A stretch of DNA of 61,310 nt, counting the filler, from Basidioascus undulatus (lineage: Eukaryota): assembly GCA_000826855.1 (NCBI GenBank). It is 5 parts of 5 records of this genome, joined end to end, with 100 filler letters (N's around TTAATTAATTAA, not from the genome) between each part and the next. Parts side by side here need not be neighbours in the genome. Positions count along the whole stretch, not along the records: positions 36,856 to 49,036 come from JTLS01000938.1; 4 more parts are not named here. One strand, given 5' to 3'. Under the pieces are notes generated by a model. That model ran no database searches. It was not told the DNA's origin and worked only from the letters and a program-made list of their open reading frames with translations. Shown one piece after another: positions 1-61,310 of this stretch (within the stretch, counting starts at the first letter, position 1; every line of letters starts with the position of its first letter). A program made the translations under genes and the position numbers.

Positions 1-110
1 CGTCTCGTAATCAACCATTGCCCCCACAAGCCCCGGGTAGCCCCCGTTGCGGTCTGCTTCGCTCTGCCGGATCCTGACAGAGGTGACAGACATGTACTGC
101 GTCCGCAAAG

Positions 111-486
111 CACAGTGAATGTAGTGTGTGGCACCAGATTCATGGTGGCCCGCACTGAAATGACACCATGAATTTCTGGTTAATTTTTCTTGATGTCAGA
201 TTGACGGTGAGCCACAATGAATGTATTTTCACAATGTCAGATTCACTGTGAGCCACAGTGAATGCTTTTCATGGTGTCACTTTCATATTTCCATACCATG
301 ATGCAGTTGATCCTGCCATTCACAAAGAACCACCGTGAAAACATTGACTGGTAGGAAAAGGACATTTTGTCCACATGTACCACCTTGAACATGTCACTGT
401 ATTGATGCTATATCAATGCTATATGCATGGATGACACCTAGCAGCTGCTTGCAGATTAAGCAGTTGACCCCATGAAATTCATTGTG
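111..486. repeat. CpG-poor region with clustered direct and inverted copies of a CAC(C/A)(G/A)TGAA motif; probable decayed transposon end
   Basis: Motif copies at 111, 164, 213, 254, 331 and 381 (+) and 138, 201, 241, 268 and 478 (reverse orientation). Perfect 10-bp inverted repeat 241-250/254-263. Two imperfect ~41-bp tandem units at 191-231 and 232-271. Confidence 0.5.
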
Positions 487-639
487 TTGACAAAGTTCCC
501 ACCCTAGCAATCATGCAGTCAACAGTTCAATAAGATCCATTAGTAATCTTGCTTCCCTATTTCTATCTATGAATGCTCAGACAGCCAAAAAATGCTATTA
601 AATAACCTACCATTTTTGATGTCTTGTCGCTGAAGAAGC

Positions 640-1232
640 ATGCCCTCGTGCGATGTTGAAGACGCCCAGGACGTTGGTGTCGTCTGTTCGCGCCTGTTAG
701 CATCTTACGACTGAGTTGACACAACCACTCCTGCTTACACATATCTGTACATCAGAGTGTTCAGCCCTCTATCCCGCGTTGAGGATACAAAGAGGAACGC
801 ACAGTCAAACTCCTCGCGGCCCTCGATCTCCAGGGCCGGCTTAACAATAGCGACGCCCACATTCTGTAGGATAAGAGGGGAGTATTCACGTTTCAGCTAC
901 TCAGAGTCCATGCGCGATATCAGGAAACGCTCCTGCACTCACAGCCGCAACACCCGCAACCTTGCCCAGCTCCTGGTCCACCAGCGCGAACACCTCCCTG
1001 AAGCGCTTCAAGTCGCCGGCGTCGCACTGGTACGCCTTGACCTTCACGCCGAATTCACGGCCCAGGCCCTGGGCGACTTGCTCGGCGTCCTTCGAGGAAC
1101 GGTACAGGATAGCAACATTGCCGCCTGCGCCTGCGATCGCACGAGAGCGCGAGCCCGATCCCCCTGTTTCCCCCGGTGTACGGTACCGTAAAGTCCAAGT
1201 TTCTGCAGAATGTAACTAAGAGTTCTTACCAT
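640..1232 (-). pseudogene. NADP-mannitol-dehydrogenase-like short-chain dehydrogenase, 5' half only, frameshifted
   Basis: Reads TGGNRGIGLAL / frameshift ~1145 / RAIAGAGGNVAILYRSSKDAEQVAQGLGREFGVKVKAYQCD...| NVGVAIVKPALE...| DTNVLGVFNIAR, then breaks into repeat DNA at ~640. No YxxxK catalytic exon seen. Confidence 0.8.
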
Positions 1233-1937
1233 AATTTAGGTCTGTTCGGGAGAAAACGTCCACTTAGTCCGAGGCAGGCACGGAGGTTACGGGAGAGCAC
1301 ACCTTGCCAGAGAAGTCGATGGTGAAGGGCATGTTGCTAATGGGCACCCAGATTGAAGCGGGCGTTCGATGGCATGGTGAAGAGCAATGGTGAAAGAGGA
1401 AGGAGGAGACGGCTCAGGTGATAAAGGGGGCAGTCGCGGCGCAATCGGGCCGGCTGCTCGTGCTGGCGGTGGAAAAAATCCGCTGCTATGTGGGGATGCT
1501 TTGTGGGGGACGCCGCTGAGCGGCTTTCGTCCGCCTCGTTTATGATAGGAAAAGGGTAAGAAAGGAAGGGGTAGGAAAGGTGTCGGGGTCCCATTAATCC
1601 CTGACAGCCTGTGCGACGAACTGTGGAGATCGATCACGACCAGACCTAGTGCGATGGTCGTGAAACTTGGCGCGGTGTGTCAACGTGTGCACACTCCAAC
1701 GCAATCTTCTCTGAGTAGTGCAGCTCCGCAGTCTAATTGTGGGACCAGGCTGATGGACAAGGTATGACTACGCGTGGCTGTTAGAGACGGCGTGTGGGGA
1801 GACTGAAGTTCGCGACATCCTCTCGCATGTCGAGTTGCAGTCCTTGCTAGTCAACATTGAAGAGCGCCTCAAGCGGCCGCGCGGCTTTTCCAGGCACAAA
1901 CAGACCTGTGGAAATGCCAAATTCATGCTGGGTCGCC

Positions 1938-2360
1938 CTACTCTCGCTGCAGGACCGCTTGAAACTCTGCAAAGCTAATCTGAACACCCAAACATCACGA
2001 TCAGCGGCCCCTCGCCGTATGCTTCAAGTTCCAGGAAGCGCTCACGCACCTTGCCATCGCCGTCGACATCAGCCACCCTCATCATGCCGTCCAGCTCCTC
2101 CTCCTTCACCGGGATGCCGAGTCTCCGCATGACCCTCGTAGTTATGCGCTCCCCTCCCAATTAATTAACGGCGTCGTCCCACCCCGGCCAAATCACCCAT
2201 TCCCAAGGGAAACCTCACCCTCTCTGTCAATGAACCCCGTCCCCGAAACGTCGATCTTCTGGAAAGCCTTCCGCAGCTCGCTCTCCAGCAGCTCTGAGTC
2301 CTCCCATAGAGCGCTTTGTAGGAGGACGACGAACTCCTCGAATGTCAGCTGCCCATCGCT
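1938..2360 (-). pseudogene. Calmodulin-like EF-hand gene, 3' part (possibly degenerate)
   Basis: DGQLTFEEFVVLL...ELRKAFQKIDVSGTGFIDRE | RVMRRLGIPVKEEELDGMMRVADVDGDGK | ISFAEFQAVLQRE*, with TAG at 1938-1940. The acceptor before the RVMRR exon is poor and no 5' exons were recognised. Confidence 0.65.
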
Positions 2361-3670
2361 GTGTGATTTGATTGCCTAACACATTCAATGTTACTGGCTC
2401 TAAAGTACTTCTCCAGAAAACCCGCAGTGGCACAATCGCAACGGTCGAGGTGCGGCTAGATAATGAGAGTGGAAGAGGAAGAATCGATACGGGTCGCAGA
2501 ACATCACCTATTTACGGCACAGCGCCTGCTCCTGTATCCCGCTGACGAACATAACTATTTCAAAATATGAAATTAATTTGTATACTGTGCTTTACTCTTT
2601 GGTTGACGACTTATAGGGAAGTCGCAGCTCCACGAGACGATGGACCGTACCGCAACCTGCCGTGCGCTTGGTTCCCGGAGCAGGGCGTTGACGAATGCAG
2701 GCCGTCGGCTGGTTGACTGCATTGCAAAATTTCTGAGGGCAAACACCGGAATTAAACATTAATTTACAAATTCCTGAACCAATCACTGCATGCAGCCTGA
2801 GGGACATGGGACAGTCACAATGCGCATCCAAGTCGGTCCAAGTGCAGCAGCTAGCTGCCTTCGGCTTTCAGCCTTTGCCGGGGTCCGTTGTGCACGCAGA
2901 CTCAAGCGAACCCTTCTACGGACTTGGCATGAAAGAATTCAAAATTTGCATAGTTTCACAAGGTAGATTATATGAAGTGCAGAGCATGGAGACCTGCAGT
3001 GATGACCGGAATGTAGTGCACGCTCTGCTTGTAGCAGGCTTACGCCAAATCTCCGAGCACAGTTCCTCCCGGGTAGAGAGAGATTCCAATAAGACATCTT
3101 CGAAGGATAGTATCAGTGTACCGTTCCTCAGTGTAGATGGTGTTGTCGGACGTCAGCGACAGTGCAACCCACTCATTTCACGCCCCCTCCCACTGAGCAT
3201 GTCATCCTCCCTCCGAGCGGAACGGAGGCAGTACATCCAGACGTTGGTTGGTAAGGGCAGAGCTGCGCCCTTTCTTTGTGACAAGCATCTGGGTAGAGCG
3301 GTGACCGTGAAGTAACTCCTATTCTTGTGCGACTGCTCGGTCTTCGTAGTTTTAGGCACATCCTCCTCCTCGAAGCTCCAGCAAAGCTGTGACGCTTGTA
3401 TTGCCCCAAGCGATGAGTGTACCGAGCTGAAGCAACAGAGGCTGCGCTCACTAGAAGTCATGGCGACCACAGGAGGCCGCGCCTGCGCCGCTGGTTTGGA
3501 CTCAGTCGGAGAGTGCTCAGCTTCCTGCCATGCACTAATTAGTGCCGACGCCTGTCCTTCTTAACGCCAGACGACTGTCTGTCTCTTGCGCTTCCAGTCG
3601 GCGTACGAACTGCGACAACGACAGTCCCTCTCCACCAGCATCGAGATACCATCAAGCATGCATCACATTC

Positions 3671-5432
3671 CTACCGCCCCACCCCCCCATAAACGATATC
3701 CGGGTACCCATCCGGGCCCGCATAAGTCGAGTACCGCGCGGCAACATCCAGCTCTGCACCGTCGTCTGCCAGGGCGAAGCTCGGCGGCCTCTCCCCATCC
3801 CTGCTCGGTCCCGCGTCCGTGCTCGTATCGGTGGAGTATACCGACCCTCTCGAGGTAGCGAACGATGGGCGGGGCTGCGCGAAGTCGTGGTGGTGATGGG
3901 GGAGGAGGGATGTCGTGCTATGCGCAGGTGAGACGAACGTGTCCTTGCTCCCAAGCGGGGACGGGCTGGGAGTCAAGTGCGTCCCGAACCGGGACCGCCG
4001 GGCTTCAGCGGCAGCAAGCACCTCGCGCGCGATGTCCTCGTCCTCCTCCGCGCCGTGATGTCTTCGCCTCCCAGGGGGTCTAGGCGAGATGGGCAAGCCG
4101 GCGGGCGCGCTCGGCGGCAGGGGCGGCAGGGGAGGATTGCAGATGCTTATCCAGCTCGCGCGCAAAGCGTCGCGGTCGCGCCGCGCGAAGCTGCGCGGGC
4201 GGAGTTCGTACGCCTCTTCCCCCCCGGCCGCGGAGAAGACTGACGCGCGTCCGTGCTGCGGGAAGTACGCGAAGTCCTCGTCGATTTGCGAGCTGAACGC
4301 GGGGTCGGGGAGAGTTGGTGGGATCGGAGGGGCGTCCCGCCTGATGAGGAAGCAGGTGAGGAAGATTACGCCGAGCGCAGCGAGAGATGTGAGGACGGAG
4401 GTGAGGGCTATGATGAGTGTTTTTGGGGGTTCGGCAGGGGTAGGGAGCGGGGAGGGCGTGGGGGTTGGGGAGATGAGGAGGGACGCGGAGAGCGGGATGG
4501 CGGCGTGCGCGGGGAGCGCGGTAGAGTTCTTCAGGGTGCCATTGGAAGCGAAGGGTACGTGCGGGTACGCGGGCATGCCCGGGAGGGGGGATACGAGGAC
4601 GGCGGGGGTCACGTAGGTTGAGGATGAGGAAGAGGAGGTAGAATCTAGGAGGGAGAGGATGTTCGCGCAGGCTAGGGGGGGGCCGGAGGGGGAGTGCAGC
4701 ACGACGGAGCGGCCGAGGAGGGAGTGGCGCGCGGGTAAGACTGTGTGTGTGTGAACGGTGTCAGCTCGGGAGGGGAGAGAAGGAATGGGGCTGGGACGAA
4801 CAGCGCAGGTAGTTGTCCGTGTAGTTCGCAGTGAAGGAGGCCCGAGAGATCTTCCCGTGCTTCCCACTGTTCCCGGCACCGTCTTCCAAATATCAGCATT
4901 CCCTTCGGAAACCCGAGGCGAAAAGCCGCAACGCACCTGAGGTCTCCCACCTGGCAGTACTGTGGGTGATCGGGGTGGCATGTGGTCCAGTTGCTCACAA
5001 AGTACGGGTCAAGGTGGAGTCCTGTATCTTTGCAATCGCCTGAAGAAGGTACGGGCGACGCGTGGATGTGGTACGCGTATTCCTTGCCGTCTTCCAGTCC
5101 TGCGTCCCTCTGTTCCGTCAGCGCACACCTTCCTCCCCATGCTGAAAGAGACACTCACCCCGGACCTGCACGCCCACCTCCGTCCCCTTCCCATCCCAGA
5201 ACCCCCGAAAGTCCACGCGCACAGTCCCATTCCCGCTCGGGACGGACAGCTCCGCCCACGCGTGCAGGTCCTGGTCCCTGAACGGGACGTCGTCAAGCGA
5301 CGCCTGGCGCGCAGCGACGCGCGGTGAGGGCGCTCGCGGAGGTGTGGGTGGTACGGAGGAAGGCGAGGGCGGGAAGAGGAGCGCGGTGGATAGGAGCGGG
5401 AGGAGCGCGAAGGGGAGGAGCAGGCGGCTCAT
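3671..5432 (-). CDS. Cu-only (SOD5-type) superoxide dismutase-like domain + Ser/Thr/Pro stalk + TM helix + long cytoplasmic tail
   Basis: Signal peptide MSRLLLPFALLPLLSTA. Spliced YHIH, GDCKDTGLHLDP, CHPDHPQYCQVGDLSGKHG, LLGRSVVLH...LACANI. Hydrophobic LIIALTSVLTSLAALGVIFLTCFLI followed by RR. Three GT-AG introns. Confidence 0.85.
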
Positions 5433-6249
5433 CCGAGCGTGAGGGGTGCCGTTGAGGTGTGGGGGTATGAATGATTTCGGGGAGCAAAAGGAGGGTGTGG
5501 GTGTAATATTGATATTGTAATATTGTGAGGATTGCAGGAGGAGGAGGAGGTGAGGAGGGACGGAAGAAGGCCAGACGCGATGCCAGGGCAGCGACAGACG
5601 CAGCGAGTGCGCGAGGTCGAGACCCTTCGCGCTAAGCTGTGCTAGTCTGACAGCGACACAAACTAACAGGCCCTTTGGTGATCTGTCAAATGTCGCAATC
5701 GCGTGGCTCCCCTCTTTCACTCTTTCACCTTGACATTTTCACACTTTTCATCTTCTCTTTCAGATGCTGCTTCTTTCATATTGGATAGCCCTTAGGAACC
5801 GCATGACGTTAATCGCCTACTCTCCCCTCCATACACACTGGCAGTAACCGAATAACGGAGGAACGAGGACATACCTGGGCGCATTGTTGTCATCGCAGCA
5901 CGGGCTGTGTAGCTGAGAGGGTGCTCACCTATCGAACACAATGTGGGTTACAAAATGGGTGAGTGATATACTGTGTTCTTATTTCCCCTGATTTCTGCTG
6001 TTGGAATCGGTAGGGGAACAGGAAATGATTAAGCTCAGAGCCCAGCTCGTCGACAGCGTGAATGTGGAGACCACGGCGAAGTGTACGGCTCGGGAGTACA
6101 TAAAGGCCCAACTCGAAAGATGTATGCTTTTACATTCCGAAAGTACCCTGTCCATTGTGCACCTCCCTCGCCACCTGTTCCACCTGTCCAACGCAGTTGA
6201 CAACAGCACTTCGTCCTCCTGCGCTCCACCGCCCGCGTTCCTTCGACAT

Positions 6250-7327
6250 CCTTAGAACAAGAACTTCACAAGGGTATAGAACGAGCACTATGCTTTGAGC
6301 GCGCTCCGGAAGTCCGGGCTCCCACTGACAGGAACGCAGAGAAGGGCGTTTCCAGAGAGGGAGAGACTCTCGAGATGTCAAATATTGGGCGAAGAGGGGC
6401 AAGCGGGCGGACTGGGGGCGGAGCGGCCAGCGAACTACAGCTCTAAATCCGCCAGGTCCACATGAAAGAAGGAACTACCAAGTAGTCGAGTTTTGGTGAG
6501 GTTGGGCAAGCCGCAAGGGATCAGGTCCGCAAGTACGACCTCAGCTTCAGCAGCCCAGATGGAAATGCAAGCGGTGATGATCGCAGGTCGACTGTGAGAG
6601 GCCAGTGGCTTCAAGGCGGCACAGGCATTTCTGAGATTGATCCATGACAGCAGGGCCCGAGCGTGCAGGGGTTTGATGAGTAGAGCTGTGTCGACGGCTT
6701 GGCCGTTGAAATCATAAAGTAGGGGGAGGGCAATGTCAGGAATACCACGCAGGACAGGACACCCACCGGATTCTGGAGGTCCAAGGGCGCCGGGCGTCCG
6801 TCCACAAGGTGAACTGCCCATGCTAGCTATAGCGACGGTCGAAAAGGAAGGGAATGCGTAGGCATAGTGCGAACAAACTCGCAGGTCTTTGAACTGAGCT
6901 GATAATACTATGTAGAGCGCTCATAACGGGCTCGGGCCTCGGGTTCGAAGAAAGCTCGAAGTCGAAGTTCAAGCGGATGAGTCCAGGCGCGAGCTCGATG
7001 ACCCCAGCGAGGTTGCGGAACTGTGCTGCAGTCGACGCCCTGTTCGCCCACAGCAGGGAGACGGTGAAATGTGTGGTGTAGGGGACTTAGATGGAGCGTC
7101 GCATCTCGAACAGCTGGTCCTCGGTGCAGGCCTGGACGGAGGGCTGCGTCAACATGGACTTCGTGCGGCCAAACGAGGCGACCACTCGATCCCAGCCGAA
7201 ACACCGCCGCCCAAGCTCGGTAGCGGGGAGCACAAAAGGAGTGGGGGCGCCGAACGGTGAGTAGGAGAGCTGCGAAATCGGCAGGATCGACCTCGTCGAG
7301 GATCTTTTCGAGGACCTCGGCCGGCAT
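6250..7327 (-). pseudogene. F-box-like gene relic
   Basis: N-terminal MPAEVLEKILDEVDPADFAALLLTV resembles an F-box. Downstream sequence is fragmented across frames and the 3' boundary is approximate. Confidence 0.35.
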
Positions 7328-8306
7328 GCCGGCGAGGTTTGGGAAATCGAGAACGAGGGAGGTGCTGTCCAGGAGTCATTTTTTACTTGTCAGTAAAATA
7401 TTTCTAGATGGATTCCGTTACCCTCATGCGACCGAGCTACGCACCTCATGGCGCAACCACTGAGTGTTTGTGAGGATGGGGGAGCGAGGAGCGGCGACCG
7501 GGAGCTCGAACGTGCACGACGGCATACTTTCGATTATAAGAGGCTCTCAGATACGGATCACCTAGGACGAATTCCAGGGATCGACAAAGATGGTGATGGT
7601 AAGGAGGAAAGGGGCTTTTCCAATGCGCCTGCGCTCATGACTCGGGAGCTCCGACGGAAGCACATCTCCGCCCCCCGCGCTCGATACCTACCGTCTGTTG
7701 TGAAAAACGTTGTCACATTGATTTGTGGAGGACCAGGGCTGACGATAATTCGTGTGCTTATTCCACTCGATGAGAAACCGCGACCTCGAGAATCGCCACA
7801 AGCTTCGAGCCCGAGGTACAACGACAGTCGGCTGCCCTGCAGCTGTCCTTCGTGTGTTCCTGTAGCATTCCAGGAGTAAAAATTAACCCGGAGTTGGGCT
7901 CCAGCCCATCCCGTGCCTTCGTCGAACAAGAATATCAGTCGATCTGTGACTCGAGCGCTGCCCGCTGGCGGTCTTGACCAGCCTATGCATGTTGACCAGA
8001 GTGTGCATGCTAATTTTTGAAAACTTGTTACTTCCCATATGCATAGCTGTCAACGTGAAAACAACACCGGACTGTTGTGGCTTCTTAGTTCCAAGCAAAC
8101 ATCTCGCGTTCCCGTAGATTGAAGCGTCGCCCAGAGCAAGCCCGCTTAATACACAACGTGAGCACTGGTATTGAAAAGTGGTGTCGAGCAGTGACTGTCT
8201 ACGTAACGTTTCCCAACCAGCTTCAAAGACCATTCCAAATGCCGTTCCTCAACCGCAATCAACCGCCTCACCATAACAGTTCAATGGACCCCACTCGCCC
8301 TACTCC

Positions 8307-11300
8307 CTATCTCCACGGATTGTCCTCCTCACCCCAACCCGCGTGGCCCCCACCCCCCGCCTCCTCATCCCCGGGACTTTTCACGTCCACCCTAACCTCC
8401 ACACTAGGCGGCGGGGTCCCCTCTCTCGCAACCTGCACCTCCTCGACCTCCCTGACCTCGCGCCCCTCAATCTCCCTCTTCCGCCTCGCTCTCGCCCCCG
8501 CCAGGTCCTCCTCCTCCACCTCAACCTGCACATCCTCGACCTCGCCCTCCCTTCCAGGCTGGTACACGCGCCTGTACACCCGCGCACGGTTCCCGCCCAG
8601 GACGTTCGGATCGCCGCGCCGCCGGACGCGCGCCGCCTCCGCCTCCTCTGCCTCGGGGTCCTCGCAGACGAGGTCGACCGCGTCGGGCCGCTGGAGCGGG
8701 GACGCCGTGCCCGAGGTAGGCGAGGCCGCCTTCTTGTCCTCGACCACCTCCGCCTCCCCGTCCTCAGCAAGGAACGCCTCCAGCTCGTCCTCCGGCCGCG
8801 CACCGCTGCGGCCATACACGCCCCTGCCCGGGGGGCGGGGGTGGCCTCGGACGGAAGAGGGGCGGGCGAGGTGGGAGGTTGCGGAGTGGGAGCGGGAGCG
8901 GGCGATGCGGGAGGACGAACGCGAGGGCCCGGGAGAGGCGGGCGGGGAAACGAGGTGCGTCGCTGCGGAGCGGCGGTTCGCGAGGACTGCGTCTTCATAC
9001 TCGCGCATTACGCGGCGGGCTTCTTCGCGGGAGCAGTCCTGCTCGCCCACCGCGCCGGATTAGTATCTCTCCCAGCATCAGTGATGAAGAAGAGGACGTA
9101 CGATGCACGGATAGTGATAATCCCCGAACGCTGTCTCCCTCCCGTCTGATCAGCTTCCGTTCTCCGTCCCTCATTCCAAACAACTCACGCAGTCTCTTGG
9201 CCTCCTGATAAAGAGCCTCCTCATCGCCCTGCAGATCCTCAAACACCAAGCTTCCATCCCCGCCCTCCTCCCCGTCATCCTCATACGACCCGTCGCTCCC
9301 GCCCCACTCCTCGTGCTCATGCTCGTCATGCACAACCTCCGCCGCCTGCTCCGGCAAGAGCGGCGCGTACCCCGCGCGCTCCTCACGCCGCCCAGCAAGG
9401 AGGCGGGAGATCGGGTTCGATGGCCCGCGCTGCCGGCCGTCGGGCGCTTCTTCGCCTGCGGAGCAGCCACCCAAAACTCGTGTCAGGAGTTCGCAGGCTT
9501 CAGCGCAATGTGAGAGAATGTACCGGGTAAGGGAATCCAGTACTTGCGCTTCCCGCCCTTCGCGTACCGCAGCCCCGCCCGCACACGCCGCTCGCGCCCC
9601 TTGCCCTGGTGCAGCCCGCCCTCGGCCGGCTCGAACGTCTGGTACGAGAACCCGGTGCCTTCGAGCGTGGTGCGCGAGTCGTGTAGGACGTCGCGCATGC
9701 CGAAGGCCTGTTTCCCCAGCGCCATCCCCGAAAGAGCGTCAGTCCGCCATCACACATTCGTGAGATTTGCCCGATTCGCAGAGGTGTGGGAGAAGCAAGT
9801 GCGAAGGGGAGGAAGGCAAGAAAAGAAGACAACGAGGCGGCAAGGACGAGTGACGAGGAGGCAGAGGCGGAGAAGGAAGACGGGAATGGGAAGGGTAGAG
9901 GAGGGGAGAGAAGACCGCTAGACGCACATCCCGAATCGCATAATAAACCGGCATCCGCCCTGCGTACTGCGCCTTCTTGTCGATGTAGTCCGTATGGCTG
10001 AACGCGTACCAGTGCGCGATCGCAAACAGCGGCATCTCGAAGCAGATGAGGACGTCGCCGAGGGCAAGGGACCTATTCCCATTCACCCACCACCACATCC
10101 CGCCCATTCAGCTATCTATCAGCTCCTCCTTCTCATACGCCTGTCCAGAATCTCTTCGAGCGGAACATACACGTGCTCCGCGTCCTTGTAAGGTCCGACT
10201 GTGTGCTAAAGAAATGAGCGGGAAGGGGAGAGAGGGAAGGAGGGAAAGGAAACGGACTCTGCGGGATAGCCCCAACCGCAACCAAGAACGAGATGAACAG
10301 CCCTTGCCAGAAGGTCGCGAAGAGGACGCCTTTGACGCAGAGGAACTTTGGCATCGGGCTGACAGCGAGGGGACCGAGCTTTGATTAGAAATTCGAAGAA
10401 AGGAAAACGAGAGGACGGGAAGAGGCGGAGGAGAGGGGGAAGGGGATTGGGATGGAGGAGGAGGGAAGACGAGGGGAAGCAAGGGGGGAGGGAGAGAAGA
10501 GAACGAACCGGAAGGGCTTGAGGTCCGGGTGGACTGCAATCCAGAACATCGCTAGGCAGCTTTTGTTCCCAACCCGCACCTGATCAGCTTCCCCACCGAA
10601 AGAAACCGGATTGTACTGTAAGGGAAACGCGCACTAGAGGGCAGTGCAGATGGAGATCTATTCCCATGTCCGACCATACATCAGCCTCACTCCCACAGGC
10701 ACGAACGAAACTGAAAAAGCCAGAAAGCGAAGCAGGAGAGGGAGGAAGGGATAGGGGATAGGAGGGGGGCGAGGGTGAGGGGAAGTAGGGAGAGGAGAGA
10801 CGCACATTATAAACGATCTGCACGTACGTGTACCCCGAGTCGGCGCGGAGCGCGCCCTCGTTGTACGTCCCCGTGAGCTTGAGCACGAGCGTCGCGAGCG
10901 CGAGGAGCGGCTTGACCCAGGCGTATTCTGTATTGTCCATCCCCATGCACATGTACATGCACATGCACATCCGCATTAACGTTTGAGTGCCTTATGGGGA
11001 AGGAGTGACGAGGGAAAGGGGAGAGGGAGAGGAAGGGGGGACGTGGAAGAGGGAAGGGGAGAGGGAAGAGAGGGGAGGGGAGGGAGGAAGGGAGGACGTA
11101 CGGAGGATACCCCGCTTGAGGAAGAGGAATGTGTATGCTGATCCCGCCCAAAAACACATCAGCCTCACATCTCAGGTCCGCGAAGGGAAGGAAAGCGAAA
11201 AGAGAAGGGGGGTAGGGGAAAGGGATAAGGCAGGGAGGAGAGGAGGGGATGGGGGGACGACGCACGGTCCGACACGTCCATCTCGCGCGAGAAGAGCGTG

Positions 11301-12189
11301 ACGGGGAAGACGTGCGGCGTCGGCGGCCGCCCGTGCAGGAGAATGATGAGCGAGCGCTCGCCGCCGCTGTACTTCGCGTGCATACATTGTCAGCGCGTCT
11401 AACCCAGAGATTGACGAAAGAGTAGGAGAGCGGGAGGGAGAGCGGAAGGGTAGAGGCAGTGGGGAGAGGGAGGGAAGGGAGGCGGGAACGGACAGGTAGG
11501 AGACCTGTGTTTCGTGCGTCGGGTGAGCTTGTGTGGGATGAGGTGGGAGAAAAGCAGGTCGGCGCACGAGTAGCTGGAAGAAACAGTAGATCACGAATGC
11601 CTGCCCCCTCCCTCGCCTTCAGTCTCCTCCCAGCCACGGCGCCGGTGCAATCAGAGCCCCACCTCGTACAGATCTCTAATCGCGTCGATCCAGAAGGCCG
11701 CGTCGAGGGAGAAGAGGGAGATGAGGGACGCGATGGCGTAGATCGGGACCCTGGTCGCGTGAGCAAGAAAGGGAACGGTTAGGACGGGGTGTGGGAGGGG
11801 TGGGGAGGGAGGGGGAACGGACATAAGCATGATCCGGACTGTGAAGCGCTGGAGGGCCGGCCTGTTGCACCAACCATCCGTCAATTAGGCTTCTCAGGAA
11901 GAAGGAGGCGGGAAAGAAGAGGATGGGGGTGGGGGGGGGCGACGCACATCCGATAGTTCCTCAACTGCATCCAGATCCCCGCGACACTGATCGCGCTCGC
12001 GACGAGTGCGCTGAGCGTGCAGCAGAGGAGGAGCGCGAAGGGGAGGGCCGAACCCGAGCCGGACCCGAGGTCGGGGTCGTTTGCATCGGGCGGGGCGAGG
12101 GAGGTCGGGGAGGGGCTGGGGGAGGGGGAGCCACCACCGGGGACGGGCGGCCCGACACCCGCTGCGAGGAGTGAGGGGGAGCCACCACC
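8307..12189 (-). CDS. TMEM184 / organic solute transporter alpha (DUF300) family membrane protein, 5'-partial
   Basis: Spliced RPALQRFTVRIMLM|VPIYAIASLISLFS, YTFLFLKRGIL, YAWVKPLLA, PMPKFLCVKGVLFATFWQG, LICFEMPLFAIAHWYAFS, GLRYAKGGKRKYW. Ends DNPWR*. Runs off the contig end. Confidence 0.9.
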
Positions 12190-12289
12190 NNNNNNNNNNN
12201 NNNNNNNNNNNNNNNNNNNNNNNNNNNNNNNNNTTAATTAATTAANNNNNNNNNNNNNNNNNNNNNNNNNNNNNNNNNNNNNNNNNNNN
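12190..12289. other. Artificial contig linker
   Basis: 44 N + TTAATTAATTAA (stops in all six frames) + 44 N. Confidence 0.98.
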
Positions 12290-14479
12290 GACGAGGAGGA
12301 CGAGAACAGTGGCCCCCCGGACGTCCCCGCGAACCCTCCCGCCACGTCCGCGTCGACCTCCCAATCCCAAGAGCCCCTCCCCGACCTCCCCTCGACCCTC
12401 TCCGCCGAGGTGCAAACCTCCGCGCCCGCCAACTTTGCATTCGACGCGCTCGAGCTGTCCGAGCAGTCGCAGAAGGCGATCGCCGAGATGGGCTTCACGC
12501 GCATGACCGAGGTTCAGGCGCGCACGATCCCGCCGCTCCTCGCCGGGAGGGACGTGCTCGGTGCCGCGCGGACAGGAAGCGGCAAGACGCTCGCGTTCTT
12601 GATCCCTGCGGTTGAGATGCTAAGCCGGTTGAGGTTCAAGCCTCGGAATGGTGCGTCGTGATTTGGGGTCGGCGGGATAGACTTTGGGTGGGCTGATCAT
12701 GTTGCGGTTGGGCAGGCACCGGCGTGATCGTGATCTCGCCCACGCGCGAGCTCGCGCTCCAGATCTTCGGCGTCGCGAAGGAGCTGCTCAAGTACCACAA
12801 CCAGACGTTCGGGATCGTCATGGGCGGTGCGAACCGCAAGGCGGAGGCGGACAAGCTCCAGAAGGGCGTCAACCTCCTCATCGCCACGCCCGGTCGTCTG
12901 CTCGACCACCTCCAGGTGTGTGGCAACTATTTGCTGCGTTGGGTTGTGCGGCGGGGAAGCTGACAGAACGGATCTTGCATGGAACAGAACACCAAGGGCT
13001 TCGTCTTCTCCAACCTCAAGGCGCTCGTAATCGACGAGGCGGACCGTATCCTCGAGATCGGGTTCGAGGACGAGATGCGGCAGATCGTGAAGATCCTCCC
13101 GAACGGTGCGCTGCACTTACTCCGCTTCACTCTCCTGCGCCACCTTTGCTGACACACTCTCCCGCATTGGATTGCAGAGAACCGCCAGTCGATGCTCTTC
13201 TCCGCGACGCAGACGACCAAGGTCACGGACCTCGCGCGCGTCTCGCTGCGCCAGGGCCCGCTGTACATCAACGTCGACGAAGAGAAGACGGCGGCGACGA
13301 ACGACGCGCTCGAGCAGGGCTATGTCGTCTGCGAGTCCGACAGGCGCTTCCTCCTCCTCTTCACCTTCCTCAAGCGCAACTTGAAGAAGAAGGTGCGATA
13401 CTTCGTTCCCTTCCCCTCGCTCGCTGTGCCTGAAGGAAGCTGACAGCTGCATCGGTGTACGGGCAGGTCATCGTCTTCTTCTCGAGCTGCAACTCCGTCA
13501 AGTATCACGCCGAGCTCCTGAACTACATCGACATCCCCGTGCTCGATCTGCACGTGCGTCGTGCCCCTTTCTCCCTCTCACTCCCCCACCCTCTCCCGCC
13601 CTACTCACACCTCCCTATCTCGTTTCACACAGGGCAAGCAAAAGCAGCAAAAGCGCACCAACACGTTTTTCGAGTTCTGCAACGCGCCGACGGGGATCCT
13701 GCTCTGCACGGACGTCGCCGCGCGCGGGCTCGACATCCCCAAGGTAGACTGGATCATCCAGTTCGACCCGCCCGACGACCCGCGCGACTACATCCACCGT
13801 GTCGGCCGGACCGCGCGCGCCGGCAAGGCGGGCAAGAGCCTCCTCTTCCTCTTGCCGTCCGAGCTCGGCTTCCTGCGCTTCCTCAAGGTCGCAAAGGTCC
13901 CCCTGAACGAGTACTCGTTCCCGAAGGACAAGATCGCGAATGTGCAGACGCAGGTGCGTTGGCCACGTTTCCGTCTCCTCATGGCAACCCCCTCATGCTA
14001 ACCTCGGACCGTTGTCGCCTCCCTAGCTCGAGAAGCTCATCAGCAAGAACTACTACCTGCACCAGTCCGCGCGGGACGGGTACCGCTCGTACCTGCAAGC
14101 GTACGCGTCCTACTCGCTCAAGAAGATCTTCGACGTGAACGCTCTGGACCTGGCGAAGGTCGGGAAAGCCTTCGGCTTCTCGGTCCCGCCGAAGGTGAAC
14201 ATCTCCGTGGGATCGGGGCTGAAGGCGCCGAAAAAGGACAAGCGCCGGCCCGGCGACGGGATGGACGAGGTGCGCGGGGACGAGGGCGGGGCGAGCGACG
14301 AGGAGGAGGCTGGCGGAGAGGAGGATGAGGAGCGGGAGGGCAAGAGGGTCAGGGTCGAGGCGCGCCGTGGGGGCGGGGCGGGCAGGAGCAGGAAGGTTAA
14401 TGCGAAGGGCGTGGATAAGGCGCTGTATCGCCGCCAGTCGGGCGGGAGGGGCCAGGGTGGCAAGCAGTGGAGTTGCTGA
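12290..14479 (+). CDS. HAS1: DEAD-box RNA helicase Has1/DDX18, 5'-partial
   Basis: [107 protein letters not shown] introns. Confidence 0.95.
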
Positions 14480-14897
14480 GGGTGGTGGCGCGTACTTTCT
14501 CGGTCTTCCTCTTTGGGCGCTCAACTGCATCGACATTCGATCTTGCATCATACCTGGGCTCGGTGGCTTGTGCGCTTGCGTTGGCCCTTTCGGAACGGAA
14601 GACGGTTGCGTCCAGCTGTTGTCGTGTCTTCAGCTGCGGGCCGCCCAGGTGCAAGCAGATTGACGAATTTTCCGAAAGCCGGCCATCTTGTAGCTTATTG
14701 TAGTCATTTTGACTCCGTTCGAGGTGCAGGAAAAAAATACAGCCATCATGCCACGAAGGTGTTAGGTCCACTGAAAGTGAGGGCAGTTGTGTGGCGTTGC
14801 AGACGTCCTCCAGGTGCGTCAGGCTGTGACTGAACCGAACGCAGTCCATTTGCAAAGTCACGTATTCTCTCCCATGCATCCAGCAGAAAAGAGTGCT

Positions 14898-15451
14898 TCA
14901 GATATCTTCAGCGTCATCCTCGGCGCCCCAGTCCTCCTCAACACTCCAGCTCGCCACGAACTCATGGCCCTCCTCGGACCAGAACTGCACCTCGTCTTCC
15001 GCCACGCGCTCCCACTTGAGTCCGATATCTGTTGCACAGCGAACGTCGATTGTAAAGTCTGGGTCGGCGATGAGGGGCCCGGGGGGAGGTCAAGGAAGGA
15101 TGCGAGGACGGCGCGGATGTCCTCCTGGGACGGCGGGAGAAGAGCGCGTGGGAGAGCTTCGGTGCGGTGTAGGTATGAGATGGCAAGAAAAGCGTGAGGG
15201 TTGGGGGTCCGCGCGCGCTTCATGGACGGCGAGGGATCAGAAGAGCGGAGGGAGAGCGCGAGCGTTTTGAAAGGCGAGAAGGGAGGCCGGGCGGGAGATG
15301 ATCCGGAGTAGATTGTACGAGGAAATCCGGGGCGAGTTTTCGGGTACGCGGAAGATGTCGATGCGTCAGACGAAGAAGTTGATGTGCCGAGCAGCTCTGT
15401 TCTTCCTCTGCGTGGGAACTTGTCAGTTAATGCACCCCTCCTCCTGCCCAA
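14898..15451 (-). pseudogene. Hypothetical gene 3' part with apparent 1-nt frameshift in a G/C run
   Basis: ...EDIRAVLASFLDLPPG continues in another frame as PLIADPDFTIDVRCATDIGLKWERVAEDEVQFWSEEGHEFVASW...DI*. The shift is at 15074-15086. No family recognised. Confidence 0.35.
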
Positions 15452-16679
15452 AGCGACCTGTCGGAACGGAGAACACCAAGTAGGGAAGGTCCAAACTCAC
15501 CGGCTTCAGTTTTCCTCCTCAATCCCCTCACGATATACCTGCCATCGCGCTCCTCCGTTATCGCACCATCGATTGCCTTCCCAACGCTCCCAATAAACGT
15601 TCCTGCCGAGCGCAAGGGCGAACGTCTTGGAAGGAGGTGAAAGCATCCCGGTAGCAGGTCCAGAGGTCTGTCTGCTGGATCTCGGCTGTCGGGCAGGGAC
15701 AGTATAGCAAGCGAAGCTTAGGGAGGGCGAGGTCAGTTTGAGACGGAAGAGGTCTTGCGCAAGGCGGACTTTACCAGAAAAAAAGGTTACGGGGAGTCCA
15801 AGAAAATCCTTTCAGCTCTTTGGAATTTCTGCTAGTGCATGTTATTCTCGGCGCAGCGGGTGAAAACCATCGGTGTGCAGGTACAGTTCGAGCCTGCGGT
15901 GAGGTGCGTCTGAACGGACTGCGCTCATATGAGGTGCTGAGAATTGCTGAACATGGCATTCGAGGAAATGAAATGGGAAAGAAGCCGAAAAACCAGCCTT
16001 TCAATCGCAGTGCTGTCCCGATGATAGGCGTTCGGAAGGGCGACGGTAACCACTCCTTGAGTGGAACTGCACCCGATCCTCTCCCAGCTCTCCCAAGAAA
16101 TCTCAGGCTCCCTCTAATTAAAACTCATTGTGAGATTCCGCGCAGCATCGATCACACTCAGGCAGGTTGCCAACATGTCAAGCCCGCAGTAGAGTGCACT
16201 CACATCGTGGGGCCGCTTGCCATCAAGTTCAGTTGGCCCATTGGCTCTATTCTTCGGCCATATTCAACCAATGATCACGGCCAAGCAAAATGTTGTCAGT
16301 GCGCTTCGCATTCGGTTATGCAAACAGACGCTGGAAATACATCCTCCTATATTGACTCCTCTCCAGCTCATTATTCGTGGTACCTGAAGAATAGGTCCAC
16401 CGGAATTCCCACCGGCAGCCTGCTTGAACACCTCGCTACCTCCTTTCTACATGGATCGTTGCGCAGACAACCTCCACAGCATTTTGTTGTAAGAATCTTT
16501 TGAGGGGAGTTTCAGAAAGCGGAAATCCCGGTCAGGCCGTTGGGATGCTGTCTTTAAAAGCGTTGCTTAAAAACGTTGCTTCCTCACTTGGTCGCTCCTC
16601 ATCATCTGTGCTTCGCAACCTCTACTTCGCACCTCTCTCTCCACCTCTAATCCACCCATCAAACCCAAACCGATCAATA

Positions 16680-17422
16680 ATGTCTTTCACTCGCTCCGCC
16701 GCCCGCGCTCTCCCCCGCCTCGCCGTCCCCAGCGACGCTGCGCCTTCGCTCAAGCGAACGCTCCTGACTCTGCAGAAGCCGATGTGTGAGCACTACACCA
16801 AGATCATGTCAGTGAAAAGCTGAGAATTAATGTATGGGATCAGACACCGCTCGTGCCGGTGTTGTTGGCGGGGCGCGACGGCAAGGGAAGCACCGACGAC
16901 GGGGTACTGTCCGTGACGCTGGCGATGACGAAGGAGTTGGGCGGGTCAGGCATGGGTATCAATCCCGAGCAGGTCTTAGGTGCGTTATAATCCTTTTGTC
17001 CTGTTCTTTTCCTTTAACCCGTCCCTGCTGACCACCCCTTGCCCCGACAGCCGCAGCCTGTTTCCGCAGTGCGATGGGCTTCGTGCAGGCCAAGCTCAAG
17101 GCGCCAGCGTTTCCGAAAAGCCTACTGACCGTCGACGCTGCGGTCTCGCTTGGGAAGTCCACCGATGACAAGCACCCGTTCGCGCTCGGCCCCGAAGTCT
17201 CAATCCGCGATTCCGAGGGTGGGTACAGGGCGGAGAAGCTGGTGGAGATCTTGAAGATCACGCATGATGTGCGTGCCCATTCTTTCGAACATGAGAGTGT
17301 CGATGAAAGAACTGATTTGTTTGGATTTGATGGAATAAGCCTATCCGTACTCCCTCGCGATCAAGGGGAACTTCGAGATCAAGACCAAGGTCGAGAGCGG
17401 GAACGAGATCGTCGACGTCTGA
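16680..17422 (+). pseudogene. ohr: Organic hydroperoxide resistance (Ohr/OsmC family) peroxidase with presequence, disrupted
   Basis: YTARAGVVGG(+1 G)RDGKGSTDDGVLSVTLAMTKELGGSGMGINPEQ | AAACFRSAM | AYPYSLAIKGN. Frameshift at 16870-16873. Last acceptor is TAA (17336-17338). CPYS motif reads YPYS. Confidence 0.85.
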
Positions 17423-18427
17423 GTGTACTTGCTAACTCTTGCCTGTGAGCCATGAGCTGGTTTCAAAGGATGAAAATGAGATGGAGAAGTGCTTAGACGT
17501 GCGTAGTTTGCAAACTCCGAGTGGATGCGCGACGAACTCCGGCTGGTTTCTGGTACTTCGCATCGATGCGCCAGGATTTCCCCTTGGGAGAGAGGCGCTT
17601 ACATTCCTGTTCAGCGATAGTTTCTGAGTCCATAAATTGACCCTTCTCTAATAGCAAGTTTTCACGTTACCACCAGCCCGACGACCCGCATGCCCTGCAG
17701 AAACGAGAAGTCCTGCTTCGGAACGGCAAATCGCTTGAGGAGCCAACGAAACAAATACTGAGGCAATACGGTGTTTCTTTGGATCCCAATACCGTTATGT
17801 ATGCCTTTACTATTTTAAAAACTCTAACTGTTACTCTGTCCCTGTGGCAATTCACCGCCACTTGACAAGACAAGAGCCCTGAGGGTGGCGACAGCCAGTC
17901 TGCAAATGGCACTGTCTGATTTTAACTATCCTCAGTTTTCGCCCCGAAGGAGAGATAGACTTTACATGATACTGTTCACTGTTCAAAATAAACTCCAGAA
18001 AGACCTGGGCTGACCTGGGCAGAAATTTTAAGTGCTGCGGCAAGTTCAGCTGCGAGTTGGTGGCAACGGGAAAGGGGAAGGGGAACACTGCAGCAGTCCT
18101 TGCTCGCTTCCGCTGACTCCTGGCGGGCCCTTCTGACTCGTTCGGGCCCGTCAATTCTGCGGTCCCGAAAATCCGATACAGTTCTATTTCCCCTTAATGG
18201 AAAGTGCGCAAGTGTTCGAGGACAAGCTCGCAGAGAGCGAGGCGAGTCGACTGACTGGGCCGGCAGCTGAGACGCGCGCTCCATTTTTTGTCTGAGAAAG
18301 GCGCTCACTTTTCCCTCTCCCTTCCTCCTTGCCGGACACCTCGAGCGTTACTCCAAATTCTCGCCGCCCGCCCTCGCAGCACCGAGTACACGCCTCCCGA
18401 CCAGCAAAGTCACCGAACCAGCACATC

Positions 18428-19414
18428 ATGGCGAGTCTACACGTCTTTGAGCGGGCGAAATCGGCAAAGGACGGCGCTGGATCGACTTTGCGCCGTCGAG
18501 ATGCAGCGCAAGCCGAGAGGGTGGTGGCGGCGGGACGCTTTCCTCGCAGGCCCGCGCCGCCCCTCGAGCGCGCTCTGACGGGCAGGTGGACCTCTGGGAT
18601 GGGGAGGAGAATATTTGGAATGGGCAGGATCGGCTTGGCGGTGGCTTTGGATGAGCGGGACAGTCAGGGCGTGGGATGGGCTGGACGGGCTGGAGGGCAC
18701 ACGACATGCCACGCCGCCACACTCCCCCCCTTCTGTACGTCGAGCAGGAACGGGCATGCTGACGGTGGCAACGGGATCCCCTTTCCACGCATCCTGTAGA
18801 CTCTCGCCGTCGACCTCCTCAACCCCTCGCCCGCCCACGAGGCGTCCATGCACAAGCTCAAGCGCCTTGTGCAGTCGCCCAACAGCTTCTTCATGGACGT
18901 CAAGTGCCCTGGTGTGTCTTCTCGGAACTATGTGCGGCGATTTAGGTGGTGGCTGACGGGTTGGGTAATTTCTGCGCGTACCACAGGCTGCTTCGCGATC
19001 ACGACCGTCTTCTCGCACGCGCAGACCGTCGTCCTCTGCGGCTCCTGCTCCACCGTCCTCTCCCAGCCGACTGGTGGCAAGGCTCGTCTGACTGAGGGTG
19101 AGTTTGGGTTCTGGTGCTGCTCTGGAGGGCATTTGCGCAGGGGCGGTGGCGGAATGGTCAACGGTGGCTGCACAGTTGGCTGGCGCGGAGTGCGCACGCT
19201 GGATATGGGGTATTCCAAAGGTCGCAGAGGGTCGGGGTACGGCATCTGGGGAGGCATTCGTGCATCTCTATGCCGTTGGGCTGTGGCACCGCATTCCATC
19301 CTCGCCCTCGCACCACCGCCCACCGCCCCGAACCACAGTCCGCCCTCAAACTCGTACTGACACAACTTCCCCTCCCTCGCTCCGCCAGGCTGCTCCTTCC
19401 GCCGGAAGAACTGA
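18428..19414 (+). CDS. RPS27: 40S ribosomal protein S27 (eS27)
   Basis: [83 protein letters not shown]. The first intron (18431-18799) has a GC donor. Confidence 0.95.
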
Positions 19415-20279
19415 ACGGTCCCCGGGGGTGTCTAGTTCGGTCTCTGGCTGGTCGTCCATTGCATGTCTTCCTCTTTCAGCAAACCTTCTTTGTTTTCGTG
19501 TGTGTCTTGTACGAGTCCCCATGTGTCGGTTCACAGCAACGCGTACACCCATGTTTTGTGACGCACGCTCGTTCAACCCACACCTCTCCGTCCCGCGCGC
19601 CGTAGCTGGGTGACCGTGTTTGGCTGTTGGGCAGCGAAGGCTTCGGGGCTCGTACTAACCCTCCAGCTCTCGGCCGTCAGTCCAGCACGCTTAGGAAGCT
19701 GAGTGATCAGCCCCCGCCCGTCCCATGTTCGATCCGCCTCAGCAACCACATTCTCGGTCACTGCAAGCCGGGCCAGCATCACATTCGCAACTTGTCCGCT
19801 GTATCGAACAACTTGTAGAGTTGCTTTCGTTGCTGGCGCAGTCCGAAAAGCAGCAGAAGTCCTGACATCTGCAGCCGGCCTAAGGGCATCACATCGCGTT
19901 TGTACCTCGTCAGCGGGCTTCGTTTCGGCTCGCTTTTCAACAGGTATGGATTTAATACTCGCGCAGTCCCGCAGGCAAGCGAAAATGAAAAGCTGGGTAA
20001 TAACACATGCGCAAGGCGACGACAAAACCAACGACAGGGATGACACAATAGAGGTGGGGGAGGCGGAGAAAATAGCGGGTGGGTAAGACGCAGAGCAGGG
20101 ATCGGAAAGAGACGGGTAAGTGAAGGCGATGGGCGGAAGGAGAAGAGGGCGGGGGGCGGGGCGGAGAAGAGGGAAGCGTTCCGGGTCACGCGGTTACTGT
20201 GGCGGACATGCATGAAGTGAGGCGGGACGGACATGGAACGGAGAGGGGGGGATGAAGAGGCAGGGAGGTCGGGGCGCGC

Positions 20280-22013
20280 TCAGTACTCGTGCTGCTGCGC
20301 GTACTGCTGCTGCTGCTGCTGCTGGGCTTGTTGTGCGTGCGCCTGGGCCTGAGACTGTGCTTGCGCCTGTTGCTGCTGGTACTGCTGCGGGACGGGAGGG
20401 TGCGGCTGCTGGGGAAGTGAGTTGGTGAACCTGTCCGATGCAGAGGGGTCAGTATGGTCCATCCGCGGAGGCTTGTCGAAATGCAGTTGAGAGAAAGGAA
20501 AGGAAGGAGAGAAAAAGAGGAAGCGGAAGGGACAGGGGCAAGGGGAAAGGGAGAGGGCGGAAGCGAGGAAGGAGGTAGGGGAAAGGAGAGGTAGAGAGGG
20601 GACGGAGACGCACTGCGAGCTGAAGTACGGATGCCTCAGCGCGTCCTCGGCCGAGATGCGCCGGATGGGGTCGAACTGGAGGAGCTTGTCGAGGAGGTCG
20701 AGGGCTGAGAGGGCGAGGGTGAGTTGCCCGTCCATGCGCGGAGGAGAAGGGACAAAGAGGAAAGAAGGGGCAGGTGACCGACCGAGAGGGTGCGCTTTCG
20801 GGTAGAGCTGCTGCCATGGGACGCGCGGGTGGCGGGGGAACGGGCGGAGTTGGATCTCAGGCTGTCGTTTCGTTCCACAAATCAGTCAGTCAGCCAGTCG
20901 AATACGGTTCGACTTCGACAAGGAGGAGTGTGCGCGTGGGCGTGGACGTGGACGCACCGACTCGGCCGCGATGCGCCTCAGCACGTCGTCGGACGGCGTG
21001 CCGACGACCTTCATGATGACGTTGAGCTGGTCGTTGTTGTCCCGGCCGCGGAAGAGGGGAACGCCCGACAGCATCTCGGCGAGGATGCACCCGGCCGACC
21101 AGATGTCGATGGAGGTACTGTACGTGCGCGAGCCGAGGAGAACGTCCGGCGCGCGGTACCAGAGGGTAACGACCTGAAAGGGGGCGGGGGGTCAGGTGGC
21201 TCGTACTTTGTGATATGGCGGAAAGCAAAGAAAAAAGAAGGGGGGCAGCGAGGGCGAGAAAGAGGCAGCGAGAAAAGAAAAAGAAAACGAGGCAACCGCT
21301 CACCTCGTTCGAGAACGTGTTGACCGGAATGCCGAATGCGCGGGCGAGGCCAAAGTCAGCGAGCTTGAGCTCGCCGCGCTTGTTGATGAGGAGGTTCTGG
21401 GGCTTGAGGTCGCGGTGGAGGACGCGGTTCTCGTGGCAGAAGGCGGTGCCCTTGAGGAGCTGGTACATAAACGAGCGGCACGTCATCGCCTCGAGCGCGC
21501 CCCGGTCGCCGTGCGTGTCCATGTACTGCACGGCGGCGAGTTGGGTGTCAGTTCTGAAGGGGAAGGGAGGCAGGGTGGGAGAGCGGCACCTTCTTCAAGT
21601 CCTGGTCCATGTGCTCGAACACGAGCATCAACTTCGTCTCGGTGTGGATGACGTCGTGCAGCCGGACGATGTTGGGGTGCTTGAGCTCCTTCATGAGGCT
21701 GATCTCGCGGATCGCGGTCGAGGGGGTGCCCTCCTCCGCGTCGAGGTGGATCTCCTTCAAGGCGACAATCTCGTTCGTCAGGCGGGAGCGGCCTTTGTGG
21801 ACAGAGGCATACTGCGGGGGGGATGCGGGGTAGTAGAGGGAAGGGGGAGGTTGGTTAGGGGGGAGAGAAGGGGAGGAAGGGAGGGAAGCGGAAGGAGAGG
21901 TCGCACAGTGCCCTCGCCGAGTTTCTCGAGCCTGCGGGGTGGGGAGTGGGCGTGTAAGGGAGAACGGTGAAACAGGGAGGTGGACTAGGGAACACGCACT
22001 GCACGTAGTTCAT
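20280..22013 (-). CDS. PHO85: Cyclin-dependent kinase Pho85 (CDK5-like) with Gln-rich tail
   Basis: [97 protein letters not shown]. Confidence 0.93.
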
Positions 22014-22583
22014 GGCTGTTCGTTACGGGCGTGGGAGAGGCGGGGAGGAAGGGAGAGGAGGGAGAGGGCGGTGCGGTGCGGGGTGCGGGGGTGTGCTGCA
22101 GGCGGTCCAAAGAATTGTCAGAGCTCTGTTCAGGTACTTTGTGGCTCACTAGATTGCATGTCCTCCCCTGCACCCCTCTCGGAATGTAGCGCTCCCTCGC
22201 GATTTCGAGGACAGCCGAGCGCGTTGGAGTCACTGCTGCACGCGTTCCTGATCTCCTAGGTGTCGAGGTTGGCGCCCTCGCTCACCTTTCAAGAGAGCGC
22301 GGTGTGCACGCCGCGTGTGCGCTCGTGAATGCAAGAAGGATTGTAAGGGAAAGGGAAAGGAGTGCGGTGCGAGGGTAAGATGGGAGGACAGTGTTGGTCC
22401 GGGCAGGCACGCGGCCGGCGCGCGTTCTCAGGCGCGCCAGAACGCCTCATAGCCCTTGGCATGAATTCACCCGGCCGAAATGGAATAATTTCTGGGCGGC
22501 GGGTGCGTCTTCTCGCTCCAACCCTCCTCCTCACCATCCACCCAATTCCCTTTGCACCCCCTCTCTCCCCCCACCCGACCGCC

Positions 22584-24472
22584 ATGCCGCCATCCGCGAA
22601 AAAGGCCAAGCGGTCCTCGACGTCGCTCTCGGCGCCAACGACAGTCGCGACGCCGACTTCCCCGACATACAGCGTCTTCTCTCCGAGCGCAACGCTGCTC
22701 GCGCTGCTCTCGCCGATCTCGAACCGGCACCGTCTGCGCGTGTACAACGTAGCCTCGGGCGCGTCCCTCGCAGAGCACGTTCTCGACGCCGCCAACCTGG
22801 GCCACGTCTCCTGCGCGCCCGCTTTCGCTGCGCGCCCGCCGCCGTCCGACCAGGACAACGGCAGCGACGCCCTCCCCGCCCGCACCCTCTCCGAGCACTT
22901 CAAGCAGCTCAACAACCTCGCCCGCGATGCAGACGCGGTTGCGACTAAGGCCGCGTACGGCGTGACGTCTGGAGGCGCGTACGCAGACGTCCTCGTCCTC
23001 GTCGGCACCTCCTCCGGCCAGCTCCTCGTCTTCAGCCCCGCCCTCGGCCAGCCGTCCCGCATCGTCCCTGCCCCCGCCAAGGACGCCAGCGCCATCACGG
23101 GCGTCGTCTCCGGCCGCCCTGGGCAGGCGTACGTCCTCCATGCGTCGGGCCGCATCGTCCTCCTCGACCTCGACTCGGGCGAGCAAGTCCTCGACCTCGC
23201 CGGCGGGGTCGACAAGCACGCCGCTGGGGCCGAGTCCAAGCTCGCCTGGGAGCCTTCTGCTGAGGAAGGCGAGGCAGAGCGCCTCGCCGTCTCCGTGGGC
23301 ACCAAGGCCGTCCTCTTCTCCCGCTCGTCCTCCTCGACGGCACTCCAAAAAGCAGGCGACATCCCCGGGCACGCCTCCTCGCTGATCGCGCTCTCGCTCT
23401 CCCCGCTCGCGACCGCCGCGTCCGAAGACCGCATCGCGAACGTCTGGTCCCTCCCCTCCCCCACCTCCTGCTCGGCCATCACGCACTCCCTCCCGCTCTC
23501 CGGCCCCGCACGCGCGCTCTTCGCGTCCACGGACGGCGCCCTCCTCGGCGGCGTCACCGCCGCGGGCGATGTCGAGATCTTTGACCTGAAGGCCGCGAAG
23601 GCCGGCACACACGCGAAGGGCGGGAAGGTCCGCACGCTCAAGCCCGCGGCGAGCATGGAGGTCGCAAGCGAGAAGGACAAGGACCGGGTGGTCGAGGCGG
23701 CGTTCGTTCGGGGCGGAGAGGCCGTCGTTGTTGTACGGCTGGAGGGCGGCGTCAAGCCCGTGTTTGACTCGATCGTGCGTCTTCCTTTTCTCCCTCCTCC
23801 CGTCCTTCCCTTGCAATCCTCACTCACCCGCCCTCCCATCCTCTTCAGACCATCCGCGACCCCTCCACCCAATCGCTCATCCTTACCCTCTCCCTCCCCA
23901 CCGCCTCAACCATCACCACCACCACCACCAGCCCCTCCTCCCTGCCCACGTCGCGCGCGCTGCCCGCGCAAACGCACGCCTCGTCCCTGCCCACCTCGCT
24001 CCCGCAGTCCGCCGCACCCGCGCAAGAGTCCGGGGACCTCGAGCCCTCGCTCGCGGAGCTCTCGCTAAACCAGCGCCTCAAAGCCTCAGCCTCCTCCAAC
24101 ATCTTCGACCTCCTCACCACATCCACCTCCACCTCCGCCCCCGCCTCCTCCGCCGACCCCACCACCTCCCAAGCGCAACCGACGCCGACGATCCCCGCCA
24201 CCTCGCTCGCGACGCTCCTGACGCAGGCGCTGCACTCCGCAGACGCGACGCTGCTCGAGACGTGCCTGTCGCACACCGACCCGGCCCTCATCCGCAACAC
24301 CATCGCGCGCCTGCCGAGTCAGCTTGCGGTGCCGCTCCTCCTCGCGTGCGTCGAGAGGCTTAGCAAGCCGGGCAAGGCTGGCGCGGGGCGCGCGAGGGGG
24401 TTGGTCGAGTGGGTGCGGGGCACGCTTGGGTGCCATACAGCGCACTTGCTCTCGGTGCGTCTTCCTTCTGCC
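22584..24472 (+). CDS. UTP5: SSU processome component Utp5/WDR43-like, 3'-partial
   Basis: Beta-propeller-like N-terminus, then Utp12/Dip2-type domain SLATLLTQALHSADATLLETCLSHTDPALIRNTIARLP...LVEWVRGTLGCHTAHLLS. Divergent from PHO85. Confidence 0.75.
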
Positions 24473-24572
24473 NNNNNNNNNNNNNNNNNNNNNNNNNNNN
24501 NNNNNNNNNNNNNNNNTTAATTAATTAANNNNNNNNNNNNNNNNNNNNNNNNNNNNNNNNNNNNNNNNNNNN
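24473..24572. other. Artificial contig linker
   Basis: 44 N + TTAATTAATTAA + 44 N. Confidence 0.98.
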
Positions 24573-25992
24573 CCGCGTGACTCAGGCGGCGTATGCTGCG
24601 CTGAGCCGGGGAAGCGCGATAGGGCATGGCGCGAGCGCGCTCGGAGGCAGGCACGCCGCCCAGGCGAAGGAGGACCTCGAGGGGTTCAGGCCGCTCCATC
24701 CGTCGCATGCCCCTGCCGGGCCGGGCGCGATGTCGGATAAGGAGCGCGTTGAATGGGTCCGAAACTTGGGCGCCGGAGAGGGCGAGGGCGCACTGCTCGA
24801 CTTTGAAAGCGTCGCGAGTGTCGGGAGCAGGATGCAGAACAGCTGGGTGGGGAGCTTGAGAGCTCGGTGTGTCGTCCCTTCTCCCTCTTTCTTTCTTTCC
24901 TTCCTTTGACCCCCTCTCCCTGTCCTGTCGTCTTACCCGCTCAAACTTTCTCCCCTCGGTCGTACCCAGGGACCTCCAACCGACGCGCATCCCGCTGCGC
25001 ACGAAGCTCACCAAGCGCTGCTCGACGTGCCGGCATATCCTCATCAAACCCGACCCCAAAGCACAATCGACCAAGTTCAAGATCAAGCTAACCGCCTCGA
25101 TGTACCTCCCCTCCCTCACCGTCTCTCCCTCGCCGCACCCGGCCTTCGCGCGGCTCACGCCCGCCGGCGAACTCCGCGCCGGGCGGACCTACGCGTTCGA
25201 GCTGGCGCTCGCGAACCCCTTGTACGACCCGATCGGCGTGAAGCTGGAGGTGGTGCGCGTCGCCCGTGCGGACGGGGAGGCGGAGGACTGGGACTGGGGA
25301 AGGGGTTTGGAGGTCCGCATGGGCAAGGGCGCAAGGGAGAAGGTCCAGGTGGGCGCGTTTGCGGAGGTCTGGGACCTCGAGGAGGACGAGGAGGACGAGT
25401 ACCTCCTTGATCTTGCTGAGGGCGCCGTCGAGGGCGGGTCGACCGCTGCTGCTGCGCGGAGGAAGCGCCGCGCGGCGAGGGAGGGAAGCACGGTGGGCGT
25501 GCTGGAGGCGAAGGGGAATGTCACGAGGTTGGGGTTCGAGGTGGATGTGGGGCGGGAACTCGCGGGGCAGGAAGCAGCCGTGCGTCTCCGTTTCCCTTCT
25601 CTCTCTTCCTTCTTCCTCGCTCGTGCTTACCCCGTTGTTCCTTAACCCAGTTCCCCCTCCTCGTAACCTACACCTACCGCGAAGACACCGCTTCCGCCCC
25701 GCCCTCCCCCACCGCGCCCGCGCCCACCTCCAAGCCCTCCGCCGCTGCCGGCGCGGACGAGTCGGACGACACGCTCAAGGAGTTCGCGTTCCTCACGCTC
25801 GTCCAGCTCGGGGCCGTCGCGGGGCGCGAGCAGAGCGGCGGGGACACGGGCAGCCAGCGCGGGAGCATGCGCATCGCTTCTGGGTCGGGCGCGCCCGGCG
25901 GGCCGGGGGCGCCGGGGGACAGGTCCAGCGTGGACTCGAGTGTGGGGCGTGCGGCGCTGAGGAAGGAGAGGGGCGTGAGCGTCATGTTCTGA
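24573..25992 (+). CDS. DCTN4: Dynactin p62 subunit, 5'-partial
   Basis: DLQPTRIPLRTKLTKRCSTCRHILIKPDPKAQSTKFKIKL, ELALANPLYDPI. Ends GVSVMF*. Confidence 0.85.
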
Positions 25993-26496
25993 GGACGAGG
26001 GGAGAGGACTGTGATAGCACATCATTCGCATGCTCTGCGATAAGCGGTGTGAGTGTGCAGGCTGCTGGCCGGGACGTGCAAGACCTGATTGGTCATGGCC
26101 GTAAGTTTCCCAGCGGCTTCAGCTCTTCTGGTTGGATTTGTTGGGTTCTTCCGCGTAGTCTAGACTCATGCTGAGTGAACAGTCAAAGCTCGTTCGGCAT
26201 GTTGGTTGCGAGTTTGCGACTTGTGAAGATGGGCGCTGTGCATTATGGGTCGACACTGAGCAAGACAGATAATTACTGCGACAACTACGTTGATAACGAG
26301 GGTGAAGTGATGGGGTGCAGAAGAAATGTTGATGATGCCAAAGTGCAACGTCAATGTCCAGGGAAGAGAGAGTGAATTGCAGATTCCGATTAGGTATGTG
26401 AAACGAGAGAAGCGTCCATGCTCTACAAAAAAGTGGCAATCAAGCAAAGCTATAGTACTATCCAAACCAAGGGATACTCTATAGTGCGTGGGAAGA

Positions 26497-28759
26497 TCAT
26501 AGCAGAAGAACACCGACGGCGGCTGCAAACGCCAACGCAGCCAGCGAGCGAGCGTTCAGCTTCGCCGGCAGCGCGGCGCTCGTATCACCGTTGGGCGAGG
26601 CTGAGACGGCGGCACCAGAGGAGACAGGCGTGCGGGCCGTGCTGGACTGATCTGCAGTCGAGGCGGACGAGGTGGGTGTGCTCCTCGCCCTGCTGGCCGT
26701 GGACGAGGTAGAGCTCTCGGTCGCGGTGACGCCCTCGACGATGTCCATCGGGGTCACGTCGCCGTCGTTGCCGTCGGCACTGTCAGAAGAGAATCAATCC
26801 AAAGGATCAGTTAGAATGTTCGCCTAGAAAAGGGGGCAACAGTGGGGTCGGTACGGACTTCTGGTATGGCGGGAAGCCGCAGCCCTCAGCGATGGCGTTG
26901 ACAATCCAGTTGGCAGCGACGAGCTTGCTGCTCACGTATACGGACGACATATGGTCATTAGACTAAACGGTGTGGGATCATCGCAGACTTACGGGTACGC
27001 CTCCTTGAAGACACTGATCCCGCGCGGGACGTGCTCGTGCTGGAGGACCATTAGCCCGGGCGACTTTGGCTTGTCGATGAACTCCTCGAACCGGTCCGCG
27101 ACGTCTGCGTCGGATCCGACGACGCCCGGGCAGGCGGTGGTGTTCCGCCCCGAGGGGACGTTGAGGCACCAGTCTTCGGAATCGCTGTTCTGTCGATGAG
27201 TGCGACAGGTAAGTCAAGGTTGATATTGCCCATCGAAGAGCAACAAAGCATGAAGGCGCACCCAGAAGACAACGCGCAGCCCGAAGACATGCTTCATGAT
27301 GGCCTTGGTGCGAGCGTCGGCATCACCGTACGGCTGGATAGGACGAGAAATCAGCTCAAAAAAGCGAAGAGAGAGCTGAGGGAAAGATAATAACTTACGG
27401 GTCGGATCGCGGAGGGCACGCGACCGCCCGTGAGGTCGTGGATCGCCTGCATGCACCATCCTGCCGCATAGCGATCAGTTAGTGTCGGAGGCGTGCTTAA
27501 AGAAGGAAGAATTCAACTAACCGATTTCCGCCACAAGCTGCTCGTTCGTGACTGTGAAGCCAGGCTCGGTCTCAGCGAGTCAGTTAAAGCTGCGCTGTGT
27601 GGTCGCCACGGAACGCACGGGTGATGCCGAACCGATGAGACCACCTGAAGAACGGTGAGAGGTTATCAAACAGCATGGACTTATGAAGGACAACGACTCA
27701 CGTGTGTACCGCAATCTCCCCATCGGTCCTCGTAAAAGCCTGATTGAAAACGTCGAGGTACGACACGACTGCAAGTGAGCTTTAGTTAGTAGAAGCACGG
27801 GTGGTTTGATAACGTGGACTGACTGTTTGATCCGATCTGAAATGAAGTTCAAGTAAGACACCTAGAGTCACTTGTTCGATCGGCGATAAGCGTACCATGA
27901 AGTGCGTGGCAGCGAGATTGTTCTTGGCAAGGAAGTCGTACAGCTCGACCGACGCTGGCTGGCTGTGAACGGATACGCGCTGTCATTAAAATGCCCGAAA
28001 CATTGTAAGCTGCCACGGTGGTCTTACGGTCCCTGTGAAACGATGGAACGAGAATATCAGCGTTTGCCGCGGTACAACGAACACTTGGGACTGAACGCAC
28101 ATCGTCGAAAGCCAGAGCGTAGACCCCATCCGGTGCGACCTCGTAATCATCGGCATCCACGCACTGTAGGTAGACTGAGGTCAGGCTTGAGACCGCATCA
28201 AGGAGCGGTTACGGACCCCAGTGTGGGTGTGACTGCAGGTCGCCGCTGCCCGGCCTGTCGTTGCGTCGTTCGGGTAGCTGGAAAGCCGCACAACGTTCAA
28301 CTCTGTCCTATGAGCGTAATATCATAGGCAATTAGACTCACCGAGGAAAACCAGAGGCATCCAATATAGCCTTCAAATACGAAACTTCGTCAGATAAGGG
28401 ACCAGCTGTCCGGAAACTGATCCAGCAACTCACCACCGGCAAGTCAGGAATCAAGCCCTGCGCCTTCACCTCCTCGAACTTCTTCGTCCAGGCCTCCGGA
28501 ACCCTAGGTCGAGCGATAGGTTCAGAACAAGCCTTGCCACTTGTGAGTATTAAGGGCAAGAAGCTTACTGGGTTGGGATCTGGTAAGGCGTCGGAAACGT
28601 AGCCCGCCATGCTGCACTCCCCGGCTCTGGGCTGTCCGCCTGTTTGCGAAAGAGGTGCTGGACCGGAGCGGACTGCGCAAGAGAGGCCAGCCCAGGAGCG
28701 GCGACCATAAGCGAAGGGGCGACGATAAGCCCGGCGGCGGCGACGAGATAAGTCAGCAT
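26497..28759 (-). CDS. GPI-anchored chitin deacetylase (CE4)
   Basis: Signal peptide. Spliced ALAFDD|GP|QPAS..ATHFM|IGSN, VHT|WSH, IRP|PYGD, DSEDW, LMVLQHE. Ser/Thr-rich linker and hydrophobic C-terminus LAALAFAAAVGVLLL*. Confidence 0.9.
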
Positions 28760-30000
28760 GGCCGTGAAGCGCGCCGGTGCGTGCCTCGCTGGAGAAGCCG
28801 ATTAGAGACGGGAAGGAAGGAACGCGCAGGCGCTAGGAGGTGGAAGGGAGGATGAACAGGACAAGGAGAAGGTTGTGGTTGAAGGAAGAGATACTTCACA
28901 CTTGCGGACTGATGCCGTCCAGGAAGTCGTCGCGGTTCAGACTAGCGAAGCCTAGGACGACGACAGGCAATAAGCAGCCCCGCGTTTGCGGAGTGCGGCG
29001 GACGTCTGTTGCGGACTGACCATCAATAACAGTCATTCCTTATGCCACCAGGGTCGCCTACACACGTAAAGTGCGATATCGCCTCATGACCAGGGCAAAC
29101 TGTCCGCGGCCGGACATTGCTGGTTGTTCAGACAGGAGGCGGACGGACGCCTCGAGCAGGGGCCCATCATTTTAGACACGGCCCGTCAGGCCCAGCACCG
29201 CCTTCGACGGCACGCACCTGAATTTTCTTCTCCTCGTCGATCAGTTCAACAGAAGTTTTGTATCGATCTTTGCTGTATAGCGACAGATCCATAACGGAAA
29301 CCAAATATACGTTGGCTCGCAGCATGCGACTGATACACCTCTGTTGGCATGTCGTAGACGCGTTGCCGCAGATCTGCACTCCAGCTGCCGCCATCAGAGT
29401 CCGCCCAGTTCAGATGCGGACGAAACTCCCAGATTGTGCAGATACTTGGACATGTTTAAGCAACTGGAAGCCGGAAGCGGTGGTGATCGCAAAGCGCTTG
29501 AGAGTCGGACTTACACAGCCATTGGAGCGTCGAGCCTTGGCAGCGGAGCTGAATCTGGGGAAAAGGGCCGTCGGAAGCTAGGGTTATTTATACGTGCCAC
29601 TCGCAATTGGCAAAGTACTTCTAGCTTTGCAGTTTTTCAACTGAAGACGGCTTTGTATAAGGATGGATGAGCGTCTGCGCGATACAGCCTGTACAGGAGC
29701 GTGAGCAGCATCGCCTTTGACTGTGAATGTCTGAGCTGGTGATACGTGCAAGGACGCGACGGCTGGTCCGGCCAAGTATTTAAACAATAGACAACATCAA
29801 CATACACAAGGTATACCGGGCAACATGCGGGTACAACGCTGACTGAGGATGCAGTGCTGCCGCCTTGGGGACGACTCCTGTCGTCGTTTCTTTTCCCCTC
29901 AGGCTGTTCGCTGCTGGCTTTGCTTCTCCACTCTCCCTGCGGTCACTCTACCACTTCCCTCCCAACCCGCCGATTCCGCACAACGGCGTCCCATCACCAG

Positions 30001-30830
30001 ATGCCAAAGGATCTGCTCCTTCTCATCCTGGAAACCTACCTGCCTCGCTACTTCCCGTTGACGGGGAGTGCAGAAGCGTGCCGCACGCTGGCCATGATTG
30101 CTCTTTGCTCGCGAGAGCTTACAACGTTCGTGTGCCGTTGAACCTAGAGGCTGAAGAATGAGCGTGTAAACCAGATCGCCAACCCCCGGCTCTACGCCTC
30201 GCCGACGCTGTTGACCGATTCGTCAGCATTTTTGTTCGAGCGCACGCTCGAGACTCGTCCCACGCTGGCCCAGGCAACTACATCGTATCTCGGAGCTCGA
30301 AGCCCTGAGCACTGTATATCAGTCATCCATCTCGTCGATCCCACTCTCCTCTCCTTGAAACCTGCTGCCAACCGGCAAGCCCCCGCCCAACGGAGTCGTC
30401 CAGCACGGGTCCACCGACGTCGAGGCTTTTTGGGCTCCGCCGCCCAGCCGCGCTCAGCGCAGACCACTGTCCAACTTCGCCAGTAACCTACCGCGTCTAG
30501 AGCGCCTACGCCTCAACGGCTACGCTCTCGGTTATCTGGCCTTCGGCACGGCGCTCCCGACCTCGCTGCGGGCGCTCTGCATTGTGGATATGTCCCCTTC
30601 GAACTTGCTATAACTTGCTATACCGTATGCAGCAACCGGGAGTGGAGTATGATCGAGCGGGTGAGATGGATGGAACCAAGTGAGCCGCAACCAGAGCCCT
30701 GGGACGGTTGTTCGAGGCTATTGTGGAGGTGTTGGGCTTTTTAGAGCTTGTGGATGAGGAGCAGGAATAGGGACAAGAGGCGCGCAAAGCGGTATACACG
30801 GACGGAAATCTGGTGAAGGCTAAATAGTGG
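30001..30830 (+). pseudogene. F-box-like gene relic
   Basis: MPKDLLLLILETYL...CRTLAMIALCSRELT | IANPRLYASPTLLTDSSAFLFERTLETRPTLA. Frame changes and stops follow. The 3' end is approximate. Confidence 0.45.
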
Positions 30831-31890
30831 GAGGACTTTTAAGCGCACGTTTGACTGTGTCTTCGGGCGCGACCTTACATACCTTCTCTTGTGCTGAATG
30901 TTGCCTTGTCTCCAATGTCCAGTAGTCGTAAATCAGAAGAGTAGTATTTCCAGATCATGGACTGATCCCGAGACAGCTTGTAACTGTATCACAATTCGCG
31001 CTCTCAACTTTGTTCCTCTGTTCCGCTTCGATGGATGCTTTGCCTTACCGACTGCCACGCCTTGTGCTGTTTGCGATGAAAGCTGAACGGAATGAATCAA
31101 CGGTCAAACGATCCTCGTAAGGACACAGCGGCAAGTATGAGGACCAACGCTGCAGTCCGTAGAACGCCTGGGTGAGCGACGGAACGTCGGCGAGGGACAT
31201 GACGAGGGCAGTCGACACACCAGCTGCCAGCCTCCAAACAGGTCCTGAAAACTCCGCCATAAACCCCGGGTATCCTTACTTGACATCCAGCCATCCACAT
31301 TGCGATGAAGAGGCAGGGATGCAGGCAAAAGAAGAGAAAGTTACGACACATTGCCTCGGGCGAGGCGATAACTGATTAAGCAGTTCTTCGTAACAAAACG
31401 TGTGGAGAGGGGAATGAGGGAGCGTATATGAAGGGATATGAACGGTGAAAAAAGCAAAAGGGAAAACGCAAAACGAAGACCGAAGCATGGGTGGGTAAGA
31501 TGGGGACTAAGCGAGGGACTTGCGAGTGCGACGAGGCGAAAAATGGGATGGCAGCGAAAGAAAGAAAAGATCAATAACGAGAGGGCATATAATGAGTTGC
31601 TCATGCAGCGGAGCAGGAAAATCGGACAAGGGAAAGAGTCAGAGCGTCAGGCGCGGGGGGTTATCGGGTTCCTTTTGTGGAGGGGGACGTGGGAGAGGAG
31701 GGGGGGAAAGTCCGAGGGGAGAGTTCAAGGACGATGCGAGGGAGAGAGTGGGGAAGGTCGGATCGGAGCGGGCGGTGGTGGCGAAGGGAATGAGGGTTCG
31801 ATTCCGGGGTGGTGTTGGCCCGGAACCGCATGGGCCGCGCGCTGGCTGGTGACAGCGCTCGCGGCATGACGCCGCTGTGCGCCCGAGCGC

Positions 31891-33626
31891 TCAGGATCGC
31901 ACGGAGACGGTCTCGGCTGCCGAGTTGATGTGGTCTTGGAAGTAGGGATGCGTCAAGGCGCGCTTGGCTGGTCGTTGCGCACAGGGGATCAGCCGACAGC
32001 CTCGAGACCGAGTCAGGAATGAGGGAAGGCGCACCGGAAATGCGATGGGCGGGGTCGTAGATCAGCGTCGACTGGGAAAAAGGGCAGACGCGTCAGAAAC
32101 AGAAGCAGCAAAATACGAAGGCGGCAAGTGGGTCGTACTGCGAGGAGGTCGACGCCGTCCTCGTCGAGTCCAGGCACGGCCTTGGCCAAGTCGACGCGGT
32201 GCCATTGCGGGAAGGAGGTCTTGTAGTCCGGGAGCGCCTTGACGCCCGGCCAGTCGTCCTCCGTCGGCGTCCCCAAAATCCTGAGGTTGCGCGCATATCT
32301 CAAGTTCAGCGACCAGCAAGGGGGGATGCAGCAGTCCGAACCGAGACGTACCGGAAGATCTTGAAGATCTCGTCGATCTCCGAGTCGCCGGGGAAGAGCG
32401 GCTGGCGCATGACCATCTCGGCGAAGATGCAGCCCACGGACCACATGTCGATCGCGGTCGAGTAGTGCCTGCTGCCCAGCAGGACCTCGGGCGCGCGGTA
32501 CCACAGCGTGACGACCTGGCCTCCCGACACAGGTCAGAACTATCCATAGCGGCAGCTGGCGAGCGTCCCGCCGGAGGCGCACCTCATGCGTGTAGGTCCG
32601 CAAGGGAATGCCGAATGCGCGGGCGAGACCAAAGTCGGCGAGCTTGAGGTTGCCTTCCTTGTCGATGAGCAGGTTCTGGGGCTTGAGGTCGCGGTGGAGG
32701 ATGCGGTGCGCGTGGCAGAAGTAGATGCCCTTGACGAGCTGGTACGTGAATTTCTACGGGCACGTGAACGGGCGTGAGCACGTCCAGCTAAGCGGGTGGT
32801 ACGAGGAAGAGGGGACGGTGGACGCACCTTCACGATGTCGCTCCCCAGCCCCTCACGCCCATGCCCGACCGTGTCCATGTACCTCTTCAGATCGAGGTCG
32901 AGGAACTCAAAGACGAGGTAGAGCTTGGCATCCGAGTGAATGATATCGAGGAGACTGGGTGGACGGAAGCGAACGAATGGGAAGCGGCGTCAGTGGTCGG
33001 CCCAGTCTCCGTCGGCCTCGAGGCTGTGAAACGCCCAGGAGCACCCGTTCGTTCTTCCCCCGAGCCTGCCCCTGCTGCAGGAGTGCGCCTCTCCCGACCG
33101 CCAGCAGGGCGAGCCGCAATACGATGCGTATTCGAAAGAGTCGCGTGTCGCCAGCGACTCGAACGCGACGTCGAAACAGCCGCTCCAGCAAAGTGAGACA
33201 GGCCGACCCGTGAGCGCGTGTCTCAACGGGTGCTCCCTCCACGAGCGTGCTCTCCTCCGGTCCCACCCTCCAGCCAGCCGAGAAGAAGGAACACCGCGCA
33301 CTCACCGGACAATATTGTCATCCTTGAGCTCTTTCAGCAGGCTGATCTCGCGGATGGCCGTGCTCGGCACGCCCTCGTCCTCGGCCTCGAGCCGGATCTT
33401 TTTGAGCGCCACGACCCGGCCGGAGCTGACCTCGCGGGCCTTGTACACAACACCGTACGTGCCTGCAGTGGATCCAAGAGTTCAGGGGAGGTAATTGTGG
33501 GAGGTAGATGCAGAACGGGCGGACCTTCGCCGACCTGAAAGCGCAGGGAGGGCGAGCTGTCAGCTTGGGTGCGAGCCTGGAGGTGGGGGCCGGACGGACC
33601 TTCTCGAGTCGCGTGTAGTTGTCCAT
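31891..33626 (-). CDS. CDC28: Cyclin-dependent kinase 1 (Cdc28/Cdc2)
   Basis: [87 protein letters not shown]. Confidence 0.95.
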
Positions 33627-34812
33627 GTCGGACAATGGCGGAAGGGGTGTGCTGCGTCGGTGCCTGGAAAGATATTGCTGGGATGAATGGAGCACCGTGC
33701 GGCGCAGATCAGCCATGCGCTCGCCGGTGGGCGAACCGGTACTCACGGGAAGAATTATGGAGTCAGCGAAATGGTGATCGTTCAGAGGAGAACAAAGAGT
33801 GTCGGCCGTTAGGATGCGGAGTTCAATGCGCAGATTGCGGTTGAAGCAATCCAACGAAAGAGGCGCCCAAAAGTTGGGGCAGGTCGAAGGGCTAAAGTGC
33901 GTCGGGGTCCTGCAAGCCTCCTCCGGCGCCGCGCTCAGCGTCTGCCTGCGCGTATGCTAGCGAACGCAGGCACTCGTTCCGCGCGCACCTGGAGAGTATG
34001 CTGCGGTCGTGAACGTATTTGACTGAGAAACGTTAAGCGAGGGGTCTTGGGCGTCGTCGTTGGCAGCGGGGGCGGGGGCGGGCGGTGCAAGGAAGGAAGG
34101 ACGAGCGAGGATGGCGGTTGGAGTGAGGAAGGGTTCAAAAGCGTCAACTGGGCCCGGTAGACAGCCGACGCGCTTTTGACGCGTCGAAGTTCACGCAGCC
34201 CGCCCGTCACCCCAAACCCGCAGCGTACTTTGTTCTTTTCTTTCTTCCGTTTGCACATCATTCAATCGTACACTTCTCATTGGTAACCAGTTCTACAACC
34301 CCTCTCTGCCTTCATTGTTCAGACAGCACTGCACGCGAGCTCCAACCAGGGCGGCAGCGGCTCCGGCCATGAACTCGAACCCTGCTTGAATGCAAAAGTT
34401 AATAAAGCGCTTCATGACACACTTGCATGGCGACATTTGCACACGAAACACTCCCGTTTCTGTTGTACATGTGTGCTTCCTCCGTTCATGTACGATATCT
34501 CATGTGCATCTTTCATGATCAAACCCGGCACCAGTCGAGCTTGCTTGAGCTGAAGGAGCCCGCAGCGTGTCGCCGATGCTACCGCTGACCTGTTCCCAAT
34601 TCAGTGCTGAAGGAGGCGTGGCAGACTCGATTGATTCACCAGCGAGCCAGGAGGAAATTGCATAGTGAACCGGGAAGGAATTGCTTCCAAGGAAGAGGTC
34701 GGTCTCCACAAGTCTGCATTGAGTCTCACAACGGATCAAGGCACGCTCTCTAAACTTTAGAGAGCCCTGGCAATTCTGCAGAAAGTTCTGTAAACCACTA
34801 ATGTTCATCACG

Positions 34813-36755
34813 TCACCAATGCGCCGAGTAGATATCCTTGCACACATCCTCCGGCAGCCGCTCGCCAGGGTTGTGGGGAATGAACCCGAGCTCCAGCCCG
34901 CGCTTGTACGACCACTCGGCAGCCTGCTCGTTCTGTCCATCCAACCGTCCACGCACCATCTTTTCTCATCAACGCATACTCAACCTCCTCAAAGAGTAAA
35001 GCGCAACGTACCTTCCAAGTCCAGAAGAACCACCCCTGGCCCGCCAACTCCCACGTCTGGACCCTGTTCCATCGCCCCTCCATCAGTGAGTTTCACCAGG
35101 CAACGGCATGCCAATGACGCAACGCCCAGGGGAGTGACGTACTGCGCATCGTAGAACTTGCGCAAAAAGGACTTGTACGACGCCGAGAAGTCGTCGCCGC
35201 TGCCTGTCTTGCCGGCGCACGACCCGACGGCCGGCGCGCCAGGGTACGTGCCGTCGTGCCGCGAGCCGGTGCGGCGGCCGTTCTATCGAAAGTTGAGAAA
35301 GAAGAACTGAGTGAGCATTGAGGAGCGAGGATGGAGGGAGAGAAGGGGGAGGGGAGGAGGAGCGACGCACGAGGTACAGCGCGCAGTCGGTCGGCGCGAG
35401 GGAGAACTCGCCCACGATCACGGCGTGCGGGGACTCGACGATGTCGTAGAAGCGGTTGCACATGACCTGCAAGCCAACCACCGCACCGAATCAGCCTCCA
35501 TCCGAAGCAAGCGTCCCGAATCAGCCTCCATCCGAAGCAAGCGTCCCAAGGCAACGCACATTGATCCGCTCCTGCTCGCCCATCGCGTTCTCTTGGGGCG
35601 AGAAGACCGAGTAGATGTGCTATCCTCCCCGCCACAAAACAATCAGACTTCCCTTTCCACCGGCCTGCGATCTCGAGCAGAGAAGGTGAAGCGTACCGTA
35701 TCGAGCTGCACGCCGTCGTACCCCTGCGCGGGCGTCATAAAGTCCTTCCACTGGCTAAGCGGCTTAAACGCATCATGAATGACCGTCCGCAGGCCGCGCT
35801 CGTTCGTCACCGTCCGGTACCCCTCGAGGTAGTACTGCCGCGCGGTCTCGACAACCATCTCGTCTATGAACCCCGCCGGCTGGTACCCCCAAGCCCCACT
35901 CAGCTTGGGAAATTGCGGAGAGGGGATAGACAGACGCACCTCATTAACAAGCTCGATAGACTCCACCGCCCCCGCGTACTCCGCGCGCGAAAACTCGCGC
36001 GCAAGGTAGTCGATCACGCGCAGGCTGCGCAGCTTGTTCTGCTCGTCCATGTGCCACGTCGCTTCGCCCCAGTGGCCCGAGTTGTCGAAGCCGTTCTGCC
36101 GGGGCGCACGTGCGCGTTAGGGCCTTCGCCTTCACCAGAGAGGGAGGGAGGGAGGGATAGGGCAGACGGACTTGGGAGCCGGGCACGCCGTGCAGGTCGA
36201 CCCAGACTTTCAGACCGGCCTGTTGAGCGAGACGCGTGAGTCAAAAGCCGGGAAGAAGGATGGGCTGTGCGGAAGGAATGAAAATTAACGTACCGCCGCG
36301 GCCCACTTAACGCCCTGTTTCAAGTACGGCAACTGCCCCGTGCAGTACGGTTCGCCCTCGCCCATCTCCACCGCCCTGCTCATGCGCCTCCCCGTTAGCC
36401 AATCCTCAACCTTCCACACTCAGGCAGGGCGGAGCAAGGGAAGGGGTGGACGTACCAGTACCCCACCGGAATCCTGACATGCGTCAGTCCCGCCTGCCTA
36501 ATTTCCACCAAATCCCGGTACCCATAGAAAGTCTCCCAGTGCTGTGTGATCCGCGCGCGCGCGTCGGCGCGCTCGGCCCGGGAGGAAGCGCCGCACCCGA
36601 ACGTCCATTCGTCGACGGTCGAGGGGGAGGGGAAGAGCGAGGGGGTGATCCATGGCTGGGGAGGAGCGGGGTATTAGCTGCTATGTCATGGGACTATGGG
36701 GAGCGGGAAAAGACGCACCTGAGTCACGCCCAGGTTGAACAGGCCCATAGCAGTC
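34813..36755 (-). CDS. GH5 exo-1,3-beta-glucanase (Exg1-like), 5'-partial
   Basis: GWITPSLF, AGLTHVRIPVGY|W, VWVDLHGVPGSQ|NGFDNSG, IELVNE|P (acid/base Glu), VIVGEFSLAPTDCA (nucleophile Glu), GWFFWTWK. Confidence 0.92.
35486..35547. repeat. Perfect 30-bp tandem duplication inside a glucanase intron
   Basis: CCGAATCAGCCTCCATCCGAAGCAAGCGTC x2 at 35486 and 35516. Confidence 0.95.
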
Positions 36756-36855
36756 NNNNNNNNNNNNNNNNNNNNNNNNNNNNNNNNNNNNNNNNNNNNT
36801 TAATTAATTAANNNNNNNNNNNNNNNNNNNNNNNNNNNNNNNNNNNNNNNNNNNN
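36756..36855. other. Artificial contig linker, followed by a 23-G run at the contig start
   Basis: 44 N + TTAATTAATTAA + 44 N; G run at 36856-36878. Confidence 0.98.
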
Positions 36856-37238
36856 GGGGGGGGGGGGGGGGGGGGGGGCGTGTAGAGATGTAGGATTGTC
36901 GAAAGGAGGGGAACTACTTCAGCTGGCAATGGACGATCTTTCAACACTCTGACAGTCGAGGGCCTCTGTCAAGATGATCAGCAGCCGTTATGTTGTTGTC
37001 TCTGAGTCCTCTCGGTTGACTCCAAAGTTTCTGGCACGAAATCATTCATCGCACCGTACTAGCAGGCACCTGGGTGTGCGAACCGAGAAACAAGTTACAT
37101 TCAGTCCTCACCCGTATCCGCATCCGCGTCTCGCTCTCGCGACTCGCCGCTTGCCCCCTTCTTTCTCTTTCTCTCCCCCAATCCAATCATCTCTCCAAAC
37201 TTCAAGAATCAACCCCTCCTTCACATGCTTTAGCGCGT

Positions 37239-38240
37239 CCTCAGGGTTGCGCTGCTCTACGGAGCTCTCGCGTTTGTTCAGCTCACCGCCACTCTCCGCA
37301 GATTGCTCTGTATCCGCCATCGATGCCCCTGCCCTCCCTCCAAGGTCCAAGTATCAAGACTCTTCAACGGAGAACGAGTGCCTCCTTCGCTCACGCCCTT
37401 TCGCGCCTCCTCAGGGTTGCGCTTTCCCAGGGAGCTGTCGACCAGCTGTCGACCAGCGCATCGCATTTCTTGTGTAACGTACCCACTCTCCGCAGATCTC
37501 TCGATAGGCCACCACAACCTCCATTTGATACATGAAAACAAGTAAAAGCACGAAATATCGAACAAGCCTTTCCCTTCTCGAGCTTCCTCAGGATTGCGCC
37601 GCTCTACAGACTGTCGGACAGCGATCACATCTTGCGTCCGTTCAACTCAACCGCTCTCTGCAGATTGCTCGGAACCCCAGCTTGGTGCCCCTTCAAGACT
37701 AAAGCCCAAATTCAAGGATCAAGAATCTCCGTCTACCCTTCCGTCTTGCGCCACCGCAGTGTCGCGTCGCTCTACGCTGTGTAAGGATCGGCCCTTTCCA
37801 AAGGAAAGGCCAGACTTGGATGGAATCGAACCAGCATCACGTGCACTAACCATTGTGCTACAAGCCCTTATTTGCTGATCTCAGTCCAAGGGTAGACCTC
37901 CGCCCTAACAAGCTGTCTACAGCGCGACTTGGGTCTGTCCCACTCACCCGCTCTCCGCAGACTTCTCGATAGCATATTTCGCTTTTTCTAGCCCAAGTAT
38001 TCAAGGATAAAACTGAAAGGCCTAACAGCTACGCTACTTCCCTCGGTGTTGCGCCGCTTCACGGAGCTGTCAAACAGCGTGTGGATCTTGTGGCTCTCCC
38101 ACTTACCCGCTCTCCGCAGATCTTTCGGTAGCACTCCTGTATTTCCCTTCGCCCAAACCACGAGAAATAAGAGACTAGAAGAAAGACACAACAACTTCTT
38201 GGGCCTCCTCAGGTTGCACCGCTCTACGGAGCTGTCGGAC
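37239..38240 (-). repeat. Six-unit ~170-bp array with two conserved complementary boxes and variable spacers
   Basis: Box 1 (+ strand consensus CCTCAGGGTTGCGCCGCTCTACGGAGCTGTC) starts at 37239, 37409, 37586, 37754, 38041 and 38207. Box 2 (CTCTCCGCAGA) at 37292, 37486, 37654, 37951 and 38110. Confidence 0.9.
37780..37910 (-). mobile_element. 131-bp solo-LTR-like insertion containing a tRNA-like Pol III promoter
   Basis: TGTAAGG...CCTAACA termini; flanks cGCTG / AGCTG (degenerate 5-bp TSD); splits box 1 of array unit 4. Minus-strand A box TAGCACAATGG (37850-37860) and B box GGTTCGATTCC (37822-37832). Confidence 0.8.
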
Positions 38241-38977
38241 TACTCACTGTCAGCAGTTGCCGGCTAATGCGTTGCTGAAGATCGACGGTGCGTTGCCTCG
38301 TATCTTTCCATTGATTTTTCCTCATGTCTGTGCCCTGACAATCTGGGATATGGATACTATACGTGCCATAGGCTGCGAAGGTTGATGAGGGAATCAGGTT
38401 GAAGAAGGCGGGGGCAAGTCGTGGTATGGTGCGTTGTCATGGGTTGGCTCTAAGTGCGGGCACCAGTGCAGTATTGCAATGCGCCCTCACTACTGAGTGA
38501 AGTGCTGTGCAGGAACGAGCTGTTGTTGAAGGGCTGAAAAGGTAGCCATGCCAGTGCTTAATTTGGACTTGTTCTCCGCGGCGACGACTTGCGGAGGGCT
38601 GCAACCCCGCTGCACAGGATCAACCCGGCCGATGCTGTCTGATAAGAGAAGGAGAGTGTATATTTCGGTGTTTTCTGGTTCTTTGCACAAAGAAGTCGAC
38701 GAAAGTGATCTCGGTTGAGGCGGCAAGTTTCCATGCGAGAAGACGCCCCGCAAGTCGATCACTCATCAAGTGCGCACTTTGCAGCCGACCAGCCAGCCGG
38801 CCCATGGGAAAGCCGTTTAGCGTTGCATTCGCCCCTTCGCCTCCTGCCTTCAGTTTCACACTTCGCTTAACGGTACTCTTCGCCCTTTGCATCGCATCTT
38901 GCTGGTCCACGGGGGTGCAGAGCCCCTTTTTTAAACACCACAACCACGGGCGTTCAACACGCTACTCTCGGTCGATA

Positions 38978-41900
38978 ATGGCCTCTCAACACCCGTACGA
39001 TCTTGCCGTCCAGCCTCCACCTGCCCAGCCACAGCCACACCACACCCAGCTCCTCCCCTTCGACCCCACGCGACCTATACTCCCCTCACACGCTGCGCCA
39101 GCCTCGGGCTCGGGCGTGAAGGTGGCCGAGAGCAGGGCGAGGAAGAAGGAGAAGGACGAGGAGGGCGAGGAGGCGGTCAAGCGGCGGAGTACGAAGGGTG
39201 AGTCTACTGGAACGGGGGAGGGGATGGAGGAGGTCGGGCATGAAGACGGAGAAGGACAGAGTACTGAAGTTGGGAGGGGGTGTTCAGCTTGCGATCACTG
39301 TCGGAAGTGCAAGTGCAAGTGCGCGAGACCGGAGGGTCAGACGACCGGCCCGTGCGAGAATTGCATCGCCTCTGGCGTTGGTGCGTCTTCTCTCCCAACA
39401 CTGCTCATAATCTTCACATTACGATGCTAAAATTCCGTGAATCACAGAATGCACTTTCAACGGGGTCAGCAAGAAGCGGTACGGCTCTTCTCCCTGCCTT
39501 CCTCCCGCCCCTCAAGCTCCTCATCTCATCCGCACTCTCTCGCACCTTCCCAGCGGACCACCCAAAGGCTACATTGAGACGCTATCCGACAAGCTGCGCC
39601 GCCTGGAAGACGTCGTCTCCCGCCTGTCTACCCTCCCCGACGCGTCTATCGTGATTGACGCGCTGCGCGAAGACCCCGCGACGGCCGAGCTGCTCGCGCC
39701 CGTGCTCGAGAAGCAACAGCAGGCTGCGGGTGTCGCATCTTCCTCCAAGGCCCCTGGGTCGTCAAGTCCGCGCCAGCGCAGGAGACTCAACAGCGTCGTC
39801 GGCGCTGGGGCGGGGTCGGTCCAGCAGCAGCAGCGGACGGTGGTCGTCCCGCCCGAGATCAGCGATGAGGATCCCACGGACGCGGATTTGGCGGACGTGG
39901 TGGGCCAGCTGAGCTTGGACGAGAACGAGAATCTGCGCTACCACGGAACCGCGAGCGGTGAGTGCTGCATGTCCCCATTCCGGCTTTTATGACACGCGAG
40001 ATCTGATGGCGAGTGTGCGCTGTGCAGGACTTCATCTGATCAGTCAGAACAAGCGGCACGAGGGTGGGATATGGTGCGGCGCATGACTGCTGTGTCATTG
40101 CGCTGGCTGCAGAGCTGACGGCTTGCATTGCAGGCGCCTACCTCGACCTGGTGTATGGCCGGCGTCGCACGAGCTGCCGCAGATGTCGGAGCAAGACGTC
40201 GTCCGCGTCTCGGGGGCGCGGGATGTGCTTCCCGAGCGGCGCGTACAAGAAAACCTGATCGAGCTGTATTTCACATACGTCCACCCTGTGAGCATCGGAA
40301 GCACTATTGTATCCCAGCAGGGTGCTGAGGCTTCTCTCCATACCCCAGGTCTTCTCCGTCATCCACAAGTCCGCCTTCCTCCGCGCCTTCAACGAGTCCA
40401 CCTCCCCGGCAGCCTCCCCCCGGTCCGACGCAGACCCCGAGCCCGTCTCGATCCTCCTCCTCCTCGCGATCTTCTCCCTCGCGAGCCGGTACTCGTCCGT
40501 CGACAGCCCGCAGCCCGCCGTGTTCTGGTCTGCCGGCGTCCGCTACGTCGAGAAGGCCAAGGAGATGATCTACCTCGACAACCCTGCTAGCCGCCTCTCG
40601 TCCGTCCAGGCGCAGCTGCTGCTGACGTACAGGAGCTTGGGCGTGGGCGACATGAAGGCTGGATGGCTGTTCTTGGGCGCGGCGGTGCGGATGGTAAGTT
40701 CGGGCTTGGTCGTGCTGCTGTATGTGGGATGGAATATGGGATCGTTGCTGATGGATTGGGAATGGGACATCGAACGCAGGCGGAGGACATAGGCTTGCAT
40801 CGCGATGTGGCGAAGTACGTCCCTGTCGGCAAGGCTCGGATAGGTCCCGAAGAGATGGAAGCTCGCAAGCGAAGTGCGTCTCCAGTCCGTTTTGCGCTTC
40901 TCCGCGGCTGCAGCTAATCATCAACCGCGCGCGCGCGCAGCATGGCACTGCTGCGTCGTGCTCGACACGTACGTCTCGAGCTTCATCGGCCGGCCGACCG
41001 CAATCCACTACAGCGACCACGATACGCGACTGGCCTCCGAGGGCGAGGTACGTTCCGGAGCTTTCTCATTCCTAGGAGCCACATCGCTCGACTGACGTGG
41101 GAGCGCGCTGCAGATCGAGGAGCACGAAGCGTGGCAGCCGATCGAGGCGCACGTCAGCTGCACGCGCGACGCCTGCAGCCTCAACGACCCGGACAACCTC
41201 TTCAACTGGTCCGTCCCGCAGACGAGCCACGCCCTGTCGTGCTTCAACCGCTTTGCCACCCTCTGTGCGTGTCACCTTATGCCTTCCTCCTCCGTCTCGC
41301 TGAACCGTGGTGTGGGCTCGGACACGACAGCTACGTTGCAAGCGCGCATACTGGAAAAGATCTACAACATCCGCGGGCGCCCGTCCGGCCAGCCGGGCGA
41401 GCAGATCTTGACCTACTTCGATCAGGCGCTGTCGCGCTGGTTCTTGGACCTCCCGCCGTACCTCAAGTACCAGCCCACTGCCGAGCGTCTGCCCCCGCCG
41501 CATATCCTCTCGCTGGTGCGCGCTCATGCTGATCGGTGCGACTGGCGGATCAACGAAGCTCACGAAGTGGACGGTCGGATAGCATTGCGCATTCTACTGC
41601 ACTCTCAATCTCCTCCACCGACCCTTGTGAGTTGCGCGTCCGCTTGTCCTGCCCTGGACGAGACTCATGCGTTTGGCCTCGCACAGCATCCCTCCGCGCG
41701 GCACCGCTGGAGCGACGTCCGCTTTTCCATCGCACGCTATTGCGACGTTCGCAGCCAACAGCATTACGAGCATTGGTACGTTGCTCCATCTGTGCGATGA
41801 GGCAGAAGCAATTTTGCGGGTGTTGATGGGAGGCGTGCGGCTTCGCAGTGACGACACTCGAGCGCCGGCACGGATTTCTCAAAAAGAGCCCGGCGACGCT

Positions 41901-42993
41901 CATCTACTACATCTTCACCGCCGGCGTCATGCACTGCTTCAACTTGAGCTACCCGGACCTCGAGATCGTCGCGCGCACGAATCTCAAGCGGACGATGGAC
42001 GCCCTGCGCGGGATGGAGGTGCGTCGGCTCATTCATTGCTTGAACCTCAGGTTCAAGTGAATAACTGGCAACTTTGACCGCTTTGGCTTGACAGCTTGTC
42101 TGGCCCGCCGCCGGCCGCTCGCACGATCTCCTCGCCGGTCTCGTCGACCTACGCGAGCCCGACCTCGTCCAGCACGCGGCCGGTCCGCGCGGGATCAAGC
42201 GCGTGGGGGACACACCCGACGACGGCGCGCCGTACCGCTTCGGCACGAGCTCTTCTGCTGCCGTGTTGCCCACTTCCATCCCCGCTTCGGCGTTTGCCCC
42301 GCCTCCGCAGCCGCTGCGCCAGCCGCCGCCGCGCCCGCAACCGCAGCAGATGTCGGCGAGCCCGACGCTCGGTGCGGGAATCCCAAGCCCCTCTGCGCCC
42401 GTGCAATTCGGCCAGCACCAGCGCGACTCGTCCTTCGACGGCGGCAGCGCGAATGGCCGTGCACCGCCCGCGTCGCTCGCGCAGATGTCGCCCGTCGGCT
42501 CATACGAGTCTGCTCGCTCGTTCGCATACCCCTCACGGCCGGCGGGACCGTCGCAAAGCCCGCTGCAACAGCAGCCGCAGCAACAACAGCAGTCCCCACC
42601 TCAGCCGCAACAGCAGCAGCCACAGCCTCCTCCAAACGAGTACGCGATCGCGTACCCGCTCCCGCTTGCCGCGACGGATGGGGACGGCGCGTGGGCGCCG
42701 TTCCTGCAGAACCAGGGCGTCGCCGAGCTGCAGTGGACGGGCTACCCCGCCCAGCCAGCCGCGCAGGCACCGCAACAGCACCAAGCGCACGCCGACTTGA
42801 ACGCCGTGCTCTTTGGCCATCATCCGTCCGGCCCGCACGGGCTCGATGGAGGCATGGGAGGCGTCCAGGATGGCTCTGCGCTGCCAGGGTCGCATGAACT
42901 GCTCGGTGCGTCGATTTCCGTGCGCGTTCAACGGACTACAGGCCAGCTCCGCTTACTCTTGGTCCAACAGGCGTCCACCGCGTTCCGCAATAG
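38978..42993 (+). CDS. Zn(II)2Cys6 transcription factor with fungal-specific TF domain
   Basis: ACDHCRKCKCKCARPEGQTTGPCENCIASGV|ECTF, GPPKGYIE, LIELYFTYVHP, GAAVRM|AEDIGLHRD, WHCCVVLDTYVSSFIGRP. Gln/Pro-rich C-terminus. Confidence 0.92.
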
Positions 42994-43871
42994 CACAACA
43001 GGTCGTTACCAGCTTTTTGATTCTTCCTTCCTTAAATGATTTACATGTCCTTTTCTTCTCCGCTTGACTTTCCTCGTCGCACACTCGCTACGCTTTTGGG
43101 ATCAGATGTTGTACTTTCGATACACGCCGCTTTCATCGCATGTCTTCTCATCGCGTGATAGCGCCGTGACCTTCCATCGCTGAACTGAAAAGACCCAACG
43201 CGCCGGAAATGTTCAAGGCACTGTCTCAGGCCATGATTTGCCTCCGAGAATGCTCGGCGGCCAGCCACTGATGATCACGATGAGGCGTGGGGGCGGGAGC
43301 GTCGCCGATCAGCCATCAGCCAGACCACACTCGCTACTCCACTTGTCACCCGCAAATGTGGCAAGGTCGTTCTTCAGTACACCGTTGAGAACGTGCAGAG
43401 AGCCCTCGCCACCTCGTGATAGACGGACCGCTCCACCCCGACAGCACCAACAGCGCGACCTCGCTCATCGCAGTCTTTTGGGAGGGTCCTTGGTCTGTCT
43501 CGTGCAGCCTTTGGAACATTTTTCGTACTCTATCTTGCGATCCTAATTTGCGGTTGGGTCTTACGTCGCGGTAGGCCAACAATGTATGAGAACACTATCA
43601 ACCGGAGCGCCCCGCAAGACGACGTCATTGCGAGAAGACGCACCTTCTCGCACTCCTCACCTCTCGACGCTCCGTCTGGCCCCCGATTCGCCTACGTAAA
43701 GACCGAGAAGGCCTTTTCGCTCCACTGATTTCCATCACTTCCACATTAGGCACTGGCCGCCCCAGCTTCTTGACTTTCTTCCACTACAATCACCCACGAC
43801 CACCCAGAACGACTAGACCTCCCTCAACGACACTCCCGTATCCTTCCTTCCTCACTTAGCTGTAGACAACC

Positions 43872-45494
43872 ATGATCTCCTCCGCTCAGCAGGCCCGCAA
43901 CGACCGCCGCCGCTCTTCCGCAGTGCAGTCCCAGCGCCGCCGCTCGTCGGTCCAGCAGCTCGCGAAGCCCCATGTCCCCGCGCGCCCTGACCAGTTTCAG
44001 GACCCGCCCATCCCCAAGCCTGAGGACATCAAGATGATCCGTGAGTCTTCGATTTACTAGCCTGAAGGCTAGGTAGCGTAGAGCGCTCAGAGAGGAACGG
44101 CGTCTCGCAGTGTCCGACGTTGACGGGACGCTCTTCGACGACGACCACGAGGTCCACCCGCGCACCCGGAACGCCCTCCTGTACATCCGCAAGCACCACC
44201 CCAAGATCCCCATCATGTGCGTTATCACTTGAGAGATTCATGATCAAAAAGCTGACCCGAAGTCCTGTTGCCTTCCGAACACAGCCCTGTCACCGGCAAG
44301 CAGCTCGTCTCCTGCGAAACGCTGCGCGAGGAGTGCGAGCTCGACCAGATGCCCGCGGGCTGCTGTCACGGCGCTATCATCTACAACCCGGACGGTACTG
44401 TTCAGACGCAGCAGGGCATCAAGCCCGAAACGGTTCTCGACGTCGTGGACATGATGGTGAAGCAGTACGTACTCTAGGAAAAGTTATGTGGGCATCTCGC
44501 TGATGCAGCGAGGGGGGCTCTTCTGCAGCAACAAGACGTGCATGCTTTATGAACACGACAAGGTCTCATGTGTTTCTCTTGAGGAGCGCCCGGACAAGGA
44601 CTTCTTCGAGATCTCGAAGGGTAAGTCGATCATTCATCTAGATTGCCGGACGTGTAACTGATCGAACTCTTGGCTTAGGCTTTGACCCTTCTATTGTGGA
44701 CGCCCGGGGCACCGATTTCCTGCAGAAGGTCAAGTCGGGCGAAGTCGTCATCAACAAGATCTTCATGCCGATGGAGGAGACTGTCATCGAGGGTGCGTTC
44801 CTGTTCTTCGTCTTGTCCTTCGAGGCGATTGCTCACTCGGCAGAGCGTTTCGTCCCTCTATTCAGACTTCATGATTCTCCTCGATCACGAGCCTCGCTTT
44901 CCGGTTGGCTCGTTCAAGATGACCCGCGCTCTGCCGTACATCATTGAGCTCGTTCCTCCCTCAGTCGACAAGGGTACGTAATCTTCATCTTGCACTGCCT
45001 GCCGCTGCGACCCCTTGCTTATATACGGCTTGTTCTCACTTGGCAGCCGTCGCACTTGCGCACTTCTCCGGGCACTACAACATTCCGGCGGAGAACATCA
45101 TCACTTTCGGTGACGGCGAGAACGACGGTTAGTCACTGACTTGACACATAGGCCTCTTCGGATAGCTGACAGTCTGGGCATCCACAGTCGGCATGTTCTC
45201 TGCGGCGGGCTACTCGGTCGCGATGGGCAACGCCATGGCGAAGCCCCGCGACACTGCAACGTACCACACCGTCACCAACAACGAGGTAAGGCCACACTGT
45301 ACCTTGTGGCATGGAGTAGCAGCTTATCTTGGCTTTTTTGTCTATCAGGGCGGTGTCGGCTTATTCCTTGATAAGGTAAGAACTTCGAACCCGCTTTCAC
45401 TAGCCCTCCTGCAGTGCCTTACGCACCTCCCCCACAGGTCTTCCGTCCCGACTATGTTCCCAGTGCAGAGGAGACCTCTGCCGTTGAGCTGTGA
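43872..45494 (+). CDS. Cof-type HAD-superfamily hydrolase
   Basis: SDVDGTL (motif I), PVTGK, VDKG, ITFGDGEND|VGMFSAAGYSVAMGNA, TNNE|GGVG. Confidence 0.9.
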
Positions 45495-46122
45495 TGGGAT
45501 CGCTCTTGTTGATTGAAGTTTGCATTTGAGAAGAAAGTAACGCATGGAGACGAGACGGACTGCACATAGAGCCGCGTAGCTTACTCGCTCGCATCATGAC
45601 AGGCAATGCATCGTTTGACTTTGCATCACCACACCACCGCAGTTCCTGAGGAATGTTCTTTGCTGAGTGGTGTTGCTGAGTGTTAGAAAGTGCCGCCGCA
45701 ACGATCAGACTCGAACGCCTGCAAGTCCAGACGTTCGTCTGATAGTCCCGCCGTGGCCCCTAATTGCCACCGTTAACGTTGTCACTCTCGCTGGTGGACT
45801 TCTTTGTATTTATCTCCGTTATTTTCCTTCATTATGCGAGGGCCTCCAATGCACATTCCAATAAATACTGGATATAGAGCTCGCAGAAACATGCTGATGG
45901 AGCGTCTCAAGGATCGAAGAAGGCCAGGCCTGGAGCAGGCCAATCTATGACGTCAGTGAAGGCTGCATGGACGAGCACGCGGACAGACGCGACAGGCTTG
46001 ATGAGGCTGATGAGGCTCGCCGTGTCCTCCACTTCCCCAGCGTTGCCAACGCATCTTTCCCTCCTACCACAACCATCCCAACCCCGCATTCAACCCACAC
46101 ACAAACCCCAGAACAATACACC

Positions 46123-47167
46123 ATGGCCGCCGCCCTTGCTCAGAACCTCGCCAACAAAGTCGCTTCCGCGGCTCAGAGCATCGTCCCCGCGAAGCCCGGC
46201 TCCAAGCTCCCTTCCTGTATGTCCACGCGTCGCTCTTGGTCCGGGGGCAGACGGCAGTGGTCCTCATGAGACGCTCTTCAGACCCCCTTAAGAAGAACAA
46301 CCCTGACACTGTTGTGAACCTCGCCGAGTCCAAGGGCAAGGTAGCCAGGAGCAAACCTTGGGCCTGACTTCCTTCAGACGCTGACGATGTTCCTTTCCCC
46401 TTACCCAGATCCTCGTATGTTGAAGATTGATCCGGGGGAAGGCACTTGTAGCTAACGTGAATCTGCAGATTGTGGGCGTGCCCGGCGCGTTCACGCCGCC
46501 GTGCTCCAGCCAGGTCCCGGGCTACATCCAGGACTACGAGAAGTTCGCGGCCAAGGGAGTTCACCACATCTGCACGTCCTGTTCATCTTTAACGCTTCAA
46601 GCATCTTCTTAATGGTCCGGTACACATGTAGACGTCGTCCCAATCAACGACATCTTCACCGTCAACGTAAGTGTCACGGCTCATCATCACGCCATCCTGA
46701 GTTGAGGAAGTCGAGCTGAACAAAACCCTTTTGGTAACCAGGCTTGGAAGGAAAAGCTCGGCAAGGATTCGAGGGTCGAGTTCCTGGCTGACGGTGCGTG
46801 CCGCGACTTATTTTCTGCGGGAGGCTGCAGCTTGCTGATGCTCATGGCCTTTCACAGATACCGGCAACTTCACCCGCTCCGCGGGTCTCACATTCGACGC
46901 CACGGGTCTTCTCGGCGGTGAGCGTGCCCAGGTATGTTGTTGTCTTCCTGCGGTGGGATCGTCGACGAGCTGACAGCCTGTTCGACCTCTACTAGCGCTA
47001 CGTCATCGTCGCGCAGGACGGCGTCGTCCAGTCGCTCGTTAAGGAGGACGAGGCGCCTTCTGTCACCGTCACCGCTTCCGACAAGTAAGTAGTGATTGAC
47101 TTTGCGAGCTGCTCGCCAGGTCAAGTCACTGACGCTCCCTCTCCATAGGGTCCTTGCCTCGCTTTAA
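46123..47167 (+). CDS. Prx5/Ahp1/Pmp20-type peroxiredoxin
   Basis: KGK|IL|IVGVPGAFTPPCSSQVPGY, YVVPINDIFTVN|AWK, FLAD, Q|RYVIVAQDGVV. The frame is open when a 6-nt microexon and a GC-AG intron are used. Confidence 0.92.
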
Positions 47168-47642
47168 GTCAAGGTCCAGGGTTAACGGGCAATATTCCCA
47201 TATCGACTGTACTTATACCTGTGACGAGAACAATGTGAAATGAAAGACCATGACCTTTCATGATTCCGCGCCCTCCCGCTGTGTCCCGTTGCTCGACTGC
47301 CCGGAACATAGTAGCTTACAGTTGTTCCGACCCACATTGGCCCGCACTATGGATCTCACATACACTTTTGACGTCAACTCGAGCCATGCGCTGATCGGGT
47401 TCGTTGTCCATCGTTCTGAGGCGAGACGGCTTCTCGAACGCACGCAGTCGGGCGCCCACTTTCTGTCTCTCCTCCATCTCCAGCCTCCATTAACCTCCAA
47501 GCATGCTCGCCCGTGCTATACTTCTCGTGTTCGCTAAATACGTTGGTCTCGCAGGAGCGCAAGATGTTGATCCCGGACTAACACGGTCAGTGGCCGCGAT
47601 ACTGCACTGAGAAAGCAGGCCCTGACACAGGAGTCTCGCCTC

Positions 47643-48552
47643 CCTAGCCTCCGTCCCTTACTCAAGTCCGTGTTATTCCTAGGCACTCTTAGGAACACAG
47701 TCTCACCTCTTAAGGGATTGATTCACACATCAACGCAAACAGTGTCAGCCAGCACAGCTATCCTGGAAAGGCGGGAAAGGACCATATTGTACGTCTCTCA
47801 CTGACCCCTCGGTCAACGCCTCATCCTAAGGCACGCTGACACGAACAGTGGGGATGGACGCTGAGCAAACATCAACATCGTCCCTGGCGGTGAACCGTCT
47901 GCCCCACCTTTCGCGAGTCTACCGAAGCAGGACGATGGCACGACCAGTTATATCTCGGTGGGTGACTGCGTCGTTCGACTGTTGGCGGGGCGCAAGCTGA
48001 TGAACTGAAGCCATGGGGATATTTAGACCGTCAACGTTCCCGGGGACACCGACGTAACAATCGCGCTCAACGCGGGCGGGCAGCTGGCCTACACCAGCAC
48101 CGTCAAGGTGGCGAAGTCTTTGGACGACAGCGGTCGTTGTGCGTAACATCCTACTCCTCCGATACACTCGGATGAATGACGTAATATTCTGGTATTTATT
48201 CAACTTCATATGCCACGGTGCAGCCGACTCAGCCGACTCAGCCGCCAGTTCTGGGCGACAGTGGTGGCGGGTCGGACGACGACAGTGGAGGCACGACCGA
48301 CGACGACAGCGCAAGCAGCGACGCTGCGAGTCCGACACAGGAAGATCCGTATGTCTCTCTACAACGCATTCAATCCCAGCTAAGCTGGGGCCGGTACTCA
48401 ATTTTGAATCTTACAGGGCACCTGCCGAAATGCCGGCGCTCCAGCAGCGACGACGGACCGGCCGCGACGCAACGGCAGTACCCCCAGCTCCGACGCAGCT
48501 CCTCATAGTTCTCTGCGTCGGGATTTTGGTAACGATGATGATTTCTTGCTAG
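47643..48552 (+). pseudogene. Basidiomycete secreted/GPI Ser-Thr-rich protein relic
   Basis: QCQPAQLSWKGGKGPY | INIVPGGEPSAPP | TVNVPGDTDVTIAL..GQLAYTSTV, then an S/D/T-rich linker and hydrophobic tail LLIVLCVGILVTMMISC*. No in-frame ATG; CAA where a CAG acceptor is needed (47866-47868). Confidence 0.65.
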
Positions 48553-49036
48553 ATGCGGTGCTCTTGAAGGGCTCACCGTATGTTCTTTAACTTGCATAAT
48601 TGCCATGTACTTCCTTCGCGCTATCCTGCACCACTGTACCACTGCACGATTGTATCACTATATCCATATGCTTCATGCATCCTGATAGTTTCTGCGATGC
48701 GTGCCATCACCTGCACAGTTGACCCCCGATACTTTTTCTTAGTCTCATTTTTGACCCTGCCAGTATAAATGTACGTCGCTAGCACCATGATAAGCAGAGC
48801 AACAAATTGCGGTGCAGAATGGCGTTTTAGGAGGTCGTCTATAATACAGGAGTACATTGTAGCATCGAAATAAGGACGGTGGAAGAGGGGAACGTAACGA
48901 GAACGGAAGCCTGGAAGTCTATGGCCAGAGGAAGAATGCGTGTGCCGGATTCAAAGGCCGTCGTCTCTAATAGCAGTGGTGCACCTCCTTCTCGCCCTCC
49001 CACTTCATCTCAGATTGGCGGCCCGGCTTGCAGCTG

Positions 49037-49136
49037 NNNNNNNNNNNNNNNNNNNNNNNNNNNNNNNNNNNNNNNNNNNNTTAATTAATTAANNNNNNNN
49101 NNNNNNNNNNNNNNNNNNNNNNNNNNNNNNNNNNNN
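49037..49136. other. Artificial contig linker
   Basis: 44 N + TTAATTAATTAA + 44 N. Confidence 0.98.
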
Positions 49137-49900
49137 GATCGGCAGGGTTTTGGGGAGTTGGTGGCGGGGCAGGGGGAGGAGGGTGTGGGGGGAGGGAGAA
49201 GAGATGGTGGAGGGAGAGGGGGAGGCAAAGGGGGGAGAGAAGACGCACCATCGATCCGCAACGACCGCCGCGCCCCAGATTCTCCTTCTGCGCGCCGCCT
49301 CTTGCTCGTTGTCCGTCGTGGGAGGCTCGCGATGCAGCCCGAGGTCCTGGGCCATCCGAATCGCCTATCCCTCCCACATCCCTCAGCCCCTCACCCCCAA
49401 CACCTCCTCCTCCGCAACACCTCCTCCTCCCCAACACCTGTTCTCCCCCTCTCCCGTCTCACAGCCTGACCACAACGCCCGGCGGAACGCGTCCGACATG
49501 CGCCTTCTCGTCATATCGGATGCGGTCCGTGTCCGGATGGCGCTCTGGAAGGCTGGAAACCCCATCATCAGCGCCCGGGATTACCGAGCTGGGAAAGGAG
49601 GAGATAAGACCCACTCTGGTAGCCAGGCTGCTTAGCCGTACGTCCGTGCCCGCCCGGAACCCCTGCGACCCTCGCGACCCCTGGTTACCCTCCCCAGTCG
49701 CGGCAGTGCCGGTTGTGGCGTTGTGCACGAGCTCGAAGCTGCGGAGCGAGAGAGTGAGTGAGGGTCAGCCACCGGAAGGTCCGAAGATGAAAGTGTGAGG
49801 GAAGACTTACTTGGCAAGCCAGAGAGCCGCAACAAGGTCGTTGACCGCCCGAGGTGCAGACGTAGACCCGCTGCACAGTCGGCTATCGGTCCAGCTCGCG
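49137..49900 (-). CDS. Fragment of a fungal-specific TF domain gene (3'-partial; upstream part irregular)
   Basis: Clear exon AIRMAQDLGLHRE...ARRRRIWGAAVVADR at ~49248-49364. Upstream exons could not be joined cleanly. Confidence 0.55.
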
Positions 49901-50729
49901 CCTGCGTACGGTTCCATCCCTATCAGTAAATGCCGCCAGGTCGGTCTGATCAGGTCCATCTGAAGAGATGGGAAGGGACGCACTCGATAGTGTCCTCGAA
50001 GTAGGCCACCACCTCCAATGGAATGATGAGGGTGGCAACGGCAAAGGAAGCGCGGAGCGGGAAGGTGCGATCCGGTACTGGAGGCGGACGGTGCGATTGG
50101 TTAGTGAGGGGATGGGCACTTCGAGGTGTACTGGAAGGAATGAATGTTGGGAAAGAGAGGAGAAGAGCTCGTGCGGGGGCGGCGTTCTGCCTGTTGCGGT
50201 TTGTTTTCAGGTCCGACGACAGCAACGCACGTCGACCAGGTGTACCTACACAGGTTTCATGTCTTGAATGGCTTGCTGGCACATCAATGCAGCGACGGGA
50301 CCGCTGATGCTTCCTTGAGCAAAACTTATTGTAAAACGGAAGTTTTGATATACCCTTGTCATGCGCGCGGTCTCCGCTCAACTGAATGAAGTGGGCTTGA
50401 GTCGGCGGCGAGGCACAGCTTCATTGCCCTCAGGAAAGAACCGCTGGTGTGGAAAGTGCTCGCCGGGTTTCATTAACTGTGATCTTTCAGGAGGCCAAAG
50501 GTCCAGTAAAATTGATGCAGAGTGTTTCGTCCATGGCAGTAACACGGGTACAGCGGAGAAGTGCACAGCTTCATGCCTGCATATACGTCTGCATAACCCA
50601 AGCACTCTTCATCTCTCAATGTGCTCCCATGTGTATGGATAATAGCGCTCGACCGTCATAGCCCCATCACCAGCCCTGCACACCGTACAGCGAAAGAATG
50701 TTTCATCGTTGCACCAAATGAGCCGCTCA

Positions 50730-51685
50730 AGGCAAGGAAACACGCCCGCATACACTTCCGTCCGCCTTAAGATGGCGGCTTCGCGTACCTCGCAAAAATT
50801 TCCGTAAAGTGGGTCCTCGTTGGAGGGGGGGGAAAAGGCTTGAATGGAGGCTTCGATGAAGGCTTTGGTGGAGGACAGGTCTGTGTCGCCGGAGGCACGC
50901 AGGGCAAGCCGACGAAGCCGCTGGAGCGGCTAGAAGATATCCAGCATGTTGTAGTCGGCCTAAAGTACAGCTTGGGGTTAGGAAAAAGACTTCTTGTGTG
51001 CAGGAAAGTGAAGGGATGCGCCGAAGCGTCATCGTCCCAATAGATTTCAAGGCACTCGAGAAGCAACGCCATCCTTACCAGCTCAGTCAGCGCCGCATGA
51101 GTTGGCATGCGCGCAGTGAGAATGTCCGCTATCACAACCTTTAGAGTGCAAAGTTTGTAAAAAAACAAAGCAACCTAGATCGTGGTTGTCTGCCAGATAG
51201 GAGTGTCCCAGCGGACAGAGGCGGGCGAGGTTCGGGCAGCGAAAGCGAGCGCGTCTGTAAGCCGCTATAGAGGAAGCTCCGAACGGGGTCCAAGGGTGGG
51301 AAAGAGGCAGAAAGTCCTGTGTACTCTTGCCCTTCCCAGGGCAGCGGCAGGGAGAGGCAATCGACAGTTGGACAGTGTCGAAGGAAGACAACGAGCTGTT
51401 CCGCCTGGAGTGGAGAGTCCGTCGCGGGCACGTCAAGCACACATAGGTCTCTGCAATCCCAAGATAAGCCCAGGACTAGTGGATTCTGCAGAAGCAGAAT
51501 TGTGGGCACTTGATCAAGCGCCCGGCCCCCCCCTCAACAGTGAAGAACGTGAACTGCTCAGGGTCATGTACGGTGACGCGACGGTAGAGAAAGGCGAGGC
51601 ATTCTTTCCGGAAGGAGGAGTTGACTATAGAGAAATTGAAGATGTCTGTCTTCGTTGGGCCTTCCTCTGCAAGATACCGATGTCT
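50730..51685 (-). pseudogene. F-box/LRR-like gene relic lacking its 5' end
   Basis: RYLAEEGPTKTDIFNFSIVNSSFRKECLAFLYRRVTV, then frame changes with LRR-like FLRHCPTVDCLSL and CPNLARL. Confidence 0.45.
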
Positions 51686-51699
51686 TGAAAGGGCCCAAA

Positions 51700-51876
51700 A
51701 TTTGGTCAACTGTGCCAGCCTAGTCAACTGTGAGTTTCTCGGTCAATGTTATTCAAAGTGTCTGTGTTAAAGTCAATTTCTATTCAAAGTGTACTGCCTA
51801 CATTCAATTTGGTCAATATGGCGGCGCCCAGTCAGTCTATTCAATGCTGCAGCTTGAGTGTCAACTGTAGTCAATG
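51700..51876. repeat. AT-rich segment with about 11 same-strand (G/T)TCAA motifs
   Basis: GGTCAAC, AGTCAAC, GGTCAAT, TATTCAAAGTGT x2, AGTCAAT etc., between two gene relics. Confidence 0.6.
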
Positions 51877-51899
51877 TACGTTCCTAAGAACCCTCACAT

Positions 51900-52677
51900 C
51901 AACAGCCGTGAAGTCTCACATACACATTGTTGTTCAAGAAGGCGTAAAGCACACAGAAGGCCCAGCATTTCCCGACAGGTCAACCTGACCTAGCATCCTT
52001 CGGCATGCTCGACGTATCAAACGGCCCAGAGCAAATCATCTTGCACACCGAAGCGGTTTCGCACACCCAGGGGTCCTATCCAAAATGTCACCATGCGAGG
52101 CCCGTGCCAAAGCGCCTCCAAGCACCGATTGAAAACAGTCCGCACTTGGTCGACAATGTCCATCTCACTCGGCTGGCGATAGGGGTCCAGCACAGTGTAC
52201 AATCCAAGCTTCGCGACCTTGAGAGCCTGCGCATTGCGAGCAAATCTGACGAAGCCGGATAAGTATGCCCGGTTTAAAGGAGGGCAAGGCGGGTGAGGGG
52301 CGGAGCGTGCTTCTTTAGCGAGCATAGATTAGGGAGAAGAAGCGTTCTTTGTACTGGTACGGCTTTTTGAGCTCCCAGTACGGATTGTCGTCGGGCAGAT
52401 AGAGCTCATGAACCTTCGAGATCAAGTGCGGGCATGATGGGAGAGTGCAAGCAAAAGCTTCGAGGCGAAGGACTGTAAGCTTCAAGTCTTCGGACACGAG
52501 GTTGACAGAGGAGTAGAGTAAGGGTGCGGCGAACTCGTTGAAGGTGAGGGATACGAGAGCGAGCCTGGCCAGCGTAGCGGTATCGGTACTGGGCACGAAA
52601 GCCTTCGGCTAAGGAGGGGCAGCAGCCAGCTCGATGATGCGTTTGTAGATCTCAGCAGGGAAGGGAGGGAAAGGCAT
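51900..52677 (-). pseudogene. F-box-like gene with premature stop
   Basis: MPFPPFPAEIYKRIIELAAAPP*PKAFVPSTDTATLARLALVSLTFNEFAAPLLYSSVNL. In-frame TAG at 52609-52611 and a frame change near 52320. Confidence 0.65.
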
Positions 52678-53846
52678 TGTCGATAGGTTGAGTGAGCGAC
52701 AAGAGTGGTTGGGTGAGGAAGAGAGCAGGGCGGAACGTTCGTGAAGCGGGTCAGCTCCGCCTGCTCGCGGCAAGACTGTCAACAGTCCGAAATTTATCAG
52801 AAGGTTGGAAACAAAGCCAGAGTTTCTCGGCACTTTATGGCCGGTGCAAAGGGTTGAGAAAGCAGAAGAGGCACAAGGGGCACTCACGCCCGCTTGCAGC
52901 GCAGTCATATACCACTTTAATTCCAGCAAAAAAAATCAACAATCAATCATGATTCCAGCTGGGTGAGCCTAAGCAGTAGCCACACCAGATCAAACAAGCC
53001 TGGCCTCAGTTGTGCGGACAACAAGTGTTCACACCTGCTGATGGCTGTAGCTCAGCTAACTTGCCATGCATCCACCTTTTTTCTTCTTTTCCAGGGTCCG
53101 ATACACCCTTGCATCATATTGACAGTCACTGGCCTTCAGAAACTGCAGCCGAGCATAGTATGAGCCTGAAATCCCCTCTGCGCAAAAGCTGTCACACCCG
53201 CTGATAGCTGTAGCTCAGCCGGCTCGCAGCACAGAAGTAGCAATTTTTCTGAAGTGAACAGGTGCATCCTCCATCACTCTTGCAGTCAACCAATCTCCAG
53301 CTTGACAGTGCTAGGCATCACCGACCGGTGCTACTGACTGTGAGCACTTCAGATCTGACTGCCTGTTTGTCAGTTGAATAACCTTTGCCTTTGAGCACCA
53401 AAAATGCACTTGATGGGCAACGAGTACATCATGCCCTGCCTTTGCGGGCAGTCAGGCTGGCTGATCGCCGTGAAATGCGAGGAGGGCATGTTACTCCCCC
53501 CCACTCCCCCTCGCGCATTCGACCCTCGGTGCATCCTTTCTGGTTCAAAAGAGAGAACCTTCTCTTGTATTGTGTACTTGATGGTTCCTTGATCCCACTT
53601 TGTTAAACGAGCTTGAGTGACACACAAAACAGATCAAGCCGCACCCCGCACACGCTCGCTTCACAACATAACATCGATCGTAATCCGAAGCAAAGCAAAG
53701 CAAAGCACCGCAGAGCATCCAAGCCCATTACCGCCAGCGCTCCCTCGCGCTCCCTCCTCCCTCCTCTCTCCTTCCCCAAACCTCTCAACCCCCAGACCGC
53801 CTCGAACCCCGCAAACCCCCGATATACCCCTCCACCGACCCAAGCC

Positions 53847-54866
53847 CTACTCCCAAGCAGCATTCAAAAATGCCAGTAAATCGCTCCTATTTGCGTCCCT
53901 TTCCTTATCCTCCTTGTTCTTCTCAACCTTCAACTTCAACTACCCTCCCCAGCCACCACAGTTCAACTTCTTTCCCCCATCTCCCCACCTTCTACCAGAC
54001 GCACCTTCTTCCCAGTAATAGAGCTGTACCGCTCGCCCTCGTCTTTCGAGTCACGCCGCTTGGACTTGGACTTGCGGCGCTTGCGGCGGGATGAGTCGGA
54101 GTCGGAGTCGGAGTCGGAGGTGGAGTGGGAGCGCCGGCGGCGGTGGTGCCGGGATGGAGAGCGGGAACGGCCACGGGACTTGGAAGTGGGGGAACGGGAG
54201 CGCGAGCGAGAACGGTGCCGGCCGTGGTGATGGTGTCGCGAGGGAGAGCGAGAGCGCCAGCGCTCGCGAGGCTTTGAGAATGAGGTGGAGGGCCCGCGGG
54301 GGGAGTGGGAGCGGGAGTGGCAGTGGGAAGAGCGGTGGGCGCGGAAGTCTGCGAACGGGGTCAATTAACAAGCTCATTTAGACTGGAGAATGCGATGGTT
54401 GAAACGCACCCCGCTCCCAATCCCTCTCCCTCTCCCGACACTTATATTCCCTCTCCCGCTCCTTCTCTCTGCTCTTCTCCCTCTCGTTGCCCCTGTCCTT
54501 CTCACCGTCCCGGACGCGCTCCTTCCCGCGATCCCACTCCCACTCCCTCTCTTTCTCTTTCCGCTCGTCTAGCCCCCCAGTCGTGTTTTCCCATGATCAG
54601 GCAGGCGTGCGGGTTACGGCGTCGGCGGCGGTGTGTCCGGATGAGGGGGCGGTTGTGCGTGTCAGCGGCGGCGCGGGAGGAGGAGAGAAGGAGGGGGGTG
54701 AGGGGAGAGGGGAGAGGGAACACACCTCGAGATAAGTGGGCGGGGGAGCGGGACCGATAGCGGTCGCGGTCGCGGTCGCTGGCGGAGTGGGGGCCTGGGG
54801 GACGGAAAAAGTCTGAATATATATTGTATGGAATTATGCGAGTAACATAGGCGGCGTACGATCCAT
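53847..54866 (-). CDS. Arg/Ser-rich nuclear protein, SR-25/ARL6IP4-like C-terminus
   Basis: MD|HFFRPP...RSRS repeats...RYSSITGKK|LKLKVEKNKEDKERDANRSDLLAFLNAAWE*. Confidence 0.72.
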
Positions 54867-55610
54867 TGTGTGGTGGGGAGCGTAGGCCGAGATGGAGATG
54901 GAGACGATGGTGGACGCTGGCAAGGGGGCGGAGCGCGCTGGGAGCGGGCCGGCCCGCGAGCGGTCTCGCTCGACGTCTTCTTTCTCGCTCGTCCACTCGC
55001 AATTCGATTCCACTGCTTCATTCGCCCATACATGCTGACCTGCGCTTACAAAACCACCATCAACAACTACTTTCATAAGCGTACTACACATCGCGACGAC
55101 CCATCGCGCTGACCCGCCCCAGCGAACCACTTCGGACGCCGTCCTCATCCGCTCACGGCCCGCCTGTCGACCCCATACTCGCCGTCGTGTCCTCCCATCC
55201 GCGCAGAACACACATCCTCAACTCACGGGCACCGCCCAACATGCGACGCGTATGACTGATTTTCAAAACATCGCTCGGACTTTGCGCTTTGCGCTTTGCG
55301 GGTTGTCCCTCGTCGACCACCAAGTCTTCGTACCCGCTTGCAATCGCTCGCAGTACGGTCGGCGCACGCCTTTCCTCCTCCTCTGTTCTTTTTCGGGCTC
55401 TCAGTTCTCTTGGTTTCTCGGACGAACGACGATCCGATACGCCTCACGACTCATCCTCCTCAACGCCCTCCTAACCCCTCGACGCCCTTCATCCCCTCAT
55501 ACGACTTGACGAACTCGAATCCATCATCCCACCATTCATCCGAACGAACAACAAATCAACGAACCAGCATCATACGACGGGCGCCACACGCCCACTCTCA
55601 CGCAAGCGCG

Positions 55611-58600
55611 ATGACACGCAAGTTCCTCGTCCCGCCGACCCTCGACGGCGGGAGCGGGGACCATCCATCGAGCGGCGGGTCGCTCTCGCGGAACCGCAAA
55701 GGCTCTCTAACACTCCGCAAGATGGTGCGCTCTCCCTCTTCCGCTTTCCCTTCCCAGTCCACCCAGACCCAGACCCTCACCCCCTCTTCCCTTCCACGCA
55801 GGTATCGACCCTCTCCCTCCGCCCTTCCCCTTCCTCCCCCGCGCCCACCTCCACGCCCACGCCCCCGCCCTCGCGCTCCCCCTCGCGCTCCTCCCTTCTC
55901 TCCTCCCTCACGCGCCGGGCCCCGGCCCCTCAAAAGCCGCGCGCACACATTCCCGCCTCCTTCGTCTTTGCCGACCCCGACCCATTCGCCGCCGCCCCGC
56001 CTCCTCACACCACCCAACAAGCCCAATGCACCATCCGCCCCGCCGTCGCTTCGAAGCGCGGCAGCTCGGGGAGCAGCAGCACGACCAAGCGCTTCTTCGC
56101 CTCCCTCTCGTCCGGCGGTCAGCACGTCCGCACGTCGGACTTGCCCCGCCGCTCGGCACTGCAGAACGTCGCGTTCTCCCCGAACGCCAATGCGAGCATC
56201 GCGGGTAAGAGGTCCAGCGCGCCCATCGCACCCGCGCTCAAGGTGGTCGTGGACGAGGCGACGCCCAAGGCGAGCACGATCGACTTTGGCTCGGCCCGCG
56301 CGGCGAAGAGGGACAAGGAGAACGCCCACGCCCCTACGCCCGCGCCGACGCTGGCGCTCGGGAAGGCGATGGCAAAGGAGAAGGAGAAGAAGGGCTTCTG
56401 GGCGAGTCTGCGCGTCAAGAGGAAGAAGGACACTGCGCCTGCCCCGCCGGCGATCTCGGTACTGCGGGACGGTGCGTGTCTCCCTTTTCCTCTCCCACTA
56501 ATTCAACACAGTTGACTGACGACACATCCCCACACACAGCGTTCTGTCCCCCCTCCCCGACCCCCGAGCCCTTTACGCCCATCCAAACGCCCACCTCTCC
56601 CTCCGCTTCCACCTCCGCGAACCCCTGCCCCGCGCGCCTCTCCGCGCACTCCGCCTACCACGCCCTCCCCTCCCCTCACTCCTCCTCGCACTCCGCCTCG
56701 AACTCAATCTCCCACCTTCCACCGGGGGCCGAGCCGACCCGGACGTCCCACTCAGGCTCGCACCTCTCCCCCGCGCCCTCGCTGCGCAGCTCGGCAAGCA
56801 CGACCTCCTTCAGCGACCTTTTCTTCGGTCCGGCGGCCTCGCGCCCAGAGAGCTGGGAGTCCGCAAAGGAGTCGAGCGCGGGGAGTCTGAGCGCGTGGGA
56901 CCCCGAGCGCGGGTGGGGCGGCCTGTCCCCTTCGCCCGCTTCGAGCCCACGCTCTTTCCCCCCGCGCGCAGCACACAAGCGCCTCCCCCTCACCGAGCAT
57001 GCCCCCCCGAGTTCATTCCGCCCCGACCGACCCAGCAAGACGAGCCTCGAGCGCCAGATCGCGAAGGTCAGTCTGGGCCCGGCGAGGCAGTACCGCATCA
57101 AGAAGGGGTCGAAGCCCGGCGCGGGCGGTGAGAGCTCGAGCCCGGAGAAGATCGCGAGCAACGCCGGGCTTGGGGACGTGCGCAGGTTGAGGGTGAAGAA
57201 GAGCACGCTGGGTGCGCCGGCGGGTGGGGGAGCGAAGCCGCGCCCCCGCGGACTGGTGGGCACGCCGAGGCGATTTGATGTTCAGAAGGGGTCGAGCGGT
57301 GGGTCTCCCTTCCTTCTTTGTGTTCCCGGCGGCATGGCACTGATACAGCGTACGGATGGATGACAGTGGGCGTCGACGCCGTCTCCCGCGCTACCACGGA
57401 CCTCTCGACGCTCCTCGCTGACTTCGCCGGCACGCCCGCGTCCGCCTACTCGCGCGCCAGCGGGCTCTCCGCGTCCCCGACACCCAAGGGCGGTGCGCTG
57501 CCCCCGCCAGCAATAATCGGCGGGCCGCGCCCGACCATCGTCGGTGGCTTGCCGTCGACCGCTCCGCCCGCGCACGAGGAAGATGCGGACCCCGAGAAGC
57601 TCCCGGAGGATCTTATGGCGATCCTCTCGTCCTCGGACGACACGATCACGTCCTCGTCCGCAAGCTCCTTTTCCTCCCACTCCCCCCCTTCCCCCCGCCC
57701 CGAAGGCCTCCCCCTCCCACCCGCGCCGGACTTGAAGCCCCAGCTCCCCCCCATCGTCCGGATGTCGCACTCCACCAGCTCCTCGGCGGACGGAGACAGC
57801 GAAGCATCCAGCTTCGACTTCACGGGCGAGATGGCGCGCCTCACCGCGCGCGGGAACGTCCGCGCGAGCTTTGTCGAGCGCGCGAAAGAGAGCTTGGGTG
57901 CAGACGCAGTGCGGGTCGTTTTCTCGCTTGCCGAGGAATCGGAATCCGAAGCCGAACCGGACAGGCCGTTTGTGGAGCTCGACCCAGCGTTCGACCTCCC
58001 CCAGGGGATGGCATCCCTCTGCCTCTCCCTCGGCGGCGAGCTCGCGCGCCCGCGCCCGTCGTTCGAGACGGACGCGAGCTCCGAGCGACTGCCGAGCCTC
58101 TTCGACGCGCCTCCCCGGACCTCGAGCGAAACAGACGCGTCCTCCTGCGCCGCGCCCTCCGAGCACTCGCACCAGTTCCTGCGCTCCTTTATCCTCAGCG
58201 CCCAAGGCGCAGACGACTCCGGCTTCGTGTTCGGCTCGCCGGCGTACAGCGCCGCGGGCGCGCAGGCGGAGGGGAACGTCTCGAAAGATCTGCCGCGGAG
58301 CGTGCTGGGGTATGGGAGCGAGTCAGAGGAGGGGGATGGCGATGGCGATGGCAATTTGCTGGATCAGGAGTGCAGGAATATCTCGGAGGAGGTGCGGAAG
58401 CGCGAGAGGGAGAGGGGCCAGGGGCATCGGAAGATGGAGTCAGAGTGCAGCATCGCGTCGATGAGCTCGTGGGTTCCTTTCTTTTCTTTTAGTTACCAAC
58501 GTCAAGTCTCTGACCTGAGCCTCACACCAGCTTCGGCGAGATCATCAAGCCCGGCCTTGCCAACCCGTTCGACTTCACGCCCACGCGCCCCGGTCGTCCC

Positions 58601-61310
58601 GCGCGCGCCCCACCCTCCGCCTCAACCTCGCGCTCCTCGCTCTTCCGTGGCGGGAGCGCGACCTCGCCCTTCGTCTTCGGTCGGGGCACCAGCTCGCGCC
58701 GCCAGTCCCTCTCCCCTGCACCCGAGTCCAAGCTCCGCATCACCCCCGGGTGCCTGCGCCTCAGCGCGCTCGAGCCCGACACGGAAGCGGAAGTCGAGGA
58801 CGACCGCTCCTCCGCCTCGAGCTTCGCGCATGCGCTGGGAGGCAGCGGCGCTCAGGCGCCCCCGCCCCACGGACACAGGCGCCTCGAGTCGTTCGAGAGC
58901 GCCAAGAGCTCGTTCTACTTCCACCCCGGCGCGCACGCCCGCCGCCCCTCAGACGCGACCACTGTGGGCGAGTCGGTGGAGTTCTCCCCGCCTGGCTTTA
59001 CGCTTGGAAACGGGAAGCCAAACGCAAGCTTTGGGAGGAGCAGGGGACACAGAAGAGAGGCGTCGGGGGACAGCTTCTTCTACCCCTCGAGCAGCGGTGG
59101 GGGGCCCGCGAACGTGCGTGTTGTCTGTCTGTTTCTTTTCGCCGTTCAGAGGCGGATGGACGTGAGACTGACAAGTGGGGTGGTTCAAGTTCGCCCCCAC
59201 CCTCCCTGCCTGGAAGCCGTCGCACAGGCGCGACGTCTCGTGCGACAGCGTCTTCTCCGGCAACTCGTCGTTCAACCCGCCCCCCTCGCGCTTCACCCAG
59301 ATGCGCTCCCGCCATGCGCCCAACGACTCCGCCGACTCGAGCCGCTCGGCGTTCAGCTTTGCGCGCCTCGGACGGCCGGGAATCAGCGAGAAGGTGGGTC
59401 GCTTTCCTACCTCCGTGAGCTAGATAGTCGGAACCGAGCCATTGATGTTGATCTTGATGTCGGTGATCCCAGATGTGGGACGAAATCGACCTCAACGTGC
59501 CGCTCGCCCCGATCGCTGCGTCCCCCGCGACCTCCCTAGGGAGCGGCAGCATCGCGCGCGACGGCCCAACGCCGGTTGAAGCGTCCTTTCCGAGCTTTCG
59601 GAGCACGGACGAAGAAGTGCTCGAGCGGTCCTCCTTCACCGAGAACCTCACCAGCGGGGGCGGCGACAGCCTCATCGACCAGCCCTCCTCCTCCGCGGGG
59701 TGGGACAGCATCCTCGACGCTGACGCCTCGCACGATTCCGGCGTTAGCTTTGCGCGCAAGCCCGCGGGCCCGCCCGTCTCGTTGCAGCGCACTCAGCAGC
59801 GCACTCAGCAGCGCACTCAGCAGCGCACTCAGCAGCGCACTCAGCAGCGCACTCAGCATAAGGTCGCTGCGGCGCTTGACCACTCCACGTTGGGCAACAG
59901 CGACGACACCGCGCTCATTACCATGATCGGCGGCGCGCAGAGTAGGCGCGGGTCGCTCCTCGACCTCTCGATCGAGCACTCGCCCTGCGCGCGCGTCGAG
60001 AAGCGCAAGGGCCCGCTTGTCGAGGCTGCGGCCAGCCCTGCGAAGCGTAAGGGCCCACTCGTCGACGCTATGGGCAGTCCCACGAAGCGCCGCGTGCTGC
60101 GTGAAGACAGGCCTGAGCTGGCCGCGGACATTGCGAGTCCGGAGTCGGCACGGTTCGGGAAGGGAAGGATGGAGATGGCTTGGGAGGGACTGTTGCGCGA
60201 GCGTGGAAGTCTCGAGGACACCTGCTTGACTGGGGAGGGGGAGGACCGTACGCTACTTCCTTGTACACGGTCGATGCATCAGCTGCTAACCCACTTGAAC
60301 TTCTCCCTTCAGTGACGGCCCCCGCCTTCCCTCGGCCCATCTCCGCCTCGTACCGCAACAAGCCTCGCTGGCGCTCCAGCGTCCCCGCGCAGAACGGGCT
60401 CTCCCTCTCCTGCACGACCGTCCCGCCCGACACGCCGCCTCTCACCTCGCCCTCGTCCTCCGAGTTCTCCGCCTCGAACCGCGGCTCGCTCGACCTCGAC
60501 TTCGGCGTCGTCGCCGCTGCGCTGCGGGTGCACCGGCACACGCGCGAGCCGTCCTCGCTCCAGGCGATCCTACCCGAGTCGTCCATCGAGGAGGACGAGA
60601 TCGCCCCGGCCCCGCGCATGGAAGTCCCGCTCCTTGTCCACTCGCGCAACACCAGCTCGGGCGACGACTCGATCCGCTCGGAGGACCCGCCTACGCCCCC
60701 GCCGGGCGCGCCCGCACTGCTGAGCGTGTTTGGAGGGGATGACGAGTTTGGGAGGGACGACACCGTCGGCCTGCTCGCAATTCAGCGCTATCAGCACTGG
60801 GAACGCAACGCCCAGGTGCGTCAACTATTGGTTCGTTTGGTGCAGGATGTTGAGCTGAATCTTGGCCGGCTCGCAGACCGAGATCTACCGGAGCCAGGCC
60901 CTCTACTGGGACAGCCCATACTCGATCGAGGCCATCGATGGTACGCTGAAGGTTTCTCGACCTTTCGAATGCACATTAGTTGACTCCAGTTCGTACCTGC
61001 ACAGCCTTCATCCCGCCCGTCAAAGCCTGCGACGTGAACGAGTTCCTCGTGTACTCGCAGGAGACCTTCAAGAGGCGCGCCTCGCTCCTGCAAGCCCAGC
61101 CCCTCGGTACCAGCGCCGTACCCAACGCTCGTCGACAGCGCGACGGTCTCCTGCACCACCGCACCCGCACCCGCTCCATCGTCACTCGCGAAGACGACCA
61201 CCTTGTCTCGATGCGCCACGTCGCAGTTCCCACACCGGCACTTCCTCCGGCACTTCGTCCCGCCCCCGCCCCGCCCCGCATAGAGTCCCCCACGCTCCCC
61301 ATGTCCTCGC
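55611..61310 (+). CDS. Large low-complexity Ser/Pro-rich hypothetical protein, multi-exon, 3'-partial
   Basis: Long GC-rich exons joined by GT-AG introns. Short ordered islands SFDFTGEMARL, ESECSIASMS, SIEHSPCAR, EDTCLTGEG, EFLVYSQETF. No domain recognised. Confidence 0.75.
59785..59856 (+). repeat. Coding minisatellite, 6 x 12 bp
   Basis: CAGCGCACTCAG x6 perfect, encodes (QRTQ)6. Confidence 0.97.

Follow-up and report, generated by a model that had tools for sequence, protein, structure and literature searches.

The window, by which we mean the whole 61,310-base stretch of Basidioascus undulatus DNA that was analysed, consists of five ~12.2-kb pieces separated by spacers, each made up of 44 Ns, the string TTAATTAATTAA and a further 44 Ns. 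As the window is composite, features are not to be read across the joints, which lie at the following positions:

12190-12289: spacer joint
24473-24572: spacer joint
36756-36855: spacer joint
49037-49136: spacer joint

The insertion with which we are concerned, at 37780-37910, is located in piece 4 (36856-49036), some 925 bases from its start. Nearly the whole of this piece is covered by a 12,117-nt contig from a public DNA run. It opens with a poly-G run of 23 nt (36856-36878), probably an artefact of sequencing or assembly where the contig ends. The GC content is 60%, and the contigs amount to ~35 Mb (about 35 million letters in each of the public DNA runs X1 and X2, which contain the stretch and from which the assembly was probably made).

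We observed that an ORF at 38705-39430 contains a cysteine motif, which we take to be of the Zn2Cys6 type, that another at 40292-40789 matches the Pfam family Fungal_trans, and that the genes of the window are split into many short exons. In addition, a conserved HAS1-helicase exon shows 94-96% identity to proteins of basidiomycetes, most of them Pucciniomycotina and Tremellomycetes yeasts, and a dynactin-p62 exon matches Agaricomycetes only, at ~40% identity; a further protein search gave no match. Taken together with the GC content, these features mark the DNA of the window as fungal, and the two exons assign the host to Basidiomycota without deciding its class. A scan of 230 window ORFs of at least 110 aa (88 + 142) recovered no reverse transcriptase, integrase or transposase domains, a 61-kb window being a very small sample for judging the presence of an autonomous partner. 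Elsewhere in the window, two protein-kinase genes, at 21326-21466 in piece 2 and 32605-32745 in piece 3, display 88.7% identity over 141 nt with weaker likeness around, and are likely to be paralogues.

Two features frame the insertion:

37239-38380, unstranded: array of six to seven diverged ~170-bp units; the target of the insertion, not part of the element
38978-40800, plus strand: Zn2Cys6 / Fungal_trans transcription-factor gene with short introns

The transcription-factor gene starts ~1.1 kb downstream of the insertion, and the array together with the putative solo LTR falls within its upstream region. The spacings within the array are 170, 177, 168, 287 and 165, and an alignment of seven array units places ~131 extra bases in unit 4 (37754-38040) alone. 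The empty site is seen in 6/7 units, with the consensus CTCTACGGAGCTGTCG, just as the original prediction had held for the flanking units.

The inserted element and its sister copies

What is observed is an insertion that has integrase-type ends and a short duplication and belongs to a small family with a conserved tRNA-like core. The parts of the copy at hand are as follows:

37780..37910, minus strand: whole inserted element, 131 bp, read as a solo LTR, 5' TGTTAGGG ... CCTTACA 3'; in 1/7 array units
37904..37910, minus strand: LTR 5' terminus TGTTAGG, inverted relative to 37780-37786
37868..37903, minus strand: variable, U3-like leader between the terminus and the tRNA-like module (43 nt including the 7-nt terminus)
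37811..37867, minus strand: tRNA-like module (Rfam RF00005) of 57 nt, made up of acceptor stem, D arm and T arm
37850..37860, minus strand: A-box-like motif TAGCACAATGG, called from the sequence
37822..37832, minus strand: B-box-like motif GGTTCGATTCC, separated by 17 nt from the A box upstream of it
37790..37811, minus strand: hairpin GGCCTTTCC-TTT-GGAAAGGGCC, directly after the tRNA-like module
37780..37789, minus strand: 3' tail and terminus GATCCTTACA, of which TGTAAGGA (plus strand) is kept in 3/3 sister copies
37775..37779, unstranded: left copy of the target-site duplication, CGCTG, 4/5 against the right copy
37911..37915, unstranded: right copy of the target-site duplication, AGCTG, 4/5 against the left copy

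On the plus strand, the element opens with TGTAAGG (37780) and closes with CCTAACA, which gives TG...CA ends and inverted termini that match at six of seven positions. The left duplication copy, CGCTG, adjoins a site at which 3 nt of the array consensus are missing. In the minus-strand reading, the order of parts is TGTTAGGG, the leader, a tRNA-like module in the sense orientation, a pyrimidine-rich hairpin tail and ...CCTTACA. The original prediction of a 131-bp TG...CA insertion with 6/7 inverted termini is borne out by the sequence, as is the degenerate AGCTG duplication, the two copies of which agree at four of five positions beside the 3-nt loss.

A search with the covariance models of Rfam (cmscan/Infernal) matched the tRNA model RF00005 to minus-strand positions 37811-37867. 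The score, 39.8 bits, exceeds the gathering score of 29 (E-value 4.1e-06 in 4 kb and 6.3e-05 in the whole window). The match spans all 71 model positions, with 15 of them, those of the anticodon arm, replaced by 0 bases. The module pairs as an acceptor stem GGGCTTG/CAAGTCT, which has a G3-U70 pair, a D stem GCAC/GTGC and a T stem GCTGG/CCATC with one mismatch; a 7-nt linker, ACGTGAT, takes the place of the anticodon and variable arms, and the gap between the A box and the B box is 17 nt. ARAGORN reported 0 tRNA genes in the window, as expected of a module devoid of the anticodon arm. A complete tRNA gene was accordingly rejected as a candidate: the cloverleaf wants an anticodon arm, ARAGORN made no call and cmscan skips 15 positions. 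Even with E-values of up to 10 admitted, Rfam returned no 5S rRNA match within 36000-40000, and no ribozyme was found in the element.

Thermodynamic folding yielded no excess stability for the 57-nt module (z 0.11) or for the whole element (z -0.02), the signal being absent for the whole element on either strand. Hence, the tRNA likeness rests on the covariance model rather than on stability. The hairpin region, in turn, reaches -12.7 kcal/mol within the 30-nt stretch 37786-37815, with a z-score of -2.43 and 7/200 shuffles as good. Both the minus-strand parts that had been proposed (acceptor stem, D arm with A box, T arm with B box and only ~7 nt in the middle) and the hairpin at 37790-37811 following them are found in the sequence. 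Runs of four or more T on the minus strand are absent from the element and the next 60 nt, which argues against a free-standing Pol III gene and fits a read-through design.

We then compared the stretch 37480-38210, at 80% likeness, with the Logan contigs of the two public DNA runs (X1 and X2), and recovered three further partial copies at ~92% identity, each on another contig and each seen in both runs. The element is hence present at at least four loci in the genome, with one copy per contig. Sister copy 1 aligns to 37780-37869, differing in 6 letters and by one A inserted behind 37799, in the hairpin loop, and its alignment starts exactly at 37780, the proposed left terminus. Sister copies 2 and 3 match 37800-37874, with 6 other letters each. 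Beyond these alignments, the flanking strings are loose ends, that is, consensus strings of 30 letters drawn from two contigs with an agreement of only 0.68-0.82, and they were compared by eye. Before 37800, those of sister copies 2 and 3 show TGTAAGGA, a slightly different hairpin arm and different flanks, and also carry the extra A in the hairpin loop. Beyond 37874, one loose end has a leader ~20 nt shorter (about 37875-37894 being missing), closes with ...AACA, with 11/16 letters as in the last 16 of the element, and then passes into an unrelated flank; by eye, this shorter sister copy measures ~112 bp. As the loose ends are poorly agreeing consensus strings, the right-hand boundary rests on at least one sister copy and not on all. 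The original prediction had named a single copy, or copies with SINE-like variable tails, as the outcomes that would speak against it; what we found is at least four copies, with the TGTAAGGA terminus shared before the flanks diverge.

Across the family, the tRNA-like module, the hairpin and the 3' tail are conserved and the leader varies. All three sister copies differ from the 37780-37910 copy at 37820 and 37839, and the change at 37820 gives a fully paired T stem, GCTGG/CCAGC, in each of them; one has a further change at 37834, which would keep the T-stem pair as U-G. The pairing of this stem in 3/3 sister copies implies that the family founder had an intact T arm and that the 37780-37910 copy has decayed. 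At the four loci, we detected no second LTR, primer-binding site or polypurine tract, with three of the contigs extending from 375 nt to >10 kb on either side. The occurrence of single copies on long contigs implies that there is no second LTR at a TRIM-like distance, assuming that a second piece in the same record would be listed. Within the 61-kb window there is likewise no second copy, blastn-short having given the element itself and chance words of at most 13 nt. Exact patterns drawn from the junction of the D and T arms had 0 matches in JGI metagenome contigs (two patterns) and 0 in prokaryotic genome contigs; since such patterns need exact matches, they say little on relatives in other species.

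Helenus-like layout and rival readings

Helenus elements are miniature LTR retrotransposons with tRNA-derived sequence in the LTR (Kojima 2024, PMC10886601). Those of fungi are reported from rusts, Agaricus, Coprinopsis and Amylostereum, with LTR lengths of 106-284 bp among the Table S1 entries covered and with 5-bp duplications, and many of their families survive as solo LTRs only; the same paper states that no Helenus was found in Microbotryum, Leucosporidium or Rhodotorula (PMC10886601). The consensus LTRs run from tgtt(a/g)... through a leader and a sense tRNA-like part in the 3' half to a T-rich tail and ...aca, and their origin is proposed to lie in the insertion of a SINE into an LTR (PMC10886601). 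Copia has been proposed to mobilise the fungal elements, on the strength of the 5-bp duplication, and the use of Pol III is unproven for Helenus itself (PMC10886601). The plant Cassandra and nemertean Ajax elements are likewise miniature LTR elements with a fragment of a Pol III gene in the LTR, and in Ajax, too, no more than the promoter part of the source RNA is retained (PMC10886601); they differ in that the source gene is 5S rRNA rather than a tRNA, the present element being without a 5S match. The original prediction had named both the 5S sequence in the LTRs of Cassandra and the tRNA-like sequence of Helenus, correctly so by the same paper (PMC10886601).

The element resembles Helenus (TRIMp3) in its TG...CA ends, its TGTT(A/G) start and a sense tRNA-like part with A and B boxes in the 3' half, and, by eye against the consensus LTRs, in a pyrimidine-rich tail ending ...ACA (PMC10886601). 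Its 131 bp, like the ~112 bp of the shorter sister copy, falls within the range of 106-284 bp (PMC10886601). A degenerate duplication, at 4/5 and with 3 nt lost next to its left copy, would accord with the 5-bp duplications of the fungal families, as would survival in the form of a solo LTR (PMC10886601). The closest Helenus elements by size have LTRs of ~110-130 bp, as in Helenus-9_PSt (112 bp) and Helenus-4_PTrit (130 bp); in the former the gap between the A and B boxes is ~31 nt by eye, in contrast to 17 nt in the present element without an anticodon arm (PMC10886601). Further differences are that its tail has no TTTT run, that the host is a GC-rich non-rust basidiomycete and that ~4 copies were detected.

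These comparisons were made by eye and with exact-word searches. The D-arm region agrees by eye with the tRNA-like part of Helenus-6_PGr at 17/20 positions (PMC10886601), which may reflect only a similar source tRNA. In the published consensus file DataS1, exact words of 11-14 nt from the module gave matches for 0/3, tgttaggg had 1 match, at a consensus start, and ccttaca had 3, none at an LTR end (PMC10886601). Judged from sequence, the candidate's membership in Helenus is hence a matter of shared layout and not of demonstrated descent. Also to be set against it is the observation that the host's best named HAS1 exon matches include yeasts of groups in which, by the same source, Helenus was not found (PMC10886601).

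Nevertheless, as its anatomy follows the order of parts of the published consensus LTRs, we favor, as a probable though by no means secure interpretation, that 37780-37910 is the decayed solo LTR of a Helenus-like (TRIMp3) miniature non-autonomous LTR retrotransposon (TRIM). In this respect, the solo-LTR claim of the original prediction is supported: the insertion, the TG...CA ends, the ~5-bp duplication and at least four copies agree with it. Two-LTR copies, primer-binding sites and polypurine tracts were not seen at the four loci. We posit that a two-LTR parent would have been copied in trans, with the reverse transcriptase and integrase supplied by an autonomous LTR element, for which Copia is a candidate. 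Integration into one of the ~170-bp array units, ~1.1 kb upstream of the Zn2Cys6 gene, would have duplicated 5 bp of the target, recombination between the LTRs would have left a single one, and the 37780-37910 copy would subsequently have gained private mutations, one of them breaking the T stem. The tRNA-derived segment, with its A and B boxes kept and its anticodon arm lost, may have served in the parent as an internal Pol III promoter. This last step is the weakest, because the two boxes are unusually close: one paper gives an A-to-B-box spacing of ~30-40 nt as typical for tRNA-type promoters (PMC12498455), against the 17 nt seen here, and a Pol III promoter function of the module, which the original prediction had inferred, is thus doubtful.

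It is this spacing, together with the proposed SINE-into-LTR origin and the unproven use of Pol III in Helenus (PMC10886601) and the lack of excess folding stability in the module, that lends some weight to an alternative in which the insertion is a solo LTR or LTR-like element but its tRNA-like piece is a passenger without a promoter role, the parent being transcribed by Pol II like ordinary TRIMs. Such a passenger could be what remains of a tRNA pseudogene or tRNA-derived SINE that had entered an ancestral LTR and was afterwards deleted in its middle. We regard this as unlikely: the A and B boxes are both intact, and the tRNA-like part and the 3' tail form the conserved part of the family, with the leader as the variable one. 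Moreover, the T stem is fully paired in 3/3 sister copies (in one of them via U-G), which suggests some constraint on the module while the family spread. The boldest proposal, to which we attach only a slight probability, is that the minimal tRNA, with its G3-U70 acceptor and its D and T arms, acts as an RNA and not as a promoter, by way of retroelement tRNA mimicry. Such an RNA could provide a signal for RNase P or RNase Z cleavage or for CCA addition that sets the RNA ends, or could alternatively be a chargeable minihelix. The paired T stem of the sister copies (3/3, one with U-G), the conservation of module and hairpin and the 17-nt gap between the boxes are all compatible with it. Retrozymes, which are non-autonomous and carry a hammerhead in their LTRs, similarly house a small structured RNA motif inside the LTR (PMC10886601) and offer a precedent for an RNA-level role of a motif so embedded; their motif is a self-cleaving ribozyme, whereas none was found in the element.

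The inverted termini (6/7) and the short duplication, along with the single state of every copy seen, might also suit a MITE, that is, a non-autonomous DNA transposon with TG...CA inverted repeats that was moved by an integrase-like DDE transposase and had captured a tRNA fragment. The Ginger-type element exemplifies a mover of this kind. The lack of reverse transcriptase or integrase domains in the 230 window ORFs, a small sample, points the same way. However, inverted termini of 7 nt are what LTRs usually have and would be short in a MITE, the TGTT(A/G)GG start, the ...ACA end and the internal order are as in Helenus LTRs (PMC10886601), and no transposase partner is known, on account of which we hold such an origin to be improbable.

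SINEs start at their tRNA-like head, end in A-rich or simple-repeat tails and have variable duplications. With tRNA-derived SINEs (SINE2) the element shares a tRNA-like head that bears A and B boxes, a short length and interspersed occurrence in several copies, so that an internally deleted SINE of this type, or a retroposed tRNA pseudogene that suffered such a deletion, deserves consideration. It differs from them in having a 43-nt leader upstream of the tRNA-like 5' end and inside the insertion, such that the module is not at the 5' end of the element, in its fixed TG...CA ends and in a short duplication of ~5 bp; furthermore, there is no A-rich or simple-repeat tail, ...CCTTACA being conserved in all copies seen. 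The 43-nt leader and the fixed ends largely refute this explanation, which we consider very improbable. An equally meager probability attaches to a family of small-RNA genes, each encoding a ~95-nt RNA with a minimal tRNA-like domain and a hairpin, in which the look of an insertion would be coincidental. Such genes would be consistent with the module and hairpin as the core conserved across copies, with the maintained T stem and with the acceptor G3-U70, but they sit poorly with the lack of a T-run terminator in or after the element, with the signs of insertion (the empty site in 6/7 units and the duplication), with the disrupted T stem of the 37780-37910 copy and with the 0 matches of the junction pattern in JGI metagenome contigs. 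As a separate matter, a trypanosomatid-type tRNA-like promoter for an adjoining small-RNA gene was rejected, the window being fungal and Rfam placing no such gene beside the element.

The Helenus kind of element is known already; what would be new, if the preferred reading of a Helenus-like solo LTR holds, is a low-copy, decayed candidate member with an unusually truncated tRNA part in a non-rust basidiomycete. If confirmed, it would extend Helenus-type elements to a GC-rich, non-rust basidiomycete, and would indicate that the tRNA part can be reduced to A and B boxes 17 nt apart while the family still spreads. Such copies exceed the tRNA threshold of Rfam and can be misannotated as odd tRNA genes or pseudogenes, and tiny solo LTRs near genes may bring binding sites for Pol III factors into promoters. 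Otherwise, a single decayed copy is ordinary genomic debris.

The units of the target array

The units of the array share a conserved core of ~90 nt. On the minus strand, a 9-bp stem, UCUGCGGAG / CUCCGUAGA, is kept in each of the four units compared, with G-U pairs in 4/4 and one double (compensatory) change; the same stem read on the plus strand would carry A-C mismatches. A splice-site-like GTRAGT...ACAG lies between the halves of the stem, and one half-stem, which lost 3 nt, has the LTR-like insertion at its edge. Rfam gave no match for the units of the array (37239-38380), which is possibly a minus-strand cluster of non-coding RNAs. The core (37631-37670 and 38041-38075) is also present elsewhere in the same genome, on other contigs, one of which is short and has a depth ~2.5 times that of the main contig; hence, the unit family extends beyond this locus.

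Follow-up and report, generated by a model that had tools for sequence, protein, structure and literature searches.

The 61,310-base window of Basidioascus undulatus DNA analysed here contains, near the start of a fungal contig (36856-49036), a tandem array in which short conserved boxes alternate with strongly variable stretches, and the question that this locus raises is what such an array is, or once was. A first-pass annotation had offered two answers: a polycistronic array of structured RNA or single-stranded DNA with conserved processing hairpins and variable cargo, or a decayed precursor of Kex2-processed peptides.

Genomic context of the array

The window consists of five contigs of ~12.18 kb each that are joined by four linkers, so that adjoining regions of the window are not genomic neighbours. 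On its own contig, the array is followed by a divergently oriented gene for a Zn2Cys6 / Fungal_trans transcription factor, then by a HAD-type hydrolase and then by a peroxiredoxin; the array ends ~620 bp away from where the transcript contig of this transcription factor has its 5' end. No peptide-tailoring gene was found among the 71 ORF translations of the contig. The coordinates of all features are collected in Table 1.

Table 1. Features of the array and its surroundings (positions in the window)
Feature	Position	Strand	Remarks
Linkers between contigs	12190-12289, 24473-24572, 36756-36855, 49037-49136		N44 + TTAATTAATTAA + N44
Whole tandem array	37108-38259	-	Six units; unit 3 is two broken units
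Box A, unit 2	38107-38120	-	Reads S-A-E-S-G(1,2)
Box A, other exact copies	37948-37961, 37651-37664, 37483-37496, 37289-37302	-	
Box A, degenerate copy	38248-38259	-	
Box B, unit 2	38036-38066	-	Reads S-V-K-R-R-N-T-E-G
Box B, other copies	38202-38231, 37751-37778, 37581-37610, 37404-37434, 37234-37264	-	
Box B, partial extra copy	37900-37912	-	Profile extends into partial box B
GT..CAG segment, unit 1	38232-38247	-	16 nt
GTAAGT..GACAG segment, unit 2	38067-38106	-	40 nt
GT..CAG segment	37913-37947	-	35 nt
GT..CAG segment, unit 4	37611-37650	-	40 nt; starts with TT, not GT
GT..CAG segment, unit 5	37435-37482	-	48 nt, with 11-nt tandem duplication
GT..CAG segment, unit 6	37265-37286	-	22 nt
Exon-like unit, unit 4	37483-37610	-	42 codons; no other unit has a single open frame between box B and box A
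Core of dispersed short element	37800-37874	-	Inside unit 3
tRNA-like sequence, 57 nt	37811-37867	-	Rfam RF00005
Zn2Cys6 / Fungal_trans transcription factor gene	38861-43039	+	Divergent neighbour of the array; spliced X3 contigs

Three further observations concern the surroundings. The contig opens with a run of 23 G (36856-36878); the corresponding contig of run X1 begins at 36882, and that of run X2 extends 1,127 bases beyond the contig start at 36856 with letters other than the G run, which is probably an assembly or sequencing end artefact. On the plus strand opposite the array (36953-37545) lie three overlapping ORFs of 103-174 codons, of which those of 171 and 174 codons have no Pfam match; they look like a composition artefact of a strand that is 34% C and stop-poor in all frames. 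Another contig of the window carries a perfect 30-nt tandem duplication at 35486-35547 (2.1 copies, 100% matches; Tandem Repeats Finder).

Architecture and conservation of the units

Box A (TCTGCRGAGAGYGG) has five exact matches in the window, all of them on the minus strand and inside the array; the other four of the nine listed matches contain two mismatches each and lie outside it. The box B tail (GCGCAAYNCYGAGG) has four exact matches in the window, again all inside the array, which ends in a TGA (37108-37110) in the box-B frame of the last unit. A repeat search yielded spacings of 170, 177, 455 (168 + 287) and 165 for box B, and of 194, 168, 297 and 159 for box A. Exact matches and repeat search thus place the six units at the positions and spacings described in the first-pass annotation. 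A profile of four units produced six hits at E<1e-6, all confined to the array, and four weak hits (E 2.1-6.8) elsewhere in the window. The six-unit description needs amending at two places: in unit 1 box A is degenerate and the GT..CAG segment is reduced to 16 nt, and unit 3, which has a partial extra box B ahead of an insertion, is really two broken units. When the duplicated box B was considered as a target-site duplication or as a second unit, the pairwise scores were not above those of shuffles.

Mean pairwise identity is 93% in box A, 69% in box B, 50-60% in the GT..CAG segment and 54% in the spacer, as compared with 48% in a shuffled-spacer control. These values indicate that the units are old and that the degree of conservation varies strongly along the unit. 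Neutral decay alone, acting uniformly, cannot yield 93% and 54% identity inside one unit, and the uneven pattern requires past constraint on the boxes.

Pairing potential of the boxes

In the consensus, a self-complementary stem of 9+4 bp brackets the GT..CAG segment and includes a G-U pair on the minus strand only. The G-U pair, the AGCG/CGCT pairing and the single matched G-C to A-U change (unit 37603-37664) are all present as annotated, and the matched change is indeed also of CpG type: in the coding frame it amounts to two synonymous CpG transitions. Polycistronic small-RNA precursors with processing hairpins are known, for instance the yeast snoRNA clusters that are cut by RNase III, and the array resembles these in that short conserved boxes alternate with variable stretches of 74-101 nt. 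A structured RNA or single-stranded DNA array would also fit the pairing itself, as 85.5% of cells in the six-unit alignment pair as opposed to 37-57% when the partner is slid, and a tRNA-like element in one unit that could in principle act as a processing signal.

The controls argue against such an array. Fold z-scores of the box regions range from -1.81 to +0.85 on either strand, and the 9+4 bp stem is the minimum-energy fold in two of four minus-strand units. Shuffling of the 3' partners leaves pairing at 85.1%, with 248 of 500 shuffles reaching the observed 85.5%; the covariation score of the stem in the same alignment is reached by 125 of 500 shuffles, and its single double-sided change, the one with the synonymous reading given above, by 144 of 500. 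Rfam at E<=10 over the region returned the tRNA-like insert and one chance lncRNA hit only, and neither C/D nor H/ACA snoRNA boxes were seen by eye in the spacers, which had no Rfam hit either. In these boxes, Rfam match, fold signal and covariation the array is unlike the yeast clusters, and its tRNA-like element is a dispersed insert found in one unit only. With folding no better than in shuffles, with pairing and covariation equal to the shuffled control, and with no Rfam family apart from these two hits, we regard the hairpin array of the first-pass annotation as unsupported and very unlikely.

The GT..CAG segments resemble short introns

The segments between box A and box B start with GT in five of six units and end with AG in all six. 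Their 5' ends (GTAAGT, GTGAGT, GTACGT and GTGAGC) resemble the 5' splice sites of six RNA-supported local introns (GTGAGT, GTGCGT, GTACGG, GTGAGT, GTGCGG and GTGAGC). The latter were obtained from run X3, which is labelled 'DNA?' and behaves as RNA: its contigs skip six GT..AG stretches of 60, 61, 67, 70, 75 and 90 nt on the plus strand (38861-40433), within the transcription factor gene. No RNA run is listed as carrying the stretch, and there are no X3 contigs over 36857-38808; neither point gives evidence either way on expression or splicing of the array. The array segments differ from the local introns in size, being 35-40 nt where whole (16-48 nt overall) versus 60-90 nt, and in the CTRA motif, which is found 15-25 nt before the 3' CAG in five of six local introns and in none of the four full-length array segments. 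Short length and a missing branch motif, the two features that the first-pass annotation had held against introns, are thus both borne out.

Splicing at GG/GTRAGT...GACAG/C would join the boxes in frame at every two-box junction; reading through the segment stays in frame at one or two of five junctions, and in three of five units the S-A-E-S-G frame meets a stop at the very beginning of the segment. Of nine measured unit periods, six can be divided by three (box A: 159, 297 and 168; box B: 165, 168 and 177). In unit 5, an 11-nt sequence (AGCTGTCGACC) repeated 2.3 times at 37433-37457 has lengthened the segment from 37 to 48 nt, which puts it in frame. We rate the version with putative introns above the read-through version.

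Internal repeats of genes can arise by tandem duplication of an exon plus an intron. The unit of the array is like such a duplication in that it combines an exon with an intron-like segment whose ends are conserved and whose interior is 50-60% identical, and unlike it in that these putatively spliced segments are 35-40 nt long and lack the local branch motif. A model on the plus strand, in which the boxes would be introns of 56-80 nt with a CTYAC branch and a 3' CAG, was rejected: the 5' site would be GTTGCG, without the G at +5 that all six local introns have, and the exons do not agree in frame.

Coding signals in the array

The reading frame tested for the boxes is ...E-x-S-A-E-S-G/S-V-E-R-R-N-P-E-E-A, the slash marking the position of the GT..CAG segment. 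Among 52 box differences from the consensus, 23 are synonymous as compared with ~14.5 expected from the observed 32 transitions and 20 transversions, and 23 fall at third positions; in unit 4 all five box changes are synonymous. This excess is partly confounded by CpG transitions and by the shared ancestry of the units. In the variable parts, the box-B frame contains two stops in 180 codons versus eight in each of the other frames, and shuffles give 10.7 (P=0.0008, before correction for three frames). Synonymous excess and stop depletion moderately support a coding origin, the synonymous signal being graded as moderate since the cells are not independent and several of the changes are CpG transitions.

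Between box B and box A, units 3 and 4 have exon-like lengths that preserve the frame, as does unit 1 if an evident 1-nt deletion in its box B is taken into account. One frameshift each has to be assumed for units 2 and 5, and the translations to both sides of it resemble those of other units. The longest minus-strand ORF over the array has 122 codons. If the GT..CAG segments are taken out in silico, four of six units have a dibasic pair at a common position (KRR, RR, RR and KR); it is lost in unit 1 (RC) and unit 6 (QR). N-P follows RR in three of six units, and the next pair is E-E or E-D rather than X-A or X-P.

Codon composition points the other way. The proposed frame has an overall GC3 of 0.54-0.57; its variable parts have 0.51, with values of 0.48/0.48/0.51 for GC by codon position. 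The neighbouring genes reach 0.75-0.89 (transcription factor) and 0.78-0.88 (domain-matched segments of the HAD and peroxiredoxin genes). This local bias would still be expected in an ordinary gene that had died recently, and the array is flat. A Met-initiated hydrophobic leader joined to the array was not seen in a three-frame translation of the 600 nt upstream, judged by eye. The decayed Kex2-type precursor of the first-pass annotation fits better than the hairpin array: it has in its favour the synonymous excess, the stop depletion in the box-B frame and dibasic sites in four of six units, and against it atypical introns, flat GC3, the lack of a signal peptide by eye and the failure to find an intact homologue.

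Decay of the locus and the insertion in unit 3

The array locus cannot yield a repeat protein now. It contains two in-frame stops and at least three frameshifts, which agrees with the annotated stops and frameshifts in the spacers, and it has neither a start codon nor a signal peptide (leader judged by eye). Further damage consists of a GT-to-TT change in unit 4, the 11-nt duplication in unit 5, segments of which only 16 nt (unit 1) and 22 nt (unit 6) are left, and the insertion of a tRNA-like short element in unit 3. A RIP signature is absent, the indices of 0.83 and 1.21 not being RIP-like.

The annotated 131-bp insertion is present in unit 3 and is more than a plain insertion, since it holds a 57-nt tRNA-like sequence without an anticodon arm. 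This sequence matches Rfam tRNA (RF00005) with 39.8 bits (gathering score 29); its acceptor, D and T arms are intact, 15 model positions are skipped at the anticodon arm, and ARAGORN reports no tRNA gene on the insert. Two other contigs of the same genome match the core of the element with 6 differences in 75 and no gaps, and in their 3' flanks another short stretch is, by eye, common to them and this copy. The matching copies identify the insert as a dispersed tRNA-like element and not as part of the repeat design; it may represent a small family of tRNA-derived retroposons. Like tRNA-derived short interspersed elements, it has a tRNA-like head, dispersed copies and a partly common 3' tail; unlike them, it lacks the anticodon arm and its shared core is only ~75-110 nt. 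No clear target-site duplication was found around the insert, scores not being above those of shuffles.

Comparison with known proteins and repeat-peptide precursors

No protein relative of the 122-codon ORF was found by phmmer among 1.84 billion representatives or in Pfam, and word-indexed searches at near, longer and shorter lengths gave 45, 339 and 2 candidates, none with E<=10. In metagenome contigs, the strict pattern of box A plus box B had 0 matches, and a looser 20-mer had seven, all of them single chance matches without box B or an array. Neither the intact homologue nor the homologous arrays called for by the first-pass annotation were thus recovered; for arrays, this absence is weak evidence, its scope being metagenome contigs.

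Repeat proteins processed by Kex2, of which Candida Ece1 and Ustilago Rep1 are examples, offer the closest comparison. As described in PMC7329392, the KEP class combines an N-terminal ER signal peptide with repeats between KR/RR/KK sites. Kex2-processed repeat proteins treated there and in PMC6339444 include precursors of the alpha-factor-pheromone and ustiloxin types, and in pheromone-like KEPs the cut is followed by X-A/X-P dipeptides as a STE13 signature (PMC6339444). The array shares with KEPs tandem peptide units between dibasic KR/RR sites, found here in four of six units, an acidic stretch after the cut, and variation in both repeat number and core sequence. The N-P that follows RR in three units may correspond to an X-P dipeptide of the STE13 kind, the pair after it being E-E or E-D. 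It is unlike them in that an ER signal peptide was not seen by eye in the 600 nt upstream and no intact ORF runs across the repeats, which are broken by the stops, the frameshifts and the inserted element. Moreover, its units would be ~42 residues long, with cores much more divergent than the linkers, the searches found no sequence relative, and every unit would hold its own tiny intron. The main texts of PMC7329392 and PMC6339444 do not contain the word 'intron', and that of PMC9769878 contains one irrelevant use.

A possible second array in the genome

A genomic contig of 107 nt in run X1 and 135 nt in run X2 matches 37631-37670, which comprises box A and the start of the intron-like segment, with 7 differences in 40. 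One of its loose ends carries a box-B-like string and the other a spacer-like string. Its word depth is 42.8 versus 17.4 for the array contig in X1, and 121.7 versus 41.2 in X2; a depth 2.5-3 times that of the array contig is not a copy number, and together with the array-like match it is what a collapsed near-identical repeat would give. These observations suggest that the genome holds, at another place, a second array that is more uniform and may be a live gene. In this contig, G or C is the last base of eight of the ten codons that precede box A, read in frame with box A (by eye), a weak hint that the paralogous array would have normal codon bias.

Origin of the array

We tentatively prefer, as the best though by no means secure explanation, to see in the array the decayed and no longer active copy of a Kex2-type repeat-peptide gene that is lineage-specific and had units made up of an exon and a mini-intron each. 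From the sequence we infer a coding origin, splicing and Kex2 processing. The original unit of ~165 bp would have comprised one exon of 126-129 nt and a phase-2 intron of 35-40 nt. The exon would encode the tail of one peptide with its dibasic site (S-V-E-R-R, V-K-R-R or L-G-K-R), followed by N-P-E-E-A and a variable, aromatic-rich core of ~25-30 residues, and would end in the conserved acidic E-x-S-A-E-S-G. Tandem duplication of exon plus intron would have generated the units; selection may then have kept the linker boxes while the cores diverged. A more specific version, which we consider distinctly improbable, envisages a family of mini-intron genes in which the paralogous array works and the present locus is its decaying copy. 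Introns of 35-40 nt would be far below the usual size in this genome and devoid of a normal branch site, and the 9+4 bp complementarity of the exon ends would form a stem that brings the splice sites together and allows splicing.

Flat GC3 and atypical introns keep two other readings of the array in play. The one that carries more weight, though it is still rather unlikely, is a non-coding, minisatellite-like tandem repeat upstream of the transcription factor gene, its box either serving as DNA, for instance by binding a protein, or having no function, and its coding-like signals reflecting chance and CpG bias. Near-equal GC at the three codon positions of the variable parts, the short distance to the transcription factor transcript contig and the failure to find a start, a signal peptide (by eye) or a homologue all fit such a repeat. 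It leaves unexplained that stops are depleted in one frame only and that synonymous changes are in excess, and neutral decay alone does not produce the difference between box A and spacer. CGG and CCG triplets are the usual half-sites of Zn2Cys6 proteins, and an array of Zn2Cys6 binding sites was rejected, as these triplets are not enriched (26.9 per kb in the array versus 43.5 per kb over the remaining contig), and just two units contain CGG-N4-CGG. The other reading is a decayed coding repeat of 52-59 codons without introns, in which GTRAGT..GACAG was translated (G-K/E-W ... D-S-S). The unit periods that are multiples of three, an 84-codon frame that leads from unit 1 across the segment of unit 2, and the 122-codon ORF, which passes through the segment of unit 5, speak for it. 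We nevertheless consider it unlikely: segment lengths of 40, 35, 40 and 37 nt (the last before the duplication) are not multiples of three, units 2, 3 and 5 would each have box A in a different frame, the S-A-E-S-G frame runs into a stop where the segment begins in three of five units, and the changes in box A are synonymous only in the frame that requires splicing.

That the array is itself a live gene, transcribed and spliced at unusually short introns, perhaps with the help of an exon-exon stem, into several smaller peptide products, is the least credible of the readings. Three exon-like units are open in the box-B frame and the splice-site-like ends are conserved, which would suit a functional gene; against this, no frame survives across more than two units in any splicing scheme tried, a start codon with a leader is missing, one segment no longer begins with GT and two others are down to 16 and 22 nt.

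What the pairing controls teach in practice is that the self-complementarity of a tandem-repeat consensus does not count as evidence for an RNA structure. If the repeat were non-coding, there would be little wider consequence. If the array is what we prefer to see in it, a decayed copy of a repeat-peptide gene, it would add one more lineage-specific family of repeat-peptide precursors, unusual in having one tiny intron per repeat. A dead copy alongside a probable live paralogue would bear on how such genes expand when exon and intron are duplicated together and how they then die, and the paralogous array would be a concrete target for peptide discovery. The locus is probably of modest interest, except if the paralogue turned out to be a live gene that splices introns of 35-40 nt.
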